64,000 nt of DNA from Klebsormidium nitens (GCA_000708835.1 DF236952.1:124001-188000); one strand, 5' to 3'; counted from the stretch's first letter, positions 1 through 64,000 are shown. Made by a program: numbers and translations. The notes: generated by a model from the letters alone, not told the origin.

Positions 1-206
1 GCAAAGCAATATTCGAGGATTGCATGGAAGAACCGCCTCCTAGATATGCTGGAGGCATCAGAAACCCGCAGGAGCTAGGGCTTCGTGTAAACTTCGCATC
101 AAAACACTCGCATCAAAATTGGCAACTGCTGATGTCAAGAACGGAGGTATATCGATGAGTCGTTCAGAGCCGTTGCTGTTGCGATTCAGAAGGAACAGAG
201 GCTCAC

Positions 207-3200
207 TTTGGGCGGCATGCCGTTCAGATCGGAGCCCGACACGTTGAGGGAGTTGCCCGAGCTCAGGTCGAACCACTGGATGTACAGATCGACCGACGCC
301 TGGCCGCCGAACGGCCCCACCACCCAGGTGCACGTCTGGCCGGGGACTTGGAGCGACTGCGCGCGAGCAGACAAAGCAGTTCGAGACTCAACGATGATCA
401 TTACATATATCTCGAGGTCGAAAAATGGCAATAGTTTACGCATGAATATACAAATTTCCAGATTGATGTTGGAAAGGGGACCTGGAGCGACTGCGCGCGA
501 GCAGAGAAAGCAGTTCGGGACTCGACGATGATCATTTACGGATCTCGAGGTTTCGAAGAATGGCAACCATTCACTTATGGACCTAAACTTTTCGAAATCG
601 AAGATGGGAAGGGGACCTGGAGCGACTGCACGCGAGCAGGCAAAGCGGGTCGGCCCTCGACGATACATTCTGAAAAATCTCAAAGATTCAAAGATCGATG
701 ATCTGAATAAGGCAATCTGGAGCGACTGCAAGCGAGCACGCGAAGCGGTTCGGGCCTCAGTTGACAGAACAATATCAGATTGAGGATCTCAGAATTTTAG
801 AAACGAATGATATGAAAGGAGACTTGAAGCGACTGCGCGCGATCAGACAAAGCGCTTCGCGCTTCGACAAAGGATAACGATTTGAGGACCGCCACTTTGC
901 AAAGAACAATGAATGGAAAGGGTTTTGTACGCGAACAGATGCCAAAGTTCGGGCGTCCACGACATTGAGCAATTTCATTGAAGCCTCTGTATTTTCGGCA
1001 CTGAGGGAGGTCCAAACATGCTCAAAACGCGAAAATCTGTGCACTAGCTGAAGGATATATGTCAGTCGACAGTGGTAGACTACCTTCCTTCCGTAGGCAT
1101 TAGCTCATCACTTATTGGTGTGGTCCAATGTTCGCATCAGACGTTGACAAGTCGACAAAGACCGGAAAAGGCAAAGATGTGATGAAAAGTCTGACAAGCA
1201 AACTAGACACCGAACAACCGACGAAGACTGAAAACCTCAAAAGATGGAATAAAGATTCTGCTTTGTGAAACAGATTCAGTTGAGGTTGGGATATGTGCGC
1301 TCGAGCAAGCAACTTACGTGCAGAGGGTCGGTGCCTGCAATGATTGCCCCTGCGTCACTTTGAATCGTGTACGTGCCCTTGCAGAAGCTGACGAACGGGA
1401 TAGTGATGTCGCCCAGGTTTCGTACCCCGTTGGAAGCCTTGGCGTCGAATGCCGAGATCGCGATGGGCCGACTGGCAGCGGACAAACGCGGACTTCAGGC
1501 CACTGAGCAGATCCTCTTACGGGACTTTGACTGAGATGCTAGAAAACTCTGCTTCAGCCGAAAGAGGAAGGAGGATCCGACAAGGCACGTTAATTGAAGG
1601 CGGCAGGGAAACTGGCTGTCAGGATTGCAGACACCTCTCTACCTACTCTGCACTCCAGATGTCAACAGAAAGAATATGTCATGTTCTCTCGCTTCAAGTC
1701 GTTTCCTTGCAAACCTCCTGCTCTAAGAGAAGCTTCCAGAGCGCTTACTTGAGGGGGATTGTGCCCGCAGAATTGGCGCTGCCAACAGCACTCAGCAAAA
1801 GGCTGCACCAGCATAACAAGCTTTGGTGAGTGTGCACAAAGATAGTTCGTCTCAAGGAAGCTCTCCATATTCGTGGAAACACTGGCAAGCTTCTTGTTTG
1901 AATGAAGGGGAGAAAACAGGGACTCCTGGGAATTTCCCTTTGAAGCCCCTTTGCTATGAGCTTTTGGATCGACAGTCCGAAGTGGTTGAATCTACAAAGA
2001 CAAACCGCCAATTCCGGCGGTGTGTAGCTAAGGGAGTCGACAATTTGCCCATCCGCTCTGCCAGTGACTTGTTCATGACCATGCGCCCCAAAGGAAGTTC
2101 AATTAAGAGGTCAGATGCATCTCGCTTGCTGACATACGTTATATGTTGCTCCTCGGAGGAGTTTCCTATGGCAGGACAAAGAGGGAGGGAGCCTCAGATC
2201 AAGGGATTTTGCACAGCAGGACAACGAGGGGCCTTGCAAACGCCAATGCCGATGCGTTGGCTGCTCGCCACCTTGAAAAGGTGGACAGAACGAGGACTGG
2301 CCCCAATAGTACAAAACTCATCTTGTTCACCATATCTCAGTTACCATGTTAAAAGAAGCCGGCAGGCTTATAAGCAGACTTATTGGCCAGTTGCTTATAC
2401 TCAAAAATACTCACGCGCAGGAAACATTCCTGACACACCTGTGCGTTGTAGAAGGGTTGATCACAAAGGAGCAGCTGCCATCGCTGGCGGTTGTGTTGAA
2501 CTGACGGGTGCCATCTGCAAAGTCGACCAATGAGGCACAAAATTACTATCTCAGAAGTAGGCTGAAATAGTGTCTGGCTCAGCCAAAGAACCCGAGGTAT
2601 ATTGAGTAACATATCTATAATGAGTAACATATCATATGCAATCTCACGATAGACAGGGTCAACCTGAGTATGTATTGACAGTCCCACAGCCTGGTAAAAT
2701 GTGCGTCACAAGGAAGTTGTGCATCCTTGAGATCTCACTGTTTACAGAAGACGGGAAAATGAAGGGAGTGGTTACAGCAGACCGCAAGATGGTCGAAGCT
2801 CAACACTTTTCGACGCCAAATACAGGCTCATCTCCATATGGACTGTATTTGAAGATCCACTTCAAGAAGCAGGGGTTAGCTAAATGGGGCCCCTTCAAGG
2901 GGGCCTCCTTAAATGCCCCCTTGAAGGGGCCAAGTCAATCAGCTGGAACTTGCCTTGAGAGATAAGCTGGGCTTGTGCGGCAGGCACTGGAGGCCCATCC
3001 CCAAATCTGCAAAAAGATCAACGATCTTTGACCTCACAAATGTCTTTCCTCGTTCACCTTTTCTCCTTTCCTGAGCCTACCGCATCATGGCATGGCCTTC
3101 TCAAGGCAGATCTAAATATCTGCTTAAAGCATGTCTTTCACTACAGGCAGGCTGATCCAGCATTGAAGAGAAGATGCATTACACATAGAATGTTTTAAAG

Positions 3201-3700
3201 CCTCTCTATCGATAGAAGTGGGATCTTGAATCCATTAAACACCGGGGGATGGATTAACAATACAGACTGTCAGGGAACCTTAACTTTTAAGTGTTTCATT
3301 CCCCAACGGTCATGTGGTGGTGGCATCCTTGACAACTAGGGTGGGAACAGGAGGCAGTTCGTTTGTGCTGGCCTCCTCAACCTATACATAAAGCAGCCCC
3401 CAAACCTGCCCTCATCTTGACAGAGGGACAAGCCGTCTGCTCTCACCTTAGACGGAATGTCAGCAATGCAGAATTGGCCGCTGAGATGGAGCTGTTGCTC
3501 GTAGAGCTGATCGAACCTACGCCAGAGCTCTGGGGCAGTCCCAAACTTGTCACTGACACGTTTGTGAGAGAGCCTCCCTCCGCTCCACAGCACGTCATCA
3601 ACCCCAAAACCAATATTGCCTTCAGCGGATGCAATGCCAAGATTCTCTTCCCAGGCTGGCTGCTTACATTGGACTGTAAGCTTTTGAGAACCACCATCTT
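207..3700 (-). CDS. CUB-domain extracellular protein, partial (3' end beyond window start, 5' end unresolved); paralogue of the gene at 9839-16950
   Basis: Exon 207-356 (gcgcag|TCG...AAA|gtgagc) encodes SLQVPGQTCTWVVGPFGGQASVDLYIQWFDLSSGNSLNVSGSDLNGMPPK. Exon 1318-1471 encodes RPIAISAFDAKASNGVRNLGDITIPFVSFCKGTYTIQSDAGAIIAGTDPLH. Both align, with identical intron phases, to exons 14234-14380 and 15037-15193. C-x-W-x-[VI] and FDL-x2-G-x-SL are CUB-like. Likely further exons: ~1529-1610 (AFNYVPCRILLPLSAEAEFSSISVKVP), ~2440-2515 (DGTRQFNTTASDGSCSFVINPSTTH) and ~3450-3650. Confidence 0.7.
340..860 (-). repeat. About 5 decaying copies (first ones ~134-bp period) of a splice-acceptor/exon-start unit
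   Basis: Motif GGAGCGACTGCGCGCGAGCAG (+ strand) at ~350, ~484, ~619, ~720 and ~827. Its reverse complement is the acceptor plus first codons of exon 207-356. Confidence 0.85.
2888..2931. repeat. Perfect 17-bp inverted repeat with 10-nt loop
   Basis: GGCCCCTTCAAGGGGGC (2888-2904) and GCCCCCTTGAAGGGGCC (2915-2931) are exact reverse complements. Confidence 0.9.
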
Positions 3701-5657
3701 TGGCCCCCCTAGGATCCTTCTGCTCCAATACAATTTCTCTCCTAGATCGCCTTAGCTCTATGGCACATTAGAAATCTTTCTGATCATCACGATGTATACA
3801 GAAGGCCCCAAGAAGTGCAGATATAAGGGAACTTTTAACTTGGGCAACTATTCTGAAAGGACTGCTGAGCAAGTCTCCACAAAAGGATCATTGGCAGCGG
3901 TTGTCACGCAAGTCCCAGCCCCCAAGGAAGGGAGTAAAGAACAAAGCCTTACTGAGCTAAGTAGCTCGTGCCATGTCCTGAGCTAGGAGCACGAGCCCTG
4001 CCTGCGCCAATTGCGGCCAGAGGCGAAGCAGAATGCTGGCAAGAAAGTTCCGTGCAGTGTACACTGAGGTGGTCGCCTTCGAGTCGAGACTGTTCGCATC
4101 GAAGAGCGACCGCCAAGGTCGCAAGATAGTCTTTCGGGTCGCCCAGAAGGTAGCCGCCGCGTCGCGGCCGCTTAGCGCGTGTGCTGCGCGGCCGCGTGGC
4201 TCCTGAGCCGCGCGCTCACTTAGAGCCAGCGCAGCGCTAGCTAGCATAAGTGCCACGCTGGGCTTTGCTCACAATCTCATGTTGCACGCGTCTTGGGCAG
4301 CCCTTCGAGTATCTTTAAGCACTCTCTTGCATGATTGATGCAGAGCTAGTACGAAGTCGAAGATTCGACCGGTCAGTTGCATTATTGCATGGCTGGTTTG
4401 CTTCACGTTTGCTAATTCACCTTTGCTTCACCCGTGCGGCTTGTCACATACGATGCACTGGTCAGGCTGTATGCGTCCATCGTCATCAATGATCATGCAG
4501 CGGGTAATATAGAGAGGATGCGGAAGGCCTTGAGTTGTGGCTTCAATCAAGTCTTAGCCGCAGCGCCTTTCGTATGTCGCGAACACGAAGGGCCGGCTGG
4601 CCGAAAAGGGGAGTGTCAAAGCTCGTGCCTCTCATAAGCCTGGAACGGTCGAGACGTCGAAGGCTTCCCTGACAGGACTCTTCTCTTCAACGGGACCGGT
4701 TTTATGATTCCTGTAGCATTTTGGACTTAAGACCTGAGCCTGATTTGCAGCGTAACCCCTGCTTATCGGCGCCATTGAGCGCCCAGTGCATGATTAGCAG
4801 ATTGCGCAATAAGCGCACAATCAGAAAAGCGCACCTTAGCGCTCGCGCAAACCCTTCAGCATAAGCTTCAGCTCAAAGGTTACAGGAACCGAGACGCTGC
4901 GGCTTTCAAAGCCCACAGATACGTAGGACTGGCTTGTCCTCAAGCCGCTCTTCGAATCCTGAAAAGTCTCTCAGAAGCCCAATCCACAACTGTGACGTTG
5001 AGATGGATACGTCTGACGGAAGCGCAGGATCGGTTCGCCACGTGGAAAACTTGGACGCAATCATCGCGGGGCCGCCGGAAAGAGCCGCCGGGACGCGCCC
5101 CTGCCAACAGCGGAGGACCGCAATATAGACCATGCGCAAGAACGGCTGAGCGCACGGGGAACAGAAAAGGTATTCACGTGTGCGGACCCGCTTATCAGGC
5201 ACTCCGTTCCGTCGGGTTCAGAGTAGAACGAATTTTCTTGGAGGAATGGAGGCGAGTGTGTCTGTAGAAAGTCGTTACGAGCTGAGAGCGCTCGCACTTC
5301 TGAGTGTCATCGTCATGTGGTGACGTTGCAGGAATCGATACCTGGAGGGTCTGGTCTCTCCAACGAAAAGAGTCTCGAGCTCGAACAGCCGTCATGCAAC
5401 TTGACCTCGTTCTTGTAGTCTGTTCCTGAGAGAGATAAGTTTCTGTGACTTCGTCTGCAATCGTCCTTGATTGACTGCCAGAATTTCTTTGCTGAGTGTT
5501 GTTCGTGTCACTTCTGGAATTCGTGAGCTGCTGATTGCGGGTTGAATTGTAAACCTGCCTTCCAGTACGGTTCAGTGGAACTCAAAACTTCGGCACGCTC
5601 TCAAAAATTGAAATACCTTCGTCAGGCAGTCGAGATGTTTACATCTCATGCATTCAA

Positions 5658-8600
5658 TTGTTACAAGTGCAGGGTTTCTTCAATAGCACTTCAGCCGACG
5701 TCCCCACCGAAGACGAGGAGTCGCCAGCCGTTCCGCTGGTCGCCCACAGGCGGAAGTTCCGTCCGCCGCCCTTCTCGCACGGAACCGAGCGCCCACGTGC
5801 CCAATCCTCCGAATTGCTCACCATGCCGAGCCTCGAGAGTTTTGAAGAGCATTTCGGGGGGGGGCCGGCACAACTTTATCCAGACAGGCACAAAGAAACC
5901 AGCGCAGTAATAAATGGCCGATTGAAAGCGTTTGGGATTTCTAGCGACGGAAGAACGCATCAGGACGGATTAGTCGTCGAGCATATGGGGAAAAGTTTGA
6001 AGGAGCCGCCATTTGCGGATTCCCAGGCATGGAAGGAGACGACCTTTCCGCCGCAGAATGGAGACTCCCACTCAGATTTTATGAGAAGTAGTATCCAACG
6101 GGGCCATGCCGGTTCCGTCGGACTGCACATTCCGTCCGGAACCGAGGGCGCTCCGGAAGATCCTGAGGTGGAGCTTGCAGACCTTCTAGACGCAATTCCC
6201 GAGCCCCCGTGTTTGCCTGGGGCCTTTTCACACCCGGCACACATCCGGCAAGGGCACGAGCTGGCGGGAATAGGCGCAGCTTTTGCAGCAATGCCCGAAG
6301 AAGGGGTTCACGAGAGCGAAGAAGAAATGGGGCGCGCAGGGAGGTTCTCCTGTCGAGATATGCCCGGTTTCGGAGGGCATCCCAATATCAGGTGGCAGAA
6401 AAACCCGGGGCGTCGGGCCGGTTTGGGTCTTGGGGAGAATGCAGATTACCCTTTATATGGTGCATTTTCCGACGGCGGCTTACGGCATGAACCAGGCGCG
6501 AGGCGGGAGGAGAGTGCAGGATGTAAGGAACTGATCCCGTTTGGAGATCCCCTCGACGCGGAAAGGATGCAGAGAACCGGTGGTTTTGAAGGAGATTCCG
6601 AAGAACTTTCTTTCAGACCGCGCGGACTGCTGTCCTGGAACGAAGCAGAGACGCTTCCGCCGGAGCTGGAGTCTGAGCGGAACGAGGACCCCGTCCTGAG
6701 CGCGGGGCGGAATGAAGCGGATTCTGGCGGAATGGAAGTCGAGCAGAAGTGCGGCGCTCGGCTAGCGGTGCTCGGGGAAGCGCTGATGTGCTCGGTGTGC
6801 GCTTTCGGAGTGAAACTTTCGCCCGAAGAGGAGCTCTATCGGGTGGTTAAAGCTCTCGAGTACAACCCAGAAACGTGCGAACACAAGATCTGCCCCTTCT
6901 TTGAAGATCCCAAGACGGGCGCTTTCTGGGCGGATCTGTCGAAGTTCGAAACGCGGATTCTGCAGCACACCGAGTTCGACGAGTTCGGCAACCCCCCGGA
7001 ATCCGTTTACCCCCAGAGAAAGAAGCGGAAGGACGGGGAGCGGAAGCGGGGCAGAGGCGCGGAAGGGCGGAGCAACCGGAATGGCAACGGAATCGATGAG
7101 TGGCCTCCGGAACATGTGGGTCGGAGCCCCAGGATGGTAAGAGGGGTCGAGACAAAAGGTGGGGGGGTCAATACATTCCGAAAAAGAGCTCCTGTCGAAC
7201 CCCCCAGTTTCAGTTTCGAGGAGCATGCGCGCGCACTGGAGTTGGCCCCGAGCGGCTTCCGCTTCGTCATCGAAACGGAACCGGCACCGAGCGCTCTGAC
7301 TCTGCACGGGTGCCAACGGCACCTTTTTGGTATTCCGCCGGAGCCGGTCGACGGAAGCGGAACAAGGTGAGGACAGCTGGTGCCGGTGGTTATCCGGATG
7401 TACCTTTTCTAGATTGAAACGACTTGTTTTACGTTATAAAGACAGTTTCCACAGATCAATCAGCAAAGATCAATTGTCCCTAGCGGTCTGCCTCGGGGAC
7501 TTTTAACCTGAGAGTCCCGAGACACTGCAGGTTGAAAGTTCGTGAAAGTGTCTTACTTTTGTTGGCAGATGTCCTTTCTGATTTTGGACATCCACGGTTC
7601 TCAGAAAAGACTGCCAAGCCAACGTCATGCTTTACTACTTTCTTGAGCGCGATCATCTTTAAGAATGCACGGAGAGGTCATAGAGGATACATTGGTGCGT
7701 GATGTGCTCAGCGCGCCGGTTTCAGAGCACGACCGAAAATGAAAGTTCTCACGAACGTGCATTTTAGATCAAATGGCTTCTCGCTTTTTGTCGATGTAAT
7801 GCTTAACAAGTCGATGAGAGCATTGCCATGACACCATGACATCCTGCCTTCCCAAGTGAGTCTTTACGTTGATTGTTCGCGCGGGTTTGCAAGGGATCAA
7901 CACGTCGGCCTTTCTCTGGGCCTTTGACAATGTCTTTAGTTAGCGAAAGTGCAGAGGAATGTTCAGCCCCGTGAGCCCAATCGTCCCCGTCTCTTTCAAA
8001 GGCCGATTGAATCCAGCCCCGCCTTGTGCTCCCCGTGACAGCATGATAATGCAACTCGCCTCTCTGGTCAGAATTTTATCTTCCATCCCCTCTAGAAGAG
8101 TTTAACAATCTCCTCTTTTTTCTCAGGCTCTTCCACAACCTCCCGGTAGGGCCCCACCCTCCCCTGCCGAGCGACTCCCCGACCACAACCCTCCTGAAAT
8201 CCTTCTTTTCCAGCCCTCGAGAGACGGCCCCGGGGGGCTATGTCAGCCCCGGAGAGACTCCCCCGGGGAGTTTTTCCAGCCCGCGGGGGATCCCCCCGGG
8301 GGGCCTGACCGTCCTTCTGTTTGGAGCCCTAGACGAGAGCTTCGGCGTCCAGCTGGAGAGCCTGGGCTGCGGAATCCGGCGGTACGTGTGCGTCGGAACG
8401 GATCCCGCCTGCCACGTGGCGGTCCGTGAGTGGTGGAGACACTACAACCCGTCTGCTGAGGCGGGGCTGAAGTTCTATGCGGATCCGAGGGATCTGTCGG
8501 CGGCGGAGATTGCGGGGCTGTTAGCAGATGGGCCGATCGACCTTGTCGTGGCTAAGGACGTTCCGGCGAGCGCTAACGGAAACGGAACGTTTAACGGCGG

Positions 8601-8784
8601 ATTGGTGGGTGGGGGAGAAATTGGTGGTTGTGGCTTTGACGAGAGGTCTGGCATGCCGTTTGATGGAATCAGAGCGGAAGGCGAACCGGAAGCGGAGTCG
8701 GACGAAGACTTCTCGGGGCTGTTCATAGAGTTCCTTCGCATTCTGGACTGTATCGAGCCGCTTCAGCTTGTGAGGAGAGGTTAG
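5658..8784 (+). CDS. DRM-type (circularly permuted) cytosine methyltransferase homologue, predicted catalytically dead; 5' exon(s) unresolved
   Basis: Exon ~5673-7366 ends FRFVIETEPAPSALTLHGCQRHLFGIPPEPVDGSGT. It splices (AG|gtgagg ... ctcag|G, phase 2) to exon 8127-8784: RLFHNLP...GLTVLLFGALDESFGVQLESLGCGIRRYVCVG...WWRHY...DPRDLS...GPIDLVVAKDVP...SGLFIEFLRILD. This follows my recollection of plant DRM2 (FFYYENV...ISRHLFEIPPEFVDS...RGYIHNLP...GINVLSLFTGIGG...GGFDLVIGGSPC...SSLFFEYCRIL) in the DRM motif order VI-VIII before I-V. Confidence 0.75.
8208..8305 (+). repeat. Three imperfect 33-bp coding repeats (FSSPRETAPGG / YVSPGETPPGS / FSSPAGDPPGG)
   Basis: Visible in both DNA (ccagccc...ccccgggg) and translation within exon 8127-8784. 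Confidence 0.7.
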
Positions 8785-9838
8785 AGAAATCGCAAATCTC
8801 TAGAGTCCGCTCAATGTATCTGAAAGATAACAGGCCTCCTGAATATACTCGTCAGCACGGCGAGCGGCCTGACTGTGTAAGATCTTTCAAGCCCGATGGC
8901 CCAAAAATATGTGCATTGAGTCTGTGACCGGACGACTAAATTGTCAGGCCGGCCGTTTGCAAAGTCGTGCATGAGCCAAGCCTATAGTTCTTTCCGGAGA
9001 CTGTATCATATCAGCCCCGGCATGCACTGATGAATGTCTGCATGATCACCTTCCTGGCCTCAGTGATATGCACCTCCATTTTTAGCACCTCAAGTGCATC
9101 GATCATGCCGATATATCCAATACATGGGAAACATGTAGGCGGACAGCTAGCCTCTAGGCGGGCTTGCACTTGTAGGGACTCGATATAACGATCTTGTAGC
9201 TATAATGTAAGCGCGCCGGGCAGCTAGATAAATCTATGGTGGCGCCTCAGTTACGATCTGCGATTGCCGATTAATTAGACGCGATCATCATGCGATATAA
9301 GATATGCATACATGACTGCAAAGTTCCCTGCTTTGAAAGTGCACGTCCCGCATACAAGCTTTGATTGGAAGCTGACTCTTCCTTATAGAATCACAAAGTC
9401 GTGCCGCACAACACGCTCAGGCGCTACACGCGTCCACTTTCGTCTCGAAATTTTGAAAGTCCAATGAAGCCGTTGTGTAGCGCACTTCGCCTTTAAGCTC
9501 TGCCATTGCTAATGTTCTCATAATCATTACAAACGACGTTTTTGATTACTAGTTCTGGAAAACGTCGAGTCGTACTGCCGCACATTTTACTCAGCAACAC
9601 GTTGTTCCTTGACCTTTCTCGGACTCTTGTGAATTTGACATTTACGTTGAAGACAACACATGAATCATTGTATGGGCTCCTTACTCTACAATAATGTGCT
9701 TTTGCGTCGTCAGGAGGATATTACTAGTGCCATTGTATAAGCGAACCATTCTCTTGTGATAAAGAATAGTTCACTTCAGACCCTGGCCCACTCAGGGCTC
9801 CATCAAGCAATCTCCATAGCAATCCAAGTATTTGGCTT

Positions 9839-12800
9839 TCACCAACCCCACCCCAGCCATTGATGCAGATACCAAGCCGGGTTCATCGGGCGTTGCCGGT
9901 GCGCCCGCTCATCTTCCTCCGTCCTTTCCCGGACCTCTCTTGCCACTAAACCATGTGCTAACCCGTTTTGAGGTGTTGTGCTAGGGCCCGCTTCCAGGTC
10001 GGTCGCCGTGCTGGTGTGCCCGTCGTCTGCTCCGGTGCTTGAAGGGGCCTGCGCGCTCGCTTGACCCAACCCGGTTTCGTAACCGGTGACCCGTTGACTA
10101 GCCCCGGGACTCTCCTCGGGCGCGGGTTTGTAAGGCAAAGGGGGGGTGTAAAGCGGACGCTTACATAGGGGGCACGAGGGGTCCTTCTTCAGCCACATGT
10201 CAATGCACGCTGCAGGGGAACACGGGAGAGGGGTCGGATCTTAGGTTCGGAAGCAATAAGTCCAAGCACCAAGCGAATACGCGTTTGCTTGATAAGTAGT
10301 CCAAAGCGGATCAGGAGATCGCCAAAGAGAACTTCTGAGTAGCTTAGAAGAGTGCTGAACAAGCTAGGTGTACCCTGATGCTTAAAAGGGCGTCCAATGG
10401 AGCACTTGGGAGCAGAGGAAAATCTGCAGACACAAACAATTGAGAGATTCTGAAGACAAGTGAAAGCGAGGGTAATTTGCGGCAAAAGACTCAAGCCCGG
10501 GAAGAATTATGCGCCAATTGTTTGACAATCTCGTGCAAGGGCATCACAAGCACGAGCTAAAGTAACAGCACCCACATGAGCAAGCTTCTTGGGAAGACAC
10601 AAGAAATGAACGTTCCCTGAATCGGTTTTCTCGTCACCTGTATGAAAGGCGTGCTCGCACGGCAGCGGCCGCAAGCAGGTCCCCTCCTCGTACTCCACCA
10701 GGCAGATGGCACACGCCTCGCAATCGCCGCAGGACCCGTCGTCCCGGTGCGTTTCGGACGCCATGGACCGCTCTAAAGTGTCCGCGTGAGCGTCCGAAAC
10801 TCGCTTCTCTGGATTTGCAACCCGGCTCAGATTGTCGTCGGCAGCTTTTTGCCTGTCCGCAAGCTCTGCAGCTTGCTGCTCCCGAGAGATGCTCTTGCGA
10901 CTCAGGGAAGGTAGAAGGCGGCCCCAAGCGCCACGGACGTCCGGAACCCCGCGAATTGAATCTTCTATCGTGTCCCTTTCGAGCGGAAGGATTGACGGTT
11001 CACTTGGGGGCCCTTGTGTGCCCGTTGTAGAACGTGTATCCCGGTTTCTGGCCTCTTCTAAGCATTGCACCTGTGAAGGTGGAGCGAGATTGCCGACAAC
11101 GTCCAAGTGCAGCTTCGCAAGGTCCGAGCCCGGTGCTTGGAAGGCGAATTTAAGGGCTCCTGGTTGCCACGCCTGCACACAGTGGAGCCGGACACATCAG
11201 CGAGATGACGTCAGGGGGTGACGTCAGCCGCCTTACCGAGGCTTTTGCGGGACCTTGGGGAAAAGGCGGTCGACCTGGATTATTGCTCCAGTGATCATTA
11301 AAAGGAAGATAGCCTCGCGAGTCAAGTACCGGCCGCAGCCCTAGGTACGGACGGAAACCTGTTCAGCATTTGTTCAGGATGGAAGAAGTCTAGGAAGTCA
11401 AGACCATCGAGGTTTGCGAGCTTACTCAGCAAAGAGACCTTAACCTATGAAAAGGAATTCCAGACATCACAGCTCTTCACTCGACAAGCACTCTCGACTT
11501 CAATCGACGCTCGTCAGGTTCATTTTTGCGACAAGCTCTCTGCACAGCCCCTCGGTCTTGCCCAGACAAACCGTCACCCCCCGCACAGGGAATGCCAACC
11601 CAATCCTACGACAGTAACCACCCCTAAGCCACTCATCCAATCTCGAGAATGCTGACGTCACCTTCTGCGGGAGGGCCATCCGGTGGGGCTCCTCCCCGGG
11701 GATTTTCACCACCATGACGTCATGGTCGAGCGGGTCTGGCTCGGCGGAAGCGACCGGCCGCGGCCGCTCCCACGGCAGCAGGGGCGGCGCCTGACCGGCG
11801 CGGATTCGACGCTGGCGACGTTGGAGTAGAGTGAAGATGAGGAAGATAATGAGAAGGAAGGCGAACCCGCCGCCCGCCCAGATGAGCTGCAAACACGGGG
11901 ATTTAAATTGGTTAGTTGGTGGTTAGCTGGTTACGGATAACCTGACCGGCGCCGTTGGAGTAGAGTGAAGACGAGGAAGATGATGAGCAGAAAGGTGAAG
12001 CCGCCGCCCGCCCAGATGAGCTGCAAACCCGGGGGTTTGGGAAAGTGTCTAGTCGTTGATAGGTTGGTTAACAACTCCGTGCAAAGATCTGGTGCTGACG
12101 CCGTTGGAGCAGCGTGAAGAGCAGGAAGGCGAAGCTGCCGCCCGCCCTGATGAGAGGCAGAAAGGTTTCTGAGGGGAGAATTGGTCTTCAAGGGCTGGCT
12201 AATCAATGGTTCGGTGGTACCGAAGACGTTGCCTGATAAAAAAGAACGTAAAGAGAGGTGTCGGTCTATGGACAATGATGAGCAGGAGGGCAACGGAACC
12301 GGCGACCAAAGGAGCGCCAAAAACGCGGGGTTAAGGACTGATACTTGGTATGTAAATGCGTCGACACTGGTTCAGAAGTGGCAGCGAGGGACTGCAAAAT
12401 AGATACTGGCTATAAGAAACGGCTTGATTGGCAGTTGCGGTGGGAACAAAGTGCGCAGGAAACCTTGTGAGCTTAAGGCGGGAAGTTTCTTTTGAGTGAC
12501 AAGTCATGCTATCCGGCTGCTAAGACTGGACGCCATCCAAAAAGCGCGAAACCACGAAAGCACATAGGGATTTCCGATAGATGGGTCCTACAGACTGAGT
12601 GTGCTTATATAAGAGGAGTCGCGAAACAAGTAGCACAATCATAGACCGGATTTAGTACCATGCGGAGGTTCGCGTAACTTAAGGGATAGTAGTTGGCATA
12701 CCAGATGACGAACAGATCTGTACACGCTTTAAAGAGACAGCAGCGTACTCTTGATTAATCGAATACTGCTTGAAATTAGCGAGAGACGTTATCCTTCGAT

Positions 12801-15800
12801 CTACTCAAGACCTTCAGGATGATGATGGAAGGTTGAAACAATACATAACGACTAGCCCCGGAACATCATAACAAATGAAACGCTGGAGCAGGAAGAGCCC
12901 GCGACCTGACCTTGACAAGAGCGCAGATTCGCACGTCTGCCCTGAATCATATGGGGCAGAACAAGCAAAGACACTTGGGTATGATTGAAGCGCATTTGGA
13001 ACTTACCGAGAGTGCCAGGACGCGACCGGTTGTAATGAAACGGTCCACCTTGTACGACATCTGCATACGAGGAGATGCGATGTAACCATTCAAAAGAGCA
13101 AAGAGTGCTGATCCCATAAGGGGAGGCAGTGATGTTGGTAAACGAAACGGTCAGTCGTGGGATCGATGCGGATTGGTAGGAACAAACTCTGACATACGTA
13201 GTACAGTAATCGGATTGGTAAGTAGCCCGCCGGCAGCGAAAACAATGATTGGCGGTGATGCTAGACGGACCAGGGCTGGTGGCGTTTAGCACGTCTTGTA
13301 CGATCATGCTTTCCTTGAAGAGGGCGTCAAATCTCAAAGCGCAGTAGTGGCAACTGAGTCCTGGCAAAAACCCTCATCGGACGGACCACAATGATAGTTT
13401 GCCTCAGCGACCAGGTTGCCCTATTTTGCGGTATCCGGTCGCCGAGGCGTTCCGGCTCATAGGAAGCCCTGTTCAACAATTTCTAGTTCAGGTCGGCCTC
13501 TACAGCCCAATCAAACCCAAGCTGATCCAATGGTTCTGTGCATCCGTTGCAAGAAAGGACGACCCAAGCAGCATCCTCGGGTGTAATCAACCGGAAAGCT
13601 ACTCCTAAGACAATATAAGAAGCAGTTCATAATGCGACTGTTGTTGTAACCCACCATGAAGCCGTTGGTCAAAGAGTCCGAGCCTGGGCCCGTAGAGAAG
13701 GCGACGATCACCGACGGGTCGTAGATGCTCAGCGATTGGACGGTGGTGATCCCCGAGAACGTGTTGGGATACCCCATGCCTACTTGAAGCACCACCTGGG
13801 AGAGCAAAGCGGGACTAAGTTCAATATATGAGAAACTAACTGGCTCACGTTGTTGCAATGCTTTTGGATTGATCTTAAGCCGGTCGAAGGGACAGGCAAT
13901 CCGGTCGGGTGTGTGCTGAGGGACAACCGGGTTACTAGCCAGAGACGCCTGAAAAAAAACCAAGTCAGGAAGGTGGAATACGCGATTAGGGCGAGAACCA
14001 GGTCACAGAGAGAGTCCACCCGCGAACGCGCAGACGGTGCGCACAGCGGAATATGGTACGTGTCAAACGCGGTGCAGGACTAGAAACTTCTGCGGCAGCT
14101 CAAGTTCGACGAAGTTCCATGGGAGGACACAACGAACAATTTGACTCACAGCCTGCAAAATGTTCGAACTACCATTTCTACAACGGTTGTCAGGTACAAC
14201 GATGAAGATTTGAAAAACGGTGCCGAGTCTTACTCTCTGCCTGTTCCGGTTGTCGATGCTGTAGATCGTGAGAGAGTTCCCCGTAGTGAGGTCCAGCATG
14301 TAAAGGGAGAGCACGATTGTCCCGGGGTTGCTGAAGGGCCCAATCGCCCAAGTACAAGTCTGGCCCGGAATCTGAAGGGTCTGCATGGAGGGAACAGGAA
14401 TCCAAGTCAAGTCAGGAACGAATAAAGGAGCTCCAAAGAGGAGAGACATTTCCAAGTGAGGTCGATGATTTTCGACGGTGGCTCGTTTCCAAAACGTTCG
14501 TTTCATGCCCGCTGTTTGTCCCCGTACAAGGGGACTTAGTAACGGCGTACGCTTCATAAGCGCCCCGCTTTTGGGTGCGCTGAAGGCTTTTGGGAAAATT
14601 TTCATGGTCCCGTTTCCGAACTTTAGTAGAGGTATACCAAACGCATCCAATTGGTCCATTGACCCGCTATTGATCCAGGGACCAGATATCAATCACAAAT
14701 CTCTTCTACTTGAACCCCATTCGCTACGACAGAAGGACCTGATTTTCTTTGTCGAACTAGTGGCAATCACTAAAACCGGGCAACTTCAACTACGAGGATA
14801 AGATACAACAACGAACATACTCAGCTCCGAGGTGGTAACTTTGATCTCCCTGCATACCCATGCCACTCCCTTAAAACAATATTTCGCTCTAATAGATCTG
14901 TATCTGCCGGAATGTGGCATTGATACTGCAGAAACGCCGCATTAAGTTTCTGTTTTTTCGTCGTCTGCCCTCGCTTTGGCAGCTTGCTATCACGATTCTG
15001 ACGATCCATCTATGGATCAACTAATGATGCACGTACCTGGATGCCGCCGCCGCCCCCTGCAATGACGCCGCCCCCATTGCCGGTAACAGTCTCGGCGCCC
15101 GAACAGAAGCTGGAGTAGTCAATTGGAATGCTGCCGAGGTCGATGTCGCCCTTGAAGCCAGCGGCATTGGATGGCGAGATGATAATAGGCCTCCTGCAAA
15201 GCAAGGAACGGTTCGTCAACACCTTCTTTTGAAAACGATCTGTTCGTCGATCAAGACAGTCACTTGAGCATGATGACTTTTTTGTGAAGGCTCTTCAAAC
15301 CGTGGGCATGAATCGAGCCCCCATCGCTACTTACTACAGTTACAATGATCGTTCAATAGGTGCTCGCTCGGTAAGCTTCCCTTTAACACCAGATGTCAGA
15401 AAGTCCATCTTCCCCCCGCACCACAGAAGTGCTCATGCGAGTGCAATCGCATACGGTGCAAAGACTTTCATAACGCTGTTGCAGCAGCAGCCGCCACATC
15501 AAAAGGCAGTGACTTACCTCAGGTGGATAGGGCCTTTTGCCATTCGGCTCCCCTCGGCACTAAGAAACAAGCTGCAGCGAAATACTGGTCGGCGTCAGCT
15601 TGACAGTCAAACTTCACGAAAAAGAGAATTGATGTCCCTGCAGAAAAGCGGCAAACGTCCAGCGAAAACTATTTGATCAACATAGGACTCATCTGTCAAG
15701 GACCAACGGAGAAGGCCTTTCCCGAAAATACAAGGTATAGTTCATTAAGGGCCACTCGTCAAAGTCTCTTTGAACTTGATAGTCCAGCCTACAATTCGCG

Positions 15801-16950
15801 GCAGGAGAGACTTACAAAGGTCGCATCAACGAGGTTATCCAAGATACTTGATCAAAGAATTGGCTCAACCTTGATACACAAGCGTCAGGATGCAAACATC
15901 ATACCTGTATGTCCAGGTCGGGTCAACCCAAAAGGAGGAGGTGCCGTCGCTAAGGGTCTGATTGAGTTGCATGGAATCTGCCAAAAAAAATATATATTGC
16001 TGTCAAGAAAGAAGAGACGTTTGACAGCAATCCGAACAAAAAAAAGAACAGATCAGTCTGCACTTGTGGAGTCAAGCCCAAAAGCCTGAAGTCCTCGATG
16101 TCTTCTACAACAAACTCAAGGTTTGGCTTGCCAGGTAGTGGTATCCTGGGCGGTGCAAGAGGGCCCAAGGACCAAATGCTGTGAGATTCCGACCTAAGAA
16201 TCAGCGAATAAGCAGGTGAAGCAGGGACTGCCCGAACAACAACGAGACCCTCAATGGGTATGGGCCTCCTCATCATGGCCTGGCCTCAGCTTGGAAGGAA
16301 AAGCCCTTCGACTAGCTTATCGTTTGCAAGGGGGCATTCTCTTGGATACGGTCTCTGTAGGCACCAGAGTAGATTCAAAGATAGAATTGACTTACTCTCG
16401 GAAACCAATTGAGCCATTGCAAAAGGCACAACCACACCATCCAGGAATCTGCAAGAAGCATCAAACGGCGATCAAACCTGTGATTGCTTAATGATTGCTT
16501 GCCTTACTTTGAAACACTCTGTGGAGGGGCTTTGAATGTGGCTCCTCGCCAAACTCGTTTTTGGTGCACATCATCTCCTGAACTTAGTGGCGAGCGTTGT
16601 CCTTCCAAGAAGCATTGGCAGGTGGCTTGCACATTCACGGCTCGTTCCGCACATCAACTACGCAAGTGCTCAGTGATTCTTTGATCATCTTCTACTTTCA
16701 CTTCGCTGAGGAATCAAGACACCGCAGGCCTTCACTTGAAAAGAGGGCCGCAGACTTTATACCTCACGGTGAAAGTGAGCAAGACGGGCGGGGCACGAAC
16801 GGCGTTGCTGTCGTTGCGAGTGGTCATACCGAAGGCCGGGGTCATACTTGAGGGCAAGGCATCCCGCCTCCCCCCTTCACTCAGGCTTCTCTCCGCCATC
16901 ATGAGCACAAGAAAGGATAAAGCCAAGCCTGTTTTCATGTGGGGCGCCAT
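9839..16950 (-). CDS. Type-I membrane protein: signal peptide - CUB-like ectodomain - TM - RING-H2 (receptor-like E3 ubiquitin ligase)
   Basis: Exon 16763-16950 begins MAPHMKTGLALSFLVLMMAERSLSEG (signal peptide-like). CUB exons lie at 15037-15193, 14234-14380 (TLQIPGQTCTWAIGP...LDLTTGNSLTIY) and ~13645-13795 (DPSVIVAFSTGPGSDSLTNGFMVGY), with further ectodomain sequence at ~12975-13310. TM exon 11662-11886 encodes LIWAGGGFAFLLIIFLIFTLLQRRQRR. Exon 10638-11172 ends CAICLVEYEEGTCLRPLPCEHAFHT and exon 9839-10209 starts ACIDMWLKKDPSCPLCK, completing a C3H2C3 RING with matching phase. Some ectodomain exons are unresolved. Confidence 0.8.
11820..12165 (-). repeat. Two intronic decayed copies of the TM-exon start
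   Basis: Real exon start at 11886. Copy at ~11948-12040 reads LQLIWAGGGFTFLLIIFLVFTLLQRR and retains the tttgcag acceptor; a more deleted copy lies at ~12095-12165. Confidence 0.9.
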
Positions 16951-17605
16951 AGCTATGTGCAATCAATACAATGCTTTACTGATCTTGACTTTCTTGAGAG
17001 GCCGGTCTAACAAAAGAAAGTAGATTGGTATAGGACGACGGTCCCTCTGAGCTGCGTCTGCCTGTAACTGGCTCAGAGCGAGAAAAGATAGGCTGGATGC
17101 CGCTCTCAAGCTCGCACAGCACTTTGCTGTCAGGACTGCACCATACCATTTCAGCGCTTCTTTAGCTCAGGAGTAACCCTCCCAGATGAATACTAAAAGG
17201 TTCTGGCTGCAATCTTACAGAATTTGAGCCCCATTATGTATCCAGCAAGCGCTTCAGCCCACACAACACGTCGTCATTCTGTGAACATTGTGACTGCCCA
17301 GGAATCTTCTCCCTTCACTTTCCCGAGGGGTTTGTCACCGTTTTGTGGCAGGTTTGCTCCCTAACCCACTTCTTGCTGACGTACTAGGTTACATTGCGTA
17401 CTACTGAAGGGGCGGGTGCGCTCGTCAGCCACTTGACTAGAGGCTAGGGTTAGCCAACGCCAATGTTGTCCCCGACTCCGAGTGATTGCTTCAAATTCAA
17501 TTCTTGCGCCATGAGCTTCAGCCCGGCCAGCTCATGCAAGACGGCATTGTGATTTTGCTGCAAGAGTTGGACTAAAGCCTGCGAGGCGTCTTACGCTCTC
17601 CAAGG

Positions 17606-20600
17606 ATGCCAGGACCTGGAGCAAGCTCCTTCTCACATGCCTGGTCCAATGCATCCCGGTGGCTGCAGCGAGGGGTCAGTACGTCCGCCAGCAGGCATGC
17701 AGGGGGCGATGTCAGCAGGAGGGCCGCCAATCGCCGCCTAGCTGCACGAGGCGCTGTTGTGGTTGCAACTGCGACGACCGCAGCTGTTGCTTATGACCAC
17801 TACCGTCGCTCGAAGGGACAACCTTCTGTATTGGAGGAATTCAAAGCATTTCTGAATGACGCGCTGAGGGTGGGAAGCGGGGGGGAGGATGAGGAGAAGC
17901 AGGGGCATCTGCACGCTCCACTTGCTCTGGCATCTCTGTCGCTTGCGTCAGTGTCAATGGCGAGCACAACTGCTGGGGCATCGGACAGTCTGGAAAGCGC
18001 TGTGGAGCCCCGGACGGGGTTGAGGTTTCCTAAAAAGGTCTGCATTCTGAAACCTGCTAGTACAATGTGGTGGCGCCGGGTGCATTAATAGAGCAGCTGT
18101 ATCAGATGCCTTACTGCACAATACATACATCATCAAACAGCGCGTCTTGAAAAGGCGCCTACTTGTCGCCCTCGTTTGTCAGTGCTTGCAAGCTTCAAAG
18201 ACCTTGAGCCCATTAGCCTATGCTTGGAAGTTGCTCAAGCATACTGTGTTGTTGGGAAGACTTGTGGTTGGGATTTTTGGTGTTTATATGTGCCCCTTCC
18301 CGGCATCCTGACCTCTTCTGAATCTTTTTTGGATGATGTGGAGCTCATGTGGGGGCAACACAGCCTGCCTTCATATCTTCGCTCTTAGGATTCTTCCCAA
18401 GCGCTTGGTTGTTCCATTCATTTCACCCCAATTCTTTGACGTGGCCACTGCTTTTTAGGTTGCAGATTGGAGATGTTGGTCACTGTGAGATCAAGCCCTT
18501 TTATTCACGAAGTACCACAAAAAGACAGTGACCAAATGATTTCTGGAGGTCAGACAATCGCCGGATGATTAGTATGAGCTTGATCAATCACTCTGGAAGA
18601 CAGCTCTCACTTGCCTGGGACCACTTCTTGAGGTGAATTTCAATGTAAGCCCGCATTCCAACGCCTCTTCACCTTCTGACTGGGTGCATTCACACTTTGT
18701 GCATGACCGTGTGCATTCACACTTTTTGTGCAGGTGAAACCAGAGGACGCACCAAAGGGGAAAGAGTGGGAGCTGGCCGGGCTGGGCCTGCGGTCCAAGA
18801 ATCTCTTTGGGCTCAAGTCAATAAAGGTGTATGCCTTTGGACTGTACGCAGAACCCGGTGCTGTCAAGGACGCCCTCTGCGCAAAGTATGGCACGTTCTC
18901 GCCCGAGGTGCTCAAGTCCAACAAATGGTTCCTTGAGGATCTGCTGGCCAGCAAGAACGACATGGCTGTGCGGCTGGTGGTGAGTTCGAGTACACGAAAA
19001 TCATCCATTCGAGGACAAAGAGAGTCAGTGTTTGCTGGTCTTGTTCTTAGGATGGTGTTGATCTGCTTTGTTGGTCTGATTCCGAAACCCTGGTCTTGCT
19101 GTCACTCAACCATCCAGGAACTCATTGTTTGGATAAGGCCCCCTTAAAAGATCCAGATTCCGCCTCAGCATCACCTCCGACAGCCCCTAGGCTTGGTTCC
19201 AAACTGACTCACTCCGCTCTGTCTGGGTAGATAAAAACGGCTTTGGCGGAGCGATTCCCTATGGAAATCCCACTGCTGAGAGAGTAAAGACGGATCTGTT
19301 GCAGAATTGTGGATGGTTCTGTTCATGTCAACGGAACCTGTGAAGTTAACATAGTGCCGTCGGAACAGTTCTGCTGAGGGTATAAATGGACTCGAAGCAG
19401 CTCTCTTTGGACGCCTTCTTGAACAGATTGCTCATCAGATTTTCCGAAAACTGGAAAGCGTGGCTCGGATCGACGTTGCTTCATAGTACGGATGATCGAA
19501 GCGCATTTCTACTTCGTATCAGGATTCAGGAAGTTCTGGTTACCTCGTTGCACATGTTATTGCTTATCTACACAAGCAGCTCAAACGATGGATTTGATTC
19601 TAAGTGCAAACCCGGACTCACATTCAGAGGCAACTCGAAAAGAGTTCTGAGCTCTGCTTGATTGTTTCTTCTCGTTGCTGTCCGGTCACTGCCTTCACGG
19701 GAGTCCAAACACTTGGTCAAAGGTTCTGATCTGGTCATTTGACAGTGTTACTACTCCTGCGTTCGGAGCCAATCCCAAAATCTACTGAATTCCGCTCATC
19801 TCGCTCTGAAAACGGATAAGCATTTTAAGAGAACTCTTTTAGTTTAGAAATTGGAGTGCGACTCCTCCTTCCTTCTCGCTTGGATGCGGCAGTACGGAAC
19901 GCAATCTTCATGCATTCGTGAAAAGCTTATGTAGGGATTCTCGAAAGGTAAGGGACAGGCAAGGGATCGTGTCGTCTTGCGCCCCCTTTTCTTGGAGTTC
20001 GTGTCGGACACTCCTCAAAGTCGCCCTTTTGTTCGTCCAGATCTACTACAGCAAGCTCAAGATCGGCAGCGTCCGCAAGGCGTTTGAGGAGTCCGTTGGG
20101 GAGCGCCTCCGGAAAGTGAGCCCGGACAACTCCGACACAGTGCTCCAAAAGTTCACCAACCTCTTCTCGGATGACATCCCCCTGCAGCGGGGCACGATCA
20201 TCGACCTCCGCAGGACGAGTGCCGGCAACCTCAATGTGACAAGTAAGTACCACGTCAACAATTGATCTTGACTTGCGCATTAGCTGCGTAAGGGAAGCGG
20301 ACTGTGCCTTTGGAGCGGTTTGAAGAAAAGAGAAACTTACATGGCGTGGATTGGTATAAAAGGGGATCCTGGCAACGAGATTCTGAAGGCATCTCTTGGG
20401 CTCGTCAATTGCATGACGTTATGCAAAGCTTTGAGTACATGGACAGCGCTTGGTGTCCTTTGTGTCACCGGAAAGTGTGAGGCTGTCGGAAGAGCATCTA
20501 ATAGCTGTGAGAGAAAGGCTCCTTCTCTTGCATGGCCGACGAATCCTGCAAAGGATTTCTGTTTTAAACAGACGAACACCGCTCGGAGTCACTTCATAAT

Positions 20601-21102
20601 GAACTTTTCCTGAAAGGCAATTCGCCAGAAGAGCATCTTGAAAGCGTGAAAGAAGGGCCCCGTCCCTTGCACGGCCGATGGGCCATTTTTGCCATCCATC
20701 CCCAAAAATTCTCTGGTCGTTTAAACTTGGCGGGCAACCCGCCTCAGAGGGGCGCGACAAATGATTTCATGGTCATGATCACTCCGATGTAGTCATACGG
20801 CAGCAGGCTGAAGGACCGCTCTGGTCTGCCCACGCAAGAACGAGAAGGGCTATGTTCTAGAGCACGACCTAATGGTGGCAACTTTGTTGCTTGGCAAGGA
20901 GCACTCGGTTTCAGTTTGACTGGGAGTTTTTCAGGACCTTATACTCTTTCCGTTGTTTTACGCAGTTGACGGCAGGAAAATTGGAACTGTCCAGAGTCAT
21001 GCCCTGGGCCACGCCCTGTTCGACTTGTACATTGGGGACCCTCCCTTCGACAAAGGGGCCAAGGAAGAGATGGGCATGTCCTTGGCACGTATGCTGAAGT
21101 AG
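17606..21102 (+). CDS. Chalcone-isomerase-fold fatty-acid-binding protein (FAP1/FAP2-like)
   Basis: Exons 17606-18037, 18734-18979, 20041-20242 and 20966-21102 have canonical sites and a continuous frame. Motifs: VEPRTGLRFP, LAGLGLRSKNLFGLKSIKVYAFGLY, YSKLKIGSVRKAFEESVGERL, ALFDLYIGDPPFDKGAKEE. Confidence 0.9.
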
Positions 21103-22393
21103 AAAAGCTGTAGAGTTTGTACAGACGGTGGCGTCCCGCCATGTAGATTAAATTCGGATTCGTGAGTCCAACTGTAAGTACTTAGGTTGTGCATGCGCGT
21201 TGCTTGATTGTTCGGATTTGAGGACGTGGAGTTTCCAGGGGCATTTGGATTACTTTTCACTGCTTTCATTGAGGTTCCACCTTTGAGCTTAGTATTCAAG
21301 ACCGCCGTCGCCCGTGCATGTTCCCGGACACCTAAACGGCTCGTCGCCTTGCTGCACGGCGCGATCGGTTGTGGATGCAGTGATTGGGCTGCATTGCTAT
21401 AGCTACTTTCGAAGCTGCGCGGTTCTATCGAGTAGATTCGGAGTCATGTAAGTTATAGTTCAGCCTTCTCTGATCTGCATGCAATCATATCCGCGGCCCG
21501 CTAATTGGCAATCAATGGCGTCCCGAATCAACGGGGCACTCAAAGAGTGCTCGACTATTGCCATGATAGCTTTGCATGGCCGCCCGCCGAGAATGCAGAA
21601 GTAAATGTTAATTGCCCTTACATGCTCACTAGTTTGCCATCATGCCTGCCGGGCCCGCGGATGGCATGCTTCCAGAACATGGCATGCATGTGACTTTTTT
21701 GGCTGCCGACGAAGGGATGCGATCAGGTCTTTAATTAATTGCATAGTTGACTACCATAGTTCGTCACGTCTTTGTTGGATAACGGACATAAATCTAACAA
21801 GCCTGCGCCTGAGCCGGCCGCAGGTTGTGCATGAGGATTCATGATCGATGAGTTCAGGTTTGCCAGAATGCACAAACTCACGACGAAAATCAAGCTGTAA
21901 GCTTGTCGTGATTGGGTTCAGAAGAGAATTGTAAGGTTGTTCACTCAGGACTCAGCGTCCGACACATGTGGAATTATCATCGAGAAGGCATGCAGGTCAT
22001 GTACATATTTTGCATCAGACATTCAACGTGTTTAGTTTTTTGGCGAGAAACCGATCACCTGACTGCGAATTTTGCAGAAGAATAATGCACGGGATCCGCA
22101 TATGGCAACAACTTGGAAGTTCGAAGTTCGAAGCAAGGTCAATTATACCTACGAATACACTCTACAGTTACATCCTACGAAAATTTAAGTTGTCAAGTGA
22201 GCGTCTCTGGGCGCTTCAGCATAACATCCATCTCTCTTTTTACACATCAATTAGCAAGTTAGTCATTTTTGTGAAGTATGAGCTTCTAGTTGGTTAGGTG
22301 AAAGCAACGGGGAAAGCAACGGGGAATCAGGAACGTTATTTCCAGTTTTTTTCCAACAGATCCAGTAGAGCCCACTTTCTTGATTATCCCGAA

Positions 22394-25310
22394 TCACAGC
22401 ATCTTCCTGCCATACGGGTACGTCACGGAAGGTCCGCACCCCGTGTTGGCGGTACCGACCGCGTTCCCGGACGCAGGAAAGTTCTGCTTGATGGCTTCGA
22501 TGGCGGACGCCTGCGCATTGAACGCGACCTGGGAGATGCTGGTGGGGATGCCGGAAGGCAGGAAGATTGCGCTCCCAATCCTCTGCAAACGGTAAGAGCG
22601 ACTGTGTTCAGCCGCACGATACGTTTGCGTTGCGATCGGACGGTTGGCAGGGCGTACGTGGTGGATTGCACCAGAATCTGCAGAAGTCTGGACAGAAAGT
22701 AGGTGTTTTTCGTGGTGAGAGTTCCAGGTCTTTCCCGCTTAAGATCTCAAGGGCGAACGGAAAGGGAGCCTGACTCGACTGGCCGAATCAACACACGCTG
22801 GAATAACAGAGGGGCGCACAAGGAACTAGTATGCACACGTCCCTGCTTCTGATTCGTCCGTTGGGACGGAAACCTACCTCGAAGCTGCGTGTCCCTAGGC
22901 TCATGCCGGAGAGTTCTGACCAGTTTTGAACGCCCGTCTCACAACCGCTGATCTCTCTGCCTTGGACACGGCAGACTGCCCACGACAGCGAAAGACAAGC
23001 GAGTGACGTCATGAGGCCTCGTATGCAGTTCTCAAGCTTTCGCTTACCTGCGTTCCCGGGTTCTGGCTATTGAGGGCCGCCAGGCGCCCTGGCTCCGCTG
23101 TTCGGGCTGGTGACTGATCGGCAATGAAAACCCCTCAAACGTAGTTGAACCCGATTATCAAACCCAAAATCGCAAACCCTGGTTTACTAACCTGGGTTCC
23201 CGGGTTCTGGCTGTTGAGCGCAGCAAGCGCCCTGGCTCCGCTGTTCGAGTTGGTGTTCTGCTGGAAGTGGATCAGACCGCGGGGGAAGACGAACGCGTCG
23301 CCCACGTTCAGGGTCGTCGAGAACAGAGTGTCTGCGGGAGAAGAGCAATGACGTCAGCAGACGGACTACGCAAGTGGGGCAAACGACGGTGACGTAAGAA
23401 ACGGGGAAAGGAAAGCATGCTCACGTTGAGCGTCCTGTAAGTGCAGCGTTTCCGGCAGACAGGGTGACGTCAGCATCAGTAGTTTCTAGGGAGATGAGTG
23501 CTAAGTCTTGCTTATGTTGGCGGCGGGTGCGAACAGAAGCGAAGGCTGCAGTCCCGCTCATCTTAATCAGTGTTCAATACGAATCGCCATCTTCGTGCAC
23601 CCGTTCAAGCAAGGACTCTGGAACCAAGCTTTGCATCTGCAAGCTTCTACAAATTGCAGAATGTCGTCGAATTGATCGAAAGAATTGATTGGAGATTTTG
23701 AAGACAGGAGCGGAGACTATTAGTCAGATTTGACAGGTTGTTGGGAAGAAGCGGATTGCTGAAGTGAACGCCTTCAAGGCGACTGAAATTCCCTCTGACA
23801 CTGAGTCGCTGATACAGATCGAATGAGGCAAAACTGGGTGCGAGGCTCACTGTTGGTGTCAACGAAGCCGACGTACAGCTGGCCTTCGATGACATACAGA
23901 ATCTCCGTTGCGCGAGGATGGGTGTGGATCGGGCTGGACAAAATCCCAAAGGAAAGGTCAGGTTTGGACCTGGAGAACGCTCCAGGTAGATCGTTCAGGC
24001 AGTATTTATATTTGTTGGATCATTGTCAAGCACCACAAACTATCAGAATCAAAATCACGGGTGGAGCGTGCTGGAAAAATCTTGAAAATTTTCAGTGACT
24101 CACTTCTGGCCGCACGGCGCATAGTTGACGAAAGTGTAAGAGATGCCCTGGGACCTGCACGGGTAACAATGTTCGACTCGATTGGCGGGTTCGTAATATT
24201 CAATGGCAGTTCAGTGGTGATAGGTTAACTACTTTTTTCTCAACTGATTAGAAGTATCCTTTAAGCCTTTAGAAGATCTATCATCAGCCCACTAGGACAA
24301 CAAGTTTGGAGAGGGGTATCCTCTGCGGAGATGATAGAAATTGTCGAGCAGCCCACACAAGAGTTGAGTAATCCGCAATGACGACGAAAAGCCGTGTGCG
24401 CTCAGCACTTGCATGCGCGATCAACCTTTCCTGACACTGAGGGATCCCTTGGAGAGGCACTGGAGGGGTTCGAAAGCCTTACGTCAAAGCAGGGAACGTT
24501 GCGGCGTTGGCAGACTTGGCGGCGCTGCCCTGGCCTGACGTCACATTGACATTGTTGAGCCCTCGAAATGCGAAGTTGGCGCCCGTCACTGCAGCACACC
24601 AAACGGCATCAGGGCAATTGATCTTGAGGTAGGTAGGTCGAAGATCGCCGAAATTGTATTGACTGAAATACGGTGTCCATGACAGTTGGTTTCGCCCAAC
24701 GTCGTTCAACAAGGGGTTGGAGCAAATTTTTAGTGGACTTTCAGAGCTGTCGAACAGAGCCACTTGCCTACACCGGTATGAGGCCTGCCATAAGGCAGCG
24801 GAGCTAAGATCTACTGTGAGTCAAGCTCCAACAAAACGCCAACTGAGTTTGGCTGATCGGGGACGTATATGCGAATGTTTATGAGCTGGACACAGACTCA
24901 GGCATCAACAAAAGCTGCCAAGCGGACCTCACAATCTCAGCAGGTGCCGTTTCAGAAGTTGCTCCGGTCTCACCTGGGTCATGTAGTCGATGTCATGAAA
25001 GGTAGGGTGACAGCAATACCTTATTCAAAAAGCCCACACAAGAAACCTAACCCAATAAAACCTAGTAACCCAAAAATCACATGCTTTGCACAGGTTCCCC
25101 TGGCCGGTAACACCACCCGTACTCCATGAGTTACTCATCATGGCGCTTTCGCGTTAACCTCATGAAAAAGATCATTAAAATCTCACCTGGGGCCCCATTG
25201 GCTCCGGACAGTACGAAGTCAACGAGCGGGTCCGCATCCGATGCGCAAGCGACAGCGGCAACCGCCGCGAGGACGAGCAACGCCAAGGCAGTGCGAGAGC
25301 TCAGGGCCAT
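22394..25310 (-). CDS. Germin-like / spherulin-like cupin, copy A (secreted)
   Basis: Six exons (25187-25310, 24483-24588, 24104-24154, 23851-23933, 23192-23331, 22394-22582), frame intact. Signal peptide [23 protein letters not shown]. Germin box 1 [15 protein letters not shown] and box 2 [16 protein letters not shown] retain the His/His/Glu/His metal ligands. Confidence 0.92.
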
Positions 25311-25844
25311 TCAGCCTTAGGGCTCTGTAATGCCTTACTAAATATTTGTTGCAAGCGAATTCTTCGCGTTGCCCACTCTAGCGAAAAAAGCCAAACTGCA
25401 CGCACGAATATCGTGGATTATTGATTCTGCCGATCTGTGGGAATGCTAGAGCTGGTGTTGTGGGGTACTCGGAGCAGCCAGTAGGCGATGCTCCGTGTAT
25501 CTAAGTATCGACTTTGGGCTGCCAGTCTTGGTAGTTCTGGGCAGTACTTGACAATCTCAGGACTGTTGCCAGTCAGTGGAGAGTTGTGAGAGGATTTGTT
25601 GGAAACAGCTCGGGTCGTTGTGCTACTGTTGGATGTGTCGCTGGTTCTCAAGCTTTTGTATGAAAGTCTGTGGAGAGCACGTGGACTCTTCAGTTGCTGG
25701 AGACGACCAGCTACAATTCATGACGTGCATAAGGTGACTGACGCAAAACGGACAAAGAAGCCAAACATTTTTGGGAATAGACTGCTCGTCGACGCATAGA
25801 ATTTCATAACGGGCACTGCTCATTCAGCACAACCGAGTAACTTT

Positions 25845-25884
25845 GGTGGGGTTGGTGGGCGGGTTAGGGTGGGCTGGGGTGGGC
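25845..25884 (+). other. Potential G-quadruplex-forming tract
   Basis: GGTGGGGTTGGTGGGCGGGTTAGGGTGGGCTGGGGTGGG contains seven runs of at least 3 G with 1-5 nt loops. Confidence 0.55.
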
Positions 25885-26220
25885 TGTGGCGGAACGACTT
25901 AGGGTGTCTCTCGCCGACTCTCTTGCGGTTCCGAAAAATGTTTGGCTTCTTTGTGCCCCTTGCGTGACTGACTAGTCTCAGAATCAGAGTCAGTCAAGGT
26001 TAGCCAGTGCAGATGGCACTACCGGTACCTCTGCAGAGTCAAATAGGTACCGCAAAATAGGTGACACCGTGACACCTGCCCTCGGCCGCCGGCGTGGGAG
26101 TGCTCCGCGCAGCTTCCGTCGACTTCTTTCGTTGACTTCCGATATTTCGCACTGCGCAGTGACTGTTCCGGGCAGTTTTTGTAATACTATAAAACAGCGT
26201 GGCTGACTCAGCACTGAGCA

Positions 26221-26536
26221 GGCTGTCAACATGGCATTCGGAGCGGTATTACCTAGATTGCAAATGTCGATTTTCAGCGGACGGCTGTCCAGTGTCGAAC
26301 GGTACCAGGCTACCCGCATTATGCACATTGCAGACCATCCAAAAGTCAGTGTCCGTACGTCTGACCGTTACCAGTCTGCCAGACCCGCCGGCTGTCGACA
26401 TGGCATTCAGAGCGGTATTAGATTGCAACCGTCGTTTTTCATCGGACGGCTGTCGAACGGTACCACGCTACCAGCATCTACCAGCATTATGCATCCCCAT
26501 CCAAAAGTCAGTGTCCGTACGACTGACCGTCGCCAG
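26221..26536. repeat. Imperfect direct repeat, two copies, ~169-bp period
   Basis: GGCTGTC(A/G)ACATGGCATTC...CATCCAAAAGTCAGTGTCCGTACG.CTGACCGT at 26221-26374 and 26390-26536. Confidence 0.9.
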
Positions 26537-27466
26537 ACCGCCGGCCCGCGGCCCAGGCGTACAAGCTAGAGAATCCCTCCACTGGCGAGTTCCCCACCCT
26601 GGGCGAGAACTCGCAGCAAGGGCAGAGCAACGGCACACTCGCGAGCAGAGTGGCGAAATCAAGATTTCGCCTGGCTCCCTCGCCAGTTGCCTAAGCAGCG
26701 GAAGTTAGTGACGAATGCAGCGAGCCCCCTCAACATTCAGTTGAGTCGCGGCACACTCAGGGGCGTCCCATACCGCCCTGAATCGCCTGGATGAGAATCC
26801 AGCGATTGGTGCCTCACACAGACATGTCATACATGCAATACACAACACCTGGAAACATGCGGCACAATGCTGTTCGCTGAGAGCGAGGAGAAGACAAAAG
26901 CAGCAAGCCCCTAACTGGGCGCCATGAAATACATGCCTCAGAGAGCGCCTCAGATGCTGCGCGAACAACCTCGCGAAACTCCTAGTCAAGAATATCTCAA
27001 GTCACTGCAATCAAGTCTGCTAATACCTACAGGCGAACTTCGCCCTTACTGACTCAAGCTGAGGTCTACTCTTGCCTACCTGCAGCTGAGGCGAACCTCG
27101 CCCTATAGTCTGCCAACGAAAGTCAGGCGAATAGATGCTAGGCGCTAGTGAGCAGGGGCACTGCAAGTGCACTAAACTCTGGGCGAAATGTCATGGACGG
27201 GACGGGGCGAATCGAACAGCCTGACAGCAAATCAAAAGATGCGAACGGGATGCGAACTGAGCCAATCAGCTCCATCCTATCCCTATGCAGCGAATCGGTG
27301 CCCTCGGTTCGCGAAATCTATGTCGTCAGCCTACAGGCGAACTTTCAGCCTCTACTGCGACATCTCAAATGCCTATCTCGCGAAACCCCTGCAAATCCCT
27401 GAGTTCGCGAACATCAGGCCCAAAATAAGGTCGCGGCGTGGCGCCGTCGCGGCGGCGACTGCACCC

Positions 27467-27607
27467 CAGTCGCCAACCACGAAACTGCTTCGGTCGTCAG
27501 CTGCGAAATCCCTCCAGTCGCCAGCTGCGAACTTCCCTTCAGTCGCCAGCTGCGAACTCGCTCCAGTCGCCAGCTGCGAACTCCCTCCAGTCGCCAGCTG
27601 CGAACTT
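27467..27607 (+). repeat. 24-bp minisatellite, ~6 units
   Basis: CAGTCGCCAGCTGCGAACT at 27515, 27540, 27564 and 27588, with degenerate units at 27467 and 27491. Confidence 0.92.
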
Positions 27608-28023
27608 GCCCCAACTCAGGTGGATTCGCGACCAGCCTTAAAGATGCACCAAGGCGAGCTCGCCTCGCGCCTGAGAAAGATGGGCCCAACCTGATATGTG
27701 CCGGGCCCGCGAGTAGTGTGCCCGGCGGGGCGCTAAAGTTTGCCCGCCCCTGAGGCTCGCCCCGCGCAGCGCCACTGTTCAGTTCGCGCAGGTTTGCCTC
27801 GCCACAAGTCGTCAAATTTGAGGTGGCACTTCGCTCTGCACCTGAGTTGAGCTCGCCCTGAGCGGCCAGCATGAGGGGAGCTCGCGACAGGGCCGTCCAG
27901 GTTCGCCTCGCCACATGGCACCAGGATTCGCGGCCCAATCCAGGTTTCCAGGTCCATCGCACAACTTCGCGAGTTCGCCCTGCTGGATCGCGAGTAGCTG
28001 CGAGTTCGCCCTGGAATTCGCGG

Positions 28024-28195
28024 GGTGGGGGTCTCGCGAGCTCGCTCTGGATTTCGCGAAGGCCCCACCTCGCAAGCTTGCCCTTTACTTCGCCCGGTGG
28101 GGGTGTCGCGAGCTGGCCCTGGGCCTCGCGAACGCCCCACCTCGCGAGCTCGCCGCGGACCTTGCCAGGTGGGGGCGTCGCGCGGGGGGTGGGGT
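28024..28195 (+). repeat. 72-bp tandem repeat (~2.3 units) with internal inverted GGTGGGG / CCCCACC
   Basis: GGTGGGGG..TCGCG starts at 28024, 28096 and 28168; CCCCACCTCGC sits mid-unit. Confidence 0.8.
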
Positions 28196-29055
28196 TCAGC
28201 TTGCACACAGGGCTTGCAAGTTGCCACCAACTTTCACCGGTGCCGGCTGTCTACCGGCCCTCCCACATTTCTACCCGCTGGCCGCCCGGGCTAAAGCACC
28301 GGGCGCCGGTCTTCCTCAGGTGCCCATCATTTTCTTGCCAGCTGTCCAGCCGGTGGGGTGCCTTCGGCACCGGTGTATCTGTCATTTCTGCAGGCCAGGT
28401 CCAGCTTAAACACCGGTTGAGTCGTAGCAAGCACTGCCGCGGCCGCGAGCATGATGACCGATCATAGTAGATGTGAAATTGCCGTTAACTTACCGTTGCC
28501 TCTTTTTAACAAGTGACGCCACGAGAAGTAAGATCCGCATAATGCACTTGAAAGTGAAAGCTCGGGGCAAGAAGTAGGAGATTGTATAGTCTGCTGCCTA
28601 GCCTACATGAGTACTACTACAACAGTCTACAAGCATTTGCACCGGGCACAAGCGCATTACACACGCCAGCACCGAGCAGTATCAGCATGACAGCGGAACC
28701 GGTGACACAGGAATCTGTCACCATTTCTTCTTGGCTGCAGATGGTGCCACGGATGGCAACATACCTAGCTACCTATCTACTGTCTGAGCTTTTGAAATTC
28801 CAAGGGGCAACAGGTCGAAGGAAGCACACAGCGGAGCTGAAAGGCCTCATGAGAAGCTTTCCTGGTCGATCAAGCTCTGATTATAAAGCAGCAAAAGCTA
28901 GCCAGCTCATTCAGATCAGTCTCACCGTTCCACTCCCGTTCTACTTTCCCTCAAATTCGCCACTCTTCTCAACATCCACATTGCCTGCTACCAGCACCTT
29001 GCGATCAGAAAGAAACAAGTAAACACCCGCGTAACCTAGTTCTCTAAGCAGCAGA

Positions 29056-32000
29056 ATGGCTCGCGCCGGTGTGTTGCTGCTGGTCTTGGCGGCGGTGGCC
29101 GTTGTGGCTTTTGCGTCCGATGCGGACCCGGTCGCTGACTTTGTACTGTCCGCAGCCAATGGCCCCGGTAAGACTGCTGCATTACTCAAAGCGCCCTGCT
29201 TGTTTGGTGCTAGAAGCTTCCCTTTTCTCCTATGTGTCCTCCCTCCTTGAAAGGCACCTTGAAGTTGGGGATGCCATGTATGAATTGAGACGATGTGCTC
29301 ATGGATCCATCTCCTCACTTTATCACTTGCTTGCATTGATTGCTGTCCCAATGTAAAGTCGGTGGTTTGCAAACATAAGTTGTTGCACAGGAAACAAAAT
29401 GTGGAATCAGGACCCCACCAAACATGTTTGCAAAGAAGCCAGAATGTGAAATTAGGACCCCACCAATGAGACTGGAACTTCTGTCAGGTCTGGTTCTCTT
29501 ATTTTAGGGAGAGAACTGATGGTTGCTCTCTTTTTTTGTCCTCAGAAGACTGTGATGGCTCGTCCTGAAGCACTATGTCTACATCAGCCCTTTGAAATCT
29601 AGAGATGTGCTCATTCAAGCGCTCACTTTGTAGATCTCAATAATTGAGATCAAAATTCTCATATTTGTCCCTGCAGTTACTGGCAGCAACTTTGCCTTCC
29701 GTGGTCTGAACAACGTCAACGTCACGTCCGGCCAGGGGAGCGGTGCCAGGTCCGCCAATGTCGCGACTTTCCCGGCTCTCACGTAAGCCACTCCCAACGT
29801 CCTCACCAGGAGAAAACAGAATCTGTTTTGGGCTGTTCGGATTGTGGGCCGGCGCCACCGTTTCATTCTTTTTGGTGACTCTGTGTATGGGGGGGAGAGC
29901 CCTCCAATCACCTTCGCAGTTGTTACAAACTGCGCAGGCTGATCAAAAAGCTGCTTGCCTTGCCTGTGAGCACTCCATAATGCAGTCTTGGGCAGAAGCT
30001 CTCCTATTTCACAACCGGGAAGAAGCGGTGCTGCTGAAGCAATTTTTTTGCCTTCTGACCAGTAGTTTCTCTGGGTACCATGCTAGTTCTCCTACTGCGC
30101 CAGTACGCAGCCTTGAAATCTCTGCCAAATGTTGTTCTTGGGATCGTACGCGCCAGAAGACGTAAGATAAGTATCAAAGAGAAAAGAAGCAGATCAGGAC
30201 AATTGCAAAGTCCTGGACGAAATATTAGCAATCTTGAAGATGTCTGCAGAGAAGACGATTTCAGTCTGAGTCTGACGTCTGAGGGAAGCTTCCTTGTGCA
30301 GGTCCAGGGTATCTCGTACACCTACATCAACTACGCTCCTTGCGGTCAGAAGTGAGTTACAAGCCTTCTCTCCATTCTAGTTTCTCAGGACCGTCGATAC
30401 GACGTTATTTCTGAATCAAGCAACATTTTAACAATCTGAACAAAATTGACTTATTCAAAGTCAGCCCAAAAACAGCTCGAATTTTCAAAGACACATATGT
30501 GTTGGGCAATTGCACAGGACCCTCTTTGCCAAGCAGGATTTATCGTACATAAATGATGATTTTTTACCCTAAAAATTTGTACACACATATATATACGTCT
30601 CTGAATCCGGTCCGCTTTTATTGCGCAGCCCCATCCACACCCACCCCCGCGCCACGGAGCTCCTGTTCGTGATCGAGGGCCAGCTGTACGTCGGCTTCGT
30701 TGACACCAACAGTGAGTTGCACTTTGCAAGCTCGACCTGAACTTGCTTTGGTGTCAATTATCACTCTTTCAAACATCTGTGGGCTGCTATACGCGAATTG
30801 CAAGACTGTGCAAAGTGTGGCGATTGAAAGCAGTGCGCTCGGACAGGTCGTCTGGCCGACGTTCACAGAGCGTCCTGATGTGCGATCAGGACTAGCAAGA
30901 CGATTGTGATCACGTTCCATTCTGCATCAACAGCCTCGTCATCAAAGATGGATACTCTCCCTAAGGACTTCTTAACTTTGGTTCTTACACGTCTTCCGCC
31001 GAGCTGTGAAACGCCGCAGGTCTTCGAATCGCCACCCATTCGACTTCAATCATCTCATCTCAAAACCACTTCTTCTCGTTTCATACAATATCCATAAGCA
31101 CGATGGCTTGCTAACGTCACACCTGCTCAGCCGCTGACGTCACCTTTCTTTCCCCTTAGACACCCTGTTCTCGACCACTCTGAACGCGGGTGACGCGTTT
31201 GTCTTTCCCCGCGGTCTGATCCACTTCCAGCAGAACACCAGCCCGTACGGCGGAGCCAGGGCGCTTGCGGCGCTCAACAGCCAGAACCCGGGAACCCAGG
31301 TTAGCAAACCGGGGTTTGCGATTTTGGGGTTGAAAGTATGGGTTTGCCGACTTTGAGGGGTATTCATTCCTAGTTAGTCACCAGCCCCGGCAGCGGAGCC
31401 AGGGCGCTTGCGGCGCTTAACAGCCAGAATTTAGGAACTAGCGAGCCTCGTTTTTGCCCGCTGAAAGGCTCCACTTGTCCACGACTTTAAAGCTTACTAA
31501 CCTCACCAATCGCTGGAGCTGATCCGCTCCTCTCCTGTCCTTTATCGTTTGCGGGGTAATCGAATCGGATGCATGTACTCTCTGCCCATCAGCGTCTCCC
31601 AGGTTGGGATTTGCCAACCCTCGGCTACCTTTTCCTTCGCCCGGCAACCGTCCAATCATGTAATCCCAACACATTGTACCCCTCGAGGTCTCTCCCTCTC
31701 GACTTAGTGCGCACTATTTCAGCCCCCAGCACAAGGTTCAAGCTGCCAAAGCTTGGCTACGCTTTCCCGCAACCAGCCAAAAGCGTCCAATCACATAACC
31801 CAAACTTATCGTATGGCTCACTTTCGTCTTCTCGAGGGTCGGCAGCGCACTGTCTCCCCCTAGCACTGCCCGGGTTCCAAATTGTCAAAGCCCGGCTGCT
31901 TGTTTTCCTCCCCTCTCAACCGTCCGATGCTGAAAACCATGCTTATCGTACCGCTTACACTCGTTCCCACATCTTTGCAGAGGGTCGGCAGCGCACTGTT

Positions 32001-32157
32001 CCTGCCCAGCGGCATTCCCGGAACCATTACCCAGGTCGCGTTCAACGCCCAGGCGGCTGCTCTCGAAGCCATCAAGCAGAACTTCCCGGCTTCCGGGAAC
32101 CCTGTTGGCACTAGCGACACCGGGTGCGGTCGTGGCTTCACTTATCAGGACAACTAA
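29056..32157 (+). CDS. Germin-like / spherulin-like cupin, copy B; exon 3 is 1 nt shorter than in copy A (frameshift unless an upstream acceptor is used)
   Basis: Exons 29056-29167, 29677-29782, 30302-30351, 30629-30711, 31160-31299 and 31981-32157. Same exon structure as copy A, with exons 2, 4 and 5 the same length (106, 83, 140 nt). HTHPRATE and [11 protein letters not shown] are intact. Confidence 0.85.
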
Positions 32158-34266
32158 AGGATGACGTGATCAAGCAGCTAACGGCAGGGTTGAGGATTGT
32201 TGGTTAGACATAATCAGACATGAATAACGAGCGAGGTTTAGGGGGGCGGAAAGGGTTCGCTTGGCCGCCAGATGATGTGAAGTAGGCTGATCTTAGAAGT
32301 AGCGTTGACCCCAGTATGCTTGAGAGTCCGCAGTGAGTTACTCGCCAGAGTCTGTACGTGAATCTGGATACTTACGCCTAATTCAGAGTGCAAAGACCCA
32401 AGACAATAAGCAATTTTTAAGGGATCTATGTACCTGGCAGATTGTGTTTGAAAACTTTGACTCTTGAAATTCTGAAGCTTGTGAACCAGCTTGTACCTGG
32501 ACCGGTTCACAAAGCTGCAGGCCGCGGTCGCAATCTTTCTTCGGGACGAAAAAGCTATTCAAAGAAAGAGGACTTGGACTCCAATTCGTTTTGCGCTCAG
32601 CGTGACATGAGGGCACGTTTCACAACAGTACGACTACGTTCTAACATGTGCATGCCCTTTCGAATATCTCCCAAAAGCATGAACAACGTGTTATGTTATC
32701 TCTGTTTGGGCTAGGCTTTCTTTTACATCAGCAGGCGTTTGGCTCCCAATCGTCTCGTTTTTACTGTTGAATTCCGCATTTGGCAGAGCGCTCTCAATCA
32801 CAAAGGAGACTCTGAACGATTGGCTAAGATTCAAGCACACATGAGAAAGTTACGATCTTATTTTTCGCTCGGCTGAAAAAAAAAGGTTTTTTTCCTTAAA
32901 ATATGTGGTGACAGTCCCATTGCACATCCCACGGGTACCTTCTGCAACTGTACTACTGACAGCAACCCTCTCTTTGATAGACCATCACCCCCCATGTTAT
33001 GAGATGTATATCCAGCGCTAGATCCGGTGCGACGCCCGCGAATAGCTCTCAAGATGACCCTCCATAATTGATGGACATCTGAAAGCAACGAGAAGTCAGC
33101 TCGAAATCCTTGTGAGACGGACCCACCCCAAAGAACAGCAGCCAAAATTGGCTCGCCGTTTCGAAACCGATTTTCTGGAGACGGCCGGTCTTGAGGAAAG
33201 TTCCTGTCTGACCGACCAATAATCTGCCAGAAAGCATCTCAGCGGCCTGATCGCGAGCACGAGGCGTTCATTGGTCGAAGGAGTCTAAGCATAGCTCTGA
33301 AGAACAAGTGATTCCTTAACCGAATCGAAACGGTTATCAAAGGTTGATATGATTGGCAGAAAAGTCGCGAACTTCGAAGCACAGAAAACAAGCAATCGCT
33401 ATGAAATCTTCAGCACTGAAGAACGAAGTCCTGAGAAAGTACCCAACGCTGGATTACTTTGGAGATTTGGCAGGAGCGTCAATCGTCTCAGGAAACCGAG
33501 CCCTATGAGCGACAGAGATGAAGCGAGACCAAATGCATCAACCAACTTTCCTCCTCACTCCACAAACCAGTTCATTTAAAAGTCGCGCGGCAGCTGATGA
33601 CGAACCGCATTATATGACGTAAGCAGGACTCCTCTTGAATTAGTTCGTCGCCAAGCTTTTGTTCGTGCAAGAGACGACGCCGCTCTCGGCCTTTTCAAAC
33701 TGATGATGTCCTCATACCAGCTAAAGTCGGCGCCCGCTGGAAGCGCAAACTTTGAAGTTCGATCGATCTTGATCGGATCAATCAAGGCGATCGTGACGTA
33801 CCACAAAATATTTCTGGCGCCCTATGATCAGGTGCTCTCATTGTACGATCTCGTATTACATCACCCTCTTCGAGCCAGCTATGTGGCATGCAATATTTGC
33901 TACATGAGTACGTACTAACAACGTTTACTTCGCCCACGCGTGCAAACTTAATCAGATACCCGCAGTTTTCGTTCAAGAAAAGCATGCCGCGGCTGCAGAT
34001 AATTAGTGTATACACATGCACTAGCTACATACTGGCCACTGCCAATCATTCCTATCAGCGTATAATTAAATCGAGTGCGAAGAGTTCATATACCATCATA
34101 CAACGTTGAAATATGCGCCTACGTACAGCTTGCTTCATCAGGGTGTGATGACTTAGCTCCCAGTCATGGGTGCCATTAGTAACTGCAATTCGCGGATCCG
34201 ATCTTTGAAGGCCCGGGCTGCTTAGAAGGGAAAGTCAACATGCTCGTGCGAAGCAAACGATCAAGT

Positions 34267-37200
34267 CTATGTCTCCAAAATCTTCGTCACAATGCCGACA
34301 GCGACCGTCTTTCCGCTGTCTCTCAGGGCGATGCGACCAAGCGCCCTGTAGTCAGTGTACGCTTCTAGACAAATCGACCTTTCCGCGACCAGCTCTACAA
34401 CGGCGCTCTGATTCTTAGTAACGACTCGGGGCTTCGCCTTGGCGACCTGCCCCGACTTGGGGTCCAGCAGTGACACCAGCTCCGAGATCCTGACCGGTTG
34501 CTTGGCGCTGTGAGCGTGCAAGACCAGGGACGCTCCTCGGAGCAGGGGCATGACGATGTTCAGTGTCAAGAGCCGCACCTCTACTTTCGTCGCTGTTGGA
34601 ACCGGATAATCCGGGTGACAGAGAACGGAACCGGCAAAAAGTACGTTCGGCTCTATTCCGGACAGACCCACGTCCACACTATCTCCCGCAGCGGCTCCCG
34701 TCACCGCCTCCCCGTTCCGCTCCACTCCCTTCACAGTTGCGACCTCCCCTGCTGGCATAACCAAAACTTTAGACCCCTGCTTCAGCACGCCCCCCTCCAG
34801 CTTCCCCCCGATCGCCGCGCTCCCAAGCGTCCGGGTTTTGAACACCTCCGCAACGACTAACCGCAGCGGTTTAGCCACTAACCGCACTGGGGCCTGGAAC
34901 GAATCCACGGCCGCCAAGAGATGTGGCCCCCGGTACCACGCCGCGAGCTCTTTTGCTTCTGGGGGTTCGGTTAAGTTTTCCCCCGCTAACCCGCTCACGG
35001 GCAGCCAGCGCACCGCCGAGTCCTTAAACCCGCACTGCCGCAAAAAGGGCACTAACCCCGCCTGGATCTCGGTGAATCTCTCCTGGTCGTACTCAATTGC
35101 ATCCATCTTATTGACCGCCACGATGAGTTGCTCAACCCCGAGACTCCGTGCCAGCTGCGCGTGTTCTTTCGTCTGCCCCCCCTGCCCCCCCTGCCCCTCC
35201 ATACCCGCCTCGAACCCCCCTGGAGTGGCGTCGACCACTAGTATCGTAGCGTCTGCTTGAGAAGCCCCCGAAATCATGTTCGGGACAAAATCCTTGTGTC
35301 CCGGGGCGTCGAGGAGGATGATCCGCTTCTGGGGGGTCTCGAAGTGGGCCACGGCCACAGTCATGGTGACCCCCCGGGCGCGCTCCTCAGCGCCCTCGTC
35401 GAGTACCCATGCATAGGCGAACGACCCCTTGCCCTGCTCCTTGCTCTGCTTCTCGTTCTTGTGCATCTCCTTTTGCGACACCTGATGAGGGAGTTGGAAT
35501 AACATGTCAATCGCTGTTCAGAACCACTTAGTTTTGACACGAGAGCACCAAGTCGGCACATATCGGCCAAAGCTTTGAGAATGGTTGTTTCCGAGCGCCA
35601 AGAGATCCGTGACGTTCAGACCGTGCTCTACAAAGCTTCGACGTTCCTTCACGAGTTGTCTGGCCAAATCTTTTCGGCCACACCCAGACTCTTGAGGCTT
35701 TTGACCAGACTTTATGTCAGCATGACGCATTCGAATCTCTTAAAATGAGTCGTACTAGTCGCAAAGCTATGCCCCTTTGGTCAGAGTCACGAAGTGGAAG
35801 AGAGCGGCTGCCACAGGAGCCCGTATTCGAGCGCCTCTTTAATGCCTTCCAGTCTGCCAGCCAAAACCTGAAGTCCTCAGCGGAAAACCGGCATTAGAAC
35901 GTCCAAATAGACCTTCGACGGCCAGGTCGCGACAACCATGTTCCTCTCACCTGGCCCAGCGCATGCAACACTCGCCCCATCAGCGTCGACTTCCCCGCAT
36001 CCACGTGGCCCACGATGATCAGATTCAAAACGTCTTTCTCGCCCCCCCGGCTGCGGATCTCGGCCAGCAGCTCCTCGTCCGGCCGGTATGCGCTCAGCGG
36101 CAGCGACTGCCACTTCCTCTTTCCGGGGGGTAGAGTTGCCCCGGAAGTCTCCCCCCTGCCCGAGCTGCTCGGCTCCCCCTGGCCCCTGTCCGAAACCTGG
36201 TCGTCCAAACTCAGCCTTCGGACACCTTGCTCAGCACCTCTTTTTTCCTTTTTACCTTCAGCGGCACTCTCTTGCAATTCTACGGCGGGCGCGCTCTGCC
36301 TTCGGTTCCGAATCGGGTCGTAAGGCTTCGGGGTCGGTTTGGTTTCCACGGCTTGGAGGGGGGGCGGTTTTCCGTTCAGCGAAGCGGGAGGCTTCTTGGC
36401 AGTGCCCGTACCGCGGCGGCGGGCGGCCAGCACTTGGTCGTCCGGGGAGGGGGAATCGAATGCAAAGGGGGCTGCGAGAAGGCAGAAAAGGACCACGTTT
36501 CCCTCATGTAGAAACAAAGTCTTTTAGAGTCCATTGGGGACAAGGTTGAGTAAGAAGCGAGATTGAGTTGAAGACAATCGGGACCGCAGGATATATTTTT
36601 TAGGGGAATTCAGGGAGGGTGAGGTGAAGAGGCTCCAAAGAGCTTCTTCAAGAGTGTCAAGTGAGGAGAGCGGTTTTGATGTATGTCTGACCGCACTCGG
36701 AGAAAGTCAAGAAAATCTATTTTTGGGAAGTGTTCGACATTCATTCTGACTTTCAAGAACAACACAGGCACGGATGGGACGTTTTGTAGCACTGGCACAG
36801 AAGTCAGGCATGTAGAGAAGAAGCAAGAGGAGAGCGCTGATCACAACAGAATGGTTCGAACCCAAATCACAGCTGGCTGAAAGTCGAGTCATTGCTGCTC
36901 AGTGGAACTGCAGGGCTTGAGGACTTGAGGACTCCGGCAACTTGGGTGCAGATAAAGTTGCGACCATGAGGATTGAAGCCAGATGCACCCATCAGACGTG
37001 ACAGAAGGTGCCTGACCTATGTATTCTTCCTCCTCAGTCTCTGCTATCAGGTGCCCCTCCCCTTGCGAGCCTCTGTTGGCTATCTGCTTCCGAGGACCCC
37101 GTGGAAGCGGACTACACAAGAAGAGCGCCAGACGGGAAGAAGGGTGCTTACCTGGACCAGCGGAGGATCTCTGATGAGTGCCACTTTTCAGAGCAAGAAA

Positions 37201-38142
37201 TGAACCCATTGCGCTAGCAACAGAACAAGCATCACTAAATTGAGGCATACAAAACTCTTGATTGGTATGCACACCCGGTGTAGTTCCACTGTTCTTTGGT
37301 CTGTGTTTGTCCCTCTTCATACTGATTGAAAAGATACCATCAAGAGGTGGCCCTCACAGTTCTCTGATGTCAAGATGGTCGACAAACTATGGAAGACACC
37401 ACAAAGTAGGAGCATCGAAAGTACGGTCTGGGATAGAAGTGTGGCAGTGTACAAATAGGATGATAGATTACAATGAAGAGACACCCTACCAGGATCAAGT
37501 GGAGGCGCTTTGCTTGCAGAACTCGCTCCTTCCTGTGCACTTTCTGCGGCAGGGCGAGGCGTGCCACACATGTCGCATGCGAGGTGCTGCTCTAGGTTGT
37601 CATACGTGCAGAGAGGGCACCGCCATTGGCCAGCGGAAGGCGGTGGGAGGTTGGCATGGGATGCTCCGGCTGGGGGCGCAGGAGTGCTTGATGCACCGGC
37701 ATGCTCTCCTGTACAAATGCGGCTTGGAATTTCTGAGACTTCAATTGTGTACAGGACAACGGACAGGATATGCTGAAACAATATTGTGGTCAAAGTTGCC
37801 AGCAGCGAAGGTGGTATATAAAAGACTGGAACGGCAGCAAAGGGGCCTTTGAACGCAAGGACCCTTCCAACACTGACAGGGCAGCATACTTTATGATTCC
37901 TCCGAAGTGTCTGGATATGCAGTAGCACAGCCTATTCTGAAACTTTCTGCCCAGCCATGCAATGCAACCCAAGTTGAAGGTGATCAAGTCCATCAGAAGC
38001 GAAGGTCGTGAACGATGAACTCACCAGGTGCACCATAAGCACTCCAGTCCTCTTCCTCATACTCCTCATCAGCGTATGCGTCATCATATCCATCATCGTA
38101 ATCATCATCATAGAACTTGCCTTTGCCGCCTGACTTTTTCAT
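34267..38142 (-). CDS. HBS1: HBS1 / SKI7-family translational GTPase with N-terminal RanBP2-type Zn finger
   Basis: Exons 38025-38142 (MKKSGGKGKFYDDDYDD), 37490-37708 (WRCPLCTYDN...CDMC), 35951-36471 (PFAFDSPSPDD; G1 GHVDAGKST) and 34267-35481 (ERARGVT, DAPGH, NKMD, RALGRIALRD) give a continuous frame of ~690 aa. Extra exons at 37017-37170 are possible. Confidence 0.93.
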
Positions 38143-38681
38143 CGTGATGCAATCAGCTTGCAGGAGAGTGTTGAGAAACTAATCCAACGAGATTGCAGCT
38201 GCATGTGAGCCACCTCAAGGCCCTCAGTCCGAGTCAAGGGAAGGACTTTCTTGAGCAAGCGAAAGTGCCTCAAACCAGCGCGTCTTCCCTGCTCACACTA
38301 TCATTGATTTGCACCAATGGCAATTTCTCTGCACGTTCTGCAAGTTTCTGCAAGTTCTCTGCACCCCATTTGTATCTCCTGGTCATGTCCTCCAGGGCCT
38401 TATTCCCACTTGGTTTCAGCCGGTTCGTCCTACCGGGCAATAATATTGCGGAGCACGGTGCACCTCGTATCTTGGCGAAGTGGAACTTGCACAGCGAAAC
38501 CCACTGCAGCCTCAGGAAAGGTGGCAAACACAAGCGGCAGGGCGTCCAGTGGCATTGGTTGAGTCCCTCTCACAGCCACATTGTGTCAGGCCGAGCTCAC
38601 AGCCATGTCCCTTCCTCGATCACAGGCTTACCCTTGGACCAGCATGCTCTCTTCCGGCCCAGATGACCACCGAGCTGGAGA
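38143..38681. promoter_or_regulatory. Short divergent intergenic region (probable shared promoter of HBS1 and the primase-helicase)
   Basis: Predicted ATGs on opposite strands are only ~540 bp apart; no specific elements identified. Confidence 0.4.
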
Positions 38682-41600
38682 ATGTTTCTTTCGCGGTGGT
38701 GCCTGCTTAATGGAGAATGCATTGTGCGCTTCAAGTTACAAGTTGTCAACAGCCTCTTTTTTAGAAACACTTTGAGAGGGGCTTCCGCAGTATTGCAGCC
38801 GTCTGCTGGAGCCACCCAGCACTGCAGCGATCCGCTAGAGCCACCTAGACTTGACTATCAACATTATCAGAACCGGAACCACCAGAATCACGGCCATCTT
38901 TTTGTTGGGGTAATGGGGAAGGGGCTGTCATCAACGAGCCTTTGGAAGGAAGGGTGCTGGGGCTCCACTCAGAGCCGCTTTGCCTTCACTACTGACAAGA
39001 ATGTGACTTTGAATGGCACTCAGAGACATTTGCAACTCCTCAGCAGTGCTGCGGCTTCTGAACAATCTAGTCTAACTCCAAGGGCAGGTGTCCCAAAGGC
39101 TTCTCTCTGCAAGTTGAAAAGGACCGTCACTCATGGCACCGCCAATGGTTCTCCTCACAAAGCAATCGGCCTCGACTCGTCTCGCTCAACAATGAGAGGC
39201 CTTGCCGTCCTGCGAGCGATTGGTGCGGCTGCAGCATTTGAGAACCATCTGACTGGGCGAGTGTCCAGACCGGCTTTGAACACCTTTCGGAACTCGAGCA
39301 CTGTTACAGCCGCAGACACAAAGAGTGCTGGGGCCACATCAGAGACTGAGCGAACACCAAGGATCTCAACCAATGAACGGTCCCGCTCTGATCCTCGTTC
39401 CCCAAGCCCCCCTGCTCTGAACTTGAACAAGCATCGGGCCGGTGTGTCAAAAGGTTCCGGCTGGACGGCAGACAGGGCCCGTTCCCCTGGTGAGTCGAGC
39501 GCAACTGAGAAGCGGCCGCTTCCGCCGCTCGCGATTGTAGAGAAGCTTCTCAAGGTCAAGGGGGGCTCTGCCTCTCTGCCTTTGCTGAAAGATGATTGGT
39601 CAGAAGGGGGCCGGAGGAGGGGGGGCGTCGAACGGCACACATCGGCAGATCGGAAGCCGGATGGGAGTGGGGGGCAGTCCGTGCAGGCTCAACTGGGGGA
39701 GAAGGGAATCGTCCTGCCAGAGTATGGGCCAGGATCTTATAGAATCCTCTGTCCAAAGGTAGGCTTTGACTGTCTTCTGAGCTATTGATTTCTTTCCTGG
39801 CAATCTTCGCTTACTACACTGGATCAACATCCAGATGGGCAACTGCATTGCCCCTGCTTTTTGCCTTGTGATGTCTCTCTCTCGATGGCCTCCGTGCAGG
39901 AGCAGATTCAAGATGCGAGCTGTCCTTTCTCAAAATATGCAAAGACAAACTTCAGTAATCTACGCCTGTTCACCCAGGAAGGACGGCATTCTTGGTACAG
40001 AGCAACGTGCGTTCTCGTTTCACAAATCCGGCGGCCAGTCCACTCACCAAGATAAGACCTCGCTCGCTTTGCAGTGCAATGGTGGAAGCTCCGCAGAAGC
40101 TGCCCTCAGTGTCACCATCTCCAATGGAACCGCCGTCTGGTGCTGCCATCGGGCCACTTGTGGCTGGACGGGGCGTGCCGGAGCCAGCCGATATGTTCCC
40201 TCCTCCTCTCAAGGTGGTGCTCCTTCAGGCTCCGCCCAGGGTAATTTCGTGCGCCCCCCAAAGCGGCCTCCCAAGCTGCCCCGCCCTGAAGACCTGTTGG
40301 ATCTCCCCCCGGAGATGGTTGACTTCTTCAATGGGAGGGGGATAAGCGAGGCGACTCTAGCGCGGAACGGGGTTAGGATGCAGGTCGCATTCTGCCCCCA
40401 GAAGAAAGAATCGGTGCCGGCGGTCGTGTTTCCGTACTACTGGGGGGGCGAGCTGGTGAACGCCAAGTACAGAACACTGGACAAGCAGTTCTGGCAGGTG
40501 AGACGTGTTTTTTTGATTGTCGGACAGATCCTCTGCCCTCCTAGCTGACGACTTTCAAGAGCACGTTTGAAACGGAGTTGGTGAGGTTTATCAAAGTCAG
40601 GGAAAGGAGATTGCAAAGTAAGCCCCCCGCGCTGTTGTATTCCGTATGCGACCTTGTGGAGGCTGTATGTCACACCTTTAGGTGAATGTCCTCACCACAC
40701 CAAGCCATAAATCCTACACCAGATTGTCTTGCAATCATTCAAGAGGGAGTTCTGGTTTCAAATTTTACATCAAAATGGTTACAGGGGGAACCAGAGAAGG
40801 AGCACTCTCGACGAAAAGCTTTGGATCGGTTCTGTGAGAACGAAAGACGGAATCGAGAACTCTCAAGTTCCATTTCTTCTGGAACATTAGAGCTTCCTGT
40901 TGAAATGAGTCCCCACTTTTGTACCGTAAGTTCGTGACACTTGTGCGCAAGCTGCTTTTTGCAGATCAAGGGGGCCGAGAAAGTTTTTTACGGCATCGAT
41001 GACGTCATCGACAGCGAGACGGTCATCATTGTGGAAGGCGAGATGGACAAGTTGGCCCTGGAAGAGGCCGGCTACAGGAACTGCGTCAGCGTGCCAGGTC
41101 AGTGTTACATCACCACTGCTCTCATTAATGCCTGCGCATCTCATCCTTTTCAAAAGGCCGTTAAATTGGAACTTGCTCTTTCCAAGCTGGAAGTTACGTT
41201 GTTCAGCCCAACCTCACTCCCGGTTCGCCTTAAATCAGTTCGACCTTGTCGTCCACCTTCCTTAGACACATGCCGCTTACGGGGTGAATTCGTTCTTCTT
41301 GATCCGGTTGTCTGGGACCAATGGAGAGGTGTGTTACGCTGGGGACGTGTGCCCCTGTATGCTAAACTTGAAAATTGTAAAACCAGATATGCAGTTGAAG
41401 TTTCAATGAACAATCAGGTCCCTTCGCAGATTTCCTCCATCTTAAAGGGCTTCCGCCTCTTCTCGCCGGGAGTAGAAATGGGCCCGTGCTTGCCACGTCG
41501 CTTTGGAGACTTAGCGTTCACTTACGAAGCCTCACAACTGTCCGCACGAAATGCTTACGAACTCTTTGGCTCATGCTGCTTTCAGAGCACAACGTCGTTG

Positions 41601-44600
41601 CCCTAACCTTATTCAAAGATCTTATTCAAAAGTGTTGTGTCTGCAGATGGGGCTCCCGCCAAGGTATCATCAGACCCGTCCGCGCCAACCCCTTTCAGTG
41701 ATCGTAAGTACTCATACGTCTGGACCTGCCAAGAAGACCTCAGCAAAGCGTCCAAATTCGTACTCGCAACGGATGCGGACGGTCCGGGGCAGGCGCTGGC
41801 CGAGGAGTTGGCGCGTCGGCTGGGCCGGGAGAAATGCTGGCGGGTTAATTGGCCGTTTATGCCCGACGGGAGGCGGGTTAAGGACGCTAACGAGGCGCTT
41901 ATGGCACTCGGAAGGGCGGGGGTGAAAGCGGCAGTTGAGGGGGCTGAGCCGGTTCCAGCTGTCCAGACTTCGGACCCTGACCCAGCTGTAGATGGGGCTT
42001 CCCACGAGCAGACAAGGATTAGTGGGTCCGGGGTAGACGCGGGGTCAGGGTCTCGGGGCGAAGTACCGGGATCTGGGGTCAATGACGCGGGGCGGAACGA
42101 GATGGGTAAATTGTTCGAAAGTACAAAGAGGGGAAGCGGATCTGAAAGACCGAAGGAGACGAGGCCAGTTTTGCAAGCCTCTAGCAAAGGTCCTGGTGGG
42201 TCGCAACACTTTGCGGGAACAGCTCCAAGGTTCGGAAGCGCAAAAGGGGGCTCGTTCTCACCCGGCAGTGTATCCACGAGAGCAGCGGCTCTGCGTGCGA
42301 TACCAGGGCCGGTGGAGACAGGCACCGGGCTCGGATGGTCGTCGTCCCATCTAAAGGTCCGTTCCCTGTCGACAAGGTCCAACGGTTTCGTTTGCAGCGC
42401 AGTGCGCGGCGGTCAAGGGGAAGCCGCGCACAGCAACGGGGAGGCGGCGGGGGACGAAGACGTGGCTTTGGACGGGAAGCCAGTGGCGCCACTTGTGAAG
42501 CGAGGCGCGCTGGCCATTCCTCGGAGGAGGTCGGCGGTTGTGGTAGGAAAAGGGGGTGGGGAGCAGCCTTTGGGGAGTAGTGAGTCGCTGCATTTTGCAG
42601 CAAGGAATGATGAGGAGAGTGAGAGCGCGGAACGATTTACTGCTCGGGTCGGAGTAAGTTCGGAAAGTGAGCGGGTTGTAAATTGGTGGGAAAAGGAGTT
42701 CCCCGGCGTTGTTTCCCCTGGATACTTGGAGCCGCGGCAGAATCCGGCGACTGGGCGACGAGCTTTCATACCGGATGCGGAAGCACGGGCAATTGGGGGG
42801 CAGAACGGAGGGTCTGCTGACGCACCAAAAGTGCGGAAAGTCAGGCTACGGAGGACAAAGAGTGCGCCAACGCTGGAGGGTAGCGGAGGAAATAATCTGA
42901 CAGCATCGCAGGCGCCTCTACCAAGTTTGTTTCGGACAAATGCGGGTGTTTCCACCAAGCAGGGAGAGGGTTTGCACAAGGGTGCAGATCCGGGCAGAGG
43001 ACACGTTACAAGCGCGGGGAAACAAGGGTCCAATGGCGTGGTCGGTGATTCAGCCCCGGTCGGAATCAAAAGAGTCGCGAAGACCCTTCCTGACGGTACA
43101 GACCGTACTCGAGCAATATCAACCACAGCCGGCTCAAACACTGCGTCTGAAAGCGGTGCGATTGCGGGTTCGCCAGCGAGTTCGGACCTGACAACCGAGC
43201 GGACGCAACACGGGGAGAGCGAATCGGACGGCCCCCCGAGCAGTCCGGCAGCGTCCGGACTGAACGAGGAGCAGCTGGCGGCGGTGTTTGCCCCGGTGGG
43301 TCCAGTGCGCGTGGTGGCGGGACCCGGGTCAGGGAAAACCAAGGTGCTGACCAACCGGGTTGCGCACCTGGTGCTCGACCGGGGGGTGAAGCCCTGGAAC
43401 ACGCTGGTAAGTGCGGCCCGGGAAGTGTGTTTCGGTCTTTGGGTTTGTGAAACATTCAGATTAAGGCAGTTCGAGAATTGTTGGCAAACGCACTCGCGGT
43501 GATGTCTGACCAACGTGCTGATCACTGACGCCTCCTGGAAACGTTTGGATAAGAGCGGGTCAAATCTGGTCCGGGAAAACCAAGGTGCTATCCAACTGGG
43601 TTGCGCACTTGGTGCTTGACCGGGGGGTGAAGCCCTGCTGATAAGTGCGGCCTAGGAAAATGTCTCGGGCTGTCGAATTTCATGAACTCTTGACTAAAAG
43701 AAGGTGAGCCTTTGAACATGCTAATAAGTGCGGCCCTAGGGAAGCTTCCCGAGATGTTGAATTTGACGATTGTTTGGAGAACAGCGAATCGAGAGGACCA
43801 TCAACAAAATGGACTTGCCGTGTTATTTGACGGCTCTCTTGCGCCTGTTGCTTGTCCTTCTTGTTTTGCAAAGCCTGCAAGGAATCCTTTTCGCGTAAGC
43901 AGCATACTTTTGTTCTCGTTGGGCCCTTTGAGCCGTTCTTGCAAAACTAGCAAATGGTTTATTTTGGACTAGCACGGGTCCTTTTATCTCTTGAGCCAAA
44001 CGGTACTCCCAACCCCCCAGTCTCCAAAAAGCCGCGTCCTTCACCTCCTCATCAAAGCGGGTCAAATCTCCACCGTGGAAAAAGGAAAAGGTGGGTACCG
44101 CAGGAACCGTCCCACCTGACGAAGTCTGAGCCTGACATAAAATTGGAACATAAAATTGGAATTTGTGTATCTGTATCCCACTCCTTTCGCTACTGCAGAG
44201 CATCACTTTCACCAATAAGGCGGCCTACGAGATGCGGGAGCGGCTCGGCATAATGCTCGACGAGCACATGGCCAGCCGACTTGCGGTACGAACCGCTGGT
44301 CTCTGTCTTGAGCTTGTCGGTTATTCTTTGTATCGTGATCTTGCGCGGGCATGAAATTGCTGCGGTTTTGGTTTGGTTAAGTCTGATGCTCGTGTCTTGC
44401 GAAAGATCACTGCAGAGCGTGTGATGCTTGCCACTTGCTCTGCTTTCAGTCTCAGTACGCTCTGACTGTGCATTCAAACCCTTCTTTTGGACTTGGCTTT
44501 TGGATCGATCTACGACTCTGCCCATCATTGCTTGTTGGTGGCTTCTTTATGCTTCCACTGCAAGTCGTTCATCCTTCTGGAGATTACACTACACTTTCAC

Positions 44601-47600
44601 TTGTTTTGGACACCTTCGAGCAAGGAACAAAGTAACCTTGGGTCCTCAAACGTATAGGAGGACATCCTCGCAACTCTTCTAGTCAATCTCGGCATTGTAT
44701 CGGTTGATGTTTCCAGCAATGAGTCGGCATCTTCTTGTCCCGGGATCTTATGGAATTCCGATACCGCACCCTTTCTTGTTCTCGCGTTCTGGTCAGGTTC
44801 TCGGTTACGTTCTTGCGTCTTTCGTTTCTCGCGAGAGAGACGACTTCGTAACGGTCCGAAGCACTGTAAAACTACCGAAAAACCAATGCATGGACAAATC
44901 CTTGCACTTTTGCTACGATCTCTTTGGACTGAGCGTCGAGGACCTATGATGTCTAAGTATCAGTATCGCTGTCGTAGACACCACCTGTGGTAACAGCGGG
45001 CGGTGTCAATGGCGACTCCTTGATTGCTGAGGTCCACATCCTGACACTATCGGTATGGCTGCCGCCAGTATTCACCTTCTTTCTCAATCGCTGTTTTAGA
45101 TCAGGATCTTCAACCTGGGACTGTGATTTGCAACACTTTTTTTTTGTCTTACTTCTTACATGTTACATCACCTGTTGTGGCGTCTCGAGATTACAGATGT
45201 TGCTCGCTCTCGCGTGTTCAAATAAAACCTTTCTCTCAGTCTATGAGGTCAGACCTCGACGCCCGCGAAAGCAGAAGCCGTCTTGCTCAAAAGTGTGCTT
45301 GACGATTGGTTGTTGCACATAGTACTAGGTATCGGTCCTGAGTGCTTCTGACAGAGGATTAGAGTCGCAGAGTGCGATTGAGTGGGTCGGCATGTCTTAT
45401 GTCTTCCAAGCTTCTGACGATTCGAGCGCTGTAAATCTGGCAGGTAAGTCGACGGGATTTGTTGCGACTCTCGTTGCCAAAAGCGATGCATCCAGCCGAA
45501 AGACGAGCAGTCCGCTTATCTTGCCTACGTCTAGTCTATGTTCGTATTGTCAAGTCTATATTCGCGCTGAAGAAAAGTCGTAAACAAGACATCTTTCTCA
45601 GTGCTCAGGTTAATCCTCTTCCTAAAGTAAGTTGGTTATCAGGCCCAATAGCTTCGTGCCACGTGTCCGCAGGTGGGCACCTTCCACGGCATCTGTGCGC
45701 GCATCCTGCGCAAGTCCGTCGCGAGCATGCCCGACTGCGGCCGGACCACGACTTACGTCATCTATGACGAAACCGACTCCGCGTCCCTCCTCCGCAACAT
45801 TCTCAAGAAGGTACGCTGCGAGTCAATGCAACTGATCAGCATTCTCAAGCTTCTTTCGGAATTTTACTCGACGTGGCGAAGTTCTTGGTCAGCTTGCTTC
45901 TCCCAACCGCCGCAGGTCAGGCTGCCGTATTGCTCTTTAACGCTGTTTCAGCGCAGGGTGTCCTCTGCCCCGATCCGCAGAGCAAAAGAATCCGCCAGTG
46001 TGGATTAGAATCTTTTTGAAGGCTTGAAAGCTCCCGACCCTTGCACATCTTCTACCCTTGAAAGGAGAGTGGTTCATCTGGACGGCTTTGAATCCGAACT
46101 TGCACAAGGCTTTGACGATTCCACGTCTTTAGCTTACGATTCTCTCGATTCGGCTTTTCAACTTAGTCGTTGCAGCTGAGCCTGTCAATCGGCACTGAGG
46201 TGCCCCTGACGGTCTCATCTGCTTGAGCTGATTGGCTATATATTTTGAGTAACCCTTAACAACTTAAGCGTTTACCTGGACGGCAGCTGACTCGCGTGTT
46301 CCCACCTCCTCAGGTCCCGCGTTTCGACCCGGCAAAGATGAGTGTGAAGGACCTCATGGACCGTCTCGGGAAAGAAAAGGCGTGGCGGCTCAGGCGAGAG
46401 ATCGACGGCCGCCAGCAGGGGGATCCCTCCGGCCGCCACGTAGTCCCACTGAAGTCAGCACTTGTCAGCGCAGGAGGGGAGGAGTCTCCCTTGGGGATGG
46501 ATCCCATACTCCAGTCCATAGCTGCACAGTATGAGGTTTGTGCTACCAACGTTACTCTTCTTGCTCTTCTTCCTTGCAGCTTTGCGCTGGTGTGCCTCTT
46601 TCGGGCTTATACTGAGCTCTCAGTGCTTAAGCGTCTGTTTGCATGAAAGGGTTACTCGGGTTCACAAGCTGCATCTTCATGTTTTGTCCATGCCTCTAGA
46701 TTTTTCCTTCAGCTTACCTTCTCATCCATTATGTGGAGGCAAGCTGGTTGTCGTTGTCGATATGGCACATCACGTGCTCGAGGTCAAACTGACGTTCCTA
46801 ACCCAGCTTTCCCCTTGGTCTGTGCGTGTGGTGCGGTAGATAGCCTGATCTGAACTCTTCAACTCGTTCCGCAGCTCGAACTTCGCAATACTGCGCGATC
46901 GCTCGAAGACCGATGCAAGAAGTAATTTGTAGCCTAAACCAATTCCTGATTTGATTCCGCTGATCTGCTTGAGGACCGATGTAAGAGAGTAGCTTAACGC
47001 AACTCCCAACCTAACTTCGCAGGCCGAGCTTCGCAAGTGCAACGCATTCGACTTTATGGACCTGCTGATATGGGCCGTTCGGCTGCTGCGTTCGTGTCCG
47101 TCCGAACTGCAGGTGAGCCCGAATCTTGGCCGTGCCTTTGACCCCTGTGCTCACGTCTTCTCAACACTTGTCGTTGGAGGCCCGGCCCGTTCGGATGCGC
47201 GGATTTGGAACACCCGCAGTCCACACGTCAAACGTTTTGAGGTGGTCAATTAGTCAGCGTCCCCAACCCTTCCAATCGGGGAGGCATCCTAGGGCTTGCG
47301 GCACCTGTATTTGGCGATAAAGTTCTGCACGTTACCAGCCAGGGCGGCTCCTGGGTTATAACTTGAAACTCGAGCCCTAGGTTACCAAGTCAACAGTTGA
47401 AGAGCCAATCAAGTTGAATCACAGTGCGGGCACCATATTTGGGACGCGTTCCAGGGTAACATCCGTCGATTCCCGAGCTGCTGCCGTCTGCTGGGCTGGA
47501 AGACGAACGATTCTGAAACAAACATCCTGAAGCTTCCATGAATCAAGCCTCAAGTATTCTCAATACTGACATACTGGAGGCTGTCGCACCTTTAAGTGGA

Positions 47601-50600
47601 CGAATTGCAAGACACAGACTCCGCACAGAACGAGCTGGTGCAGCTGATAGAATCTTTCAGTAGGGCAGTCGTTCTTTGAAAGTCTGAACATTCAATTTCA
47701 AAACAGATCTCGCCTACTGCTGGTGCCACCTTCTGGTGGACGACTTTCAGGACACGGTTGTCTGCAATGATTGCTGCAATCATGCCATTACTGCTGCAAT
47801 AAAAAGTGCGACTTTAACACAGTCCTCGAAATGCACGCATTTGAAAAGTAGGATCCAAAAGCATCAAGGAATCTGCCAATACACTGTAGGCGTACCGCAA
47901 CTTATGGCAGCATCTTTTGGGTGGACGAGTTCCAAAAGACGAATTTCGCCCAGTACGAGCTGGTGCCCTGAGCAAACTTCCAGAATCACAGCCCATGTTA
48001 TTTGGATTAAAGAACTGAAATATATACTCGACTATTGTTGTAGGCGTACCGCGAGTTATGGCAGCATCTTCTGGTGGACGAATTCCAGGACACGGACTTC
48101 GCCCAGTACGAGCTGGTGCGACTCTTGGGCGAGAAGAACCAGAGCGTGTTCGTTGTGGGCGACATGGACCAGTCTATCTACGGGTGGAGGGGCGCCGACT
48201 TCCGCAACATGCAGCTGCTGTTCGAACGGGACTTCCCAGGGGGGCATGATTACCAGGTGAAATGGGAATGGGTTGTGAAATGATTGGTTGTAAGTGTAGC
48301 TGTCAGTACTTAGAAAGAGTGTTTGCGGGTGCTCATTTCAGGGTCGAAGGTATCAAAAGCTGCGGACCTTGGAGGCAAAATATTGCTTTGCAGCCAGGTT
48401 GATTTTTAAGTTTTACTTCGCATACTCCGTGGAAAGATGTACCGTCTCCTGTGTTGCCTTTTCGGTCAGTGCCGGGGTTTCTTATGGATACTGCATATTC
48501 GTGTGCTCTTCTGCTCACCATAAAGCTCCGTATCCTCTATGTCATTGCCGTCAAGACTGGTTGCTTTTCGATCCTAATTCCCTCGTTCGGCAATCCCTGT
48601 GGCTCGCCGACACTGGTTACGTCCGGTTGCTTCTCCTCTGAGACCCTGAGCCCTTCGTTTGTATCGCGCTCAAAAGTGACCGCACATCCTTGCAGCTGCG
48701 GAAGAACTATCGTTCGACCAAAAACATTCTTCGGGCTGCTGAGGCCCTCATCCGGCAAAGCGAAGTGGATCGCACGATTGGGCGGCACAAGCCGTTGCAA
48801 CTGACCCCCACGAAGGTAGGTCGAGCAGCATTTCTGGAGATGGGTATCTCTGATGAAAGTTTCACATGGAGCTTCGAGCTTCCAAAGACTGGAGGATTTG
48901 GCAGTTAACGAGCAAAAGTGGGGCGAGTGACGCGTCTGCTTGCTCTTGAACGGAGGAACACGCTTTCTATGTAGCGCTGCGTTATGGTTGTCCCGCCTTT
49001 CTGTGAGTGTGACAAAGCACACGTGAAGAGCTTGGCCAGTCAAAGAGAGTCTTTGTTGCTTATATGATGGAAAAGTCAGGTCACTCGAACGGTCTTGGAA
49101 ATTAGGGCGAAGCACCTGCAGAGTTCTGCAGAGGGAAAAGCTTCACTGGGCATGCAAAGAAAGGGTGGAGCCACTTACGAGCTTTTCTGCAGTTTTTTGG
49201 GCAATGAGCTGCTAGCCGAGAGATGTCATCAAAGAACTTTTGGCCGGCGGGTGTGTCAAGATTTTGCCCGGGGCCCCTTCCTGGAATCCATAACAGAACT
49301 CCGGTTTTTGGTGTACAAACATCGAATCCTGCTTTTCTGCAGCCTCACGGGCCGGTCATCAAGTTCCTCGAGAGCGCAACGGACGATGAGGAGGCGGCAA
49401 TGGTGGTGAGCCACGTGCAACTCCTCGTGTCGGCGCGGGGCCACTCCTGGGGGGACATGGCCATACTCTACCGCACCAACTCTCAGGCACGTGCACCCCC
49501 TAAATCAAACATTCTGTTCCGCGCCTAGTTTCTTCACTCTTAAGGGGACGTGGCGGTGCTCTTCCGCACCAACTCCCAGGCAAGTGGCCCCCCCCCCCAA
49601 TTGAAAATTCTGTTTCGCGCCGGGTTTGTGGCGGGTCCATGGCTGTGCCCTTCGCTGGCATTTCAGCCCCCCTGAATCGGGATTTCTATACCTACTTTGG
49701 AGCACTCCTGGGGGAACATGGTGGGGCTATTCGCAGGCACGTTATTCCCCCTGGTTCGGGGGTTCCGCACCAAGTTCGGATCATTCCTTGGGGAGCATGG
49801 CGGTGCTCTCTGCGGGCAATCTTACCCCTCTGAAGCGGAGCTTCTGTTTTGCAACTAGTTTAGATCCCTTTTGGGGGGACGTGGCGGTTCTCGACTACAC
49901 CAAGGTCCCCCCCCAAAATGTAACGTCCACACTCATGCTGAGCCTACAAGTTACAGTTGCAAACTTTGTAAATCGCCTTTCAATTTTCGAGCCTCAAAGT
50001 TAGGCCTGGTATACTCGAGGGACACGGCCGTGCTCTGCCGCACCAATAGTCTCAGGCATGGGCCCACACCTGGATTGGTATCCTGTTTGCACGTCTCAAA
50101 ATTCCATAATGACTCCTCCCTTTCGCTTGTTTCCTCCGTAGCTGATAGCTGATGATGCAGAGTAAAGCAAAAAGCGTTCATGGGGACAAAGGACCACCAA
50201 AGAGTGTGGCAAGCTGTCTAAAAATCCTCGTCAGCTGGTTCCCGAGGCTCTTAGGTTCATTCTGCGAGTCAAAGGGAGTGCGCAAGCTCTGCTTGCTTAA
50301 AAGACACTGCCAACTGCGAACGAGTGCTAGCTGCAAAGGCGCGCAAGGCCACGTTCAAGTCTACCGCCCTTGCGAATCGCTTTTTAAGGCTTCCAGATGT
50401 CATCGCTCGGAACTCGGACCCTCAAGACGTCAGACCGTTACAACGGAATCTTGTTGCATGCAGTCCCGCAAGTTCCAGCAGCAGCTGACTGCGCGGGGGA
50501 TCCCCTTCGTGGTGGTAGGAGGGCTCAGCTTCTACGCACGAAAAGTGAGTACTTTTGAGCTTAGTTTTTTCTCGCCCAGTCTAGTTCGCGCCCTTGTTGA

Positions 50601-53600
50601 ATCTGCGTCGAGCACTGCGTTTGGAAGGTTTACTTGCAGACTGCGCAAAGAGATATGGATGTCTTGCACAGGGGTCAGATCCATCATGTGCTTTGCTTTT
50701 TGCTTGACAGAAGGTGGAGAAGACCTCTGCAGGGCTTTGGATAAAAAAGGAAGCTGAAGCTGGATAATCTCTTCCTTGTTTCGCTGAGTGCAGGAGATCA
50801 AGGATATTATCTCCTATCTGAAGTTGATCGCCAACCCGCTGGACGAGGTCGCGCTTAACCGAGTGCTCAACGTTCCCAGCCGAGGTGAGAATGGCCTTTG
50901 TTGTCAGGACGTTCTCTGCTCGTCATTAAGGGGCTTGCAGTATCCTGTTACGGAAACAATCAGGAAGTGCTGCTGGACAGTCGCTTCCTTGCAAAGGCTC
51001 ACAATCACTGCCCACCATTTGGATTAGCTGGGCAGCGTCGGAAATAAACTTGTCCCGCTTTCAATCTGGTTCTGCGCGTTACCAGCTCAAACCCGTTGAA
51101 ACTTTTGAAACAATCCTCATGTAGGTTCACGAACAGACCGGGGTGCCTTCTGGCCGACTTTGAACGTCTGAGATGTCGTCTCACTCTGCTCAGCAAAGTT
51201 CAGCGAAGCTTGACTTCCCCCTCTTTCAACCGCAGGGATTGGGGAGAAGTCGGTGGAGAAGCTTCAACTGTGGGCTGCCTCCCTTGACATGACGCTCCCG
51301 CAAGCCCTTCATGTAAGCGCATGCGCTCTTTCTTACTTCCGAAACAGTTACGACTATAGGGTTTCAGGGCTTTGAAAAGGAATCGTAGCAAGCTTCTATC
51401 ATCCCGCTGTAGCATCCTTTCGCACAGCTTTCGTTGCGATCTGTCTGAGGACGAGCGACGGCGTGTCTTGGCTCTGCTGGGGCTGCATGCTGTCGCGTCC
51501 GTTGAAAAAGCATCCGAAGTCTCAGGAGGGCGTGTTTCTCAAAGTGTCGCCTTTTCGAGCACGGCACTTGACTGCAAGTGGCAGGTCCTTCACAAATTGC
51601 GACCACTCTTTCGCAGTGGTCTCGTCCCTCGCAAAAGCTCACCTACCCCCGAGCTTCTTTGCGGGAAAAGCGGTGTGTTGCGTTGTTCAACAGCATTGAT
51701 TCATCCCGCTCTTCCATCACTTCTGGTCCTTCCATCTCGAGCTATCATTTCAGCTTTGCTTGGAAGCACTGGTTCTGCACGTTTTTAGCTTCTCGCAAAT
51801 CGGCTTACTTTGCCGATTCTTTCACCTTTGTGGAACCCAGGGCATACTCGATCGACGCTTCCTCTTTATTCTGGCTGATAATACCGCCTTTGACTGTGCA
51901 GGAGTACCGGAAGCAGTTGCCAGACAGTCTCGCTCTCACCAGCCGAATCAAGTGAGTTCTGGCTCCAGTTAGCCTGCTCGGTCTTCGTGCTCTTGCACAA
52001 TCTTCCTTATCGGTCTTGGAGAACTTTTCGTTGTCGCTGGAAAATAACCTCGGTAGCAGAGAAAAAGATTACCTATTCTATGAATGTAATGTGGGTCGGT
52101 TCGTGTGGTCAAATACCAGCCTCAGATCTGACGTGGACCAACATTAGCTACTTGACGGGTCCGTGTGCCAGAAACGAGTAAGCGCCGGTGGAAGCCGTCG
52201 CCATGCCTTTGGACCGCGAATGTCGAAGTCCTTCAGTCCGTTCGCTAACAAGCCAATCCCTGAGCAAGCAAGCATTGGAGGTGCTTGCGAATTCATTGAC
52301 CTTGCAAGGCGGACGCGCCTTCTCAGAATTCATGTGCGTTTTGACTATTCTTGTTGGTTTCGTGCAGGTCTGCCGTGCAGCGGTTCACTCTGCTGATGGA
52401 TCATTTGTCCGTGATGAGCCAAACCGAGTCGCTGGACGTGCTGATACGGGAGATTCTGCAGAGGTGAGGCGATTGGAGGAACCATGCTTGATGCGCGTTT
52501 GGAGACAGATTGATAAATCAGGGAGGCGGTCCGACAGCCCCGCTGGTAAATCAAGAATTGGTGATCCTCAGTACTTGCGATTCTCAGTTGCATTCAGACC
52601 TTGATCGTTCTTTCACAACAACCTACGAAAGTCCCTTGAACTATCGGGTGGGGTGATCAGCACAACAGCTGGTGCTTTCTCACACCTCGATGTTTCTGAG
52701 AAGATGCCTTTTCATGATTATAAGAAGCCTCTGTTCGTTGCTTTCCAGGACGGACTACGAGCAGCGTATCTTCGCGACCAGGACGGAGGACGATGACGGT
52801 CTTTGCAAGCTTTTCCAGCCCTTCCACTGGATTTTATCAAGATTGAACTGAAGTTGTCGCGTCCAATCTTCCATAACGACCCTGTTTTCAATCCGTTTGA
52901 GGATGAGTTACGAGCAACACATTCTGGCGACCAAGACGGAGGACATGGACGAACGTTGCAAGTCTAAGCAGCCGATCAGACGTGGACCCAGCTCATTGAC
53001 TTCTGGGAAAACTTGATATTTCATCCAAAGCTCTCTCTAGCAGTCCTTAGGACAGATTACGAGCAGCACGTTCCCACGACCAGGACGGAGGATATGGACG
53101 GAAAGTGCGAAACCTACACAGCATCTCGCAAGCGGACCCACGTAAAAGGTTTCCTAAACAAGGCGCGCTCTATGACTGACGAAGTTCCTGAATTGTGCCT
53201 GTCCAGGACGGACTACGACCATTACATCCTCGCAGTCAAGACGGAGAACGTGGACGGGACTTGCAAATCGACACAGTCTTTCAAGGAAACCCGACAAAGT
53301 CGTGTTCTCGTCTGCCCAACGCGCCTGTTCTCCTACTTTCCAGGACGGAATACGAGGCGCACATCTTCACGACCAAGTCGGAGGACATGGCGGAGAAGCG
53401 CGAGCGGTGGGAGCACGTCCAGGACCTGCGGCAGGCCGCGCGCGAGCACGAGCGCAAGAACGGGGCCGGGGCGGCCGCGCTAGCGTCGTTCCTAGAGGAC
53501 GTGGCGCTCGCGGCCGCGGTGGACGAGGAAGGGGTGGAGGGGGGCGCGAAAAAAGCGGTGGGTGCTCGGACTGACCCGTAAATTGTGTTTCCCACTGGGC

Positions 53601-55112
53601 CCGACCCTAAAGCTCGTGGGTCTTTCGAATAGGTATGGTGAGCTCAACTTATAGGACTGGGACGGGTAGGGTTAGTAAAGTGGTTAGGGTGGGTACGGGT
53701 GCGGAGCGGGTGATTATTGGGGTTCAGGTTTAAAGTGTTAGCTTCGTCTTTTTAAACTTGAGCTTACTAAATATTTTAGAGAGGTATCTAAGGCGCTGGA
53801 GGTTGTGCGTGCCAAGTCCTGTATCCTTCTCCTATCCCGAGAGTTACTCTATTTTCTTCTTATTGCGACGGCGCTCGACAAGGAATCAGGGAGGCCTTGA
53901 CACGCAGAATGACCCCCTCCCTCTCACTGACTCGACAAGGTGGATACACGCGACCTCCAGTCTGTGTCTTTTTCTTTAACCTCCTCCAACACCGAAGTGT
54001 CAAAGCGTGAGCGCCCAGATCCAGTGTACAAAGCTCTCCTCTTAGGCCCAGCCGATGATGAAGCTGATCTTGAAACACCCGCCCACGGGCCTTGGATGAA
54101 CGTCTATAGCATCAAGATCGTGAAGCTTTGAGCCCGTCGGTATAGCACTGCCTCAGAATCCTAGTAGTCCTTCTGTTCTCCTCAGGGCAACAATTTCGCA
54201 GGCGGCTCAGCGAGGTCATGAAGCGGATGAGTGCGGTTATTCTCGAGAGTTCGTAGACTGCCCAGGCTGTCGTAAAATCGACGACTCTTTACACGCCGTC
54301 GATTCATTTGGCGTCCAGACGCCTACATGGAAGCTGCAATTTTAGAACCTAAACTTCGGATTTCTAATCACAGGGCAAGAGCGCGCAGGCGGCGCAACCG
54401 GTCGTCAAGCTGATGACAATCCATGCCGCAAAGGGCCTCGAGTTCCCGTGCGTCTTTTTGGTGGGCGTCGAAGAGGGCCTCCTTCCGGTGAACCAGAGCA
54501 TCCCCTACCCGGAACTCGTGGCGGAGGAACGCCGCCTCTGCTACGTGGCAATTACGCGGGCCAGGGACCGATTGTGAGCCACGTGTCGCCCCGGGGTTTG
54601 CTGGTTGGGTTGAGGCGAGGAGAATCTGGAAGAGGAGGGTGCTTGCGTTGCAACTGGACTCTTGTTGTCTGTTTTTCGTTCGTGGGTGATGGAAGATGTC
54701 TCATGTAAGCTACGCAATTTCTTCTATTGGTTAAGCAAGTTCGAGGACATTGGTCAAGAATGATTCCAGAGATTTCGAGATTGCTGTGTTTACAAGTGAT
54801 GACAGAGTTGCCAGTGTTTCTTATTAAGACGCATTCAGATGTTCTTGAAATCAACGCTTTGAGCTCCACGTTTGCTGCTTATTATCGAAGCTACCATGAG
54901 ACTGTTTGGGAGAAATTGTAGTGTCACATAATGAGGCGAAGAATCGCATTGCATCAAGCTCCTTTCCAACGCTTTCATTGAAGTGTCGAGGCGTGTACTC
55001 AGGTCGACTACATCTTCTTTTTTGCAGGTTCCTGTCAAGGGCCGATACACGATTCATCAACGGAAAGGTGCTTTTCCAACGTGCATCTCGGTTCTGGACG
55101 GAGCTGGCTTAG
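38682..55112 (+). CDS. Twinkle-type primase (Zn finger + TOPRIM) fused to UvrD/PcrA-type SF1A helicase, ~1766 aa, probably organelle-targeted
   Basis: 19 exons: 38682-39758, 40075-40497, 40965-41097, 41647-43406, 44199-44285, 45673-45810, 46314-46535, 47023-47112, 48044-48256, 48696-48815, 49343-49486 (GC donor), 50464-50544, 50794-50884, 51236-51312, 51902-51951, 52368-52463, 53344-53557, 54374-54573, 55028-55112; total 5301 nt with all phases consistent. Primase motifs: CPK|CNGG...[38 protein letters not shown]. Helicase motifs: [87 protein letters not shown]. Confidence 0.85.
43571..43745 (+). repeat. Intronic echo copies of the end and donor of exon 4 (Walker A region)
   Basis: GGGAAAACCAAGGTGCT...GGGGGGTGAAGCCCTG...TAAGTGCGGCC is repeated at 43571-43655; a shorter TAAGTGCGGCCCTAGGGAA lies at ~43724. 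Confidence 0.9.
47596..47966 (+). repeat. Three intronic echo copies of the start of the exon carrying helicase motif II
   Basis: GTGGACGA.TT.CA.(G/A)AC at ~47596, ~47736 and ~47921. The nearest copy keeps TGTAG|GCGTACCGC; real exon starts at 48044. Confidence 0.9.
49544..50062 (+). repeat. Five intronic echo copies of the end of exon 11
   Basis: GGGGA(C)(A/G)TGGC.GT.CT...CGCACCAA variants at ~49544, 49702, 49786, 49872 and 50018. Confidence 0.85.
52741..53260 (+). repeat. Four intronic echo copies (~150-bp period) of the start of exon 17
   Basis: AG|GA(C/T)..A.TACGA.CA....CGACCA.GACGGAG.A at 52741, 52901, 53045 and 53201; real exon starts at 53344. Confidence 0.9.
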
Positions 55113-56441
55113 AGCGGCAGCGTCATTCCACTAACCCACAAGATAATTCTCTCAAATACTGCTGACATCTGAAAACGCGTAGGGTCTGCCTTACCACTGG
55201 GGGTGCTCATACTGTGGCTCTAAGTGGGCAGCCTTGGGTTGGCCTGTGACACGCACGTTCTGGGCCCCTGTTTGCATGAAAATATTCAATCTGCATGATT
55301 GTTGTACAGTCTGTTCAACTTGACACTTGAAAAAATACCTTCTAAAAGCCCGGACGAGCCTATGGAGTGATTATCTGAGGTCTCTTATCCCCTAGTTGGA
55401 AATGATGACCACCAAAATACCAAGTAAAACGATCTAGGATTGCACGTTGATGTACTTTTCAGAGTCACCTATTGCAAATTTCCAGACTTGGCACATAGCT
55501 ATGTGCCATGGATGCAATGAATCCTGTGACCGATCGATGATTAGTATGCGTTTGCGAAGTGCACCGACTACCATGCTATGATGCTCCGATTAGGTAGTAT
55601 GCATGCACATCGTTGCTGCCGCGCCATCTGTTGGCTACATATGCCTGGCACTATATATAGGCGACAATCTCTATGTGTACGTATTGTATACCGTGTACGC
55701 GTACAATCAGAATATTGATCGATCAGCTAATTTGACATATATATTCGTTTTAATTCCATTGCATGATCGGATGCACCAACAATGTCAGTGTATGAACATG
55801 ATGCACTGAAGGATCATGGCAAGCATGACCATGTCAGCGGCGCACGCGCAAATGAAGAGCTACTGCAAAATTTGATGTGATAGTAGATTTAACACGTCAC
55901 GTCATATATCCAATTAAAAACTTCACTGCATGCAACTCGGCGTATTGCTCAAGTCCACGCCAGCAATCGTGAAGAGATGCGGCCGAACCATGCACTTAGA
56001 TGTGCAATCATGGCGCGTGACATGGTGCACGCTGTTGTTCAATGTCTACTTCGCGTTAGAAGATGATTTCGATTGCAACATTAACGATGAACCTTGACAA
56101 TCTCTGTTTATCATATCTCTTGCAGTCCTGCAAGAAGCACATGACGTAGCCTGGATTTCAGCTTCTGGCCGATTCTTCACTTGCACAGACTACAGTAGCT
56201 TTGACTTTCGCCAGCATGAGAACTTAGCGATCGTACTCGCAACTTCTTATATAAACTACAATCCCAGAACGTAGACCTGGTATGTATGTACACGTTTCTC
56301 CCTGTACTGTCCATTCTATCGTCCAATGTTGGACGAATCGCACAACCGGGCACAGAACCCATCTTTCCATTTTGACCTACACCTGCCCTGCGCTGCCGTC
56401 TAGAGTGCCGCAATGCGAGCCCCCCGGGACCTTTTCTTAAC

Positions 56442-58875
<2,434 letters not shown>

Positions 58876-59694
58876 CTTCCCTGTGATCTCTCTCCCTCAG
58901 CTGCTCTGCGGCAGCCCCGTCGTCAGTGCTGTTTTGGCTCATGTGACTTGCGCAGGAGAATAAGGTACTTGAAACTGGCCCCCTCGCTACAAATTTCCGC
59001 TTCGCATAGCAAGTAATACTTTGGGTACTGAAGGTTGATTGTTCTGCATACAGAGCTCGTAGGCTGGTTGCAAGTAACGTCTTCAGAGCAAGGAGAGGGG
59101 GAGAGAAGGGTGAGTGGACTTGGCGGACGATGGCTGCTTCCTCTTCTACGTACTGGCTGTGAAACAATGCCGGCCTAAGAAGCCTGTTCAAGGATAGAAA
59201 TCAGCTGCTCTGTTATATGCGAACCTCTTTGCGCCTTTTACCTTTTTATTGTCGAGCTTCAAAGCACAGCTTACGGTGCTGCCGTTTCTGGAGCCGAACT
59301 GACGCTCCCCTCCATCATTGTTATTCTGAAACGAAGCCGGAACAGAGAACCGTTGCGAGGCGGCAGCCACAGGCGAGATCCCGGCAGCTGTCGTCCTTTT
59401 TAATTAATCGACATCTAGGGCTATATTTGAATGATTTCAAACGCGTATGTACAGAATAAAGTAGGTACCACACCATTTGTTCCTCCACGTCTTGCTGCTT
59501 GCACTTCAAGTTCAAGTTGAAACTTGAAAGCCCGCCACAGCAGCTGAAGTGCTACACAGCTGCTGCACCTCCCAATTTTTAAAAGCACTAGGCGCGCACG
59601 TTGATGTTCTTTTGAGGTTGGTTTCGATATCCAGGAAGAGCGGATTGCAGAGGATTTAAACCTCTCCCTGTTCTAGGCCTTGGTGGCATTTGGG
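58876..59694. promoter_or_regulatory. Divergent intergenic region / 5'UTRs of AMMECR1-like and hslV
   Basis: Head-to-head ATGs ~820 bp apart. AG acceptors immediately upstream of both ATGs suggest 5'UTR introns. Confidence 0.35.
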
Positions 59695-62600
59695 ATGGGT
59701 CTCCGCCACCTCGCCCGCCTGGCTGGAATTGCACAACGGGTGCAGTCCACAAGAGGTGGTAAGCGACAGTCGTCCTACCAGAATACTAATTCCAACGTCA
59801 AGTTTGATTGTGATGAGCGGGGCAACAAAAGATTAGAGAGGAAGACACTTTCTTTGATGGAAAAGTGCGCCACTTGCCTTCTTACTTATCTTTCATGCAC
59901 GTGAAAGGACACACTTCAGTAGCTGGGCGTGCACCACAAGCCTGGTCTCAATCAAGATTCAGCATTGCAATGTTTGCATCTGCAGGTGGTATCGTCTCAG
60001 ACTTGCCAGGGTCTTGGCAACAAGCCTGGAGTGGTGTCTCCACAGCATTCAGGTAAATGGCGTCAATTCTTATGGCTACTCCCTGCTTCATCAGTTTCAG
60101 AGAATCTGACCCTACTGCTTGCTGGAGACCTTGCATGTCAACGTGCAGAAAGTGGTTATGTAGAGAGAAAGGTTTGAAGGTTCGTTGCGCACAGAGATTC
60201 TTGCGTAGTGAGCCCCCTGAGTGAGAAAGTCGATCAGAATCTGGTATAGAAAGTTTTGTAAGCTTTGAGCACCCCCGAGTTGATGATTGGATCTTGATCT
60301 GCAACACCCCTGCATGCTGTTGCAGAAGGAAAACACCACACTCCGCTTAGCAATTCTTGCCTCATGATCAGAACTGGCTGCCCTTAGTGGAACCGTACTG
60401 ACGATAGCCACGACCGGTTTGTTTCCCCAGAACAATCGTATGTTGTAAGAAAGGCCGGTCGCACCTCTTGTAAGTGGTCGTGCTTGGTTGCTCAAAACGC
60501 CGCTTTTCCAATCTCCTTGTCTCGCCTGCAGGCTGGAACAGCATCGCTTTGCGTCCTACGATTCGGACGATCGCCGGGTCCGGCACACCACTGTCCTGTG
60601 CGTCCGAAAGGATAATACGGTGGTGATCATGGCGGACGGGCAGGTCACCCTGGGGTCGCAGATCATCAAGCCCAATGTCAAGAAGGTCCGGAGGATCGCA
60701 GACGGAGTGATTGGAGGCTTTGCAGGTGTGCAGCACCGTAGCACAATCATGAAAGGTCTCTTCAGATGATATCAACGTCGGGCTCCCACTGGTCTTAGCT
60801 TCGAAAGCTACTGAACTCGCATGAAGGACGCTGAATTTGTGCTGGGTGATCTCAAGATTCGCTGTTTGCTTTGATTGTTTAGCCTATCATGAATCTCCTT
60901 CTTCTTGAAGGATTTGGTTCTCAAACTCCAATTCAACCAAAGTAAGTTATCTATACAGTTCTTTGAAACAAGTTGTTTCAACCAAATGGGCATTGGCGAT
61001 TGTCGTAATGACCTTTGCGGGGTTGATAGAGAAAGTCTTTTGCAGGACTAACCACCTACTCCGCTCTCTTTTCAGGAACAACGGCGGACGCATTCACGCT
61101 CTTTGAGCGGCTGGAAAACAAGCTCGATGAGAACCAAGGTATGTATTCCCTGAAGGCCTTACTATACTCGAAGCAACTTCACAGGACCTCATACAAGTCG
61201 CTCTTCTGTTGCCATTTTGTCTCGGTCGCATGGCTTCCTTATCATCCCTCACTTTTACGCCCGAAGCTTCTGTTTCGTTTCTGTTTCTCATCCGCATGTG
61301 CCGGCTGATGCTGTTTCGAGGTACCGCAAGCCTGAGCCTGACACACTTCTTCGTCCTTTGCAGGTCAGGTAAGAACGCTCTTCTCTGTCGGAAGAGAAAA
61401 GCAGCATCTTGGCCCAAGGCCAGCGGATTAAAACGGGGCTCAAGTATTTTGTCCTTGTGCCACTGCGCGTCTGGGCGCCACTGCCGTCGTGACTTGCGTA
61501 ACGAACTTGTGCTTTCCCAAGGCTTTGCTCATTGGTTGAAAAGTCGACCCATGCAGATGTTCAGATCGTCGTGGTTTCTTGCCAGTGGTTCCCGCTATCA
61601 TTACCTGTTTTCCGCTACCTAGGACCTCGGATGAAGGAACTCTTTGTGTCTCATTGGCAGTTGATACGGGCAGCAGTGGATCTTGCCAAGGCCTGGCGAA
61701 CGGATAAGTACTTGCGAAAGCTCGACGTAAGTCTGCGCTTCTTAGCAAGCGCTTGTACTGGGCAATTGCTCTCACTGACTGCCTCATATAGCAATGTAAC
61801 CTCGAAGCTATCGTCTCCGATGTACTTCTCCGACTTCCCTCCTCTAATCCTGCGTGTTCTAGCATTCTCAAGCAGGACGAAAAAAGCAGAGTAAGACTTC
61901 AAGAATGGCCACTGCTTTGAGCAGGCTTGAGCACGTTTGAAGGTTATTCGCTTGCTGCGCCCAGGCTGTGATGGTGGTTGCGGACAAGGACGTCTCGCTC
62001 ACGATCACGGGAAACGGTGACGTCTTGGAGCCGCACGATGGGGTCATAGGTGAGCCGTTCTTGAACCGTGATCCAAGTTGCCGACTGCAGTTATCTACTT
62101 ACTCAGCCTGCTAAGTATCGTATTAAGGGGGAAATTCTCAGGACGTTCTTCGGACCTTTGGAAAAGTCGCGTATAAGATCCGAGATTCTCACACGAGTCA
62201 AGCATAACACGAGTGGAAGTCAAGCCGTCAAACAAAAAGTAACTACAGGTTGGCGGATTGCAGTGGGCTTCTCGTGCTTGTATTCCACTTTTACGATTTT
62301 AGGAATGCGGCTATCATTCCGTGAAGCTCGGTTTTGGATGGAGGTTCCGAAAGGAAGCCGTACCTACCAGATGCGGACTGCATCGTTGGACCTGGCGTCA
62401 GCTTCCCTGACTAGAGAGAGCTTTCTTTGGTTTTCTCGTGTTCGCGGATTTTTTAGTGCAGCTTCCGTCAATATGCCTTGACTAAAGTCGATGAATTGAG
62501 TCAGGCGGAAGCATATATTCCCACGAACATAAGTCCATCTACCATGTAGCTCAGAGGAACCGATAGCTTGTCGTTTTGGCGCTCTTTTCAGTCCAGTCAG

Positions 62601-63537
62601 TGCGTCATATTGTCTGAAAGGAGTGCTTTCAGTTGTCTTTGCTCGTGATCACAAAATCGAAAGTTGCCTTCAGGAATTGGATCTGGGGGACCCTACGCCT
62701 TGTCGGCTGCACGGGCACTCATCGACATTCCGGGAATGGATGCTGAGGCAATCGGTAAGCTTTCTTTTGGATGTCTGTTTGAGTGTCCGTTTGAGTTTTA
62801 AATTCTGTTTTTAGCAATCAGGCTCAGAGGCAGTTTTGAAACTGCAAGGACGAAAAAGCACCGAACTCCCGTGTCTGGATCAGCTTTCACATCTATAGAT
62901 TGCTACTATGTCCGGCTGTTCCCACACGATTGTTTTTCGTACGACTGTTTTCTAAACTGGTCGACTTTGGTCAAGCGGGATGGAGAGCACCGGCCTTGGC
63001 AGACCCTGACAGGCCGAGCGGTTGTAAGCCGTTTGCTTTGTTTTCTTGATTGTAGAGCTTTTGCCACAAGGCAGCAGCAGCAAGGTTGGCAATGTCCTTT
63101 CCGTCCGTGTCGGATTAAGTTGGTGTTTCTTATCCCTGGTCGCTCAGATGCTTCGCTTAAAGTGCCTTTGCTTCGTCCGAAAGGCTTGTTGATTGAAAGT
63201 ATGTGGTAGAAAGCCGGGTTGCAAAGGAGACCGAGCTCAAGCGAATCATGACCACCTTTCATCGTCTCCTCCTGCAGCTCGAAAGTCGATGACAATAGCT
63301 GCGGACGTCTGCATATACACAAACCATAACTTTGTCACGGAGACGATCGTCAAGGGAGAAAGACCCAGTCCTGCTCCGACCAGTTCACAAGCAGCACAAG
63401 AAGCAGTCAAGGGTGTTACCGAACCAACGGCAGAAAGTGATTCAGATAAAGTAGACATAGAATCTCTGGGGGAAGAGCCTTTCAAAAGCAGAACGGGTTC
63501 ATCGAGAATCGGAACGACATTCATGATTGATCTATAG
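59695..63537 (+). CDS. hslV: ATP-dependent protease subunit HslV (ClpQ), organelle-targeted precursor (316 aa)
   Basis: Exons 59695-59758, 59920-60052, 60532-60725, 61076-61138, 61364-61368 (5 nt), 61661-61726, 61965-62049, 62674-62754 and 63278-63537 (951 nt, in frame). Motifs [95 protein letters not shown]. The Arg/Ala-rich N-terminus resembles a transit peptide. Confidence 0.93.
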
Positions 63538-64000
63538 AAGCATCCAAAGGTAGGCCTTGTAAATCTGGTGACCTAAGACGTGCGCGCTATCAATGGAGAA
63601 AGAAGCCCTTTTCCTTTTCTTGATGTGCCAATTTTGCAGGCGCTTTAGGACAGCGTCCAACATAGTTGATTCATGATGTCATGGTCGTTTTATTTGGCCG
63701 TCACAACCAACAATCCGTTCATTTGCCAGCATTGTATGTGTGTGTGCGTGTGCAATGACGCTCTTCCATGTGCTTATCGACGTGGTAGCTCAGCCTCGTT
63801 ATCGGATGCAAAGAGCATTCCAGTATAGGCACATGCCTGCATCTCTCACACAGCCCGTTCACGCAATGTGTATCCGGGAGTTTCGAATTCGCTTAAGCAT
63901 GCAGTGCATGCATGTCGGAGCACTGGCTCAGTGCCTCACTGAGTGTGCTTCATACCGTCTGATTCAAGCATAGCAGTATATTACCTAGCGTCGATCATAC

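Follow-up and report, generated by a model that had tools for sequence, protein, structure and literature searches.

DNA replication in the organelles of the green lineage is thought to depend on a single primase-helicase, Twinkle. Twinkle and T7 gp4 (e.g. Arabidopsis At1g30680) carry an N-terminal primase, composed of a zinc finger, an RNA-polymerase subdomain and a TOPRIM domain, followed by a hexamer-forming inter-domain linker and a ring-forming, DnaB-like SF4 helicase that moves 5'-3'. On its own, the T7 primase is a weak ssDNA binder; its fusion to the helicase yields a ~100-fold higher affinity (PMC12593628). Known primase-helicase fusions use SF2, SF3, SF4 and SF6 helicases, some of them 3'-5' motors, and none of those listed in a survey uses an SF1A UvrD/PcrA helicase; in 94% the primase is N-terminal to the helicase (PMC4889955). 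Phage P4 gp-alpha (a DnaG-type primase with SF3) and the N15 and PY54 RepA proteins (a DnaG primase with SF2) couple priming to unwinding in this order (PMC4889955), as does poxvirus D5 (an AEP primase with SF3). Herpesvirus UL5/UL52 combines an SF1B helicase and a primase as separate subunits, unlike the single-chain protein described here.

We characterized a nuclear gene on the + strand of the window (the whole 64,000-nucleotide stretch of Klebsormidium nitens DNA that was analysed), located at 38682-55112 and comprising no fewer than 18 exons. The product of the main spliced mRNA is ~1745-1766 aa long and consists of a long low-complexity N-terminus, a complete Twinkle/T7-gp4-type primase, a linker and a complete PcrA/UvrD-type SF1A helicase. 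The protein shares the N-terminal zinc finger, RNA-polymerase subdomain and TOPRIM domain with Twinkle and T7 gp4, but it lacks both their hexamer-forming linker and their SF4 ring; in their place are a ~425-aa linker without predicted structure and a non-ring SF1A helicase, 3'-5' by family. Its C-terminal half has the same motif order as PcrA, UvrD, Rep and green-algal PcrA-like proteins (e.g. 'ATP-dependent DNA helicase PcrA' of Pycnococcus provasolii), while differing from PcrA and UvrD by ~1075 extra N-terminal residues, including the primase, and by the absence of the C-terminal Tudor-like domain. The surveyed fusions are all viral or plasmid replication proteins (PMC4889955), whereas this is a cellular eukaryotic gene. 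The angiosperm primase-only paralogues (At1g30660) are also Twinkle duplicates without an SF4 helicase, but they have a separate origin and have gained no other helicase according to Pfam. In Gabija (GajA and GajB) and the class 2 OLD nucleases, a TOPRIM domain likewise works with a UvrD-family helicase; there, however, TOPRIM is a nuclease on an ATPase scaffold in a protein separate from the helicase, whereas the algal TOPRIM is of the DnaG/gp4 primase type and has no defence context.

No full-length counterpart was present in the protein libraries searched and no description was found in the literature, and an SF1A partner for a primase appears to be new. The initial annotation, which had recognized this SF1A partner, knew of no described example of such a primase on a motor of opposite polarity; priming coupled to a 3'-5' motor does have precedents in P4 gp-alpha (SF3) and in N15 and PY54 (SF2).

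The 18-exon model is in frame with a single terminal stop and yields 1745 aa (188 kDa), its ~5.2 kb of coding sequence being free of stops and frameshifts. This count excludes one small exon within 51313-52380; with 19 exons, as originally annotated, the product is ~1766 aa. The in-phase splicing of that annotation is therefore retained, and the two models differ by the one small exon. Exons 7 to 19 were placed from homology and splice-site consensus, and the RNA comparison covered 39800-45790. Decayed copies of exon edges abound in the introns. In the following list, exons keep the numbering of the 19-exon model, and L002 is the corresponding gene of a related taxon:

Exon 1, 38682..39758, + strand: start codon, then 359 aa of low-complexity N-terminal sequence that may combine an organelle presequence with a disordered region; ends with the first zinc-finger cysteine pair (LCPK).
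Exon 2, 40075..40497, + strand: remainder of the zinc-binding domain (CHRATCGW), then the RNA-polymerase subdomain; aligns with canonical Twinkles.
Exon 3, 40965..41097, + strand: first TOPRIM half (IVEGEMDKL, with the catalytic Glu); Pfam Toprim_4 at 1e-6.
Exon 4, first part, 41647..41951, + strand: second TOPRIM half, to AVEGAEP; dN/dS 0.10 against L002.
Exon 4, middle part, 41952..43235, + strand: linker of ~425 aa, rich in G, S, A and R.
Exon 4, last part, 43236..43406, + strand: helicase Q motif (GLNEEQ) and motif I / Walker A (AGPGSGKT).
Exon 5, 44199..44285, + strand: motif Ia; Pfam positions 51-74; skipped in frame in some transcripts.
Exon 6, 45673..45810, + strand: motif Ib; Pfam positions 80-121; start backed by the RNA joint 45672/45673.
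Exon 7, 46314..46535, + strand: 1B-domain region; alternative start 46287; 63-85% conserved with L002 by tblastx; in-frame GT-AG.
Exon 8, 47023..47112, + strand: homologous to bacterial PcrA and to protein P0219.
Exon 9, 48044..48256, + strand: motif II (LLVDEFQDT) and motif III; Pfam UvrD-helicase positions 209-270, 87 bits; 69% identity to an Anaerolineales PcrA.
Exon 10, 48696..48815, + strand: motif IV (NYRST); Pfam UvrD_C positions 3-26; 98% tblastx identity to L002.
Exon 11, 49343..49486, + strand: AILYRTNSQ; the model requires a GC donor at 49487.
Exon 12, 50464..50544, + strand: placed by PcrA homology and splice sites.
Exon 13, 50794..50884, + strand: contains NVPSRG; Pfam UvrD_C positions 111-139; 100% tblastx identity to L002.
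Exon 14, 51236..51312, + strand: start of domain 2B; PcrA HMM positions 422-442; donor GTAAGC.
Exon 16, 52381..52463, + strand: domain 2B; weak PcrA HMM match at 457-488; alternative start 52368; junctions in frame on both sides.
Exon 17, 53344..53557, + strand: TEYEAHI and ERWEHVQDL; PcrA HMM 26 bits; alternative end 53577.
Exon 18, 54374..54573, + strand: motifs V (HAAKGLEF), Va and VI; Pfam UvrD_C positions 283-342, 80 bits; 63% identity to P0219; alternative starts 54380, 54382 and 54389.
Exon 19, 55028..55112, + strand: C-terminus (FLSRADTRF) and stop codon; PcrA HMM positions 609-634.

Both ends of the gene agree with the initial annotation: exon 1 begins at the same Met as L002, to which it is 64% identical across its full length, and exon 19, whose acceptor is CTTCTTTTTTGCAG, joins in frame to the stop. 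Exon 1 also has two short peptide islands in common with exon 1 of a canonical Twinkle (L170), and its join to exon 2 is marked by an RNA loose end before 40073 that matches 39727-39756, followed by AG|GT. For exon 11, the sole GT alternative to the GC donor lies at 49516 and was rejected because it would add unrelated residues.

Homology to canonical Twinkles spans the zinc finger, the RNA-polymerase domain and TOPRIM, and ends at AVEGAEP, just ahead of the Twinkle inter-domain linker 'YPIRGLF'. No Pfam match to an SF4 helicase (DnaB_C / AAA_25) was found after the position of the 'PIRGLF' linker, where a UvrD-type helicase stands instead. The four zinc-finger cysteines (CPKC...CHRATC) align with the Cys columns of canonical plant Twinkles. 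Within TOPRIM, the catalytic Glu, DxD and KDANE are retained, as are the motifs of the RNA-polymerase subdomain. Pfam Toprim matches on the exon 4 open reading frame are weak. The dN/dS of 0.10 in the TOPRIM segment (against L002) indicates strong purifying selection, as expected of an active enzyme. Judged by these residues, the primase half is apparently active.

The assembled helicase is 670 aa long and stop-free, with 44% identity to bacterial PcrA over ~600 columns, and its exons tile both the PF00580 (UvrD-helicase; 45 and 87 bits, cut-off 23) and PF13361 (UvrD_C; 80 and 27 bits, cut-off 25.6) profiles. Alignments to P0219 and bacterial PcrA place motifs Q, I, Ia, Ib, II (DEFQD), III, IV, V and VI in order and intact, so that the catalytic residues claimed at the outset for both halves are all present. 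The proposed joining of a Twinkle-type primase to a UvrD/PcrA SF1A helicase is thus supported. By family membership, the SF1A half would move 3'-5'. The C-terminal Tudor-like, RNA-polymerase-binding domain of PcrA and UvrD was not found: the protein ends after a PSRF-type motif, and the bacterial C-terminal alignment columns are empty.

The two halves meet within one open reading frame (41637-43502, stop-free over 41607-43499), which holds LATDADGPG and KDANEAL near its start and AGPGSGKT at its end in a single frame. Its helicase start matches Pfam UvrD-helicase positions 1-50 at 45 bits and the PDB structure of PcrA (1qhh) at 1e-9, and its protein sequence is 100% identical in L002 (dN/dS 0). 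The intervening low-complexity linker is in frame as annotated, with a length of ~425 rather than ~440 residues. Its 425 codons contain no stop, for which the chance expectation is 8e-8; none of 20000 shuffles was stop-free, and stops number 9 and 18 in the two remaining frames. The linker is 22-53% identical among related taxa (22% in L001), yet still open, and evolves at a dN/dS of 0.55 against L002. AlphaFold2 assigns it a pLDDT of ~28 with no helices or strands, within a whole model that is low-confidence.

The fused exon is also found in L001, L002 and L003, which come from three independent assemblies, making four related taxa in all. When a tree is built on the primase columns, the fusions form a clade whose sister (support 100/99) is the canonical Twinkle of their own algal lineage, with which the primase half shares intron positions. 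The canonical Twinkle L170 and the fusion L002 derive from one sample; canonical Twinkle persists in a sister species. Primase-only proteins of Gossypium, Corylus, Rhododendron, Juncus and Castilleja nest within angiosperm Twinkles, far from the fusion clade. The helicase tree separates, with an SH-aLRT of 99, a group of 25 rows (the window's helicase, six green-algal and other database sequences) from 22 bacterial rows, with 11 named or located bacteria, two metagenome PcrA sequences grouping among them, and no cyanobacteria or alpha-proteobacteria. The named chlorophytes of the helicase group are Pycnococcus, Ostreococcus, Tetraselmis, Trebouxia and Myrmecia, where the homologues stand alone; one chlorophyte homologue (P0243) has an Arg/Ala-rich presequence. 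By these trees, the primase half is a lineage-specific Twinkle duplicate and the helicase half belongs to a green-algal PcrA-like family. Given the descent of the primase, the term 'module swap' is apt. Twinkle would have been duplicated within the alga's own lineage (Klebsormidiophyceae), with one copy shedding its SF4 helicase, and the exon encoding the end of TOPRIM in that copy would have come to read directly into the opening exon of a PcrA-like helicase gene from the green lineage.

Transcript data supports the joined architecture. RNA contigs from four runs (X1, X2, X8 and X14) of four studies splice the primase exons onto exon 4 (41647-43406); in all four, exon 2 is covered and spliced to exon 3, which is flanked on both sides by GT..AG joints. 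Single contigs in X1, X2 and X8 link 40073-40493, 40961-41094 and 41644-43406 with zero mismatches; these contigs are assemblies, and one contig does not prove one molecule. X14 has the same two splice joints, but its contig ends at 42118 within exon 4. Introns 2 and 3 have zero depth, showing that the signal is RNA and not DNA carry-over. Three runs (X2, X8 and X14) reach the next helicase exons through the GT..AG joints 43405>44198 and 44284>45672, and their joints include 43405>45672, an in-frame skip of exon 5 with its motif Ia. The annotated borders 40965-41097, 41647-43406 and 44199-44285 coincide exactly with RNA splice joints.

We considered whether the gene might be an assembly artefact, or a decaying pseudogene joining two neighbouring genes, as the low-complexity linker and the decayed exon-edge copies could mislead an assembler; a misassembled linker had been named from the beginning as a way in which the fusion could fail. 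This explanation is very improbable and already contradicted: contigs assembled from four RNA studies align colinearly to the window without mismatches, the arrangement recurs in independent assemblies of three related taxa, and the coding sequence is uninterrupted with every catalytic motif intact. It is also unlikely that separate products dominate, with the 188 kDa fusion minor or untranslated, a primase-plus-linker protein arising from retention of intron 4, and a helicase-only protein arising perhaps from a start site inside the linker. In X2, X8 and X14, ~20-30% of exon depth persists across introns 4 and 5, which the sole X1 contig also retains, and transcripts keeping intron 4 would stop at 43500-43502, past Walker A. 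Spliced joints out of exon 4, however, have a depth equal to or above that of the retained intron in three runs, and retained introns are frequent, and often unproductive, in green plants. The helicase exons are 1.3-1.5x deeper than the primase exons in X2, X8 and X14, which could reflect either 3' bias or an additional helicase-only transcript. In X14, contigs run off into foreign sequence at 42089 and 43144, but position 42089 lacks an AG and none of the loose sequences occurs in the 64-kb window, so these breaks look like branches of the assembly graph. Moreover, in three taxa the linker has kept an open frame through heavy divergence, which would be needless if the halves were made apart.

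A different explanation accepts the fusion but holds that its primase half does not prime, serving instead as a DNA-binding or recruitment module (e.g. for an organellar polymerase or ssDNA). The enzyme would then be an organellar PcrA/UvrD that dismantles RecA-type filaments, removes proteins or R-loops from DNA and curbs illegitimate recombination, with the primase replacing the Tudor domain as a targeting device. In its favour, the helicase is without the C-terminal domain that normally docks PcrA to RNA polymerase (PMC8318588), its chlorophyte relatives operate without a primase, and UvrD dismantles RecA filaments, according to work cited in PMC6981420. We consider both this role and the loss of priming rather unlikely, as the residues and motifs listed above for the zinc finger, TOPRIM and the RNA-polymerase subdomain, which the primase-dead metazoan Twinkle has lost together with its activity (PMC10761990), are kept here, and TOPRIM is constrained as in an active enzyme.

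The fusion is probably one expressed protein that acts in organellar repriming or restart beside canonical Twinkle; we infer both the organellar location and the role. According to this mechanism, the protein would be imported into plastids and/or mitochondria, where its SF1A motor would load on ssDNA at gaps, 3' tails, D-loops or stalled forks and move 3'->5'. The motor would hold the weakly DNA-binding primase at a high local concentration on the exposed template, and the primase would lay RNA primers for the organellar DNA polymerase. The outcome would be repriming or restart, or else displaced-strand priming in recombination-dependent or rolling-circle replication. The fusion would work alongside the canonical Twinkle replisome, and not as its substitute. 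A bolder and more tentative proposal is that the first primase on an SF1A motor constitutes a single-chain organellar 'restart primosome', tracking 3'-5' on the leading-strand template or D-loop and repriming as it goes.

If true, such a 'restart primosome' would fill the role that PriA-DnaB-DnaG has in bacterial restart and that, to our knowledge, green organelles are without; a cellular eukaryote would have re-engineered a phage-derived Twinkle primase onto a different motor. The conserved, expressed fusion suggests that a second priming machine, with a different polarity, exists in addition to Twinkle. It is also a natural experiment in helicase-primase coupling, contrasting a ~425-aa flexible tether with a rigid hexamer. 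A PcrA-like helicase, missing from reviews of organelle DNA maintenance, is a general feature of green algae, and the gene described here offers a concrete protein with which repriming or restart in plastids and mitochondria can be tested.

The architecture proposed by the initial annotation, a Twinkle-type primase on a UvrD/PcrA helicase, is supported by the transcripts, the reading frame, the conserved motifs and the trees of the two halves. We mapped the RNA contigs of four runs from four studies (X1, X2, X8 and X14) to positions 39800-45790, and found that 40073-40493, 40961-41094 and 41644-43406 are joined in single contigs with zero mismatches in X1, X2 and X8. The two splice joints are identical in X14, where the contig stops at 42118 and two additional contigs supply the remainder of exon 4. 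These joints match the exon borders first drawn at 40965-41097 and 41647-43406 once cut offsets are applied. The next joints, 43405>44198 and 44284>45672 (GT..AG), are present in X2, X8 and X14. Because introns 1 to 3 have zero depth, the runs are RNA and not DNA. The loose contig end before 40073 is the end of an upstream open reading frame, 39727-39756, followed by AG/GT; therefore, exon 1 spans 38682-39758 and exon 2 starts at 40075. Exon 4, the junction exon, is present in twenty RNA runs with two organism labels.

The X14 contigs break at 42089 and 43144. At these points the depth climbs from 67 to at least 95, and further contigs, which carry 255 nt of unrelated sequence, attach through the same 30-mers. 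Because this sequence does not occur in the window and neither site is preceded by an AG, we rejected the loose ends as alternative exons and read the breaks as assembly-graph branches; a variant or a second gene copy in the strain could also account for them.

The junction open reading frame (41637-43502, forward strand; stop-free over 41607-43499) runs from the TOPRIM end to the helicase start in one frame. Its helicase end matches positions 1-50 of the Pfam UvrD-helicase profile at 45 bits (cut-off 23) and PcrA structures in the PDB at 1e-9. Toprim matches at its start are weak, and Toprim_4 is found at 1e-6 in the open reading frame of the preceding exon; PDB searches with individual primase exons as query gave no match. 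The linker is stop-free over 425 codons, for which the chance expectation is 8e-8; all 20000 shuffles contained at least one stop, and 9 and 18 stops interrupt the two remaining frames. An AlphaFold2 model of the exon has no predicted secondary structure in linker residues 102-543 and is of low confidence as a whole (pLDDT 30), a result that fits a disordered linker and is compatible with it rather than proof. The claim that one exon carries the TOPRIM end, the linker and the UvrD Q motif and Walker A is thus borne out by the frame, the Pfam and PDB matches and the RNA contigs.

To date, the fusion has been seen in four related algae. Three other assemblies, in which the adjacent exons are also the same, contain this fused exon: locus L002 (SRR23617307), locus L001 (SRR14092358) and L003, a low-coverage metagenome contig whose frameshifts are probably read errors. 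The frame of the fused exon is open for 613 codons in L002 and 548 in L001, and the linker remains open when compared to L001 at only 22% identity. Exon 1 is 64% identical to that of L002 and has the same first Met. Synonymous divergence from L002 is about 0.6-0.7 dS throughout the fused exon, with the following selection ratios.

Selection along the fused exon, compared to L002
TOPRIM end: dN/dS 0.10
Linker: dN/dS 0.55
Helicase start: dN/dS 0

Both halves retain their motifs, as initially described. Aligned with the canonical Twinkles of moss, angiosperms, Spirogloea and bacteria, the primase region retains all four cysteines of the zinc finger, the motifs of the RNA-polymerase subdomain, the TOPRIM Glu (IVEGEMD), the DxD (ATDADGPG) and KDANE. 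In Twinkle, a YPIRGLF linker leads into the SF4 helicase, whereas in the fusion the Twinkle similarity ends at AVEGAEP, just upstream of that linker. The helicase half contains motifs Q, I (AGPGSGKT), Ia (TFTNKAA), Ib, II (VDEFQDT), III, IV (NYRST), V (HAAKGLEF) and VI. Unlike bacterial PcrA, which has a C-terminal Tudor-like domain, the fusion helicase ends without one.

Two main rivals to a single primase-helicase enzyme bear on these observations. The locus could yield separate products through intron retention: introns 4 and 5 (within 43407-45672) are retained at about 20-30% of the exon depth, also in the sole X1 contig, and retention of intron 4 would stop the frame at 43500-43502, leaving only the primase, the linker and Walker A. 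However, the linker is conserved as an open frame, which argues against this reading. Transcript variation further includes the in-frame skipping of exon 5 (87 nt, helicase motif Ia; 43405>45672) in some contigs of three runs. Alternatively, the primase half could be non-catalytic and serve in recruitment, against which stands the conservation of its catalytic residues.

Exons 7 to 19 were placed by tblastx against the related loci, tblastn with bacterial PcrA genes and the database protein P0219, a PcrA HMM built in this analysis, and splice-site enumeration. The resulting model has 18 exons and encodes 1745 aa (188 kDa) in frame to a single terminal stop; the phase of the initial 19-exon, ~1766-aa model is upheld, while its exon count and length are not fully recovered. 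One further small exon between 51313 and 52380 was not placed, and a direct in-frame join across the interval exists; in-frame alternatives also exist for some acceptors and donors. All introns are GT-AG but one, as the exon 11/12 junction that preserves homology needs a GC-AG intron with its donor at 49487 (CAG/GCACGT). About 60 nt downstream of this donor, an echo copy reads CAG/GCAAGT. Successive exons tile the Pfam UvrD-helicase profile (positions 1-50, 51-74, 80-121 and 209-270) and UvrD_C (3-26, 41-83, 111-139 and 283-342).

The introns hold decayed tandem copies of neighbouring exon edges, at 43525-43635, 47578-47950, 49544-49920 and 52650-53300. Exon 4 is copied from its 3′ end, Walker A included; exon 9 from its 5′ end, in three copies; exon 11 from its 3′ end together with the donor; and exon 17 from its 5′ end. 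Intron 5 also contains a box C/D snoRNA candidate of about 95 nt (44941-45034, forward strand) with a C box UGAUGU, a D box CUGA and a terminal stem GGACC/GGUCC. It matches Rfam SNORD14/U14 weakly over its full length (18.9 bits, E 0.19, below the gathering score), and no Rfam family matches within the fusion locus at the gathering threshold. The candidate is 97% identical in L003 and 92% identical in L002, and L001 has three tandem copies in the same intron; it is therefore more conserved than the flanking exons.

The primase half has a close canonical counterpart. In the sample of L002, a sister taxon, locus L170 (4195-10168) is a canonical Twinkle gene with a Toprim exon, a TOPRIM-end exon that runs into FPIRGLF, and an AAA_25 exon. 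Its intron positions are the same as in the fusion gene, and its long first exon shares with fusion exon 1 the islands RAVGAAAAFEKHL and GIILPDY..HRILCP. A tree restricted to the primase columns unites the four fusion genes (100/97) and places them as the sister group of the lineage's canonical Twinkles (100/99); the two together are sister to Spirogloea, mosses and vascular plants. This placement makes the primase half a lineage-specific Twinkle duplicate; the primase-only paralogues of angiosperms are of independent origin. A previous tree, built with helicase columns and without L170, had misled in this respect.

Separate phylogenies of the halves, suggested as a check with the initial annotation, trace the primase to this duplicate and the helicase to a green-algal PcrA-like group. 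In the helicase tree, the window's sequence falls with those of green algae and some unnamed database entries, and the sampled bacteria lie outside this group (99*). Among full-length proteins, it comes closest to the stand-alone helicases of Pycnococcus ('PcrA'), Ostreococcus, Tetraselmis, Trebouxia and Myrmecia, together with the picoeukaryote-like P0219, from a region search with the helicase start, and P0243. None of the 120 best matches among the helicase relatives has a Toprim domain. The metagenome contig L084 has a first helicase exon with the same intron positions and no in-frame TOPRIM upstream. A bacterial genome scan with exon 9 returned PcrAs of Chloroflexota and Patescibacteria, used as references from a sample biased by the pattern search. 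Chlorophyte stand-alone PcrA-like helicases include the database proteins P0243 (loci L167-L169), P0246, P0256, P0266, P0276 and P0280; such a helicase is not listed in the reviews of organelle DNA maintenance that we consulted. P0243 has an Arg/Ala-rich presequence, and its gene is intronless on its contig and flanked by a Cyt-b5-desaturase fusion gene. In the simplest history, a duplicate of Twinkle would have shed the SF4 part, and its exon with the TOPRIM end would have run on into the first exon of an organellar PcrA-like gene that already existed.

Database and literature searches gave no second full-length example. With the 621-aa junction exon as query, an exhaustive search over 1.84 billion representatives returned only fragments (P0001 and P0003) and canonical Twinkles among the best 150 matches; of these, P0001 and P0003 alone extend to the helicase end of the query. 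Ten other two-stretch or long matches scanned in Pfam were likewise fragments or canonical Twinkles. A word search (words from the first 500 residues; candidates at most 1.75 times the query length) found Twinkles only, and the ESM Atlas generic UvrD fragments only. When metagenomes were scanned with the alignment of the fused exon, all matches were starts of bacterial PcrA, and no additional fusion came up. In the full-text literature on plants and algae, including a 2025 plant Twinkle review and a 2014 catalogue of enzymes for organellar replication in which Klebsormidium is listed, no link between a Twinkle or TOPRIM primase and a UvrD/PcrA helicase was found. In a survey of viral replication proteins, the helicases fused to DnaG-type primases belong to SF4, SF3 (P4 gp-alpha) and SF2 (N15, PY54), and those fused to AEP primases belong to SF3 and SF6; its only SF1 entry is herpes UL5, which is of the Pif1 type and forms a subunit of its own (PMC4889955). 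Primase-helicase fusion itself is a well-known theme, 3′-5′ motors included. The initial statement that no example had been described consequently holds for the SF1A partner, which looks new for a fused primase, but not for primases on 3′-5′ motors (PMC4889955).

The combination suggests how such an enzyme might work. As a family, PcrA/UvrD-type motors run 3′-5′ along single-stranded DNA, either as monomers or as dimers. The primase of T7 binds DNA weakly on its own and gains about 100-fold in affinity from its helicase (PMC12593628). In the fusion, the primase would sit on a flexible tether of about 425 aa behind or beside a 3′-5′ motor, where it could prime the tracked strand, as in leading-strand repriming, or the displaced strand in a D-loop or rolling circle. 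The loss of the Tudor domain suggests that recruitment via RNA polymerase has been given up (PMC8318588). As the mechanism, we favour an accessory role in repriming or restart, which the fusion enzyme would perform in organelles beside canonical Twinkle.
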